A stretch of 64,000 bases of DNA from Adineta vaga (taxonomy: Eukaryota; Animalia; Rotifera). The translations under genes were made by a program, and so were the position numbers. The stretch lies in the NCBI GenBank assembly GCA_021613535.1, contig CP075496.1, positions 6,262,001 through 6,326,000 of the forward strand, written 5' to 3'. Below, one piece after another: positions 1-64,000 of the stretch; positions within the stretch are counted from its first letter, which is position 1, and each line of letters opens with the position of its first letter. The notes under the pieces were generated by a model. That model did not search any database and was not told the origin of the DNA. It worked only from the letters and a program-made list of their open reading frames with translations.

Positions 1-1703
1 AGGTGAATTATCATTTTTATCATCGATTGAACAATTATCGAAAGTATATCCAAATGAAACTGATATTCAAGTTTTACATGGTCTATCTCTTTTAAATATC
101 GCTTATCAAAATGAATTTGAAGGTCAAATTGAACCTAAACCAATGCTTGAAGCAAGAAAAATATTAAAATCTGCTCTAAAAAATGAACCAACTCATCCAG
201 GTGCTCTTCATTATTTAATCCATGCGTTTGATGTCGATCATGTCACAACAGCAGAAAAAGCTGCTGAATTTGCTACCATATACAATAAAACGGTTCTATC
301 TCTCTCGCATGCACAACATATGCCTGCTCATATTTGGATGCGTACTGGTAAGTTTAGTATAAGACTTTTTATCAATAATTCATATACATTTAGGTGCATG
401 GCTTCTCGCTATATCTGCTGATCGATCAGCTGTTGAAGTAAGTTTAGGATTATGTGCCACTAAAATATTCCATCGACATATATCCATTTCATCACCTGAT
501 TTAACATCTATCTTGAAACAATTTAATTCATCAAGTCAAGTTCTATCTTTTCTTCAATGTGATGCAGAGAATCGTGCTCATTCTACAGAATGGCTCTCTT
601 ATTCTCGTTTACAAGCTGGTGATTGGTTAGGTAGTGTTGCCTTAATTCGAGATCTATTTCTTGCTGAAAATCAATCACTTTCAACACCACATCATTATTT
701 ACCTTTTGCTTATCGAGCACAAGCACGTTCCATAGTTGATATTTTCTTTTGGTTTCCATATCGGAGAGAATTTCTCGACAAGATACAATCTTTATTAGTA
801 TTCAACAAAGAACAACCGCTAGTTTTATTTGGTGATAATGCAACGGGCTGGTATCCAATATGGAGTGAAGCAGGATATCGTTTCAGTAGGAAATTTGTTT
901 TTCTCTTCTCTTCTATTTTATATTTATATCATTCGTATTTAGTTGAATGTCTTCAATTATTAACTAATTTCCATTTAAATAATAATAAATCACAAGTATT
1001 CATAACGATAGACAATCATCTTGAACGCTTCATTATTTTATCCAATCGAACTAGACATTTTAGCAAATATATAGCAAATAATATTTTTTTGATGGCACCA
1101 CAAATTCTTGCGATGCGTTATTATGTTAATGGATTATGGCAAGAATGTTTAAATGAATTATATACAGCTACTCAATTAGAATCAACAGCAGTATCAAATG
1201 GAAATAATCCTACTCTAATCTTTGCACGTTCATCCGAATTATTAGCCATGCATTTATTACTAATGTATGAAACATACCAAGAAGATACGGTAAATTGATA
1301 TTTCTAACGATCTAAATTATGACATGTGATTATTTTATAGAAATGGAATAATTCTTCTGTATATAAGTTAAATGGTTCTGAAATATCATTAGATAAATTT
1401 CCGTCAATGGCTTTAGATTTTTATCAAAAAGAAGATCAAATTGCACCTAATCGAGCGATTAATACACTTGGCATGGCTCGATTAAATGTTCATCTCAATC
1501 ACGAAAATATAGCAACTAGTTTATATCAACAACTTGTTTTTCAAATGACTTCAGCTAATTATAGTGATGAGAATTTTCTTCGAGAAGCAAATCAATATCT
1601 TGAACAACATAATTCAATGATAAAATGTACTTTTTCAATTATTCTAATCATTTTTTCACTATTATCTTCTATTTTGCATTCAACTTTAAATAAAATTTCT
1701 TAA
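1..1703 (+). CDS. His-motif TPR-like protein of bacterial/fungal type, copy 1 (5' end outside window; 3 introns visible; C-terminal hydrophobic tail)
   Basis: Open frame from the window start (GELSFLSSIEQLSKVYPNETDIQ) continues through ORFs 143-421, 513-1298 and 1407-1703 via GT-AG introns (~348-393, ~887-942, ~1291-1340). Motifs HPGALHYLIH, HAQHMPAHIW and APNR. Colinear with the paralog at 2182-4388. Confidence 0.75.
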
Positions 1704-2181
1704 ACTCGCGCAATCAACCATTGTACCTGTAATACAATCGATTTTAGATTTTGATAAAAAGAATAATGAAACAAAACGTATCTATACAATCTGTTGAAAT
1801 CTAATGTTCTGATGTATTCAACCTTAGCCCATAGAGAAAAAGTATTGTTTAGAAATAAACGTCAAGACAATACAATACAAAGAATACTCACCTTGAGTAA
1901 CTATTGATGCGTGAATGACTGCTCAAATCCTATTCATCTATTTTGATTTCAACTAAAATATTAGGAGTCTTTGTCATTATTTTATATTTTCGACGCATTA
2001 TTGTATGATTTATCTATTCATTACATAATTATAGTTTGTAAAGTCCAATGAATGAATTGTTCTATCCGTACACTTTATTTATCAGTACTTTGTCATTCTT
2101 TCTATTTATAGCCAACGAAGCGATTATTTTCTATACAATATATTTACCGATTCATTTTCTTTCGAGACTTAATCGAAGAAT

Positions 2182-4388
2182 ATGATATTATTTACTCTTA
2201 TAATCTTTTTTGCTGGTTATAAACAAATTATTTCTCAATCATGGAATGTATCGGATGGTATTCTGCCCTGGGAAGTATTTGTACAATTAGCTGATACACA
2301 TCGACCATTGGGTTTAGTACTGAATCAAACTTCATTGGTACATCATCATTTTGCTATTGGTTATTTTTGTCTTCATTCGTTTATGTATGATGAAGCACAA
2401 GAAGCTTTCAATATGGCTATTGAACTGGATCCTACCTTCATTGAAGCCTATATTGGCAAAATGCTCACGTATGTTGTATAAAATTATTGACTTTGAATTC
2501 ACATAAGTTTGCTTTGTTCATTAGATGTAAACAAACATTAGGATCATATACAAATTTTGATTGTGGACTAAGTGTATACAATAATATTTCAACGATCCCA
2601 ACAAAGTACAATATAGTATTGTCACCTCTACAATCTTCACTGATCGAAACAGTTCATCATTGGTATGCAAATCAGTCATCAATTGCAGCTGGAGAACTAG
2701 CATTCCTAGCAGCTATCGAAAATGTATCAGTAACATATCCAAATGAAACTGATATTCAGGTTTTATGGGGTTTGTCACTATTAAATGTAGCATTTCAACG
2801 TCAATATGAAGGTCAAATGGAACCAGAACCAATGATCAAAGCTAGAGCTGTATTAAAAACGGCTTTAACAAATGAACCAACACATCCAGGCGCTCTTCAT
2901 TATATAATACGAGCTTATGACGTTGCAAACAATAATATATCTGCAAATGCAATAGATTATGTAACCAATTATGAAAAATTGCCATCAGCATTATCACATT
3001 CAAATCATGTACCTGCTCTTATTTGGATGCGTACAGGTAATAGAAATATATGAACGATTGAATTTTTCAAACTTATTTTATTGATAGGTTCAATAATTTC
3101 GGCTAAATCAGCCGATGAAACATCACTTCGTAATAGTTTAACATTATGTTTAATGAAAATAATGGGTCGTAATGTATCAATATCATCATTACAACTTAGT
3201 TCCGCTTTGGCACAACTCAATTCAACAACTCAAATACAAACATTTCTTCAATGTGATACAAAGAATCGTGCAACAGCAACAGAATGGCTTTCTTTTTCTC
3301 GTCTGCAAACAGGCAATTGGCAAGGTACATTAACGCCAATAAATGATCTCTATTTTGCATATAATCAATCAGTACCACCATCAAATCTATATTTATCCTA
3401 TGCTTATCGAACGCGAGCACGTGCTGTTATAAATATTTTCTACTGGTTACCATACGATTCTCAATTTGTTACTAAGGCAAATGAAGTACAACAATTACAT
3501 GATACATTAGATTTTATTGCATCAAGTGACAATATAACAGACTGGGATATATCCTGGAGTGAAGCAGGATATCGATTAAGTATGAGATAGATTCGTTCTA
3601 TTTAAAATATATATTAAATACAATTATTTAGGTAGTTGTCTTCGTTTATTAACCAATATCAATACAACTTATACGGATTCATCAATAAAACCTATGATAG
3701 ATGAACATCTTGCTCGTTTTGCTGTACTTGCAAATCAAACAGCACCATTAAATACATACATATCAGTTAGTATTTCATTAATGATCAATCAAGTTCAAGG
3801 AATAATCTCTTATAAAAATAATTTATTCCAAGAATGTCTAAATACATTAAGAGAAGCGGCAAAACGTGAATCTGAACTTGTAACTGATAATAATAGTCCA
3901 ACACTAATATATGCACGTTCTTCAGAATTACTTGCTATGCATCTATTACTTCTCCATCGAAAATATATCGAATCAACGGTAAACTTATTTTAATATTCTT
4001 TTGTTAAAATATGATTTCGAAAATATTTGTTTAGATAACAACTAATTTTACAATCTTGATGTTCAATGATACTCTCATTTCTGTAAGTCAATTTCCACTA
4101 TTTGCATTGGATCTTTATGAAAGTGCTGATATATCAGCACCTAATCGAGCAGCTAATATTCTTGGAATGGCTCGAGCAAATTCTCAGCTTCGTTATAATA
4201 ATGCTGCTGAGAGATTGTATCAAAAATTACTCGATCAAATCAGTTCTTCAAATAATTCCGATCCAATATTTGCTCAAGAAGCTACTAATTTTTTGGCCCA
4301 GAAAACTGAATTAACTGGCTTAGCTGATAAGAAACAATTTTGTTTTTATTCAATTGTACTTAGTTTGTTTTTCATTATTTTCGCTTAA
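2182..4388 (+). CDS. His-motif TPR-like protein, copy 2 (signal peptide, C-terminal hydrophobic tail, 4 introns)
   Basis: N-terminal hydrophobic segment MILFTLIIFFAG, TPR-like segment LHSFMYDEAQEAFNMAIELDPTF, HPGALHYII motif and C-terminal FCFYSIVLSLFFIIFA. Intron positions are shared with copy 1. Confidence 0.75.
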
Positions 4389-4559
4389 CAAATCAATAAA
4401 AAGAACCGTTCTCTTCAAAACTAATCCCTGGCAATACTTTTCTTTTTGAATTTATTTAAGATTGAATTTAAAAAATAATCGTGACACTATTTAGTGAAAT
4501 TCAAAGTACGGATCAAGGATGTGTTTGTTTCTTCAAATGAGAGTATTTGATTCATTCTA

Positions 4560-5811
4560 CTAATTATTTTTAATGAATACAGATTGTAAGTAAGTGGTAA
4601 CTGCTTTCGTCCAGATTGCATAACCTTTACTGTTCATATGTAAGTTATCAGCAAGAAACAAATCAGGATTTGGTTGTCCATTAGGTAGAAGCATGTCATA
4701 CCAGATATCGATGTATGAAACATCGGGAAATAATAGATCAATATCTTGTTTAATACGATTATTTGCATCACTCATTTGACTCATTTTATTAACACGTGAT
4801 GGACTCGGCTTCAATGATATATAAGCAATAGGTGTATTGTGATAGAAACGACGAACAAGTGGAATAAGTTGTCGAAAGATTGTTTGAAGAGTAATTGGTG
4901 TTGTTCCACCAGCAATATCATTTTCACCAGCATAAATAATGAATATACTTGGTTCTAATGGTTGAACGATACGTTTAAACTGTTGATAACATTGAAGTAA
5001 TGTCGAACCACCAAAACCTCGGTTAAGTGTTGTATAATCAGGAAAATCTTGAGCTAATGTTTTCCACATCACAATAGATGAACTTCCATAGAAAACAACT
5101 GCTTGACGTACGGCTGTTGCTAAATTTCGATCGTATGGAAGAAGAGTTCCAACTTCGAACGATGTACTTGATAGAACAAGATTTGTATTTTCATCATCGA
5201 TATATCGACAAGTTGTAGGTGTTCGTGTATATCGAAGAGCATCTGATGATGTATCATTTTCAAATGTTGGTGTGCAAGTACCATTCGATTGACGACCAAA
5301 AATAATTTCTGTATTCGAAAGTCGTTGCCGCCAATAGCAGAGTGTTTTATTCACAATTTCTGAGGGTCCTATAAAAATCATTTCATTCTCTTTTGTGTCT
5401 CTATATGCTCCAAAGGATATTCTTCTTACCTTTTGTTGTGACCGTGAAGAGTTGATATGTGTTACCAGTACCACCCGTATTATTCACAGCAACAAAATGA
5501 TTGATCTAAATATACTGCATAGTATTAAATGAGATGACACGAATAAGGAATACCCATGTCGATGATGGATTATCGATATAATTCATCGTGAATGTACCAT
5601 TATTATAGAAAAAAGCTTGACCAGTTTGTGTGTATGTTTGAGTTGAAGCCGACCATTTTGCTACACACCATAATCCACGCATGAAAAGAGGTGTAGCCGG
5701 AAGGTTACCTAATTATGATCTTCTTTGTAGAATTATCAAAAAATCAAGAAATTTACTTTGTGCACAAGCAATTGCTAAAATAGAGAACAGAGTTAACCAA
5801 CACAGGTGCAT
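4560..5811 (-). CDS. Secreted SGNH/GDSL-like hydrolase with an uncharacterised N-terminal domain (3 introns)
   Basis: SGNH blocks FYGSSS, NRGFGGS, YAGEND and DNLH in ORF 4560-5474. Hand-splicing extends the gene to an ATG at 5811 encoding the signal peptide MHLCWLTLFSILAIACAQ. Confidence 0.8.
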
Positions 5812-6447
5812 GATGGAAATCGTCTTATTGAAAAGAAAGAATGTTTCAGTTCGATTTAATTTCAGTGCTTTTTTATAATCTTCTGATCGTTCTCTTCTCT
5901 TATCTTTTAATACTCTTGAAATATTTTCTCAATATAGATATTTGACATATTTATCCAAAAAATGAATTGATTTACTAATCTAAGAAAACGATTAAACGAC
6001 AAAACTTCTTATCAGATAATTTAATACAAAAGCAAATATCAATATTTTGATTTATAAACGTACCTAGCATACGAAAGCACCTCTTAACTCTTTTTTTCCT
6101 GATTAGTCTTTTTTTGACCTATTCAATTTCGAACATTTCCGCCGAAAATTGAAACGAAAGAACTACTAATTGTTTCATGAATTTGTATGGTATCGATAAT
6201 GATAAAAAAATCAGTTGTTCAGGAAATAAAACGTTAAACATTTAAATTCTCCGCATATTTCCTTCTGTTCTTATCTGAATCAAACCATCGTCGTCATCAT
6301 CATCTTGTTGTCGAAGCAAAATGGCCTAAAAACGTGTCTTTTTTCTCTAGTGTAGGAAGTAAAAAAAGAAAAAGAAAAGACTCAATATTTATATTGCATG
6401 TGTCATTTTTCTTAAAATTGTCTAAAAACATTCATCGATCGGAATAA

Positions 6448-8322
6448 ATGTCGCTCTCAAAACTTGAATCATTGCCGAATGAATTATTATGCGATATGAT
6501 TGAAAAATATATCAATGGAATAGATCTAGTTATGGCATTAAATTTTCAATTGAATCATCGTTTTGATATGCTTATTGCTCAATCGCAACGACTTCGATTC
6601 AATTTCACTCATTGCAAGAAAGATGATTTTCGATTTTGTATGGGTTTATTAGGTGCATATTTGGAGAAAATAGAAGAACTAACACTATCGGACGAATATA
6701 CACCCGGTCAAATCTATGGTTTTCTAGCTTTTTATCCAACATTCGAATCATTTAAATATCTTCGTAGACTTTATTTTCGTTTTAATGGTGACATGATCGA
6801 TGAAAGTACTATCGAACGAGCTCTTCAATCAATACGGCAGACGTCTATTGAGACTTTATCAATAGAAGCAAACAATGCAAGTAGTATGAATCGACTAAGG
6901 ATCTTATTTCACAATCTTTTCTTTGTGAAATCATTGAAAAAATTATCAATTCACACTAATTTACTTTGGCTCGAAAATCGATTTCAATCGCAAGCACGAG
7001 ATTTGTCAAATATTGAATATTTAGCTATTTCTGGTACAAATTGTGCTCTTGGACAATTACAATACATTTTGCAATGTATTCCTCATCTTAAATATCTTAA
7101 AATACAAGTAAGCGATTGGAAATATAATAAATCACAAAAAGCAGATATTATACAAATGTTTGAATTACGTACATTGATCTTATTTGTTCATCAATGCGAT
7201 TTAATGACTATGGAACACATAGCACGATATGTTAGTTGTATGCCTACTTTGAGGTGTTTCGAAGTGACAGGCTTCAAAGAATTGATGAATGTAGCCGCAT
7301 GGGAAATGTTACTACAAACATCATTGCCTTTATTAACACATTTCACTCTGCAAATAAGTCTCGCTGTTTCATCAGAATATTATCCAGACGATGTTAGTGC
7401 AATGTTTTCAGGATCTTTCTGGATGTCAAAAAAAAATTTTAATGTGATCATCGTTCACAAAATGCCTCGGGAATTTTCGAGGAAACGATTATCATCACTA
7501 GTAGATGGTGACATGAATCATTTTGATAAACCTGTTACTCAGTGTTGGATATTACCCAACCGGAAGATTAATGAAAATCTTTCTGTAACAAATAAAATTA
7601 ATAAATGGTTGGTCGGGTTACAATCTGAGAATGTATGGAATTTTGCTCGTTTCAATAGTGTAATACGTCTTGAAGTGTGTAATATGGATAAATATTTACT
7701 CAACTGGATTATAATGTCGATTGATTGTACTGAAATCAAAGAGCTTAGTATAGAAAATACAAATAAGAACATCGATGACGTAGTTTTACTCTTCAATAAA
7801 CTTCCAAGTATACAATCACTTGAAATATGCATCGACTTCTTAATTGATATGCAGAATGTTTTTCGTACAAAATATAAACATTTACGACGACTTGATATAT
7901 CTTGTTCGCAACATAAATTCAACGAAAAAGAGATCGCCACTATTGCTACATTCTTTCCTCATCTTGAACATCTGTCAATTAATACGTTGAACTTACACAA
8001 TGTTCCGCTATTGAGAACATATTTACCATATCTTCGTAGTCTTACATTCAAGTTTGATATAATAACAAGTGATCCTTTTGCTTCTTATAATTCAAGATCT
8101 CGAAAGCATGCACTGTATGACGAAGTTCAATTTTTATTTGAAATTAATGGGGATTTTGTTACGGTTTGGATTGATCAAGCGACATTCAAAGATCCTTACT
8201 GGTTGAAGTATAGTAAAAACCCACCTGTGTCCGATATCGTACCACTGGAGTTTGGAAGACTTAGTGGAAAAAATAGGAAAAAGGAGAATGGTTTGCGTTC
8301 CTTTTTAAATTTTTTCAAATAA
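6448..8322 (+). CDS. F-box/LRR-like protein (rotifer-expanded type), intronless
   Basis: 624-aa ORF beginning with F-box-like KLESLPNELLCDMIEKY, followed by repeated LxxLxL segments (PHLKYLKI, PHLEHLSI, PYLRSLTF). Confidence 0.75.
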   Translation: MSLSKLESLPNELLCDMIEKYINGIDLVMALNFQLNHRFDMLIAQSQRLRFNFTHCKKDDFRFCMGLLGAYLEKIEELTLSDEYTPGQIYGFLAFYPTFESFKYLRRLYFRFNGDMIDESTIERALQSIRQTSIETLSIEANNASSMNRLRILFHNLFFVKSLKKLSIHTNLLWLENRFQSQARDLSNIEYLAISGTNCALGQLQYILQCIPHLKYLKIQVSDWKYNKSQKADIIQMFELRTLILFVHQCDLMTMEHIARYVSCMPTLRCFEVTGFKELMNVAAWEMLLQTSLPLLTHFTLQISLAVSSEYYPDDVSAMFSGSFWMSKKNFNVIIVHKMPREFSRKRLSSLVDGDMNHFDKPVTQCWILPNRKINENLSVTNKINKWLVGLQSENVWNFARFNSVIRLEVCNMDKYLLNWIIMSIDCTEIKELSIENTNKNIDDVVLLFNKLPSIQSLEICIDFLIDMQNVFRTKYKHLRRLDISCSQHKFNEKEIATIATFFPHLEHLSINTLNLHNVPLLRTYLPYLRSLTFKFDIITSDPFASYNSRSRKHALYDEVQFLFEINGDFVTVWIDQATFKDPYWLKYSKNPPVSDIVPLEFGRLSGKNRKKENGLRSFLNFFK

Positions 8323-8747
8323 CTACAAACGAAATACAGATTTGATGGTAAAACCTATTCTTTGAAATAAAATCATTTAATCACAATATAGATATTTCAA
8401 GGAACACTAACCGTATAATAGGAAAAAGATATTCAGAATATATCATCAACTCTTCACATTGTAGAACACTTCTACGAATTTTTATCAATACTAATGATTG
8501 ATGTATTTTATACATCATATTAGTTTCTAAAGACTCAATATAAACGTGAACAACAAGTTATATAAAATATTCAGATCTAATTCATTGACAGATGAACAAA
8601 AATCATGTATTGATAGTCTCAATAACAGAATCAATATTGATATTTGTTAGTTTTCTTAAATAATATTTATTAAAATAGTTGAATTTACAATTTATTTATT
8701 TCACGATTATAATATAAAATCATCGATCATAAACAAGAACTTCGATA

Positions 8748-10049
8748 TTAACTAATACTATTTAAATTTCTTAAAATTTCATTCACAGCATCTTGAATAC
8801 TCTTCAATGTATGTGGCATAAATGTATCAACAAAGCTTTGTTGATCATTTGCTGCAGTCTTCACAAGTTCCATCAATGATTCGCAATCACGAATTGCTTG
8901 TCGATATTGTTCATATTTCGAAAGGATCCAAAATAGATTGAAGATTAAAACACATGTATAATTATCTAATATATCATTATCAAGATGAATCTTTGGATAG
9001 AATTTTGAAAGATAGGATGTAAACAATTCTATAATTGATTGTAATGTTGATGGTGGTTTTGTTTCATTTTTAATAAGAATATCATGTAATATTTGATCAT
9101 TATGAAATAATTTTACCAGAACAGTTAAGGGTTCGGAAACATGAAAACCATCATGACGATATCTTTCATTTTTTATTGCACTTATAGAAAATTGTAATAA
9201 CATATTAACTAGCTTATGTGAATATTTCGTGGAATCTTGTTTTATCAGATCGAGATCAGTAAGAAGTGCACGGATTATTCCTAGATGTAACGTTATATCG
9301 ATTTCATCGTCAGATGTACTTGGTTCAAATTTAATATGTTCAATGACTTCTAAAGCGTTAAGGTCATTGAATTGTTTGATTCCATCGTCATGTCGTACTA
9401 AATTATGTAAAATATGTATTGGTGCATCTATTTTATCTTCTCGAAATTTCGTTTGACGTATTTCAATCCATTCAATAACACTTTTCCCATACTCAGCTTT
9501 TAATAGTATTGGAACCAGTATCGTTCGATCACTTAAATTCCATATTAATGATAAACATCCATCGGACAAACTATCATATTCATTATCGTTATCGATATGT
9601 TCACGCATAGCTATTAATAATTGTTGATCAGATGATTTTGATAAATCACCATCTTGAAATCGTACTAATGATGTTATACTTGTCGCCATTTTCAGAATAA
9701 GTCGTATATTTGAATCGATATAAGTTGATAATTTCTCTTTGAATATATTCATATAGTCGATGAGAATATTGAAAAGTGTAAAGAAAATCTCACGAACTAA
9801 TGAATGATCTTTACTAAAGAAATCTTTCGATAAAGCAATAGCAAATATTTGAGTTAAAACTGCTCGACTAACATTTAATGTAAATAATTCATCATCTGTT
9901 GCAGTTTTACCTGCTTGAATAACTTCGGGCCAAAGTTGAAGGATATCTTGCAGTGAAGCTTTGATTATTTCATCTGAATCACTCGTAGTTATACGATAGA
10001 ATTCATTGATTTTCGTTAGAACAACTTGACAATCTATTGAAGAATCCAT
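8748..10049 (-). CDS. ARM/HEAT-like alpha-solenoid protein, intronless
   Basis: 433-aa helical ORF with ARM-like segments LSLIWNLSD, ILHNLVRHD, HVSEPLTVLVKLF and FNLFWILS. Confidence 0.6.
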   Translation of the reverse strand: MDSSIDCQVVLTKINEFYRITTSDSDEIIKASLQDILQLWPEVIQAGKTATDDELFTLNVSRAVLTQIFAIALSKDFFSKDHSLVREIFFTLFNILIDYMNIFKEKLSTYIDSNIRLILKMATSITSLVRFQDGDLSKSSDQQLLIAMREHIDNDNEYDSLSDGCLSLIWNLSDRTILVPILLKAEYGKSVIEWIEIRQTKFREDKIDAPIHILHNLVRHDDGIKQFNDLNALEVIEHIKFEPSTSDDEIDITLHLGIIRALLTDLDLIKQDSTKYSHKLVNMLLQFSISAIKNERYRHDGFHVSEPLTVLVKLFHNDQILHDILIKNETKPPSTLQSIIELFTSYLSKFYPKIHLDNDILDNYTCVLIFNLFWILSKYEQYRQAIRDCESLMELVKTAANDQQSFVDTFMPHTLKSIQDAVNEILRNLNSIS

Positions 10050-10627
10050 CTGATTTTATTTGAAGAATCTACAACGAGAAAATTGAAATGTTATACAAAG
10101 ATTTTTCTTTGATTTTCCGTGTAGATTCGTTAATAACCTTGAGTTTATCGAAACAGAAAATAAAATGAAAAGAAACCAAATCACAAACGTGTTCGAATTG
10201 AAAAAGTACGTGAGTTCTCTTTCATGTGTGTGTGTGTGTTGTAAAAACAGCAGCACGCTCCTATGTGAAACGAGAGCAAAAGCAAATATGCCAGCGTTCT
10301 ACAACAACAACAAAAACAACAACATAAAAACATGATCTACCACATTTGTTAGATAAATCATCACTTGTCTCGATCGTGATTTCAACATCAGTTCACTATA
10401 TTGCTTTCACTGTATGCAAATATATAAAAAAGTAAATATGCCGAAGTAATGAATATATTTTTTGAGAAAAAGTGCAAAATAATTGATGTGAAAGAAATAT
10501 AAATCATTAGCGATCTCTTAAGTCAATTAAATTTAGATTTTACTATCAATCATATTAGAAAATAAAAGTTGTTGAAAAGCTGACATATTATAATTTTCAA
10601 TTAGTCACATTTTTCTTCTAAAATAAT

Positions 10628-10635
10628 TGACGTCA
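10628..10635. promoter_or_regulatory. Palindromic CRE (TGACGTCA)
   Basis: Perfect CRE octamer in AT-rich intergenic DNA ~580 nt upstream of the ARM gene. Function is not shown. Confidence 0.25.
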
Positions 10636-10838
10636 TTTGTTTTGCAATATTTAGCGACAAGAAATCGTTCTAACTTTCAGAGCAATCATTTGAAATCAAT
10701 TACATAGAAATAACAAACAAATTGTATAATTATTTTTTATGTTATTTTAATTGATTTTTCTTTGAGAAAAAAATAGATATACAGATTTAAATCTAATCAG
10801 ATATGAATGAACTGTTACACAGTTGTTATTGTTCAGTA

Positions 10839-11911
10839 TTAGTTTTTATGCGCTGTCTTAGTTGAATCTTGTCGTTTACATAAAAGTGCTTGAGCAACTT
10901 TTGATGAATTTTGTCGTTTCAAAGCATTTGTTATAAATTGACCAGCATCAATTAATCGATCAAGATCAACACCAGTTTCATATCCTAATCCATGTAATAA
11001 ATATATCACATCTTCTGTTGCAACATTTCCTGTTGCACCTTTTGCATATGGACATCCACCAAGACCAGCAGCACTCGAATCAACACAACGAATACCCATA
11101 TATAAAGCTTGTGCAATATTTGCAATTGCTTGTCCGTATGTATCATGACAATGAATCGCTAGTTTATTTGACGAGATACCACTTGCATTAAGTGCGTGTA
11201 GCAATTCTTCAATTGATTTCGGTGTACCAACACCAATCGTATCACCTAACGATACTTCATACTATGCAAATGAAAGATAAAAGTATTGAATCAAGAGAAG
11301 TAAAAACAAAACGAAAGACTTACACATCCCATATCAAGTAATTTCTGTACAATAGGTACAACTTGTGATGGTGAAATCTTTCCTTCATATGGACAGCCAA
11401 CGACACAAGATACATATCCTCGTACTGGTAAGTTCTTTTGTTGTGCAATTTTCATTACTTCATCAAAACGTTGTAATGATGTTTCAATCGAACAATTGAT
11501 ATTCTTCTTTGAAAATGTTTCTGATGCTGCAGAAAAAATGGCCACTTCATCGACACCTTTATTTCCTAATGATATCATTTTGTTAATTCCTTGAACGTTT
11601 GGTGTTAATGCAGAATAACAAACACCAGGTGCACGATCAATAGCAGCAAGAACTTCAACATGATCACCCATTTGTGGTACCCATTTGGGTGACACAAAGC
11701 TAGTGACTTCGATTGCTTTGAGACCAGTTTGACTCAATCGATTAACAAATTCGATTTTAATTGGTGTTGGAACATGAATCTTTTCATTTTGTAAACCATC
11801 TCGAGGGCCAACTTCAAATATTCGGACAAAATTGTTTGAGCGTGAAGAAGCAATTGATCGTGAAATAATATTAAATTGAATCATACGACGGAGAATCATT
11901 CTCGTCAACAT
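10839..11911 (-). CDS. HMGCL: Hydroxymethylglutaryl-CoA lyase, mitochondrial
   Basis: [42 protein letters not shown] and [19 protein letters not shown]. One intron at ~11262-11322. Arg-rich presequence. Confidence 0.95.
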
Positions 11912-12040
11912 AGTACATCTAAAATGAAAGTAATAAATATATTTGACAAGTTTATAGGACAGAAAAAAACAAAAAAAATATTAAAAATTCAATCAACAGA
12001 TATACATATTGAAGAGACATGAACAATTCAAGAAATTTGT

Positions 12041-15000
12041 CTAAGATTGAGTAGGAATCATTAAAGAAGCAACATATTCTTCATAAGCTAAACGATCTAC
12101 ATCTGCTGGTTCAAATGGTCCGTAATGTGCAACAGCTACACATCGTTCATATATTCGAATAGTTTCATCCGTAATAATCGGTTCATCAAACATTGACATG
12201 AGCGATTGCTGCAGAGACACAGATTCTCTTTGTTGTTGCTGCTGTTGTTGCTGTTCATTTTCGTTCGTTCGTTTATTGTCGGTAAGATACTATAAAATAC
12301 GAAGAGAAGTTTACAATCGATAGAAAAGAAAGCTAAACTTACATTTCAAAACTAGAAGTTGATGAAACTGATTGATAAGATGCAATCGATAAATCATGAA
12401 GATGTTGTTGTTTATTTGATGTAGGTGTTGATGTTGGCATACATGCATCACGTGCCATTTTCGCATATTGTTCATAACATTGTAATGATTCAGTTGATGG
12501 TTCATCCAAATAGAATCCATACACATCATTTGTTGTTGGAAATATAGTACTTAATAAACGTTTGATTTGCATTGCACTATTATTTGATTCATCATTTATC
12601 GATCGATTAATTATTTTTGACTTGGAAGATTTCTTATTTGACATTTGGGACTGTTTTTTAAAGTTTTCTTCATCAGTATCAGTATCATCGAAGATATCTT
12701 CATCTGAAGATTGATCTTGATTCGTATTTTGAGATGAGGTTGACGATGATGCAGATGGAGGAAGAAGTGCTCGTTGCTGAACATCAGCCATAAGACTATA
12801 TATATATATATTAAAAGATTGCTTTTTTTTGCTTGGTTTGCAAAGAAGAAAAATGAGAATTTACCCAAGACTAGTGATAGTCTTTCGTTGTTTATTGTCA
12901 CGAATAGAAAATGGTGTAAATTCACGGATATTTCCATAATTATAAGCAATATCTCTAAACAAAAATGATTCATTTGTCATTATGATTATTTCGTAAGATA
13001 TGTACTTATTAGTTGAATCCATATGCCATTCAAATTTCTCTTCAAATACTGTCAATTCATCTGGACGATAATATTCATAAAAACCATCAACAAGTGGATC
13101 ATCATTCTTCACTGAAATGACTTCTAAACAGTCTTTTCTGGATTTAAGAACTAAAAAGAAAACAGATATTCGTATTTTATTTATAAAGAATTCATTTTCT
13201 ACCTTGTTCAGCTGAAAATGGTAATGAAAACCAAATATCATCACCGAAAATATTAGTACAACTAAACAGAGAAGAAAAATACAAAGATATTATCTTTAAT
13301 AGATTTCTCAGTGAATTACTGTGGTGACATATAGCCAGTTACTAATCGTGGATCATGCAAATGATAATCACTAGCTAATTCCCAGAAATGTGCTCGACCT
13401 ATTTTTGGTTGGAAGATACCAAGAAATAAATTCATTGCATGTTGTTTTTCCGCATCTATCGAGAGAGAAAAAAAAAACAGACGAAAAATGAAATATAAGT
13501 GAAAGAGAAAATTAATCAAACCTGAAAATGTATTTGAATAATAACGTGAAAGTGTTTGAACAATATCTCGCGATTGTGTTGACCAAGCTGGTGTCTGCTT
13601 TTTATATGTATCAATTCGGTGAACTAATTGACTACCAGCATATTGCTGAGCGAGAATATCACCAGAATGTTCAAATAATTGTTTGATTACTCTAGAATAA
13701 GGCATCGTACTATGGAATTTTTCAAGAACAACATTAAACAACTCACAATTCAACGGACGAATCTTCTTGTAAATGTGGAGAATCGGTAAGACCCATTGCA
13801 AATAACTACAAATAAATAAATATGTTATGGAGAAAACGAGCAACAGCTTTTTTTTATATCGGTTGAAGATATAAAGAGATGTATTACCTGATATCCAAGT
13901 GCACATTTTGCTATAGCAAACATAGCTGTATTTGTTCTATCGAGACAATCAACACAATTGACACGTGCAACACCCGTTTGGACAAAAAATGTTTGATAGG
14001 GAGTTAATTTAATTGCATTTTCTCTACAAAAATTCTTATCGAAATCTTTCGTTTATTCTCTCCGAAAGATATTTACCTATCATAAAAATATTGCTTATCA
14101 TTGACTAATAATGGAAAGTTTTGAAAGAATCCTGTTTGTTGTACATATCGTCGAGCAATTTCATCTAATTTTGGCATAACACGTCGCTGTTTGCTAAAAT
14201 ATAAATAATGTACTATGATAGAGGGAAAAACAAATTGCTATCTACATACGAACGATTGGCACGAGCCATATCAAATGCTAAATATTGAATATTATTTTCA
14301 TCTGGAATAAATTGTTTGATATAATCCAAAGCACTACAAAATTCTTCCGATAAAAAATGTTCTTGTTTCTTCTTTTCATGTTTCTAGAGAAGGGACAATT
14401 CACTTTTTCTTATTAAATTTTCAATGAAAAATTCAACGTACTTTAACAAGATTAAGAATAAGAACTAAAACAAACAAAAATAGAAGAATTATGGTATTCG
14501 AAATCTATTGAACTTACTAGGAGTACCATATCGATAGAAGAGTTGTCGAAAATGTTGAGATGCTACAACATATGTTGGATCATTCATGTCAACTATGAAA
14601 ATCAAGATACGATAAGTATTAATTCATTGGCAAACGTGAAATACAGAGATCATCATGTAATTGACTTACTCATAATTGGTGGTTTTGGTACTTGTTTTGG
14701 ATCTTGACTCCAAAATGCTGGTACACTACCACGTAATTGTACATACGATGTAAAACGACTTTTTCCAAGTGATGACAATGAAGCATCATGAACGATTTGT
14801 TCAGTTTCAACTTCATTCGCTACATAACCCTAATTACTTTTCTAAAATTTTTTCATTTCAAAATATTTGTATTACTTTGCAATTTCCTCCACGTTTAAGA
14901 AACCTTGTTCCAGAAAATCTTTGAGATCGTCGACAGATCAATGTTAAATAAATCGAACGACAGAAAACATTTAAATTATATTGTAATATCACTCCTAAAA

Positions 15001-15941
15001 ATTTCATTTGATTGTTTTCGAAAGATAACTATTCATCAAAACTCATACCATGAACAATAAAAAGTAACCATCTTGGATGGACTTGTGTTCGTAATGGTTC
15101 TTGAAGATATTCATTCCACACAAATTTCCAAGTCGGTTGATAACGTGTACCCAAACAATCATTCTCTGTATGATTTTCACCATTTATTTGGGAATTTTGT
15201 GGCATGAAATTAAATTGTAATGTATGTGTTAAATCATATGTATAACTGAAATAGAATCCATTGGTTAAATCAAGATTTTGCAATGCACGAAGATATCTAT
15301 TATAAAAATATGATTTATCAAAGTTGATAATGAATGAAATCATTCCTACTTGCTTTCATCAGGATGAGGTTTTTTTATATCTTCATTTGTAATACTTAAC
15401 ATGAGTGTTTCATCAATTTTATAGATTCTATGATAACCTATTCGTGCCACTTGACTTCGTCGTGTAATGACAAGCATATAATATCCTTCAAGAAATTTGA
15501 TGAAACCTAATGAAGAAGAGAAGATTATAGTTTTGTTATTCATTTGATTATTTACCAATAATTCCATGACAATGAATTGTTTTACTAAAACCACCCACTC
15601 GACTGTTACTTATTTCGATTGTACCAAGAAGTTGACGTAATTCACTATGTGAATATTCATGCTAAAATCGATAAAAAATGAAAAAACTCTAGTAATGATA
15701 TGATATTGAACTAATATTTACTTGATCTTCGATGATACTTAATTCTTTTTGATCCATACGATCAATTTTAAGAATTCGACATTTTGATCGATTTTTATTC
15801 ATGGCTACCACAATATAACGCTATAAATCGTATCGATACATATTTTAGATGATTATATTAAAGCCTTACATTATGTGTGGCATAGATAGTGAAATGTTGC
15901 CATGGATTAAGTAATGGATATTCAAGAATCTGTGTTGGCAT
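12041..15941 (-). CDS. FIG4: Polyphosphoinositide phosphatase FIG4 (SAC3), multi-exon
   Basis: [52 protein letters not shown], catalytic [24 protein letters not shown] and [18 protein letters not shown] at 15941 (MPTQILEYP), stop at 12041. Confidence 0.92.
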
Positions 15942-16035
15942 GCTTTTTTTTTCTATCTAGAATATTGTATATACGTATTATTCTCAAGAATATAAATATG
16001 GATAAAAAAAAGAAAGTTTTTGTTGCAACATATAT

Positions 16036-17170
16036 CTATCTGTTATTCTTTCTACGTTTTGTTTTTCGTGTTGACTCATTCGAATTCGAATTTTTGTTCT
16101 TCTTTATTGATTGATTATTTTTCAATATCTCTAAACGTTTTTTCAATATATTAATTTCTTCGTCAAATTGATGTGTTATACAAAACTCCAATAATTGTTC
16201 ATATCGTTGAACAAAATCAGATTTTGATAATTGAGATAATTTTCTCAAATCAATTGGACATAGAAACAATGGTTGAGAGAAATCTTCATCTAAATGTCCA
16301 CTACCATTCATTAAACAATTATAGTATATACAATGATCAATACCAAATAAATGTCCAATTTCATGTGTTAATAAACGACATGAACGTAGCAAGATAATCT
16401 GCGGTATTGAAAGTGATTTCGTCTCTTTAATTTTCCAATCATACCAGAATTCTGAGCCAAATGTTAGCCGAGGATCATATCGAAAGAAAGAAAAAGCAGC
16501 AACACGAGCATTTCCTTCAGCTAAACCAGCAATAAACAGATCCGATTCATCCGAATAAAAATCATGTAAAGTTATCGCAACAAGATAACAAGCATCCGTT
16601 GGAATGGACCGTTTAAGAAGTGTAAGTATATTATTTACACAAATTTGTGAATGTCCACTGATTTTATCATGACGTGTACGAAGTTTTGTTTCTCTGATTA
16701 AATCGTTTCTACCCTTCGTTGTACCTAATAATTAAAATTTATCTGAAAATTTTAATAGAATCTATTAATCACTTACATATCCATGATCGTTTTGTTTCAT
16801 TCCAATTGATATTTGTAAACAAAGGCAAAAGTTTGACTTCCATTTGAAAAAATCGTTGAGTATAATCAATTAAATGATTAATATTCAATACTGATAAACG
16901 ATCATCGTCATCCAGTAAGGTCAAATAGATATATTTTCGCACAGGATCATCGTCACCATCAAGAAATGGACAATCATCAAGAAACTCTGCATACGTTTGT
17001 CCTCTTTCTTTATAATTTACTAACCAATCTGCTTCATGAGTTGGAGTTGGTAATGACGCAAATGTTGCTTTGAATTCATTAGAAAATGAAGCATCAGTGC
17101 CAAGTGCTGCATCAATATCTTTTTGTTTCGGTACACGAAAACCTCGAACAAAAGAGATTACTTTTGCCAT
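16036..17170 (-). CDS. Archaemetzincin (peptidase M54) zinc metalloprotease
   Basis: HEIGHLFGIDHC followed by C-x-MNGS and LCP-x-DLRKL. N-terminal DWL...E.GQT. One intron at ~16726-16776. Confidence 0.9.
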
Positions 17171-17313
17171 GTTTATTTTCCTCTAAACAAACGAGAGAAA
17201 AATAGAAAAACATAAGAATAAACGAAATCATTTGGAAGAATTCAATTGATTGTTCAGTTTAGTATTTTGAAGAAAACAACATAAATCTACATATAATATC
17301 TGACATGATTAGT

Positions 17314-18348
17314 CTATTCATCATCATCACTTTCATTAATCACACGACGATGTGATGATCGATGATTGGTACTATTATTAGGATGATCAGTTCCTCTCGA
17401 TGTTCGTTGTCGTTTATTCATTGTTGTCGTTGTTGATGATCGTTCACCATTTTCATCATTAATTTTCGTTGCTTTTAATACACTATTAACATCATCTTTA
17501 TTCCATTCTTGTTTACATGAAGGACATGGATATACAGTTTTCTTATTTGTTGCATGAGATAATCGAAGAAAATATCGAGCAGCACATGATCGATGCATAT
17601 GAACATCGCATGAACTAAATTTACGAAATTGATTTACTGAAGAGGAAAAATGAAATGAAAACTTTTACCTATTTGAACAAACCAAACCTCGAATTAAAAG
17701 ACGTCGACAATTTTGACAATTCGAAACATAATTTCGAAAAACATCCATAATAAATGTTTGCATTTCTAAGATTGCTCGAGCATGAAGAATAATCGTATTA
17801 TTTGGACCACTTTCAATCCATTTATCACGATGAAAACGTGCCATTGTTTCACCAAATTCTTTTTGTGTCATTTTCAAATCATTCGCAAGAATTGATTCAA
17901 ACACTTCACGAGTTGTAATACATCTAATATACAAATTAATATGTTTCTCGCTGCAATAAATAAAACTATTAACTCACTTTTCATCATTTGTTACGACTAA
18001 TTCTAAAAGTTTTTCAAAAATTGCTGCTTCCTTTTCCGTATAGGAACTATCCATTTTAACAAATTGTGGTTTAAAATTTTGTATACATACAAAATAAATA
18101 TCATTTTCATTTTCTTCACTTGTAACTTGTTTAATTTCAATACCATATTGATTCAAATGTTTATTCATCAATGGTAAATATCCTTCATTAAACGTTCGAA
18201 TTTCATCTTTAACTTTTATTTGTAAATCATATCGGTCACGTAAATTATTCAAAAGATCAATCAATTCATGTTCATTATAAGCACCATCATGAAGAAAATA
18301 TTGAATTAATTGTTTATGATAATCTTCTAATGCTGTTGGTAGTGACAT
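17314..18348 (-). CDS. NSMCE1: SMC5/6 complex subunit Nse1 (winged-helix + RING-like)
   Basis: HKQLIQYF N-terminus and LHARAILEM. C-terminal C4HC3-like CQNC...C..C..HMH..C....CPSC..W. Two introns. Confidence 0.85.
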
Positions 18349-18534
18349 TATTCTACAAACATGGAATTTTTAGGCTCAAATTTTTAAAGAACGAAGATTA
18401 TTTCTCAGACAATATAGTTTGTTTATTTATTTGTTTTATTCATGCAAGCATTCGAACAGATTGACGATAGAAGAAAAAAAACAAAGGGAAAATGACTACA
18501 AATTGAGAAAGAGAGAAATAAAAATATTGCAAGC

Positions 18535-18558
18535 AAATAAATAAATAAATAAATAAAA
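18535..18558. repeat. (AAAT)n microsatellite
   Basis: aaataaataaataaataaataaaa in the SOCS-box gene 3' region. Confidence 0.7.
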
Positions 18559-18626
18559 TCATGATATTCGTACACAATTTATGTTGACTAGAAAGCTGTT
18601 TATTTACATATACAGATAGATTCTCT

Positions 18627-21151
18627 CTAAACGAATTGTGGTTTATAAGCGAGATAAGATTTTAAATTGTCCGGTAAACGTAACTGTTTGATTTGTTTTT
18701 GATCAACATAACGTAAAATATGACGACGTGTTACTTCTTTCAATGTTGTACATGTATAAGGTAGAGAATAAACTTCAATAAGACGAATATTTGATGATGG
18801 TTCGATATTTTTCAAAACAGCTAATGTTGAATCACAATTTGATAGGGATGGATAAATATTAAATAAAAGTGAAAATTCATTAGTAAAAATAAATGGAGAA
18901 AAAAATGGACCACGATAATCAATTATACTTCGTGTATGTAATAATGTTGAAGAATTGAGAATATAGAGAAAATAATTTCGTTTCACACGTTGAAATATAG
19001 GAACTAAAAGAAAAGAAAGTAATTATAAATGTCTGTCGAAAAGTTTCTACTCATATATATGAAAATGATATGTTTATTAGTATTATAACAATGAATACTT
19101 ACGTGTGCATAAAACAATAATCAGATGTCCATCATGTGTATATTCTACTCGATATACTTTTGTTTTTAATGTATGATTTGAGCAAACAAGTACACGATCT
19201 TTTTTAATATCAGTTATTTGACCACGAACTGTATCGAATTCTGCTAAACGTGAATGACCATAACGTGGATCAAATGCAAATCGTTGATCATAACCTAGTA
19301 TGTAGAATCATTCAATTTAATTTTGAATTTTGAAAGACGAAGAATACTTACGAGCTGGTGTTATACGAAGTATAGTATATGTTTTTATGTCAAAAATCAC
19401 TGTTACTTCATGTGTTTGATGACTATATGAATGTTTATCTTCATAATCAGGTGTTATTAATAGTTTCGTTCGATCAGGTGATATTAAACATGAATAAGAA
19501 CGTGCATTAAAACGATGTGCAATTGAATTAAGTTTACGAACGATTCGACTATTCCATGTTGATGAAGATGAAGATGTTGTAAGAGAAAATGTTGGTGAAG
19601 ATGATGATGAAAGTAAAACACAATCTCCATCATCCATACAACTACACGTCGATGATGACATCGAAGATAAATAGGGTGTGGAACGATGTTTAGAACCATG
19701 TATGAGATAATTTTGAGGATTTTTATTATTTACTAATTCATTTGCATTGGATATTGAATACGAACGTGTACTAGCCGTATTTGAACTAAATAGATCAGAA
19801 AGAAATTCTTTTTCATTTCAAAAGTTTTTTTCACTATTATTCAATGTAAGTAGAGAAACTTTAGAAAAAAACTACTAACCGACTTGTCGTTTTCCCAAAT
19901 CGGATTTTTGATGTAGTCGATGTTATATTTGTGTTGTTAATGTTAGTATTCGCATGATTAGCAGCTGTAGCAGTTACCAAAGTACATCTTGCTGAACCAG
20001 TTAAATACGAAGCTTTTTTTGTCGTATCAACAAATTCATAGGCATCATTTTGCGTATCCGAACGATTTTCTGTTTCATTTAATAGTGAACATGATTTTAT
20101 CGGCGAACGTTGTGGTTCATTGGTATGATAAGCACTTAATGCTGCTGTTTGCATTAGCGAACTATGCTTATTTGGTATATTCACACGTATAGTTGATGGA
20201 TTAGTTGATGGTGGCGTCGGTGGTGTTGATGGTTGTTGTGGAAGTGGAGATGAATTCGGTCGTTGTGCCTGTCGACGAAAACATTTACATTTCCTTGATG
20301 GTTTTCTTTCTATGGATTCAGTAGGTACAGGTCGATCGAATATGAATATTTCTACCTATTATATTCAATGAATATAGAATGAAAAAAAAGACAAATTCAT
20401 TTATGATAAACAAACGTACTTCATTGTTTCCTTTCCATAATTGAAAGACAATAAATTCGTCACAGCAAGCAATAACACGATTTAAACGATGTATACGATC
20501 ACGTATAGCATTATCATTTGTACGATAACGTTCAATATTTGATGGGACAGTTAATACAACATCATCTTCACCATGTTCACTCAATATGAATTGTGCATCG
20601 CCGAGACGAGTTAAATTTTTGAAGAATCGTCCATTAACATAATAGACTGGTTTCGGATGTAAACGACGGTAATCAAGATCGTTCGATGATATTGCTAATG
20701 AACATGTTACAGTTGATGAAGAACTTGATAATGTCGCCGTTGAACCAACTAAGGCTGAAGCAGATTGATTATTATGACGAATATTTGATTTATTGCTTGA
20801 AAACGATAAAGATGAAGGAACAGAAGTGGAGGTTAATTGTGCTTTCGTTTGAACAACAAAATCATTAGTTAACGATGATGAAGGAGATACCAGTGACGTT
20901 GATGTCGAAAATGAACCTGAGGATTGTGATGGGAGAACAGATGATGTATTATTATTATTATTATTATTGTTATTATTATTATGTGATATTATTTCACAGC
21001 CAGTATCAGTACTGAATTGATTAAAATGACCAAAACGACGTGCATCATAATAAATCCATTTTTGATATGGAATAACAACAATTTTACGTGCACCAAGTGG
21101 TTGGGGTACACCAGGCAGTTGTTTTTTATTAACGGTTATTCCGTTACCCAT
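18627..21151 (-). CDS. Uncharacterised SOCS-box protein with beta-propeller-like segments and low-complexity inserts
   Basis: C-terminal TLKEVTRRHIL...LRLPDNLKSYL is a SOCS box. Beta-strand segments SCLISPDRTKLL and FAFDPRY. MGNG start, plus Ser/Asn-rich inserts. Exons join across ORFs 20318-21151, 19861-20184, 19317-19661 and 18627-18986. Confidence 0.7.
20948..20982. repeat. (TTA)n coding microsatellite (poly-Asn)
   Basis: Run of att/tta repeats encoding the Asn tract in the SOCS-box gene. Confidence 0.8.
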
Positions 21152-22117
21152 CTAGAATTTAAAACAAATAGAATGAAAATGTACGATAAAAAACATCTCT
21201 CTTCACATGCGTACACAGGTTCCAAGTATGACTTGGAATAAAACATATACTGAACAACAAATTTTCTTTTTCTGTTACTTATATTCAAAAAAAGAAAACA
21301 AACAGAGACAAATTTTTTTGTGTCGTATTTTAATTCAAAAACGACTAAAGTAAAGAAAAACAAAAACAATCAGAGAAGATCTTTGCAAAAAAAATTTGTG
21401 AAAAGTCCATATTATTCTATTAAATTGAAATCCACACACACAGTCACACATGAAAATGAGTCAATCGTTATCTGTGTGATAGAAAAAAAGAACCAAAGAA
21501 AGAAGAAGATCGTCACAATTGAAAGAAAACAAACAGACAAACAAAAATTTTTTAACAACACGGCACACAAAAACAATTAATAAATGAACATTGTACAAAT
21601 TCGATACAGAAAATATCATTCCAGTGGAGGCAAGGCACAGATATATATGTATATATGTATATATAAACTGCGCATGATATTGCAAAAACAAATGGACAGC
21701 ATGAAAAGACACTGTACAAACAACAACAACCAAAAATATATAAATAAACAAACAGCACATGAGAGAAAGAGAAAAACAAAGAGACTAGAGACCATTAAGA
21801 ACGGAAATTGAAGGTGGGATTGAAGTGAATTGCACACAGATTGTTTTCTTTTTGTTTCAGATCGATAATGGTTGTTGTTTATGATTTTGAGCTACATAAC
21901 GACAGAGAAAAACATCCTCTACACACACACACTCATATATATGTACGTACATACATCGAAAATAAAGCAGCAAAAGCAGCCTGAGATGACAAATAAATGT
22001 AGAAGTAAATATATATATATATATACGCATGTGGTGAGTAAGTATGTTTACAATATTCGACAATAATATCACAATATGCAAGTAGAAAGATAAATGAATT
22101 TTTTTTTCGCATTTAAT

Positions 22118-25100
22118 CTAAGGTAAAAGATGATCAACACTTGGTAAAGTATCGGATGATAATGGTTTGACAAATAATGAAGGTAATGTTAAATCATTAT
22201 TACTGAGATTATTATTGCCATTCATATACGGTTCAAAATCGCCGAAACTAACATCATCGAATGAAGCAGCAGTATCGAAATCATCATTGAGTAAAAGAGA
22301 ATTTAAATTGGTGTCACTACCCCATGGTGTAGAGAAATCAAATGAGTTAAAATCGGTTTGCCATGGCTGTTGTTGTTCAACAACGATTGGCTGAGATAGT
22401 AATGGCATAGAAATTTGAATTGGTTGTTGTTGTTGTTGTTGTTCTCCTTCCTGTTTCGTTTTTTTTGTTGTACGACGTCGTGGTGGTGGTTTATCTGCAT
22501 TTGTTGCGAGCCTTTTCGCAGGACTTGCTTTTGTTGTTCGAACGGATTTAATTAAAAGATTAGTATTCTGTTCAGCAGATGATGTTGTATGTTCAAAACG
22601 ATTGATCGTATCAATAAGATTATCAACACCAGAAAATGACGAAGAATTTAAACCCTTGAGTAATGTACGAAGTGTCTTAGGTTCAACAGGTCCATTTAAC
22701 AAAAGACAATTGCCAGCATCATCAAGTGTTGATTGATCAGTTGAATTATTTGTATTAGTAGAATTGGTTTTGTTGTTTATAGGAACAAGATTTCGATTCG
22801 ATGAAGACGAGTCTATTACAATAAAAAGATATTCAATCAAATATTCTGACAAGAAAAAAAGTCTTGGACTAAGCATTTGTTGTGACTATTAAATCGATTG
22901 ATCTCAAATAGAACTACTATCTTCGTTTAGTTAAAAAAATTAATACAAACCATCTGATGATGGAATTGATGGTGTTAAAATCAATCGTTGTTGTGCTGAT
23001 TGGTCATTGGTAATCTTTTGTTGAATAATATATGGTTTATTATTGATAAAAAAGATTTGTTGTGGTTGTTTTCTTTCATTAATATTATTATTATTTAAAA
23101 TAATGTGTTGTGTTGACGTTTGTTGATTATATTCATTTATTGATGGTACATGGAGAAGCACCGATTGGCGCATTGGTGCTGATGGTAATAGATTTGTTGT
23201 TTCTGTACAATTTTTTGATCCAGATGAAACAATAGGTAGTTTCTTTTTAATAAGAGATGCAGAATTAACTGATGTTGCTGTTGTAGATAGTTGTGGCGGT
23301 GGTGGCGGTGGTGGTGATGATGATGATGATGTTATTGTTCGTTGGTGTTGTGTTTGTGCTTTTTGAAAAAGATGATTAACAATAGCATTCGAATCTGATG
23401 ATGCACCCGACGCCAAAGCTGATAAAAGAAAATTTGTTGTTGATGGATCATTAAAATCAATCATTAATGGTTGTGATGAATCAGTTGTTTGTTCATTATT
23501 CGTTTTTGTTAAAAGATATTCTTCATTTGTTGTCGATCCTTTAGAAAGCATTATTTGTGTTTGATTTGTTGTACCCATCAATGAAATAACATCCATTTGA
23601 TTTGATGTTGTTGTTGCTGTTGCTGATGATGATGATAAGCATGGTTTTTGAGCAATAGCTGGTGAACGAACAAAGTCAGGCTTTAATGCATTCACATTCA
23701 ATGTAACCTAAATAAAACATGCTTTTCTTTTAGTTTTAGGTTCTATTTTTAATGTTATATTTGATATTACTCAGTTTCTCGTTCAATATTTGCGTTTAGA
23801 AAACGCTTTGGAAAATATTCTTAGAGATATTAAAAACTGACTAAAATTCTCGAGGATTACTTCTACTATGAAATTATTTTCTATACCTGTTTGCCATTTG
23901 TATTATTCGATGATATAACTGATGAAGCTGACTCAACTCGTACACGTTTATTATTATTTGAATCTCGATTTGGTGATAACAACACATTTTGTACACCAGA
24001 TAGTACAGCAAATGTTGATTCATTCGTTGTTGTTTTAACTTGATCAAATAATGATGGAACACGTGCGATTACATTCGTATCCGTTGCTGTTGTTGTTGAT
24101 GATGATGCTAAAATTGGTGGTGTTACAATATTATCATTAATATAACGAATATTATTATGATGATGTGTCGATGGAGATATAGAATTTTGACGAAGATGAT
24201 TTGTTTGTGATGCTGATGAAACAGATGCTGGTGGAGAAAGTATTGATGATGGAACAGGTTGAGTTTGATGAACATCATTAGATGGTGGTTTAACAGCAAG
24301 TGGAGCAATCACTGGCGATGTTGCCGTTGTTTTACGTGGCCGACCGCGTGGCCGTTTCGATGAAGGAGTAGTATTGGCTTGTTGTATAGGTGTCCATGTC
24401 ATCGATTGGCTACCATCTATTAAATATGAAACAAAGTATTGAAATTTCGAAAAAGAAAATTAATCAATTGGTACCAGATATTGGATCAGTATTATTAACA
24501 AAAACAACAGATTCATTATTACTATTTGCAGTCAGATTTGAAGCACATACAAAAACATTTCCATTCGTTCCTTCATTATGCATTCGTTTTCGACGTTTAG
24601 CTAAAAGAATAGAAAAATTAATGAGACAAAACAGGAGAGGAAAAAAACTGATATTTTACCAGGTTTTTGTTCTGTTTCACAAAATGAATCAATACAATTT
24701 GTCAATGTTGCCATTTCTAATATATTTGATTTCTGTCGACAATTGGTACCTTCAAGAACTTGTGTTACTTCCCATGATTTAGATAAAATTGTTGAATCAA
24801 AATTGAATACCTAGCAATAAATATGTTTTATCTTGTATTGATATAAGAAAGAACTACTAAAGATCACAGATGCTTCTCATCAACGGAAAAGAAAAACATT
24901 TTCTTTCTATGCAAAAATAACTTTGATAAAACTGACATCTGGTAGATATCGATTGTTTACCAATGTCATCTATACTTATTTAAAGTTCTTTTCTACTAGA
25001 AAATCAACAAACCTTATCAACAATAAGTGGACATTGCAGACCACATTTACATGATGTTGGTGATTCAAGATAAAGACGAACCGCATCCAAAGAATCAAGT

Positions 25101-26111
25101 ATTGTATTAGTTGGACTAAAAATGTTTACAAAGAAAATTTCATTTTAATAAATTATTCGTCTAGTTTTTCGCTTGTTACCTAATATAAACCACAAGATCT
25201 GATGCTAAGATTCTTCTTTGCCATCCATATGGTACAGGAATATATTCTGTTGATGTTTGACTATCAGGTGACGATTTTGTTGATTTTTTATTTCGTAAGA
25301 AATTTGGTGATGGTGGTCGTGTTGGTTCATCTTTAACAATAATTCTTGTTAATGCTTTTGCTTCCTTTTTTATTCGAGCTTTCTTATTCATCATTGTTTG
25401 TTGATCATTTAATGAAGAAAAATTAAATGAATCAATATGAATATTATAATTTGTTGTCGTATTTATTTGTTGATCTGTACTATTATTATCGACTTCTTTG
25501 ATATTTTTCAATATCTGTGTTACAATTTCCGTGGTTTGTTTTTCATCTAATGGACTACATTTTTTTGTTAAATGATCGTTTGAAGTATTGTTTATGATTG
25601 TTTGTGTTGGTTGTTGGACATTTGTCGTATGTATATTAACATTATAATTATTCACACTAATATTATTTGCTGTTATATTAGTTAGATTTGTTGTATTATG
25701 CATTGAATTTGTTGATTCAATAATTGTTTTCGGTTTTATTGTTGAAAATGGCGATGGTAAACGTGTAACATTAATTAATGGTGGTTGTTGTTTTGTTGGT
25801 GTATCTTGACTAGATAAGATCGAATTTGATGGAGATAGTTGAATCGTAGTATTAATTGTTTCATCTATCTGACTAACAAGTGACGATTGTGAATGAACAA
25901 ATCGTACGAGATGTGATGGGGATACACTACTGCTATTTAATTGACTAGATGAAGATGAAGGTAATACTTCGTTACAACATGATTCAACTAATTCATCAAT
26001 TGTAACATTAGCAACAATCGATGATGGATCTTCATCTTTTGTTGTTAAATTTCCATTATCAATTAATGAATTGTTATATGTTGTATGATAAGATTCCGTT
26101 GTGGTTGTCAT
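22118..26111 (-). CDS. MBD5/MBD6-like protein with AT-hook, largely disordered
   Basis: The spliced MBD reads VPYGWQRR...YISPTNTILDSLDAVRLYLESPTSCKCGLQCPLIVDKVFNFD, which matches the MBD5/6 subfamily (CKCGLxCPL, VFNFD). AT-hook KRPRGRPRK at ~24330-24360. Confidence 0.85.
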
Positions 26112-26479
26112 TTATAAAAAGATGATCACTAGTTCGAGAAACGAACCATGAGCAAATTGAATAATCATATACAAATAAATTCAACAAAACAAATTAACAA
26201 AACAAACATCTGAAGAGAAGAAAAAAACGTGAAATGAAAATCATTCGTATTGGAATAGTATTGTTTTTTGTTGTTATTATTGTTTGTTGATTTCATAGCC
26301 ATAATCAAATGACAAAGAACGCTGTAGTGAATTTTGATTCGAGAATTTTTTTAGTTGATTTTTTCTAAGAATTTATTGGAAAATATTTATTTATTTCATT
26401 TAAATATGAAGAAAAAAATGTTTTTAATAGAATTATTCATTAAAAAATTCAAGCGACATCTATCGGATAGATAAAGGTA

Positions 26480-26492
26480 GTTTCTAAGTAAC
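26480..26492 (+). promoter_or_regulatory. RFX X-box upstream of AK9
   Basis: GTTTCTAAGTAAC fits the X-box consensus and lies ~80 nt before the ATG of a motile-cilia gene. Confidence 0.5.
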
Positions 26493-26569
26493 AAACATGT
26501 AGAATGGTTAATCGTGTTTGATTTTGAGAGAATTCATTTTTCTAGTATTCAAGTGCCTTACTGATTGCA

Positions 26570-29500
26570 ATGACCGATCATAAAGCATCGGCTATTAGTG
26601 ATCCTCGTGCTAGTTTACAAAACTTTTCATCACGTCAAGAATCATCGTTTCAATATGGCGATCCACCAAAACATCAGATCAAGGTAAATAGAAGAAAAAC
26701 AATTGAAATGACACATAGATCTTAAAAACAATGGCTTTTTATTGTTATTTTTTAGAATACTACCATATCAAACGATGAAAAATCCAAGAAAGATTCAGAG
26801 ACAACTAATTATGAAGATGATTCGTATGATACAGAAGAGGTAAAATTTATAAATGATGATTTTGATGTACTTAGTAACGAATGTTTTCCAATGGTATTCT
26901 TTGCAAATAGAATTAGAGATTCATCACGTTTATTTCTTTGTCATTTAGTCTTAATGATGAATAGAAATTAACTAAACTAAATTAATTGTATTGTTGTTGT
27001 TGTTGTTATAGAAGAAAGATAGTCATTGTATAATGTATAGATATCAAAGCAAAAAAAAGAATAGTAATCCAATAAAGATATTCAACTGATTGGTCTACTT
27101 TATCGAGGTTAGCGTATAGGCATCTAGCAATTCACGATTTTCTATTATTGTTAGATGTTGTACTTATTTTCCTCGATGATTGATTATTTATTTTTAGGCA
27201 GAGAAAAAATTCCTTGCATCAAAACCAACATGTTTTCTTATCTTGGGTAAGCCAGGTGTTGGTAAAACAAATCTAGCAAGAAAATTAGCTGATGATTGGC
27301 ATGCGGAACTTATTAATAGTAAATCATATTAATTTCTGATTGTCATTCTTTCTAAAAAAAAACAAAAACGAATTTATGATTTTTAGTTGCTGATTTAATT
27401 ACATCGAATATAAAACAAAAAACTGAAATTGGTTTGCATGCACGTGATTTACTTATACGTGGTGAAACTGTACCTGATCAAATGATTGCACGAATGTTAG
27501 ATGTTAAGATGCGTTCGCCTGAAGTAGCACATCATGGTATGTAGAAAAAGAGTTCAGATTTTCTGTTATTGTCACCGTATTCATTCATCTAATTTCTAAA
27601 GGTTATATCTTGGATGGATTTCCAGTGATGAATGAAAATGTTATGAAATTACGTGATCAAATGGCAACAATGAAAAACTGGCCATTAACACCAGATTATG
27701 TGATTAATATTCGTATACCTGATGCTGATTTAATCAATAGAAGAGAAGGAGAAAAAATCGATCCATTAACTGGTGCATTGTATATTAAAGAACAGTATGC
27801 ACCGACACCGATAGAAAAAGTAATGAATTTTGAAATGGTTTTAGAACATAATAAAAAGAACAACATTTATTTCTTTTGTTTTTAGCCTATAAAACCACAA
27901 TCAGACGATGATGAAGATGAAGAGAGTGATGCCGATGAAGATGACGAAGAGCAAATTGAAGAAGAAGAACAAGTAATCGTAAGTATTCTGATTAGAAATA
28001 TCAATGACCAGAAAATTTTGTTTTCGTACGTTAATTCTATAAGCATGATTTTTTATTTATTTATTAGGATGAATTTTTCACACCGATAGAAGCTGACATT
28101 GTAGAAAGATTAGTCACTCGACCAGAAGATATGATGCCTGATGTAGCTGATAGTATTAAAATATTCAAAGATCAATTATTAAGATTGTTTGAAGAATATA
28201 TGGCAAGTTTACCGCATTCCTATTTAATTGAACTCGATGGAAATATGTCACCGACCATTCTTTTTCAACAATTACTTGAACGTTTAAGTGCATATCCAAT
28301 TAGACGAGCAGCTCTTGTTCAACGATTTTTTCCACCTGAACAAGAAGAGGAAGAAGTTACACATGATGGCGATGAAATGGGTTTGCATATCTATTTGATA
28401 ACTTCAAAAGATGAAAGATGATTATGTTGATATTTGTTATTTCTAGGAGAAGAAGGAGAAGAAGATGAAGATGGTGAAAAACCAGGTCGTGCTGAAGAAG
28501 CTTCACCTGCGGATGAAATGGATACGGAAGAATTGATGTTGTCATTAGCTGGATCCAATGTTCTTTCGAATAAATACAAATGGCAACGAAGTCGTTGGTT
28601 ACGTGTAGATCCAGTTGCTCTTAAACAAGGAAATCGTGTACCTGGTCGACAGGAATTTTCTGTTCAGTATGTTCTTCTATTTCTTCTATATAATTTTCAT
28701 CCGAATTTGACTTTCGTTTAGCTTTATGGATAAGATATTTGTTCTTTCGAATAAAGAAACATTGAAAGAATTTCAAAAGAATCCTCGACGCTATATCAAT
28801 CAAGCTCGACAACCATGTAAACTTTTTCTCTATGGTCCTCGAGTGTCTGGTGTTGAACAATTAGCAAAAGATATTGCTAAAAAATATGATGCCACCGTAA
28901 GTGAAGAGTGAAGATTTTAAAACGCCTATAGCAGTTTATGTTTGAAAAAAGGTTATCGATATGGTAGCTTATTGTCAACCGAAAGTTGATGAACTTCGTC
29001 AACAGTATATTGATAAAATTCGAGATGAAGTACAACAAGCAACTATCGACAAATTACAACAACAGGCCGATGCAGAAGCTGCAGGTTTGAAACGATTTTA
29101 ATTCGATTTTGTTTTGTTTTTTCTAAATAGTTCTTTCATAGAAAGAGCAGCACGACAACCATCACCACTTGAAGATGCGGAAGAAGAGATCAATGAAGAT
29201 GCTGAACCATCTAATATCGAAGACGGTGAAACAATCACTGATCCAAATGATCTCGATCAAACAGAAAAAGGTGCAAATCCTGATGCCGAAGAAGAAGAAG
29301 AACAGCAACAACAGAAATCAAAACAACCTTCACCAGTTCCAGGTGCAGTTTCGCCAACACCAGCTGTTGCTTCATCGTCACCAGCGCCAGGTGGTTCTAC
29401 CACAGCATCACCAGCACCTGGAGAAGTACCTCCAGAAGATCTTCGTGGTTTAGGTCCAGAAGATGAACAAATTCAAGTTGAACCAATTACAGCTGATCAT

Positions 29501-32500
29501 CCCGAAGTAAAGAAAGCTGTTGAACAAGCCGTTGAAGAAGCTCGAAATGCATCGATTAATGTTCCAGCCGATGTTGTTGCTGAATTAATGTTTCAAGCAA
29601 TACAAAAAGTTGAACAAGAACAACGAGAAAAAAATCCGAATGGACCGTTGTAAGTACTTCTAAACACAGCGAATCTGTTAACATTTATTAAATCTTTTCT
29701 GTTCCAGATATGGTAATTGGATCTTTGTTAATTCTCCATTTGATAAAGAAACATTTACTCTTCTAAATGAAAAGCATATTCAACCAGATGATGTTCTTGT
29801 TTTACAAGATAGTAATGCGCAATTAGAAGCGTTACAAAAACGCTGGTATAAAGCAAATCGAACAGAAATCGATAAAGAAATTCGTGAACGAGAAGAACAT
29901 GAAGCAAATGAAAGACGAATAGAGGAAGAAGAACGAAAGTAAGTAATGATTGGAAATTATAATTAAATATAAATAGTTATCTCGTTGCCATTCAAGACGT
30001 AAAATAGAAGAAGCAAAATTACTTGCTGAACAAGAACGACAAGAGCGTTTAGCAGAGCGACAGAGACGAATTGAAGCTGGTGAAGTACTTGACGACGATG
30101 AAGAGGAAGAAGAAGATGGAACTGATGAAAAAGGTTACTTTGAAAAATAAAGAAATAGTTTTGTTGATTCTATAATTTTGTCTTTTTGTTCTTGTTTATA
30201 TAGAAATGGAACAAGCAATACTTGACGATCGAAATTATGAACCGAAAAAGGAAGATTTTATTGATAAGATTCCAGAAACAATATTAGAAGGTATTTTTTC
30301 ATTTTCTAATCTTATATTAGCTGTTTCTGACTACTAGTTATCGTCAGATCATCGTTGTATTTATGAAACTTTTTGAAAACTAAATATATGTTTATTTTCA
30401 GAGGATGAATCCATGGGTAAAGAAGGTGACAAAGACAAAGACAAAGAAAGCAGTATGTATTAATATTTTAATATTTTTTCTATACATATATAAACATATC
30501 AAACTAAAACACTGTTATAGATACTGATCTTCATCATGGTCCACCATCGATTTCTCCAGTACCACTTGATCAAGAAGTTCTACCTCCATCTGGTATTGAA
30601 CGTGATACTTTTATTCAACAAGCGCGTACTGATGTAACACGTATCAATGAATTAATGACCAGTATAGCTAACGTTTTTAATCTTGAACCAATCTATATTG
30701 AATTAATGAAAGAAGATGGAGAGAAATTAAAAGCACGAGAAGAACTATTACAAGAATCCTATGATGCACTTGAAAGTATGTTTATTTCGAGTTGATGATT
30801 GAGTATTGTTCTATGTCGTGTTGTTGTTTCTTTTTTATCTTTTAGAACAATTCAAGTATGCTGTTTTAGAAACTGATGATGGCGAAGAAGGTGCTGATGA
30901 CGAAGAAGAGGGTGAAGAAGGTGAAAATGAAGAGGAAGAAGAGGAAGGTGAAGAAGAAGAAGTTGATCTTTTCAAACGAGATCGAAAGAAACATTTGGGT
31001 GATACAAGCATCTATGATCCCGTCGCTTTATTTGAAAAAAATGTACTTGTACCTGGAAAACCGGATTTTATTCTTTCATATAATTCAAAAACATATCGTT
31101 TCGCCAATGATGATAATCGAAGTGCATTTTTACAAACACCATTGAAATATTTACCTATTACAAAAGCACCAACAGTAATTTCATTTCATCTTTTATTCGA
31201 TGGAAGTAATCATTAACATCTGTTTGATTATTTTCTTTTCTTAGTTACCTACAACTCGTATTAGTATCATTGGACCTGAAGGTTCTGGTAAAAGTTTACA
31301 AGCACGTGATTTAGCAATAAAATATAACACATTTCATATTAAATTTCGTGATCGTTTACAAGAATTAATTATTGGTAAAACAAAAATGAAAATTGGACCC
31401 GAATATAGTGAATCACGTGACGAAGATGATGCGTAAGTATTCTCATACAAACACTAAAAACTAATTGAAAATTTGATGCCATTTTAGAGGAGAAGAAGAA
31501 GATGAACAGAAACCGGATAAACCAGCTGATGAAGTAAGTTAAATCGATTTTACTCATCTGTTTTATGTTCAATCTTTTTTGTCTTAGCCTGAAGAATTAA
31601 CATCTGAAGAAGAAAATATAAAAGCTTATTTACAAGATGGTGAACCTTTAGCACCTGAAATTCTCGATAAAATTGTTAAACCTTGGTGGACTGAAGAACC
31701 ATATCGTTCACGTGGTTTTGTTCTGGAAGGTTTTCCTTCTGCTGAAGATGAAGTCTTTTATATGATTGAAAATCAATTAATACCAGATATTGTTCTTGAA
31801 CTTGAAACAGAAAGTAAAGATATTGTAAAACGAATACTACCTAAACGTATGGAACAATGGACGAAAAAAATGCAAGCAAAAAAAGATAAACGTGCTAATA
31901 AGAAAGCAAAACGAGATCGAGATACGGTTAGTAAGAATTGATTTTTTAGATTTTTTTCCTAAAGAATCGTTTCTTTCATTTAATGTTGTAGAAGAAAAAG
32001 ATAGATGCTCGTCGTGCAGAACTAATTCAAGAACGAGAGAAACGTATTGAAGCAGTAAGAATATGATCGATTGTTTCGAAATCATCTATTTGATGTTTGT
32101 TTTTCTAGGGTGAAATGGTCGAAGATGACGAAATAGAACAAACATTAGCTGATGAATTTCCGGTAAGAAACTATTCTAACGAGACTTGTCATCTTGTGAC
32201 ATGAAGATAATAAAGAATGAATTTAAGATTTACTAGAATTGAAATCAGAAGTTTCTATAATATATTTTATTTTGTAAAATCTAGCCTGATGAAGAAGATC
32301 TTGATGCTGGTGAAGACGAAGAAGATACTGATGCAGCTCGTGGTCGTCTTACTGAAGCAATTGAACAACAATTTAATGATGCAAAAGATAGAATCGAAGG
32401 AGTTAAAGTATGTTGTGTGCATCTCCATATTTAAAAATCTAATCGAATTCTTTCCATTACTTTTATTTAGAAAACATTTCAAGAAGAATTTGTTCCCTAT

Positions 32501-34871
32501 GCTATTATTCGTGCTTCAGATAAACCACGTTATGTAAAAAATCGTATCCATAACAAATTTGAACGATTTGTAACGTTACGTCAAAACTTATTTGAACGTG
32601 TCTATCCAATAAGATCACAATTAGCTGAAAAACTCATCGATAATGGCTATTTACATTATTCTAAATTTGGAAAATTTTGCCCTGTATCTGTATGTTATTT
32701 ACATCTATTCTATTGTTTTGTTTTTATTTGAAGAAAATGTATTTAGTCATATAATGGTGATTGTTTTCCGCCAGCATTTGGACCCGATAAACCACCTCGT
32801 ACTGTTGTCTATCGAAAATATGTTTATTATCTTGCTAATGATGAAGCACGAAATGAATTTATGAAAAATCCAATTCTTTATACGCATCAACCACCACCAA
32901 AATCTCTCGTTCCAGCGAAAATTGCTCTTGTCGGTCCACCAAAATCAGGCAAAACAACTGGTTTGTATAATTTCTATTAAAAAAACAAACAATTCTTTTA
33001 TCTTTCTTTCTAAATAGTCACTAAACGTATTATTCAAGAAATCGGCTGTGTTCGTATATCATTAGTAAGTTTCATTGATATATTCAAATTCCTATATGAA
33101 TCAAATGACTTTTCAAAGGGCGATGCTATTCGATATATACTTGAAAAACAACGACATACAATTCTTGGTAAAGATTTACATGCATTACTTTTAAAAGGTA
33201 GTGAAATCTCGCCAGAAACAGCAATTCGTTGTTTGGAAATTATACTAATGAATGCACAATGTCAAACACGAGGGTAAATAGTCTTTGATACAATTAGATA
33301 ATATAAATAATCATTGAATTATTTTTAGATATATTCTCGATGGATTTCCTCTAACGAAAAAACATGTTGAATTAATAACAGAGAAAGGTATTATTCCATA
33401 CAAAATATTCGAATTAGAATGTGATGTGACGGAATGTACAATGCGCGCGATGAAAGCTCGTAGTGATGTCAAGTAATTCGTTCATCTGTTTTTCAGTACA
33501 AAAACAAGAGACATATCTTTTTTTCGTTTTGTTGTTTTTTAGTCGTCAATTTCCATTACCCGATAGTCCAGAAGCGATTGCTCAGCTCTATGCGACTTAT
33601 CAACATGAAATTTCTCCTGTACGTCAATGGTATACAGAAGAACATAAAAATTGGATGAACATTAATGGAAAAAATAATAAATGGATTATTTGGGACAAAA
33701 TAGTACAAGAAACAACCAATGTCACAAAGAAAATTCAAAATTATATCGAACGAAAATCATTAAATAAAGCAGCTAGTATTGCTGATTTATGTATTTTACC
33801 AAAAGAATTATTAGAACGATTGGGAGAATATGAACATTATTGCCCTGTATCATTAGTATTATATGATGAATTAGTGAATCAATCTGAGCATACAAAAACT
33901 GATTATGTCGCTGAATATAGAGGTACATAAACATAAAAAATAGTTAAACTTGGATAGTTGTCAAAATTATGAACTAATCTTTCAATTGTTCTATTTATTT
34001 TAATAGGAAAATATTATCGCATGGCTGGACCGAAAGAACTTCAACAATTTTTGGATGATCCTGAACGTTTTGCTCCACTAGAACCACATAAATTACCACC
34101 ACCATTAAATCGTCGACCAAATCGTCGTACTGAAGCCGAAGTCAAAACTATGCCTCCAAAACCAGTTGAATTTGCTAGTTATTGTCCAGTAACCTATCTT
34201 AATGGTGGCAAAAGGTAATCAATTTTCTCAAATACGAATTTTAGCATCATTTTTTGAACTTTAGATATGAAAGTCTCGTTCTTGGTCAACAAGAATTTGC
34301 TCTAGAATACCGTGACAAATTATATTTTCTTCTAAATGAAGAGGCACGAGAAAAATTTATGAGGTAAGTTTTGATTTGTTTCATTTCATCATCATCATCA
34401 TCATCATCATCGTTGGTTAATCGACTACTTTGTGTATTTAGACAACCAGAAAAATATTGGAATATTCCATTACCAAATAAACTTCCTCCACCGAAAACTA
34501 CTATCGATGTATTTAATTTACCATGTCTTGGTTATCTTGAACAAACAGTTGCACAAGCAATCATAAAAAGTTTAACTGCTACTGGTTGTTTCAAACCAAA
34601 ATTTCCATTTCTATCAATTAAATCATCAGCATTAATCTACATGGCTTATCATCTCAAAGCTTATAATACTAAAAGTTCGGATTATTTACGTCGAAAATTT
34701 CGAAGAAAACTATATATTTTTGAAGAACAATGTGAATTAATCAATTATTTAGCCGAAAAAACGACCATACGTTATAAAAAACCTGAAAAACGTACACCAG
34801 AATACAATGTCAAATATGAAACATTCTTTGCCTTACAACATAATATGCCTACACTAAATTGGTTAACATAA
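26570..34871 (+). CDS. AK9: Adenylate kinase 9 (multi-domain, axonemal), >25 exons
   Basis: Several P-loops (GKPGVGKT, GPEGSGKS, GPPKSGKT), GYILDGFP repeats and YHS-like DPV/CPV modules. C-terminal GYLEQTVA..KPKFPFLS..SAL.Y.A.HLKAYN. Confidence 0.9.
34386..34411. repeat. (TCA)n microsatellite in the last AK9 intron
   Basis: About 8 tca units. Confidence 0.8.
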
Positions 34872-34977
34872 AGCATATGACTATCCATATTCTTTTTCTC
34901 TTTCATTTAGACTTTTATGCCTTAATAAAAAACACGTGATTTTTTTTTATTTTCGAAAAAATACATCCTGAAAAGTT

Positions 34978-37316
34978 TTAAATAACGATCGCACCGGGTA
35001 ATAAAAGACAAATGACACTTATATTCGATTTTGATTGAGCTAATAAGGCAGCGGAAACTAATCGTTCAGAAATGATTTGTGCTAATTCTAAACGAAAACG
35101 ATATTTTTCTGGAAGAGAATTCCATACATCTTGTTGAATGCCATTTTCAGAGCATTGTACTCGACGATGACGTATCGATGAAAAATATGTCTTATCCATT
35201 TCATCATCTTCATTATGTTCTTCGAATAAATCTAATATTTCATCCATGCAAGCAACAATGTCGTCTTCATTTGGTAAACAAGGAGTAGTTCTCGATGGAT
35301 CGTATTTTTCCAATACAGATTGAACTGCAGTACGTGTACGATTTGGTAATGGTGTATCATGAGATGGTAAACACTAGTAATGAAAAACGATTGTATGATA
35401 ATGAATAAAAGAAAATATTGTTCTCTTTACTTGTGTGACAATTTCAACAACTAGATCATAACTAAGAGCTTCCCAAAGACCTTCAGTAGCTAATATAATA
35501 CATTCGATTGTTGAATCATTTCATAAGTTCGATAATAAGGTAAATTGATAACACATTTTTTTAAATCTTTATCACCGTGATTACCTAATCCACGGGTCGT
35601 TTCGAAAACGCCATCGATCAATTCATTTTCACTTATTTTAACACCTAATCCAATAGAACTTTGATACAATGCACGATTCAGATACATTCAGAAAACTTTA
35701 CCTGTTTCTAACACTCTTACACGTTCACGTTTAGTATTCAACGTATGTTTTTGTGTTAGTAGAAATGCTTTATCAGTTCGTATACCTAACGCTTCCACAT
35801 TTCCTATACAAATCTAATCGAATTATTTCCGATACAAATAAAACTAATGAAGTTTTACCACAATTCGCAATATGAATATAACCAAGATTCACTGGTGTTT
35901 CTTCTTTTTCTTCTTCTAAATCAAGAAGAGATTCATCAATATTATCATTCATTGTAATCACTGCTGTTAATGTAGATGTTCCACTCCAACGAACTTTTGA
36001 TGTTTCATGAAGACCACGTGTTAAAAAATGATCCATTTTTAGATAAGATAAATGATATACATCACCGATATCTTTGATCTCATAATTGTTACTCAATGGA
36101 TCGATCATTCGAGTGTATAAACGATTGATAAGAGAATTATCAACTTCGGAACTGTCCAGATCTTGGATCAGTTTGGACATTTCTAAAAGAACTGCTTCGT
36201 GAAGATGGTCTCGACATAATGTACTGGCCGCTTTACCATTATATCCATCAAATAAACCGATATACGTATTAGCTTCATTTCCTCCTACAAAAAAAAGAGA
36301 AAGAATTACAATAGTTTTCCTTAAACTAAATTACAATCAAGTTATTCTGATGTTCTCAAGTTAAAATTCAATTACTTACTCAGATACCAAATACTTGTAC
36401 ATTGTACAAATAAAGATCAATGAAAAGCAATGAAAGAAGCGAGCAAAGTGACACACACACGCACACGCACATTAATGTACCAAGTGACTATAAGAAGGTG
36501 AAGTGTGATTGATGAAATAAAATAGTTAGATCAAAACACGACATTAAGTTGTTCTCTTTACATACCGAAACAATCGATGTATCTCATTGTGTCTTCCATT
36601 TCAACTTTAAATTGTTTATTTTGACTAGTACATACGCCAATACTAAGAAAAAGTCGATTACGTGGTATGAAACTAATACCTAAGAGAAATTATTTCGTAA
36701 ATGTATACGTTCTTTCTTTAACGAAAGAAACTTACCTTGAATAGTTGATGCCTCATTATTCTCGTATATATAAGGATCATCGAAATAATCATCAGGTTCA
36801 ATTTTTCTTCTTAAAATTTGAAATGTATCATTTATTGTTTTAACATGTTTTAAATAAGATTCGTCAGATAATTCTAAATGTTGCATACGTTGTATAAGTA
36901 CATCGCGTTGTTTAAGTAAGATTTCTATTGTGTCCGGAGGTTCCTTTATTTAAATCAAATATTATTACAGCATAAAAATAACGAAAAACAATATATGATC
37001 TGTTTACCTTAAATCTAAATAATCGTAATGCATTATGATACATCATATGTGTAGTTAATTCGTTAACATTGACATATCGTTCACATATACTACATATGAT
37101 AGTAATATCGGGTTTGGTTGGTTCATGTGATGATTCCAGTACATCAGATACTAGTAACAAAAAAGTTTGAAAAAGAATTCTTGTACATAACTTCTTACTA
37201 TGATCTTGATATGATGGTGTTGCAGATAAATTATGAAGAGATTGTTCTTCTTCGTTATCATTTTCTTTTTCGACTTCTTGTCCTTCCGATTTGACATCTG
37301 ATTCTGTATCAGACAT
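34978..37316 (-). CDS. PP2D1: PP2C-like domain-containing protein 1 with an N-terminal C2H2 finger
   Basis: CSICERYVNVNELTTHMMYH, MEDT, FDGYNG, RWSGTS, HIANCGN, TTRGLGNHGD, ATEGLWE and NISV. ATG at 37316 follows TTTTCAG. Confidence 0.8.
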
Positions 37317-37407
37317 TTCTGAAAACGTAAAAGAATACAACTAAGAATAAAAGTTCAAATCAACTGCTTAATAAGTTTATTTAAACAGAAAAAAAAACGA
37401 AAACAAA

Positions 37408-38285
<878 letters not shown>

Positions 38286-38643
38286 TTATACTTGTAAAAT
38301 GAATGCAAACAAATCGATAAAATGTATCTTTCGTTCTATATATATATATACATATACGATCAGCAAAAGAAGAATACATATATATATATGTATGTATAGA
38401 TATATATATCATTGCATGCAAACAAACACATACACTTGAAAAGAAAATACAGATTAATACAGCTCGCACTTATCACAAAAGACAAAAAAGAAACAGCGAC
38501 GAAAGAAAACAATTTTGAAAATAATCGACACTTTTAAGTAGAAATCAATAGACTAGATAAATTAAAGATAAAGAAAGAATGAGAAAGAGAAATCATCTAC
38601 AAATAGTCGAAGGTTTATTTAAACTTGATTGTTCATCTAAACA

Positions 38644-41600
38644 TTAAAGTTTTTCGATTGATGATGGATTGTAAGCGTTGCTAGTTGCAGGATTACGGTT
38701 AATACGAGGAGATATACCTCTTGATGGTGCATCTTTTGATTGTGAACTATTGAAACCTAAATGATCATGAAGAACTGTTTTGCGAGTAGTTGATGGTGTT
38801 GATAAAGATGTATCAGTTGATGTAATGGATTGAGATGTTGGTGAACCTGGTTGATGTGTAGGATTTAGAGATGCTGATGACTGAGCGGTTGTTATTGAAG
38901 ATAATTTAGGTAAATTAAAGCAAGCTCGACGGACTATGTGACGAGAATTTGATTTAGATGGGCGTACAACGCCAGGTTTAGAAAGTTCAGCTAGAAAGAG
39001 AAATTTTTCGAATTCCTAATCAAATATCTATAGATTTACCTAAATGAATTGCATAACCATCAACAATAAATCGAGCTTGTCCTTGTAAACGACTTTTAAC
39101 TTTTCCAACAACAAATATTCGTTCAGCAGGTACATGAATTAATTGATAGCCTGGTACATCTTTCGATGAACCATATGCAGCTGCGATAATCAAATCAGCA
39201 TTTTCAACAACATTTCGTACCATTTCACTTTTATGCTTAATCGGTTCTCGACATATTCCATCATTAAATAATGTCATTCCTAAATGAAATTATATTTTTT
39301 TTTCAAATTTAATTTTCTAATTGTTTTTACCATGCGGAAAATTATGTTGTCCAAGCCAATTGACGACTCGTCGTTGTTGAATATCAGGACGTGCAGTCAC
39401 ATAAATAATTATATATCCAAGTTCTTGCCAATATCTATTGAATCAATTCATTTTTCGTACTTATCATTCATTTATCAGACAAAAGAAAGATAATATTCTA
39501 TTTACCTTACGACATCAACAGCGCCTGGACGTACTTTTGGATCATGATGACTAACGGAAAAACTGGATGTAAATGAACCATCGATACTAAATATAACTGC
39601 TTCACTTTTCGGTGGTAATACTGTTAAATAAAGATCAAGAGTTGTATGATCACCTCTAAAATATAATAAAAGAACAACGAATGACAGATGTTATGATCTT
39701 TGTTTATGAAAAAAAAGTCATTATTTTAATATTAATTATATTCTTCTAGAATTTCCCAATCTAAATGTCGTCTTTTACTCTTTCATCTTCTAACAAGATC
39801 AATTCAAAAACAACTGCATCATCACTTTCGTACGGTTAAAGATCAATATAATCAATTTTCTCTCGAACGATTATCATGACCTTCATTAGAAAAAAAAAAC
39901 CCAGAGAAACTTCATAGTTTGTTTTCTCTCATTCGTCTTCACTAATATAAACAGAAGAGAATACAGCTGCGTTACTGACTACATAACAGATTGTCTATTG
40001 AAGCAAACTGCGTAGTATGTCATGAAAGAGAAAGAAAAAAACATGAAGATTTGTTTGTTTTTACCGAACAACAAGCTTGACAGGATGTAAACCTAATGGT
40101 AATTTTTTCTCAAGTGGTATTGTATATTTTATACGACCATGTGTATCTGTTTCAACCGTATCAAGTAATGTCCATTCACCGTATGGAGCTGATCTCATCA
40201 CATAAATATTTATTTTTTCATTAACTAAACAGACCATATCAATAGGTCCATAATGAAATTTTGCTTGAATCGTTTGTGGTTTAGCATCGACAATCATTAT
40301 ATCATTAGCTCGATGATTTGGAGCTAAATTCTATAAAACAAAATAACTATGATTTTTGATGAAGAAGAAGCTTTGTAACTTACTCGAATTTTCACTGCAG
40401 TTGTACGATGTAACCAACGTTCAGTTGGTTGTTCAGGAGCAAATAATGGATGATTTGTATTTGTTTGCGTGATGTAAAAACGATAGTTTTCTTGATTACG
40501 AGTAATCTAATGGAATATATGCATATACTGAGAAAACGTTGATGAATTAGACAGACAATTTTACTTTTCGTAATATGAATGCCATTACATCTCGTGATTC
40601 CCAATAACTAGAATGGAAGACAATCGGTAGAACATGTGCTGGTTGACTCATCAGAAATTCCGGACAATAAACAATATAATCAACACGTCTTGAACCCCAC
40701 CAGATTTGTCGAACTAAGAAAACAAATCTTATTAATACTCAAACAAGAAAACGTGAATAAATCATAATTACTATTGGAAAAAATCGTATCTGTATTAATA
40801 GAATTATTTCCATTGATTGATCGAGTTGAATTAATTAGCGTTGAATTTTTTGTATCATTATTTAAAAATAATTTTGCATATTGATGCACATATTCAACTA
40901 TTCAGAGAAAAAACAAACAAATTCCGTGCGTTTTATTACTCCGAAATCAAATTTGGTCAATAATCTTACCGAGTAATGTTGATTCTCCATCACCTAATGG
41001 AAATTGAGAATATCGAGGAACGCAACAAGGTGGTATTTGACTAAATTCAGGTTGAATTAATGGTTCAAGACGAGATGCATTTGGATCGCATGCATGAAAT
41101 AAATTGTACAATTGTCCACAACATGGATGAACAACTAGAGTAAGAAAAAGAACATTTTCTATCATCAAGTTTGTTGAAAAGATTAGTTACCACTATCAGT
41201 TAATAATTTACGATAAGCAAGAATTAATGATAAAGGAGAACCAAAAGAAAAGAATTCATTAACATCAAATGCTAATACTAAATCATAATGTTCTTGTCTT
41301 GAACGTGTATTATCACCCGTACGTGATCTGAAATCAGATAAATTTCATCTAGGAAATTGACAGGAGACGAATTTATTTATTTACATGGTATCGCCTGTTT
41401 CAGGACTGTCAAATGTCATGGCACGTTTTGGTGTATGTCGATTCGATGAATGTATTGATGTTGAATCACTATTGTCATTTTGAGTATTTGTCAGCGTTCG
41501 TTTGGATAGAGCAGGTGTACGAGGTATTGAACCATCTGTTCAAAAGAAAGAAAAAAAAATCATAGAGATTAGCATGAAAATTAAAAATAACTATCAAATT

Positions 41601-44166
41601 ATTTTCTATTGAGAAAAGCATGAAAGAGATCCGATTAAGATTGCATTTTTTTTCACTTAATCATAAAGCATGATGATTAGGGTTGGATCATTTTCTATGC
41701 AACTTAGCAAAACAGATAGAATGTTCGTATTTATATATGAGTAAAACTTGCCATCATCCATGAGTAGAAATGCATATCTCAAATTCATTTTTAATCTATC
41801 TCAGATGACATTCAAAGATCCTTTATCATGATATCTTCAACGTTCATTTGATATGGTTTCTTTTCTTGTTTTTTCTTTTTTTATCACAATTAGTATTCTG
41901 ATACTTTCGAAAACCATGTGAATAGCAAAAACAACACCTAAATCGTGATAAATTACCTTCACCATATAATGATGTAGCATCATCTAAAGTTTGATTTAAA
42001 CATAAAGCATCATAAGCTAAAATGGCACCATTCGCATCTCCAATCACCACAATCTTTAACAATGAAAAAAAACAACAATGCTTACAAACATTGTTTTCTA
42101 GTGTTTCTTTACTTGTCCTGAAAAATTCTTTCCTTCTTTCGATGAAATGAATTCTTGATGAACTTTATTAGCTGATGCAATTGCATTCGTTAAGATCGTT
42201 TGATAATTTGGATTCGAGGTTGCAAATAATGGTATTGCATTGATAGGTAATGTTTCACTATGTGTTATATCATATGAAACATCTGCTGTTCCGTATGGCG
42301 ACAAACTACTAAGTAAATTAATTGCTTCAATTGATATTGAACGACATTCAACGAAACGTATGGCAATTTTTCCTTCGATGCGTGGATAATGATTTCGTAT
42401 AACATTATCAAATGTTGTCCGAAAACTAAGAAAATCTGTTTTTTTTGCATTCTCAAATGAATCTTCTGTTGAAAAAATATTTCCTAATTAGACAAAAAAA
42501 AAAGAAATCAAAATTGATGAATGCAGTTTTTTCTTGTTCTTTTTTACATACCACCATAAAAAATCAACATTAAGAATTCAATTGAACATTTACTATTACT
42601 ATCATCGCCTGACAAACTAACATATGTACGTTCATCATCATCAATACTAGATAATAATGTTTCATCTTCTAATGTTTGTTGAAGATTTCTTAATGAACGC
42701 GATGTTAATATACCTTCGATGTAAGCTAAAAGAAATTGACTTATAGAAAGAAACATTAGAAATTCAATATTTTTACATTCAGCATCAAAATATTCATCAT
42801 CAGGAGTTTCATCGCGTGGTAATGGTGGAACAGGAAATGAATTAATTCTTGATCGATTAGCATTTAGATTATCGATTGATGTTTGTCGACTACGTTTAAC
42901 AGATAGTGGAGGATTAAGTTCATTGATTGATACAGTTGGTGTAAGTTGTGTGTCTTCATTTTCTGTCGTCGAATTTACAATTGATAAACGAATATTTTGA
43001 TTTTGAAAATGTGCCATACGTCTGTTTAATTCACGTTGTGTTTCATCTTCTAAACGACGAATATCTGCTAATGTTAAACCTTGATATTCATCTTGCCAAC
43101 ACCAAGCTTGTCGATGTGCACGTAGAATTGTTTTACGTAAAGCTATTTCATGTATAAAACGTTCACATTTACTTTGCATACCCCAATAACGAAATTCGAC
43201 TCGACATAATTTATATGCACACATAATGGACTCTTTTTTGGCAGATTTTTTCATCTGTTCAAACCAATCAGATGACAATGGACCTCGTCCTAAATCAAAT
43301 CAAACTCTCATCTTCATATGAAATTCTTCTTTTATATACAAACCAGTCTTCTCTGAATGAAATAATGCAGGATTTTCCACTGGCATATCAGACAATGGTT
43401 GACTTTGAACAATATCGAGAAATTCTAAATAGAATTTGATATCATTCTTTACGAAAAGAAAAAATATTTTAGCAATACAAACCAACAACACGTTGATCGA
43501 TTTCTTGTGGTTTTAGATTAAATATATTTTCTTGTGTACCAAAATCTGCTTGATAAGATGTTTCAACTTCAAGTATAAAACGTTCGATAAATGGACATCG
43601 ATAACGTGTTTTTGTATATGGATATGCATTCCATGCTTCTTCTTCAATTTTCATAGCACTTGCTGGTAGTATCGCTTTAAACCAAGCAGGTAAATGCCGT
43701 TCGATATGATAAATTTTAAATGTATATTGCCCATTTCCACCTGGTCCATTTGTATAAGGTTCATTTTTAATGATTTCAACACCACTACCTGGTGCATTAG
43801 TTTCTTCTCGACTTTTTTTCTTAAAAAGAATTACAATAATACAAGCATATATCTCGGCAGAAAAAAAAGATAGCTGATTAATTAATTTTAAAGAGAAGAT
43901 TTTCGTGTTAGCAAAATTACTCATGCAGCTATGAGCGCTGATTAGTAGTATTAAATTATAGAATTTTTCTTTCTTTTATTTTTTGCTCTTTACCTCTTTT
44001 TATTTGAATATTTCTTTTTCTTTTATTACTTTTAACCTGAAATTTCATATCGATTCATTTGTTCATCTTTTGAGCAATAAATACCTACCACAATCATATA
44101 TAATTGAGCAATACGATATTCATCGACGGTCATCGGCACTGGAATACGATATTCTTTAATCAACAT
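38644..44166 (-). CDS. PITPNM: Membrane-associated phosphatidylinositol transfer protein RdgB/Nir (PITP + FFAT + DDHD + LNS2)
   Basis: [51 protein letters not shown]-like [24 protein letters not shown] and VIFSIDGSF. Confidence 0.92.
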
Positions 44167-45319
44167 ATTGTTTTATTTGGAATCGAATGAATATAGACGA
44201 GGTTTTATAGTTTTTGAAAATAAGAAAAAGACAATTATTGTAATGTTGATAATGTTGCCGACTGTCATTGCATGTTCTCTATATGTGGATCATCTGAAAT
44301 CACTAGAGAAGTAGTTGTAGACATTTATTTTTTTTTCTTTTCCTTTTCTTCTTCTCTCGATTTCCGTTCTCGTCATTCTCTTTGTTTCTCTTTCTCTTTC
44401 TTTTCCTTCGTATTCTTGTTCTTTGTAAGTCGAAAGACTATATCGACAATGATGAGAAATAGAGAAGAAGAAAAAGAGAAAAGGAAAAAAAAGCTAACTA
44501 ACAACTCTGATGACTTGTTTTCTATTTTTCCACATGTCAAAATCTACTTCTACGCACGATCGCGTTCAGTTTTTTTATTTTCCATACAGAAAAAAAAGAA
44601 AGAATATGTCAACAACGACTAAACATTAATTTTGAGGTTTTTCTCACACATTTGGAATATTTTATGCGCATCATTTCTCTTTAAATATGTATAATAACGA
44701 AGAAAAATCGAATAATGAAGAGAGGAAATCAACTAAAAACAAAACATGCCTATGGGCTAATCTAACATTATCAACAAGTGCACGTTACTACTAACGATGA
44801 TGACACTCAATAAAACCGTCTCATGCATATTCTCTTTACTTATTTGACATCGTAAAGAAAAGAATTCTTTTAATTAATCCTAATCTAATATAGAAATAAT
44901 AATAATACTAAAAAAATTTCTCTTAATAATAATATAGATAAATAGTAGAATATAAACAATTCACATCCGGTTATTAGTATAACTAAAACATTGACGAAAA
45001 GAAAATCTTTGCACGGAAAGTTTTCTGTTCTATTTCTAAGAAGACAATATCTGGATTTTATAAAGGCGAAGAAAGAAAGAATGCCTGACTTCTTACAAAA
45101 GGTAGTTTTTGTTTTATATAGTATACTTCCGCTATCTGAAATATGAACGGAAATTTATTAATAGGAATGAATGAGGTTTTATCTAAAAATAGAATCTTTT
45201 TGTCGATCTATCATATAATTTTATTAGTTTAAAAAATATGAAATTGGATTTCAAAAATTCTATTTTATAAACAAGAGAGAGATATTAGTTTTTGCTTCCT
45301 TTTTTCTTAAAACATCATT

Positions 45320-45331
45320 GTTTCCGGTAAC
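45320..45331. promoter_or_regulatory. X-box-like motif upstream of RdgB
   Basis: GTTTCCGGTAAC, ~1.15 kb upstream of the RdgB ATG. Confidence 0.25.
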
Positions 45332-46428
45332 AAATGAGTTTGAATATTTACATAAATACTATTCTTTTTCAGTAGATTTTCATGCATCGAAAGAAAAAAA
45401 AATATATTGATAGTCTTATCAACTCAAAGATAAGGTAAGAGAGAGAGAGAACAGATAAATCAGAGTCTTTTCTATATTATTCTGCATGCATTGAAGATTA
45501 GAGATTAAATGAATATATCATCATGCTAATATTTATTAAGAAAAATTTTTTTTTTCTTTCTCTCATGAAATTTTCAAGAAATGAAAATATTCCTCTAAAG
45601 TAGATAATCATTATTGACAATACAGAATTCTTTCGGAAATGCAGAACGACAGTTTTTAATAAAAACTATATGAAAAATAAATAAAAGCGAAGATAGACAA
45701 TTTACACGACACATTTGTTGACGTTGCTTTCTATAAGAGAACATATCATGTGAGAATGATCTCGAGGTCTCCTTCGTCGATCTTCTTCCGTCTTGGAGAT
45801 TAGTGTGAATAGATATAGATATATATATATAAATATACAAGAGTTGATTAGCTCTCTCGCAATGTTAATGATTTCCTACGAATATAGAGTTCATTCTATA
45901 GAGATCTTAATTATCAGTTATACCAAAAATAGATAACACGATAGCGTTTGTCAAATGAAATTTCTTGCAGTTGTTTATATTAACGATAAACTGTATGATC
46001 TTTACAGTTGAATAACAAGAGTTAAGAATTGTTGTCGTTCAGATAAGAAATAAACAAATCTAATCTATCTGATGGCATCAATATATCTTCTGCAATGTTC
46101 TTTTTATACAAAACAATTCTTACGATTACACAATATCGAACGTAGATTACCGTGATTTGTTAGTTCAAGAAAAATACATTACATTTCGTATTTGTGACTT
46201 TTTTAATCTAAACTATTATTTAATCTAAAATAGAAATCAAATACTGTTATTTTTTTGTATATGTACATAATCTATTTAGATAAAAAATACAGGAATACAT
46301 TTTTCCAATTAATGCTAACCAATTTGACAGAGAAAAAAAGTATCTTTTCTGTCTGTTGCTTAGTACAAAAAAATAACAACATAAAGGCAAAATTCATAGT
46401 TGTTCGTTGAATATAGAATGATCTAAGA

Positions 46429-47207
46429 TCAATTAAAAATTATGAATAGAATCACTGCTAATGCAATGCCGAGAAATACGCGTGATAATAAATCATGTTG
46501 ATAACGTTCAGGTGTACCAGGTGGTGCTAAAGAGAAGAGAATTGCTTGAACTAGGAAAAAATAAATCTTTAGATAAGAACTACTTACGTGGAGCATATTG
46601 AAAATCATTGGGATTTGTAATAAATGTCGTTTGAAAGAGACCAAATGGAAAGGCACCAACACCAAATGACATTTGAAAATTAACACCATCACCAAATCCA
46701 AAAGTCTTGAAGAGAACATGTGTTATAGATATAAAATGATTCAATTAATCCTACTCGATTTCGACGCGGTTCCTGTCTTGTTCCAGCAGGTCTTGGTGGT
46801 GTTGTATTTCTACAAAGAATCGTTCGAAAGAGAAATCAACATTGTCGTGGAAAATTCTTATACCTTGGATCTGTCTGTGGAGAATTGCGCCCATAAATAG
46901 GTACTAATTTATCACGTGATATACTACTTTTACACACAGGACAAGTGGGATTATGTGCTCGAGTTTCCAACCATTGATGAATGCATGGCCAACAAAATAG
47001 ATGACCACAAAGTGATAGAACAGCATCTCGAGCTGTATCTAAACAGATCTAATTTACAAAAACGAGAAGGATATTATTTTGTTCAGTTCTTTTTTGACGT
47101 ACGTTGCATTCAAAACCCGTTTCTTTCTCATTAGTTGTTGTTGTTGTTGCTGATGATGGTTGTTTTTCTTCACTATTATCAGTAGATGGTTTTTCTGTTG
47201 ATTCCAT
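46429..47207 (-). CDS. RNF5: ERAD RING E3 ligase RNF5/RNF185
   Basis: Spliced [49 protein letters not shown] and [15 protein letters not shown] region, with a C-terminal transmembrane segment. RNF5 and RNF185 cannot be distinguished. Confidence 0.9.
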
Positions 47208-47453
47208 ATAATTAGATGTCTTGAAAAAGAATTTCACACAACAATTCGAGAATATGAATTAATCAGGTAGATTAAGCTTATAGAATTTTCCTAGCAGAGA
47301 CGTCATTGTTGTCTTGATGAACGATTGGTTTTGGTTATACCATTGATAAACAGTATGAGCCTCCGATTCATCTTGTAACCAATAGGAATGCAAGTCAAAA
47401 GAAGATGATAAAAGAACGAATGCACGAGTATTAGCTTGTCAATTAAAGAAAGT

Positions 47454-47931
47454 ATGTCGACGATTCCAGATGATTTTGTCAATTTTATCGTACCTGTAAT
47501 TCAAGAATTTGATGGAGTTGTCGAACAGACTCGGTATGTAGACGATTATTTTCATTGTTCTAACTAAAAACTTGATTCGGTTATGTAGACATCGTCAACT
47601 TGCACTTGGAAATTGTCTAACAGCAATGAATGATGGTAGATTTACATTAAGAATTATAATTTACATTCATTTTCATTCTTCGTCATTTAGAATTAGCTAC
47701 GCTATATAAACAATGTCCAGGTGATCGTGAGATCGAAGAATATATTAGACGAATTCATGCTTTAAGACAGCGGATGATTGAAGCGAATATTCATGTGAAA
47801 ATTATCGAAGTATGAAAACGTGTTCATCGATCTATTTCTGTTCGAGATAGTTTTCAAATGATTTTTTCTTTATTCTAATTTAGGATCGACTAGGTAAAAT
47901 GGAACAATCTATAACTAAAATAAAGACATAA
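47454..47931 (+). CDS. SNAPIN: SNAPIN (BLOC-1 subunit 7), 4 exons, absent from the ORF track
   Basis: Hand-spliced MSTIPDDFVNFIVPVIQEFDGVVEQTRHRQLALGNCLTAMNDELATL...IEEYIRRIHALRQRMIEANIHVKIIEDRLGKME fits the Snapin pattern P.(I/V)..(L/F)D..V...R..Q..L...Y..(K/R)....R.R......DRL. Confidence 0.75.
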
Positions 47932-47985
47932 AAATTTTATTTCCATGTAATAAAAAAATCCGAAATCAAAACAAAAGTAGAGCAT

Positions 47986-48801
47986 TCATTTTTCTTGAAG
48001 TTCAGGAGCAGATGGATAATTATCATCATAGTTAACAGTACATTCTGGTAATTCATTATTTAATAATTTAATAATTCCATCACGATTTCTAATACCGGGT
48101 AAACGTGCTAAATCGATTTGTTTCAAATTTCTACAAAGTATAAGCACATAAGAAACGAAGAATTATTAATAAACATACTTTAGATCTGTTAAATTACCAA
48201 CACCATCTTCAGTGATTTGAGGAAGATCAATTAGAGCAATAGATTCTAATGTATCTTTTACTTGTTTTAATCGAACGATTGTACCTATACAAATCTACCT
48301 GCTTATCAATTGAAAAAGAAAACATTTAAATTTACCATCACCAACTTGATCACATTTTTCTAAATGAACTTTTTTCAAATCAGTTAATCCCTCTAAACAG
48401 TAAAACACGGGATTAAAATGAACACAATCATAGAAAAATCTCGTTTACTTAAATAAGCAAAACCGTCGGATGTAATACAAGCTTTGACAGCACGGATTTC
48501 TTCGAGTTTCTGTTGACTCGATGCACCGGTTGGTATAGAATTGTAATCTGCAGTAATCGAATGACAATTTTTAAAACGCACTGAACCACTGCATCGTAAT
48601 AACCATTCAGCACAAGCACGATCAGGACCAATTTCTTGAACACGTTTTTGATCGTATCTGTAGAATATTTTGAAAATATGCGATAACAAAATTTTTGAAT
48701 TTGTTTTACCTGTTCCAAACAATATTTAACCAAGAAAAAAATTGTCGATTATTTGTTAATGATATATGTGAAGTTAATCGTCTAGTAAGAACAGATGTCA
48801 T
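47986..48801 (-). CDS. ATP5S: ATP synthase subunit s / factor B, mitochondrial
   Basis: FFSWLNIVWNRYDQKRVQEIGPDRACAEWLLRCSGSVRF plus an LRR-like C-terminal half. Presequence MTSVLTRRLTSH. Four introns. Confidence 0.88.
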
Positions 48802-48829
48802 CTAAAAAATAAGAGGGAAAAGCAATTGT

Positions 48830-49573
48830 TTAAAGAATATTTTCTTTTTTTAAAATTTCGTGAACATCTTTCATTGTTTTCCAAACAAATAATTCCGTTT
48901 TTAATTGTTCATGATATCGATTTTTTAATAGATCATACATATGATAAATTCTTCCAGATGTTTCATCATATTTTGCAAAAACACAATCAGTTTTTCTCAA
49001 ATATAATGCAGCACAAACATCATTGTCACCATCACCAACAAAAATAATTCTATCATAGAGATTTTTATTACGGTATTGATCTATAATCGAACCTTTACAT
49101 AGATTTGGATCACACAATTTGCATGTTGTTTGTAGAGGATTTTCATATTCATCAATCACTATAATCGGATCAACTTGTCGAACTGGATTGCTTTCTATCT
49201 TATCGACATATTCTAATAGATTTTGTGCACGAAGACATTCTTCAACTACCAAATCGCATGCATTACTCATAATGACTATTTTACCATTCTGAATATTGAT
49301 ATCTTCGAAAAGTTCACGAGTACCTGGACTTAATTCGATTGTACGAAAAGCTTCGATTAACTGTTTTGTATGAATACCTTGTTCAGCAAGTTGTTTATGA
49401 ATTTCATTCATTCGTCGATTCCAACAACGATGAACTTTTTCATAATTATGATCGATTTCATGAAGATTTAGTTTATCTTTATTGGGAGCGAGTTCTTCGA
49501 TAGGATAACATGATGCACGAACTGATAAAGTTTCATCGAAATCAAAAATAAAAAGATTTGGTAATTTTGACAT
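48830..49573 (-). CDS. PHOSPHO1/2-like HAD phosphatase, intronless
   Basis: FDFDET (DxD motif), IVIMSNA, CxxCxxNLCKG and FVGDGDND. Confidence 0.88.
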   Translation of the reverse strand: MSKLPNLFIFDFDETLSVRASCYPIEELAPNKDKLNLHEIDHNYEKVHRCWNRRMNEIHKQLAEQGIHTKQLIEAFRTIELSPGTRELFEDINIQNGKIVIMSNACDLVVEECLRAQNLLEYVDKIESNPVRQVDPIIVIDEYENPLQTTCKLCDPNLCKGSIIDQYRNKNLYDRIIFVGDGDNDVCAALYLRKTDCVFAKYDETSGRIYHMYDLLKNRYHEQLKTELFVWKTMKDVHEILKKENIL

Positions 49574-49884
49574 AGAAAAAAAATCTAAAAGAAGAGAAAA
49601 GTACGAATCATCTGCAGGTGGTTTCTTTAATAGTGATAGTTGTTAAATAACAGTATCAGTAAATATGAAGTGAAAGTCTGGATAATTCCATCATATATTA
49701 AAAATCATTCGTCGTAATCGTTCGATCTAATTAATTATTTATTTATTTATAATCATCAAAAGTTTCTCTATGAATACAATTACAAGAACACTAATTAATA
49801 TTTTACACCTATTGTATTGTTGTTATTGTTGTAAAATAGATTTTTATTTTTAAAAGAAATATGACATATAAATGGAACGCAATA

Positions 49885-52434
<2,550 letters not shown>

Positions 52435-52470
52435 TTTATCTATAAGAATATATATATATACATTAATCGA

Positions 52471-52497
52471 TGATGCAAACGTGATGTCATTGCATCA
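52471..52497. promoter_or_regulatory. Inverted pair of C/EBP-ATF4 (AARE) elements flanking a CRE-like octamer
   Basis: TGATGCAAA (52471-79), TGATGTCA (52482-89) and ATTGCATCA (52489-97), 40-60 nt upstream of KARS exon 1. Confidence 0.6.
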
Positions 52498-52758
52498 GAT
52501 GAATGATATATGACGAAATGGGATACTGCTGAAGTTTTTAATTTATTTTATGACACAGATGATGAAAAAAGAACACAGAACGAGAACAAAGGAATCATCA
52601 GAAGTTATGGTTAAGAAAAAATTATAGTTTAGTATGTCAATCTTTCATTTTTTTTTGATTCGTCGAACAAAATAAAAAATGCAATAAGTAACTATTGCAC
52701 AAGTCGCGAAAAGAAAATGCTTGATTACATTACAGATAATACTAGAGATAGTTAGTAT

Positions 52759-54846
52759 TTAGTCTTTTTTTGATAAATTTTCTTCCGATGATGATAATTC
52801 TGGATGTTGATCGTGTGAATTATCAGTCGATGTTAGACGAGATTGAGTTGTATTTTCTGTCGCTGGAACATGAATAGATCGATGTGTTACAATGGATTCT
52901 GAATCTTTCGATTCGTTGTCTATTTATAAAAGAAACTTTTAATGGCAGAGCAATGTATTGAAAAGGAGAAATATACCTCTAAGAGAATCCGATGATTCTG
53001 ACGAAGATAAATCACTGCAAGTGGCGATGGACTCATTCGGTGGCTGAGTTGTTGTTGTTGTTGTTGTTGTTGTTGTCGATGGAGGATCGTGTGCAACAAT
53101 ATTACCATGAAAAACAGGCTTTTGTTTACGAGCACTGTTGAAATAATTACAATATGCACAACGAAAAGCTAAAGAAATATCAAGATAATCAATGATCATC
53201 AATAAATTACATTAGAAATCTTACACAAATATTCATATTCTTCTTCCAATGCCATGCCTATGAAAAAACAAATAAACAAACAAATATTGTAATTGATATA
53301 TCTTCGATTTCATATGATAACAAACCATTATGACTGTTGCAAGATTTACAAATTAATGCATATCTAAATTGGAAGTAAGAATGATATAGATTTATATTCT
53401 AATAAAAAGATTCTACAAGCAAATGGTGAAATGTATAAACCTTCTCCTAAGTGAGAAAAAACCTTTCTACCGAAATCGAAATTTCCATCGTTCATGTAAA
53501 CGCTCGTCGCAAATTAAACTGCAATAGGGAAAACTCAGATCGATGTTGAATTCTATTGTTTTTATAACAAAGCTAATCAATTTTATTCAGCTTACCGTTT
53601 TGATGGACCATCACCTACAATAGAATCGAGTATGGTTCCCCAGAATGTTCGTTGTGGTGGTAGAATTGCTCGTGGTAATTTACCAGGTGTTGTGTTTCCT
53701 AATTAGACATGAATCTGAAGAGTTATAACGAAGAGAAAGAAAAGACAATACCATTTAAACGGACAGGTTCAGCGGTTCCTGGTGTTTGTGAATTACTCGG
53801 TTCTAATCGACCGATATTAAGATGATGCAACTAAAATGAAGAAAATCTTAACAGTGAAAGACAACAAAAAACTCGCTTACCAGTAACAGTTGGTTTATCT
53901 GAACCAGGTGTTGTCGGTTTGATTGATACACGCTGACGAAGATCTACAGATATCAATTAGAAAACAAAACATAGATTAATGTCTTCATAACCAGAAATAT
54001 TTCATCTATAATCTTTCTCACATTTGGATATTAGATCTCGACCTACCTGGATTTGTATTTCCAGTTGTTGTTGCTCCTGCTGGTTGAACAACTGGTGTTA
54101 CTGTTTCACCATATTTCTCTAGAAGAGATTTTGCTACTGAATATGTTTCTTTTGTTTTCACTTCTTCAATCTACAAAATCAAATAAATTGGATTAAAAAT
54201 ATTTTGTTAAATTTTAATCATTACCAATTCTTGTTTTCGATCTTTGAACAATGCTAATCGATCTTCTACAAAATAATTAAAAAAAAGAACTCTACATACT
54301 TTGTTCCTTCTTTACTCGTTTCACACAAACCTTTCATTCGAATAATTGTTCGAAAATACCAACGAATAAGCCAAAATATTCCACACAATCTATTTGTTTT
54401 TATAAAAGAAAGAAAAACGTCTTCATTCTATGAGAAAAGCAGTAGATGACTTACAGAGCTCCTAAGGCTACAGATATCATCACTGCATAGGTGCGAATTA
54501 GATAATCATGTGAAAGAAAGAGGGTAAAATACGTGATATTGACAGTCACATATGCAAGGATAGCATAAATAGCAAACCATTTCGTCCATACTCGTTGTTG
54601 AAGACGATTTTGAGTCAGAGCTTGCTGTAAATGAAGTGATTCCTATAAAGATAAAGATGAAATAAAATCTTGTTATAGAAAAAAGAAAAGAAAAGGAATC
54701 ATACTGTATGGAGATCATCGAGTTCTTCAGAGAGAGTAGTACGAAATTTCTATAAGACATAAAGTTATTAATTCAAACAAATGAAAGAAGAAAAATCAAA
54801 AACATACGAATATTCGAAATGTAAATAATCGATGAAGGAAAGACAT
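52759..54846 (-). CDS. LNPK: ER junction protein lunapark
   Basis: N-terminal transmembrane hairpin, EEVKTKETYSVAKSLLEKYG, VGDGPSKRYALICKSCNSHNGMA and FRCAYCNYFNSARKQKP. Confidence 0.9.
53048..53076. repeat. (GTT)n coding microsatellite (poly-Thr in lunapark)
   Basis: About 9 gtt units. Confidence 0.8.
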
Positions 54847-55349
54847 ATTCGAAGATTAATCTATGAAATTTTTATAATGAAAATTAATAAATACAAATCA
54901 TCGAAATCAATCAATATCTCACTTTCTCGTGAGTTTATATATGAAACTATAAAATAGAAAGAATGTCTCTCAACTGCTTGTGGTTTCTTTTGTTTTTTTG
55001 TACGTAACAGACTACAGCTGTTGTTAGTTGAATTTCCTTGAAAAGCAAATGACGCCCTACGAAAGTCCGATGTTCTTTCTAAGCAGAGACTGAGTATAAA
55101 ACGAAACGTGTATGTTTACTATATTGTTGTTTCTTTCTTGTCTCGACCCGATGAAGTCTCTTATGATTCATGTGGTTTGACGTAATTTAACCAATCCGTT
55201 TATTGATCAGTTCTGTCCTATGTTTTTATTTTTCTCTTCTTTCTTTTTTTTTCTTCTATTCTTGCACCCCTATCGTCGTAGCGTATATTTAATAACTGTT
55301 TTCCCCAATTTTTCTTTCATCAGATAGAAGATACACGAAAGATCGAACA

Positions 55350-58300
55350 ATGAACGATTCGGGACGGTATAGATATTCATATTAATTTCAAATAAAAATC
55401 CTCTTTTTTTTGTTTTCGAATTTCTTCTATTCAAGACGTGTGAATAGTATTATTGTTAAAAATTTACCAGCAAATTATAATGCAGTAAAGATTTTTCCAA
55501 AAGAATTCAATTCGTATGATATTTTGTATTTATCTAGAGTCAATTGGAAGAACTTTTCTCTAAATTTGGTCGAATTGTATCTAGTAAAGTTTTACCAAGT
55601 AATCCAAATTTCGATGGTGGTTGTGGGTAAGAAATGTCTAGTAAGAAAGAATATACATATTTTTTGAAATAATAATTTTAGTTTTGTGAACTATGCTGAA
55701 GCAGAAAGTTGTGGAAAAGCTGTGGAAAATATGAATAATTTCGTCATTGATCGTTTTACATTACGTGTTAATCATTCATCAGTAATGCGTTATATTTTCA
55801 TGCATTTAAAATATAAAAGAAAACTGTACGTTTCATTTAGACACGAATGAATGGTGGTAATTCCGATCGATCACAAAATGGATTGTAAGTTTATTGATAT
55901 GATTTTCTATCTAAAAGAAATTTTTACATACGTTTAGACATTTTAATGGTGAATCAACTGATGAACGCAATGGAACATCATCACCTAGTATTCAAAGTCG
56001 ATTTAGTGGTTTTCGACCAGCTAGTACACTATCATCAACAAATGTCACACCATCCAAACAATTTAATACACCATCAAGTACTAATGAATCAGAAACATTG
56101 ATAAATGGTAATAGTAAACCATTATGGAATGGTATGAATGGTACACAACAAAACCTAAAAAGTCCACTTCATACTGGTATACGAACGATAATATTGAGTA
56201 TTGTGGTTTTCAAAGAAAAATACTTTTATTCTTTAGAAACAACAATGACTATTCGTGAACATGATTCATTTGTTACAAATCAAACATATACTGTTTATCT
56301 ATCAAATCTTGAAGTACCTAATATTATATTTGCTGCAACGGTAGAAGATTATGTACATGCTACATTATTAATTACGCAAATGAATAAGCATGAACAATTG
56401 ACAAAAATTCAATCTGATTCTTATAAATCAAAGTAAAGAAAGAAGAAAAAAGAAACTTGATTTTGAAACGAAAGTTATCGAATTTTTTTAACATTTTCAT
56501 AGACCAGTTGTAGGACAATGGTGTGCTGCACTTTTCAATGGAGATTGGTATCGAGCTCGTGTTCTTGAAACAGAAGAAAATCGTGTTCGTGTTCAATACA
56601 TTGATTGGTAAAACAGAAATTTTATTTCGACATTATTTGTTTTTTATATTCTAATTTTCCGAATAGGGGAAATACGGGATGGTGTGATTCAATTTTAGAG
56701 ATTCGACCATTACCAAATGAGTAAGCCTTTACATCACAGATGAATGGAAACAGCATCTTCACTTTATATCCTTATTTAGATATTATAAAGATCCAGTTTT
56801 ATGTGTGAAATGTATTTTGAACGATATACCTACAGATGTAAAACCATCCGATGATCAAACAAATGCCATGCTTGATATACTTGGTATAGAAATCGAACCG
56901 AAAAATTTTATCGTAGTGTTTCTATTTCGATTACTTTTTCTCCATAGTTCTGGATGTTAAACTTGAAATGAAAATATTACGTACTGAAAATGGTATTCCA
57001 CATGTTCAACTTAAACTTGGTGAACGAGATTTAAATTCTGAAATATCCGCAATCTTACCTTTGGCAGCACCAACACCTGTAATGAAAAATGACGTAATAA
57101 TAAAAATAATGTTTCTTTTTGTATTTGTTTTATTTTCAAATAGGCTTCAGAAAATCATGTTCAAGAAGTCATGAATTTCGATTCGAAAAAGCCAGAAATA
57201 TCAACAACAGAAATTCATTCTGTACAATTAACAACTGTTGATACTGAACCTGAATGTTTTCATATTTTATTAATACGAGATTGTCTTCCAACTATTATGA
57301 ATGTACTCAAAGATTGGAATGTTACTAAACAACCATTAACAACACAACCAAAACCAAATACACTCATTTGTGCTCAATATGAAGGTGATGATCTTTGGTA
57401 TCGAGCATGGATTAAAAGTGTTACTGGTATGTAGAAAATTTCCTGTCATTTTTTCTAGTGTGGTACTGGAAATAGTGGTATTATCTCAATTTAGATACCG
57501 GTGTTGATGTTTATTTTGTTGATTTTGGTAATGAAGAAACTGTTTCCTTTGATCGTCTTAGTGAATGTCCAGATATGTTAGGAAATATTCCTTGGCAAAG
57601 TGTACAAATTCGATTAGCGAATATAAAATTAACTGATGATGAACGTTATTTACTTTTACGAGATTTTGAAACGGATCGACTTAATATGAAAATAATTTCT
57701 AAAGATCAAGATAGTTATGTAGTCGAATTAAATCATAATGGCAAATCTCTTAGTGAATATATGCTTGATTTACGAAAAAAGAAAGAACAACCAGTACAAA
57801 AAACACCAGTAATAGAAGAAGTGCGTGAAATCATTCGTTCGAATGCATATAGAATTGAATTGTATTTTTCTAATATTATAGGCACCGAAACAATCCACTG
57901 AATCAGCTTTTCATAAAGTAGAATCAGTACGATCAGTGAAAAACACAGAAACTATTCCACAAGCATTTGATGAAGGTAAGTTCTTAATAGCCAAAGACTG
58001 AAATCATATTTGAAATAATTTCCATTGATTAAGTATGAACTATGAAAGATTTTGATTGCAAAGATTTAGTAGTCGAGTTTTGTAAAAACTAGTTTGACTA
58101 AGACAATGATCTATTTTAGCAAAACGTCCTGTACCATTACCAATTCAACCATTTATCAACGAACCAAAGACATCTGCTTCTACAAATGACAATAAGCATT
58201 TACCAACATCCACAATTTCTTCTACAACACCTTCCAATATCTCAAATACAATCCCGAAAATAGTACCTTCAAATGATCAGACTAATAGTAATTCATCTAA

Positions 58301-58415
58301 TGCTGATTTCATCACTATGATAACTGAACAACGTCGACAAAATCGTCTACTTGAACAAGTTATTGCCGCTATTAATACTACCAATGCACTTCTTACACAA
58401 CTTGTTCAACGTTAA
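55350..58415 (+). CDS. RRM + two extended Tudor domain protein
   Basis: Spliced RRM IIVKNLP...LEELFSKFG...GCGFVNY. Tudor 1 CAALFNGDWYRARV..VQYIDWGN and Tudor 2 CAQYEGDDLWYRAWI..VYFVDFGNEE. Stop at 58415. Confidence 0.8.
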
Positions 58416-58787
58416 AACTAGTTTTTTTATTATTCTATTGATAGGTATCAATACATTCTAATTATACTTGAAAATCTTGTGATCATTTCTTCGTTTTTCA
58501 TATCATGACAGTGTGTTTCTTTCTTCAGTCAGATTTTGATACAAATCTATCCTAGTAACTCATTATTTTGATTTTCTTTTATATTCCTCTTTTTCTCTCT
58601 TGTTGTTGTTGTTTTCTTTTTGTTATGAGAATCATGTATAGTGCAAAAATGATGAACAAAGATTTTCTGTTTGATTTGAATTAGTGAAACATTCCAAAAA
58701 CAAACATAGTAGCTGTTAGAAATAAAAAAAAACAGAATATGAAAAGAAATAAAGTATATATATATCTATGTTTTATAGATCTGTAAA

Positions 58788-60050
58788 ATGAATTCATTAG
58801 TTTATAGAGTACTTCCATCGATCTCAAAACTATTAACAAAAAGTAGGTATTATGGCTAAACTAATAAAAGCATAATCTATCTAATACAATCTTCATTTTA
58901 AAATAGACTTACATTGAGTACTTAAAACAAAATTTGATGAAAGAGTATTCTAGGTAATCGAGCATTTGCATCAACGAAAAATGTGAAACATAATGATAAA
59001 GAAACTTTGGTTATCGGTCATCGTAATCCTGATACAGATGCAATAACAGCAGCTATTGTTTATGCAGATTTTCTCTGTCGAACAAATGTCAAGGCAAAAG
59101 CGTATCGTCTTGGTGATCTGAATAATGAAACAAAATTTATTTTGAAACAGGCAAGTATTAAAGAACCAGACATGTTACCCGATGATATTCCTGATGGAAC
59201 AAATGTTGCTTTAGTAGATCATAATGAAAGTAATAAGATTTCGTTTCAAATCAATCGATTTAGTTTTATTCTTTTTGTTAGGTCAACAATCCATGAAAAA
59301 TCTACATAAAATGCGTATTACTCATGTAATCGATCATCATAAATTGGGTGATTTAACAACATCTGAACCGATTTTTCTTCGTTTCGAACCTGTCGGTTGT
59401 ACTGCAACTATTTTAACTAAATTATATCGTGAACATAATCTTGAGATTGATCAAAAAATGGCTTTCCTACTCACCAGTGCTCTTCTCAGTGATACACTTC
59501 ATTTACGGTAAAGAAAATTATACATTTGTCGATGATCGATAATAATATATTTCATGAAATTTACAGTTCACCAACTACAACAAAAGAAGATCAAAAAGCA
59601 TTAGAATATATTGCTCCACTGGCCAAAATTGATGATGTTAAATCATATGCGAATCAAATGTTTGAAGCTAAAAGTGATTTAAAAGAATTTTCAACGAAAC
59701 AAATTCTTCTTCTCGATTACAAAATCTATACATTTAATAATGAAAAATGGGGAGTAGGAACTGGTGAAACATGTAATATGAATGCAATGCTTGAACGAAA
59801 AGATGATTTACTTAAAGAAATGCAAGAAGAAAAGAAAAGAAGTAAATTAAAAGGCATTCTATTTTCCATTGTTGATATTATCAAAGAAAAGAATATCACA
59901 TTAATTCCAAGTGAATATGAAGAAAAAGTTGTCGAACAAGCATTCAAAGTCGATATTAAACAACATCATCTTGCTGATTTAGGATCAAGAATCAGTCGAA
60001 AAAAGCAAATCATTCCATTGCTTGAAGCCTATTTCCATGGAAAATCTTAA
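58788..60050 (+). CDS. ppaC: Family II Mn-dependent inorganic pyrophosphatase (bacterial PpaC type; DHH + DHHA2) with a mitochondrial presequence-like exon
   Basis: GHRNPDTD, VDHNESQQS, IDHHKLG, EPVGCTATI, SDTL, SPTTT and SRKKQ. Exons 58788-58842, 58954-59229, 59282-59507 and 59567-60050. Confidence 0.92.
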
Positions 60051-60144
60051 TTGAATTTTTATGCTTGAAACTATATCTATCAATTTTTGCTCGTTTTCAT
60101 AATATTATATTACTAGAAATCTATAGTTTTTTTTTCTATTTTAG

Positions 60145-61419
60145 ATGATTTCACGATCAATTCTATTTATTCGATCTTGTGTATTGAAACCATCATTTAT
60201 ATTTCGACATATTCATGTCGGAAAACCGGTGCATCAATCAAATAATCGATCATTTACATTAAAAAAGCGAAATAAAAGAGATAAATTCGACAGTGGTGCT
60301 CTTTTTCTACTCGTATGTTTTTAAAATTAATTCTGTATTCTTTTTTTTGGAGACGATCCTTTTGTTACATATGTTCAGATAATTCCTGTCAGTACATTTG
60401 CCTTAGGTTGTTGGCAAGTGAATCGACGAAAATGGAAAATCGATTTAATTGAAACATTAAAATCACATATACGAGCTGAACCAATATCATTATTAGAAAA
60501 GTTTGTTTTAATATGTAGATAACAATTTGATACGAATTTTTTGTTTTTGTTTTAGTTTAGATCGATTGCCGGAATTAGAATACTATCCAGTTCGTGTACG
60601 AGGTAAATTTGATCATTCACGAGAGATTCTTATTGAACCTCGTTCACGTCTTGATAATCCTGCTCAAGAAAATCGAACTGGCGCAAGACAAGCACCTGCT
60701 TCACAAACACATGGTTCTCATGTAATTACACCATTTAGAGTAGCAAATCGAAAGTAAATTCTTAAAATCGAACTCTTAGTTTCTTTTTGGCTGACAAGAT
60801 AGATTTTTATAGTTACGATATTCTTGTCAATCGTGGTTTTGTTCCATTTGATCTTCGAGATCCATCAACACGAGCTGCTGGTCAGGTAGAATTATGTTTA
60901 TATACAAACAGATGGGTAGATAATCATACATGTCATTTCTTGTCAGATTGAAGATGAACATGAAATTATTGGATTAGTTCGAACAACAGATTATGTAAGT
61001 TATTTTTCCTTGATAACGAATTAGAATAGTATCAAACTATCAAATCATTAGTTAAATGCCATGTGGAATAAGAATGAACCATCGAAAAATATTTGGCGTA
61101 CTCGTGATGTTGCAGAAATGGCTGCTGCAATGAAAACAGCACCTATTTTCATTGACGAAGTCAAAAGTATGAAATCAAATTTTTTTGTTAGTTTAGAAAC
61201 CATGAGAAGAGATAACTACCTTATTCTAGGCACATCTGTTCCTGGTGGTCCAATTGGTGATCAAACAAATGTTCAATTACGTAACGAACATCTTTCGTAT
61301 ATTGCTACCTGGTAATTTAGAATACTATTTAATAAAGATTTTCTATTCTCACTTTATCTTTTAGGTTTTCTCTTTCAGCTCTAACGACTTTTATGTGGCT
61401 TCGTAAATATGTTTTATAA
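60145..61419 (+). CDS. SURF1: SURF1 cytochrome c oxidase assembly factor
   Basis: [42 protein letters not shown] and [16 protein letters not shown]. Multi-exon. Confidence 0.93.
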
Positions 61420-61562
61420 ATAGATCATCCACTAAAACAGAGTCTTGTATCTCAGACCAACATATCCATTGAAATGATTATCAATTTGCATTTTCAAAAG
61501 TTGAATAAAATATGATTTATAAAACAAAAACTGAAATTACAATTATTAACAATAAGAAAGAT

Positions 61563-61847
61563 TTATGCGTCGGCAACGTCTGCACTTCCACCGTCGTAAT
61601 CTTCATCTCCCATTTCTTGACCAAATATATAGTTATCAACACGTTTCCATGCTTCCGATCGCATCATCGGACCAAAGATCATAAAAATAACTCCTAAAAA
61701 ACATAAAATCGAAAGAATACCAATTAGAAAAATATTCGATATTCTCTCGAGTGTTGGCGATATTGATGAATGAGTAATGATGGTACAATCACTAATATTC
61801 TCTGTAAGATTATGAATAGAAGTAGTCGAATTCAACAATGTGTACAT
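61563..61847 (-). CDS. Small single-pass membrane protein, unknown function
   Basis: 94-aa ATG ORF with Ser/Thr-rich N-terminus carrying N-x-S/T sites, a ~22-aa hydrophobic segment and an acidic tail. Confidence 0.55.
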   Translation of the reverse strand: MYTLLNSTTSIHNLTENISDCTIITHSSISPTLERISNIFLIGILSILCFLGVIFMIFGPMMRSEAWKRVDNYIFGQEMGDEDYDGGSADVADA

Positions 61848-62580
61848 GTAAAATCATTATGATAATTGCGTCATTTAATAGTTCATAACGCCATGTAAAA
61901 TAAACGAATCTTAAATAATATGATTAATCTAAAAATCAAAGAAAAAATCTGAGATGACTCTAAATCTTATTCTGATGTACCTATATAACATGGTCTTTCT
62001 TACAAAGCAATCTGTTTCTTCTTGCATGTTTGCACTAATCGATTAGTAACTCTGGAAAAACATCTTGCTTCAATCGAGATTTATCGCTTCGCTTTTTTTG
62101 TTTTACACTTGTCTAGAAAACAGACGTCAATGTCTAACTAATGTTATTAAGAAATATTCTTCATGGCTGGACAATCTATCAACATACATTTAGTTATTCT
62201 GTTGAATGATAGATCGATAATATGCAACAAAAAAAAAGAGAAAGTTTCTCCGTCTCTCACCCTCTCTGGGATGATTAAACTCCAAGGCAAATGACAGCTG
62301 TTTTGATCGAATGATTTCTTGTACAGAAACGTCTTTTTTTTCCTCAAAATGCCAATGATCAAATTTATCAAAGCTTATCTCTGTAACTAGGATTATTCAA
62401 TCGATGATCGAAACGCGCTGCTTATTTGTTCGTTTTGTATTTGTTAAATGTCTTTTTTTTATTTCTATAATACTATTCTATTCATCCAATCGTAGATGTT
62501 TAATAGCAGTTACTGGCTCAACGTAGCCTGTACTGCTACATTTCATTGGACAATTATTCATCCGTGAAAACATTTTGATA

Positions 62581-63261
62581 ATGACGAGTTTAAGTTCATC
62601 TCATGATGATTTTCAATCGATAACTATTTCGGAAGATTCAACTGTTAGTGAAGGAACACGTCGTCTACTTTCGCCCTATAATCGAAATCGATTTGATACG
62701 CTTAATCGTGATATTCAGAATGAATTAATCAAAGTGAAAGATACATTTCGAATTATAACAAATGATCTTAATTCCTTTCAAGGTGGACCTGAACAATTAA
62801 AAGAATTTAAAGATAAAATTCGTCATATGAATTTCATTCTCTTAACTATTAAACAACGTCATGATATTCTTGATGATCGAAATGAACAGATGTTACTCGA
62901 TTTACAAAATCATATTTGGGATATTGCGAAATATTCTGTACGAATAGAAATATATCTATGTACGATTGAACAAATGAAAAATTCAGCAAATGAATTATTA
63001 CAAATAGGAAAGAAAATTTCATCGAATGATTACGAACAATTACTTACCGATGGAAATAAATTAAAACATGAAGTAACATTATTAGAAATACGAGCCAAAA
63101 GCGATTGTCAAAATCTTGCTATACATGAAAATCTTGATAAATTACAGAAACGTTGTGCAATTATTTTAAATATCAATGAACGTACACAATTGAAAACTTT
63201 GAGAAATTTTCAAGTGAAAAAATCTATACTTAACCATTGTCGTAATCGTCTTTTCGATTAA
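62581..63261 (+). CDS. Uncharacterised coiled-coil protein, intronless
   Basis: ~226-aa ORF with heptad periodicity. No family recognised. Confidence 0.6.
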   Translation: MTSLSSSHDDFQSITISEDSTVSEGTRRLLSPYNRNRFDTLNRDIQNELIKVKDTFRIITNDLNSFQGGPEQLKEFKDKIRHMNFILLTIKQRHDILDDRNEQMLLDLQNHIWDIAKYSVRIEIYLCTIEQMKNSANELLQIGKKISSNDYEQLLTDGNKLKHEVTLLEIRAKSDCQNLAIHENLDKLQKRCAIILNINERTQLKTLRNFQVKKSILNHCRNRLFD

Positions 63262-63487
63262 TATTGTTTCACTTTTCTTGTCCAAAATTGATATACATAC
63301 ATACATACGAACGATCTATTTGGTTCTGAAGTGCGAAAATCTGATGACATTTTGTAAATTAGGACAATTGACAGAATGAGAGCAGAGAGTCAACAGATAT
63401 AACAGGAACGATAACAAACAATAACAGTTGCCTAGTTTTGTATCATTGTGGTGCTATTATCAAAAGTAACGCATCAACCAATTTCAT

Positions 63488-63495
63488 TGACGTCA
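63488..63495. promoter_or_regulatory. Palindromic CRE (TGACGTCA)
   Basis: Perfect octamer in noncoding DNA. The target gene is not visible in the window. Confidence 0.2.
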
Positions 63496-64000
63496 TTGCC
63501 AGAAAAAAAATAGAATGAAAGCGAGAAAATAATCACTGACATAATATCTATTTTTGCTCGTATTCTATGTGTTTGTTCCCTCGATACGTTTCTATTTCCT
63601 TTCTTTTTGTTTCTTCAAGAACAAACAAGTTGTCTATTATATCTGTTTCTTAGTACTATAGATTGGATTCATTGCAATAGACATAAAATAAATGTGACGA
63701 TTTGCAAGAAATAAGATGGCAAGAAGATCGATACTGATTGCAATGACCTTGTCAAAAAAATAAATGGCGTATCTAATCACAAACATGAAAATATCATAGT
63801 CTATTGATGAATACGAATTATTTCACAAAAGCAAGATGCATGAAAAATGTAGAAACTGAATAGAATAGAATCGGATCATTATCAAAGTAATGAATCGCTC
63901 GAGATGAAACTTTGAAGGTCAGTACAAGACTTGATCTAATGCAAACATCGATTACTAATGTTTCATTCATCTGTATGCTCTGATGTTATCCGATCATTAG

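Follow-up and report, generated by a model that had tools for sequence, protein, structure and literature searches.

How does a gene for a bacterial type of inorganic pyrophosphatase come to lie, interrupted by introns, among the genes of an animal, and where in the cell would its product work? The question is raised by a locus at positions 58788-60050 of a 64,000-nucleotide stretch of the genome of the bdelloid rotifer Adineta vaga (contig CP075496.1 of assembly GCA_021613535.1, positions 6,262,001 to 6,326,000; the window hereafter). Bdelloids are the best animal example of large-scale acquisition of bacterial genes, and both this acquisition and the later gain of introns are well known; the acquired genes with a traced history are few. 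A first-pass annotation had read the locus as a bacterial family II pyrophosphatase gene that was domesticated by the rotifer, fitted with a mitochondrial presequence and possibly put in the place of the mitochondrial enzyme PPA2, or beside it. We hypothesize that the gene (the C4 copy of the bdelloid ppaC family) belongs to a PpaC lineage that came from a Deinococcota-related bacterium and diversified at its N-termini, that the N-terminal extension of the C4 protein is mitochondrial and that the gene is co-transcribed with its neighbor SURF1; to this explanation as a whole we assign a probability of roughly 0.6, and its parts are graded separately as they are discussed.

The C4 copy lies on contig 4 of a 100.8-Mb assembly in six contigs and is a forward-strand gene of four exons (table 1), which sum to 1041 nt, or 346 codons and a stop. 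All three introns run from GT to AG, as the first-pass annotation had it, and the gene model is corroborated by public data: the spliced product, exon 1 included, is identical to P0164 (NCBI I4U23_019013, Adineta vaga, 346 aa), a protein that surfaced when a word search was started from a Rotaria relative and whose public name is "hypothetical protein I4U23_019013 [Adineta vaga]". The gene is already in the public annotation, as a hypothetical protein. In the searches described below, the exons were used singly and whole-protein steps used P0164, the four exon ranges being concatenated solely for the GC count.

Table 1. Features of the C4 ppaC gene and its flanks (positions in the window).
Feature	Position	Strand	Description
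Block conserved with Rotaria	58766..58780	+	15 nt, pyrimidine-rich, AG at 58777-78, with 9 nt left to the ATG; aligned at the DNA level to Rotaria locus L059
Exon 1	58788..58842	+	Start codon, 18 codons and base 1 of codon 19; basic amphipathic first half of the extension
Intron 1	58843..58953	+	111 nt, GTAGGT..TTCTAG; restricted to the C4 paralogue group, C1 and C3 without an intron here
Exon 2	58954..59229	+	First 47 nt (to 59000) are the rest of the extension, with R-A-F-A; then first half of DHH (GH-NPDTD, DHNE)
Val29 GTG codon	58983..58985	+	Aligned to the ATG start of the C1 paralogue and to GTA in Rotaria; DNA and protein alignments, ORF list
Intron 2	59230..59281	+	52 nt, phase 1, after DHNE; common to all three A. 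vaga paralogues and Rotaria
Exon 3	59282..59507	+	Second half of the DHH domain (DHH, SDT motifs)
Intron 3	59508..59566	+	59 nt, phase 2, before SPTTT; common to all paralogues and Rotaria; joint cut +1
Exon 4	59567..60050	+	Linker and DHHA2 domain (SPTTT, AKSDL, SRKKQ); stop TAA at 60048-50
Spacer to SURF1	60051..60144	+	94 nt; AG at 60143-44 is the SURF1 spliced-leader acceptor; SURF1 ATG at 60145

Judged by its sequence, the C4 gene is predicted to encode a complete soluble inorganic pyrophosphatase of family II (PpaC-type, DHH-DHHA2, manganese-type). P0164 scores 354 bits against NF003877, the NCBIfam equivalog model of manganese-dependent inorganic pyrophosphatase (cut-off 283), its residues 35-343 aligning to profile positions 3-307 of 308. 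When the exons are searched one by one, the three large ones match the same model collinearly (profile 3-77, 79-152, and 154-307 of 308), and the two profile positions missing between these matches are missing because the split codons fall exactly there; Pfam likewise places DHH (PF01368) on exons 2 and 3 and DHHA2 (PF02833) on exon 4. P0164 retains the catalytic motifs GH-NPDTD, DHNE, DHH, SDT, SPTTT, AKSDL, and SRKKQ, the complete PpaC set that had been recognized at first reading, and in a protein alignment the catalytic columns show little or no variation among the bdelloid and Deinococcus homologues. From the B. subtilis and S. gordonii enzymes, we take H-x3-D-x-D, DHN, DHH, SDT, AKS, and SRKKQ to be the metal- and substrate-binding residues. 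The CBS-type NCBIfam models stay below their cut-offs against P0164 and match only its flanking catalytic parts, and the predicted enzyme is of the plain PpaC type, without CBS inserts.

A gene of this kind in a rotifer assembly might instead have come from contaminating bacteria, or be a eukaryotic DHH protein of the Prune/PPX1 type inherited vertically, since Prune and PPX1 likewise carry DHH and DHHA2 domains. The distances speak otherwise: E values for P0164 range from 1e-45 to 2.5e-64 against all solved family II pyrophosphatases (over residues 35-338), whereas yeast PPX1 (2QB6) is matched at 8e-09 only, and the equivalog score lies above its cut-off, in agreement with the initial view that the protein is distinct from Prune and Ppx1. 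As for contamination, the gene contains spliceosomal introns, has the base composition of its host (coding GC 31.4%, GC3 16.7%, against 30.7% in the window), stands between host neighbors on a chromosome-scale contig and is syntenic in Rotaria. Introns, host GC, synteny, the distance to PPX1, and the equivalog score together refute both identities, whose probability we put as negligible.

The C4 copy is a functional nuclear gene of A. vaga, with introns that are spliced in RNA contigs. The RNA evidence consists of assembled contigs rather than raw reads. Introns 2 and 3 are precisely absent from the RNA-like contigs of three studies (X1, X13, and X14) and are retained in the DNA-like run X11. 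The junction that joins exon 1 to exon 2 (58842>58954) is found in the X1 contig, and depth arithmetic places it in X14 too (two runs, two studies); its exon 1 side comprises 19 letters, which abut exon 2 at the predicted GT..AG borders, and because 19 letters fall under the 31-letter threshold, we treat the junction as supporting evidence and not as proof. Since the two contigs start only at 58824, they cover neither the ATG (58788) nor the 5' end of the mRNA. The X13 contig begins at 59037, directly after two sites of variation between the runs (59033 and 59036), and the break at 58824 may have a similar origin, in variants and tip clipping near a short 5' end.

These short reaches into exon 1 could also be read as a gene whose mature mRNA does not include it, with the acceptor at 58953 taking a spliced leader and translation starting elsewhere (e.g., at the Val29 GTG), and indeed in the C1 paralogue the corresponding position is an acceptor, with the ATG of C1 after it. 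We consider this highly improbable, since the 19 letters join exon 2 at exact borders in two runs of two studies, exon 2 offers no in-frame ATG from which a protein with the catalytic His/Asp residues could start, and the public annotation includes exon 1. Furthermore, the Rotaria sp. Silwood1 orthologue (P0160, 80% identical to the C4 protein) has an unannotated exon 1 upstream of its annotated start that is equal in length (18 codons and one base), uses the same GTAGGTATT donor, keeps the frame, is identical at 9 of 18 residues and is acid-free. That the first exon splices on in phase, as the first-pass annotation proposed, is thus borne out by the identity to P0164 and the homologous exon in Rotaria. 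Four codons before the ATG at 58788 stands an in-frame TAG (58776-78), and the conserved block in which it falls may be the spliced-leader acceptor of the C4 gene.

Among the best 120 matches listed, the named eukaryotic relatives of the C4 protein are bdelloids only (Adineta vaga, A. ricciae, A. steineri, and five Rotaria species or isolates), in a survey in which most database proteins carried no name and which left out monogonont and acanthocephalan genomes; in UniProt, the Rotaria and other Adineta relatives go by the name "inorganic diphosphatase". The best bacterial matches among those listed are PpaC proteins of Deinococcus and Deinobacterium, with 51-56% identity over 88-90% of the protein. 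In a maximum likelihood tree of 102 sequences (LG+C20+F+G4), the bdelloids form one clade (100/100), which is sister to all sampled Deinococcota together with two metagenomic sequences (P0037 and P0345) at the base of the Deinococcota side (99/83). A reduced tree (45 rows, LG+G4) keeps this sister grouping with weaker support (69/94), and on the same set an AU test rejects the grouping of bdelloids with the next-nearest clade (delta lnL 42, p 0.00026), an alternative of the candidate-phyla/Nanoarchaeia type that was chosen after the tree had been seen. Base composition would separate the AT-rich rotifer sequences from the GC-rich Deinococcus sequences, not join them. A DNA search for related loci, made with AT-rich query stretches, returned 43 loci with one Deinococcales genome among them and served as a named outgroup sample only.

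We describe the donor as Deinococcota-related, rather than as Deinococcus itself, because P0037 and P0345 are basal, support drops to 69/94 in the reduced tree, and the bdelloid clade, which has a long stem (0.32), is sister to Deinococcota and not nested inside. Introns 2 and 3, for their part, predate the paralogue splits because they share position and phase in the three A. vaga copies and Rotaria. The family entered bdelloids once, from a Deinococcota-related bacterium, before the divergence of Adineta and Rotaria and before the paralogue split, and after the transfer it adopted the base composition of the host and gained two introns. The initial interpretation of the locus as a horizontally acquired and domesticated gene therefore stands, on the bdelloid clade beside Deinococcota, the introns, the host GC, the neighbors, and the spliced transcripts. 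A literature search found no paper on the C4 gene, on this bdelloid family or on a plain PpaC in an animal.

The three ppaC copies of A. vaga (C1, C3, and C4) arose by duplication and differ mainly at the N-terminus. The C1 protein (P0163, 317 aa) has 11 residues ahead of the GH motif, an acidic N-terminus and no extension; the C3 protein (P0269, 361 aa) has a hydrophobic, signal-peptide-like start that has been kept in A. ricciae and R. magnacalcarata; and the C4 protein has a basic extension of 34 residues. Additional groups occur in Rotaria: some lack an extension, and one begins with another hydrophobic stretch. An RRM-Tudor gene lies upstream of both the C1 and the C4 copy, a common neighbor that fits the ancient duplication known from bdelloid genomes.

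DNA alignment of these copies suggests how the C4 extension was made. The ATG of C1 stands opposite a GTG in C4 and a GTA in Rotaria (table 1), which makes the GTG of Val29 the likely former start codon of the C4 copy. Both C1 and C4 have an AG acceptor some 30 nt ahead of the aligned codon. We hypothesize that a new upstream exon with its own ATG would have been spliced to this acceptor, that the former 5' leader would then have been read through in frame and become coding, and that the old ATG would have decayed to GTG (GTA in Rotaria); this history of a new exon and a former leader is probably the simplest route to the extension. Two other candidate signs were examined and rejected. Exon 1 and the 5' leader of C1 share L-Y-R-V, a resemblance that might have passed for the trace of a lost presequence; it is due to chance, the DNA alignment placing that leader opposite exon 2. 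The cDNA-like Logan contig L064 of a group A orthologue begins with AGAG, too few letters for a spliced leader to be called.

What the extension does can be approached from its composition. No bacterial or solved homologue aligns to residues 1-34; they contain seven lysines and arginines and have a net charge of +6, with the first acidic residue at position 33 (chance 0.005, given the 15% acidic content of the mature part). The helical hydrophobic moment is maximal in the 18 residues from 6 to 23, at 0.66, a value reached by 0.3% of shuffles, and the extension contains both I-S-K-L-L, a TOM20-type pattern, and R21-A-F-A, an R-3 processing pattern. The acid-free segment with an R-x-F-x-S motif on which the first-pass annotation based its mitochondrial reading is thus present, as residues 1-32 and R-A-F-A-S. 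In Rotaria, the acid-free, amphipathic character is kept while the sequence of the extension diverges faster than the mature part, and fast drift of sequence with conserved character is typical of targeting peptides. A word search with residues 1-40 of P0164, which depends on shared 5-residue words and met a Rotaria model lacking exon 1, returned only P0164 itself. By these features, the extension would act as a mitochondrial matrix presequence, with an amphipathic helix, I-S-K-L-L as the receptor-type pattern and cleavage near R21-A-F-A.

The gene and its extension could, of course, be real and the extension still not be a mitochondrial signal, the protein being cytosolic with a disordered basic tail or bound for another compartment. 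We find this possible if rather unlikely. The extension is Lys-rich rather than Arg-rich, with only 2 Arg, its R-3 motif is not conserved (R-T-C-S stands at the same place in Rotaria), and a family I enzyme is already there with what looks like a classic presequence, so that a need in the matrix is not evident. Against this reading stands an acid-free amphipathic character that is kept across genera while the sequence diverges faster than the mature part, and the extension is obligatory because the old start codon is lost. Other destinations fit less well: a signal peptide is rejected, there being no uninterrupted hydrophobic core like that at the start of the C3 paralogue, as is a PTS2, of which inspection shows no pattern. 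Mitochondrial import of the C4 protein is accordingly the reading toward which we lean, at somewhat better than even odds, and it appears plausible from composition, motifs, conservation in Rotaria, and linkage to SURF1.

This linkage is close. The C4 copy ends 94 nt upstream of the only SURF1 gene of the genome, and SURF1 is a mitochondrial assembly factor; the order RRM-Tudor, ppaC, SURF1 is conserved in Rotaria sp. Silwood1. The spliced X1 and X13 contigs run without a break through the spacer into SURF1, although contigs cannot prove a single transcript, and in X14 a SURF1 contig has the loose end ACTTACCAAG, which is the tail of the bdelloid spliced leader. Followed by GT, that leader has 42 occurrences in the genome and none in the control. 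From the contigs and the leader tail we infer that the C4 gene is co-transcribed with SURF1 and that SURF1 is resolved by spliced-leader trans-splicing.

If the C4 enzyme is imported, it would hydrolyze pyrophosphate in mitochondria alongside a family I enzyme and not instead of it. Family I pyrophosphatase genes (PF00719) are present at three A. vaga loci. In the copy designated C6, another in-frame ATG lies 37 codons upstream and seven bases past an acceptor-like site; read from there, the protein would gain 37 presequence-like residues starting M-F-L-L-R-R-F-F-S-L-S-S; the C3 family I copy has no such extension and is acidic from the start. The suggestion that the family II enzyme may replace PPA2 and serve the rotifer as its sole mitochondrial pyrophosphatase draws on just three family I loci having been found (their expression and localization aside), and it is not supported because the C6 copy has a presequence-like start of its own. 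We regard replacement as decidedly improbable; at most, the C4 enzyme would supplement the family I enzyme in mitochondria.

The bdelloid ppaC family thus offers what few acquired genes do, a traceable history, with a donor lineage identifiable as relatives of Deinococcota, an old transfer and N-termini that diverged afterwards. Its points of wider interest are the Deinococcota-related donor, the paralogue-specific N-termini, and the traceable route to a targeting peptide, which the C4 copy appears to have built from a new exon and a former 5' leader, a concrete and testable way of sending a foreign cytosolic enzyme into an organelle. Should import prove true, an animal mitochondrion would contain a family II pyrophosphatase, of which our literature search found no report; should it prove false, the locus is a clean but ordinary domesticated bacterial gene. 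Deinococcota are tolerant of desiccation and radiation and rich in manganese, and a bolder scenario can be drawn in which a Deinococcus-like manganese-dependent pyrophosphatase was duplicated into the cytosol, the mitochondrial matrix, and the secretory pathway, supplying, in manganese-rich surroundings, orthophosphate released from pyrophosphate for manganese-phosphate protection of the proteome (and hence for desiccation and radiation tolerance in donor and recipient alike), with the matrix copy kept together with SURF1 in a conserved operon of the spliced-leader kind. We think this scenario improbable, and any link of bdelloid ppaC to manganese-phosphate protection is speculation.

Among known systems, the nearest are the PpaC proteins of Deinococcus and Deinobacterium (such as P0272 of D. 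apachensis and P0279 of Deinobacterium chartae), which form the sister clade and share the core length and all catalytic motifs. They start 4 residues before the GH motif and are encoded by intronless, GC-rich genes, whereas the rotifer C4 protein has its 34-residue extension and the gene its three introns and 31% GC. The solved enzymes of S. aureus (4RPA), B. subtilis (1K23), and M. jannaschii (2EB0) are collinear with P0164 over residues 35-338 (E 1e-55 to 1e-64), and P0164 keeps their DHH and DHHA2 signatures, its metal preference and activity being predicted only; unlike the C4 protein, these are cytosolic prokaryotic enzymes without an N-terminal extension. Prune and PPX1 share the domains of the superfamily with the C4 protein but are distant matches and not PpaC equivalogs. 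That family II enzymes are prokaryotic, as the first-pass annotation assumed, is too strong a statement, since CBS-type family II pyrophosphatases have been reported in protists, namely Giardia, diatoms, green algae, and a choanoflagellate (PMC11210485). Those enzymes likewise reside in eukaryotic nuclear genomes but carry regulatory CBS inserts, which the C4 protein does not.

In its proposed role, the C4 enzyme is most like PPA2 and yeast Ppa2, which are soluble pyrophosphatases imported into the matrix by a presequence, yet their fold and family (PF00719) are unrelated to those of the family II enzyme, and they are Mg-dependent. Other bacterial genes acquired by bdelloids are chromosomal and expressed, have gained introns and have ameliorated in base composition. 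The ppaC family differs from these in that its paralogues have diversified with different, sorting-like sequences at their N-termini.

The publicly available family II pyrophosphatase model from Rotaria sp. Silwood1 (P0160) begins at an ATG that lies within the region corresponding to intron 1 in A. vaga and omits the conserved exon 1, which we located at L059:2688-2742. In one group of Rotaria paralogues (P0151, P0153, P0154 and P0155), Asn occupies the position of the otherwise conserved Lys in A-K-S-D-L and the G-x-G-x-x-E-T stretch is altered; catalysis may have been changed or lost. The third A. vaga paralogue (P0269) has a hydrophobic, signal-peptide-like N-terminus that is retained in P0158 of A. 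ricciae and P0155 of R. magnacalcarata. This conserved start suggests that P0269, a family II pyrophosphatase, is either secreted or anchored in a membrane.

Within the separate family I, the copy on contig C6 (L011) has an in-frame upstream ATG that adds 37 presequence-like residues, and a short cytosolic form of the enzyme could be produced via an internal acceptor-like site. Its tandem neighbour (L012) seemingly lacks the first exon.

Across window positions 58455-60536, the sequencing runs carry variants relative to the window at several positions, in mixed combinations, and the DNA-like run carries a 27-nt insertion behind 58556; together, these would fit two alleles that are both expressed. 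Upstream of the pyrophosphatase gene, a low-depth contig from the RNA-like run X14 covers 58629-58730, directly after a strong acceptor (AG 58628-29), and this interval contains short upstream ORFs. The contig bears 54 additional letters with no match anywhere in window 58200-60700.

Coordinates of the loci and sites discussed
Feature	Location	Detail
Rotaria sp. Silwood1 N-terminal region	L059 2688-3050	CAJNOP010000672.1
Third pyrophosphatase paralogue (P0269)	G000:C3:15217280-15218326 (L001 1350-2560)	
Variant sites (examples)	window 59033, 59036, 60069, 60082	runs vs window
Family I pyrophosphatase copy	G000:C6:1999596-2000103 (L011 1809-2327)	minus strand
Tandem neighbour of L011 copy	L012, C6:1993575-1994115	
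Spliced-leader RNA genes (examples)	C1:2551158-2551338; C5:9884354-9925971; C5:10912929-10934589	leader + GT matches
SURF1 region	window 60051-60700	SURF1 ATG at 60145

The A. vaga assembly contains 42 matches to the spliced leader followed by GT, and many of these spliced-leader RNA genes are paired head-to-head, approximately 157 nt apart, the pairs clustering chiefly on contig 5. According to a 2021 paper (PMC7986045), no operons had been reported in rotifers at that time. In A. vaga, 94 nt separate the pyrophosphatase stop from the start of SURF1 (a single-copy gene in this genome, with introns 60313-60378 and 60501-60555 spliced out); spliced RNA contigs from two runs cross this spacer, and in a third run the spliced-leader tail ACTTACCAAG is attached at AG 60143-44, directly 5' of the SURF1 ATG.
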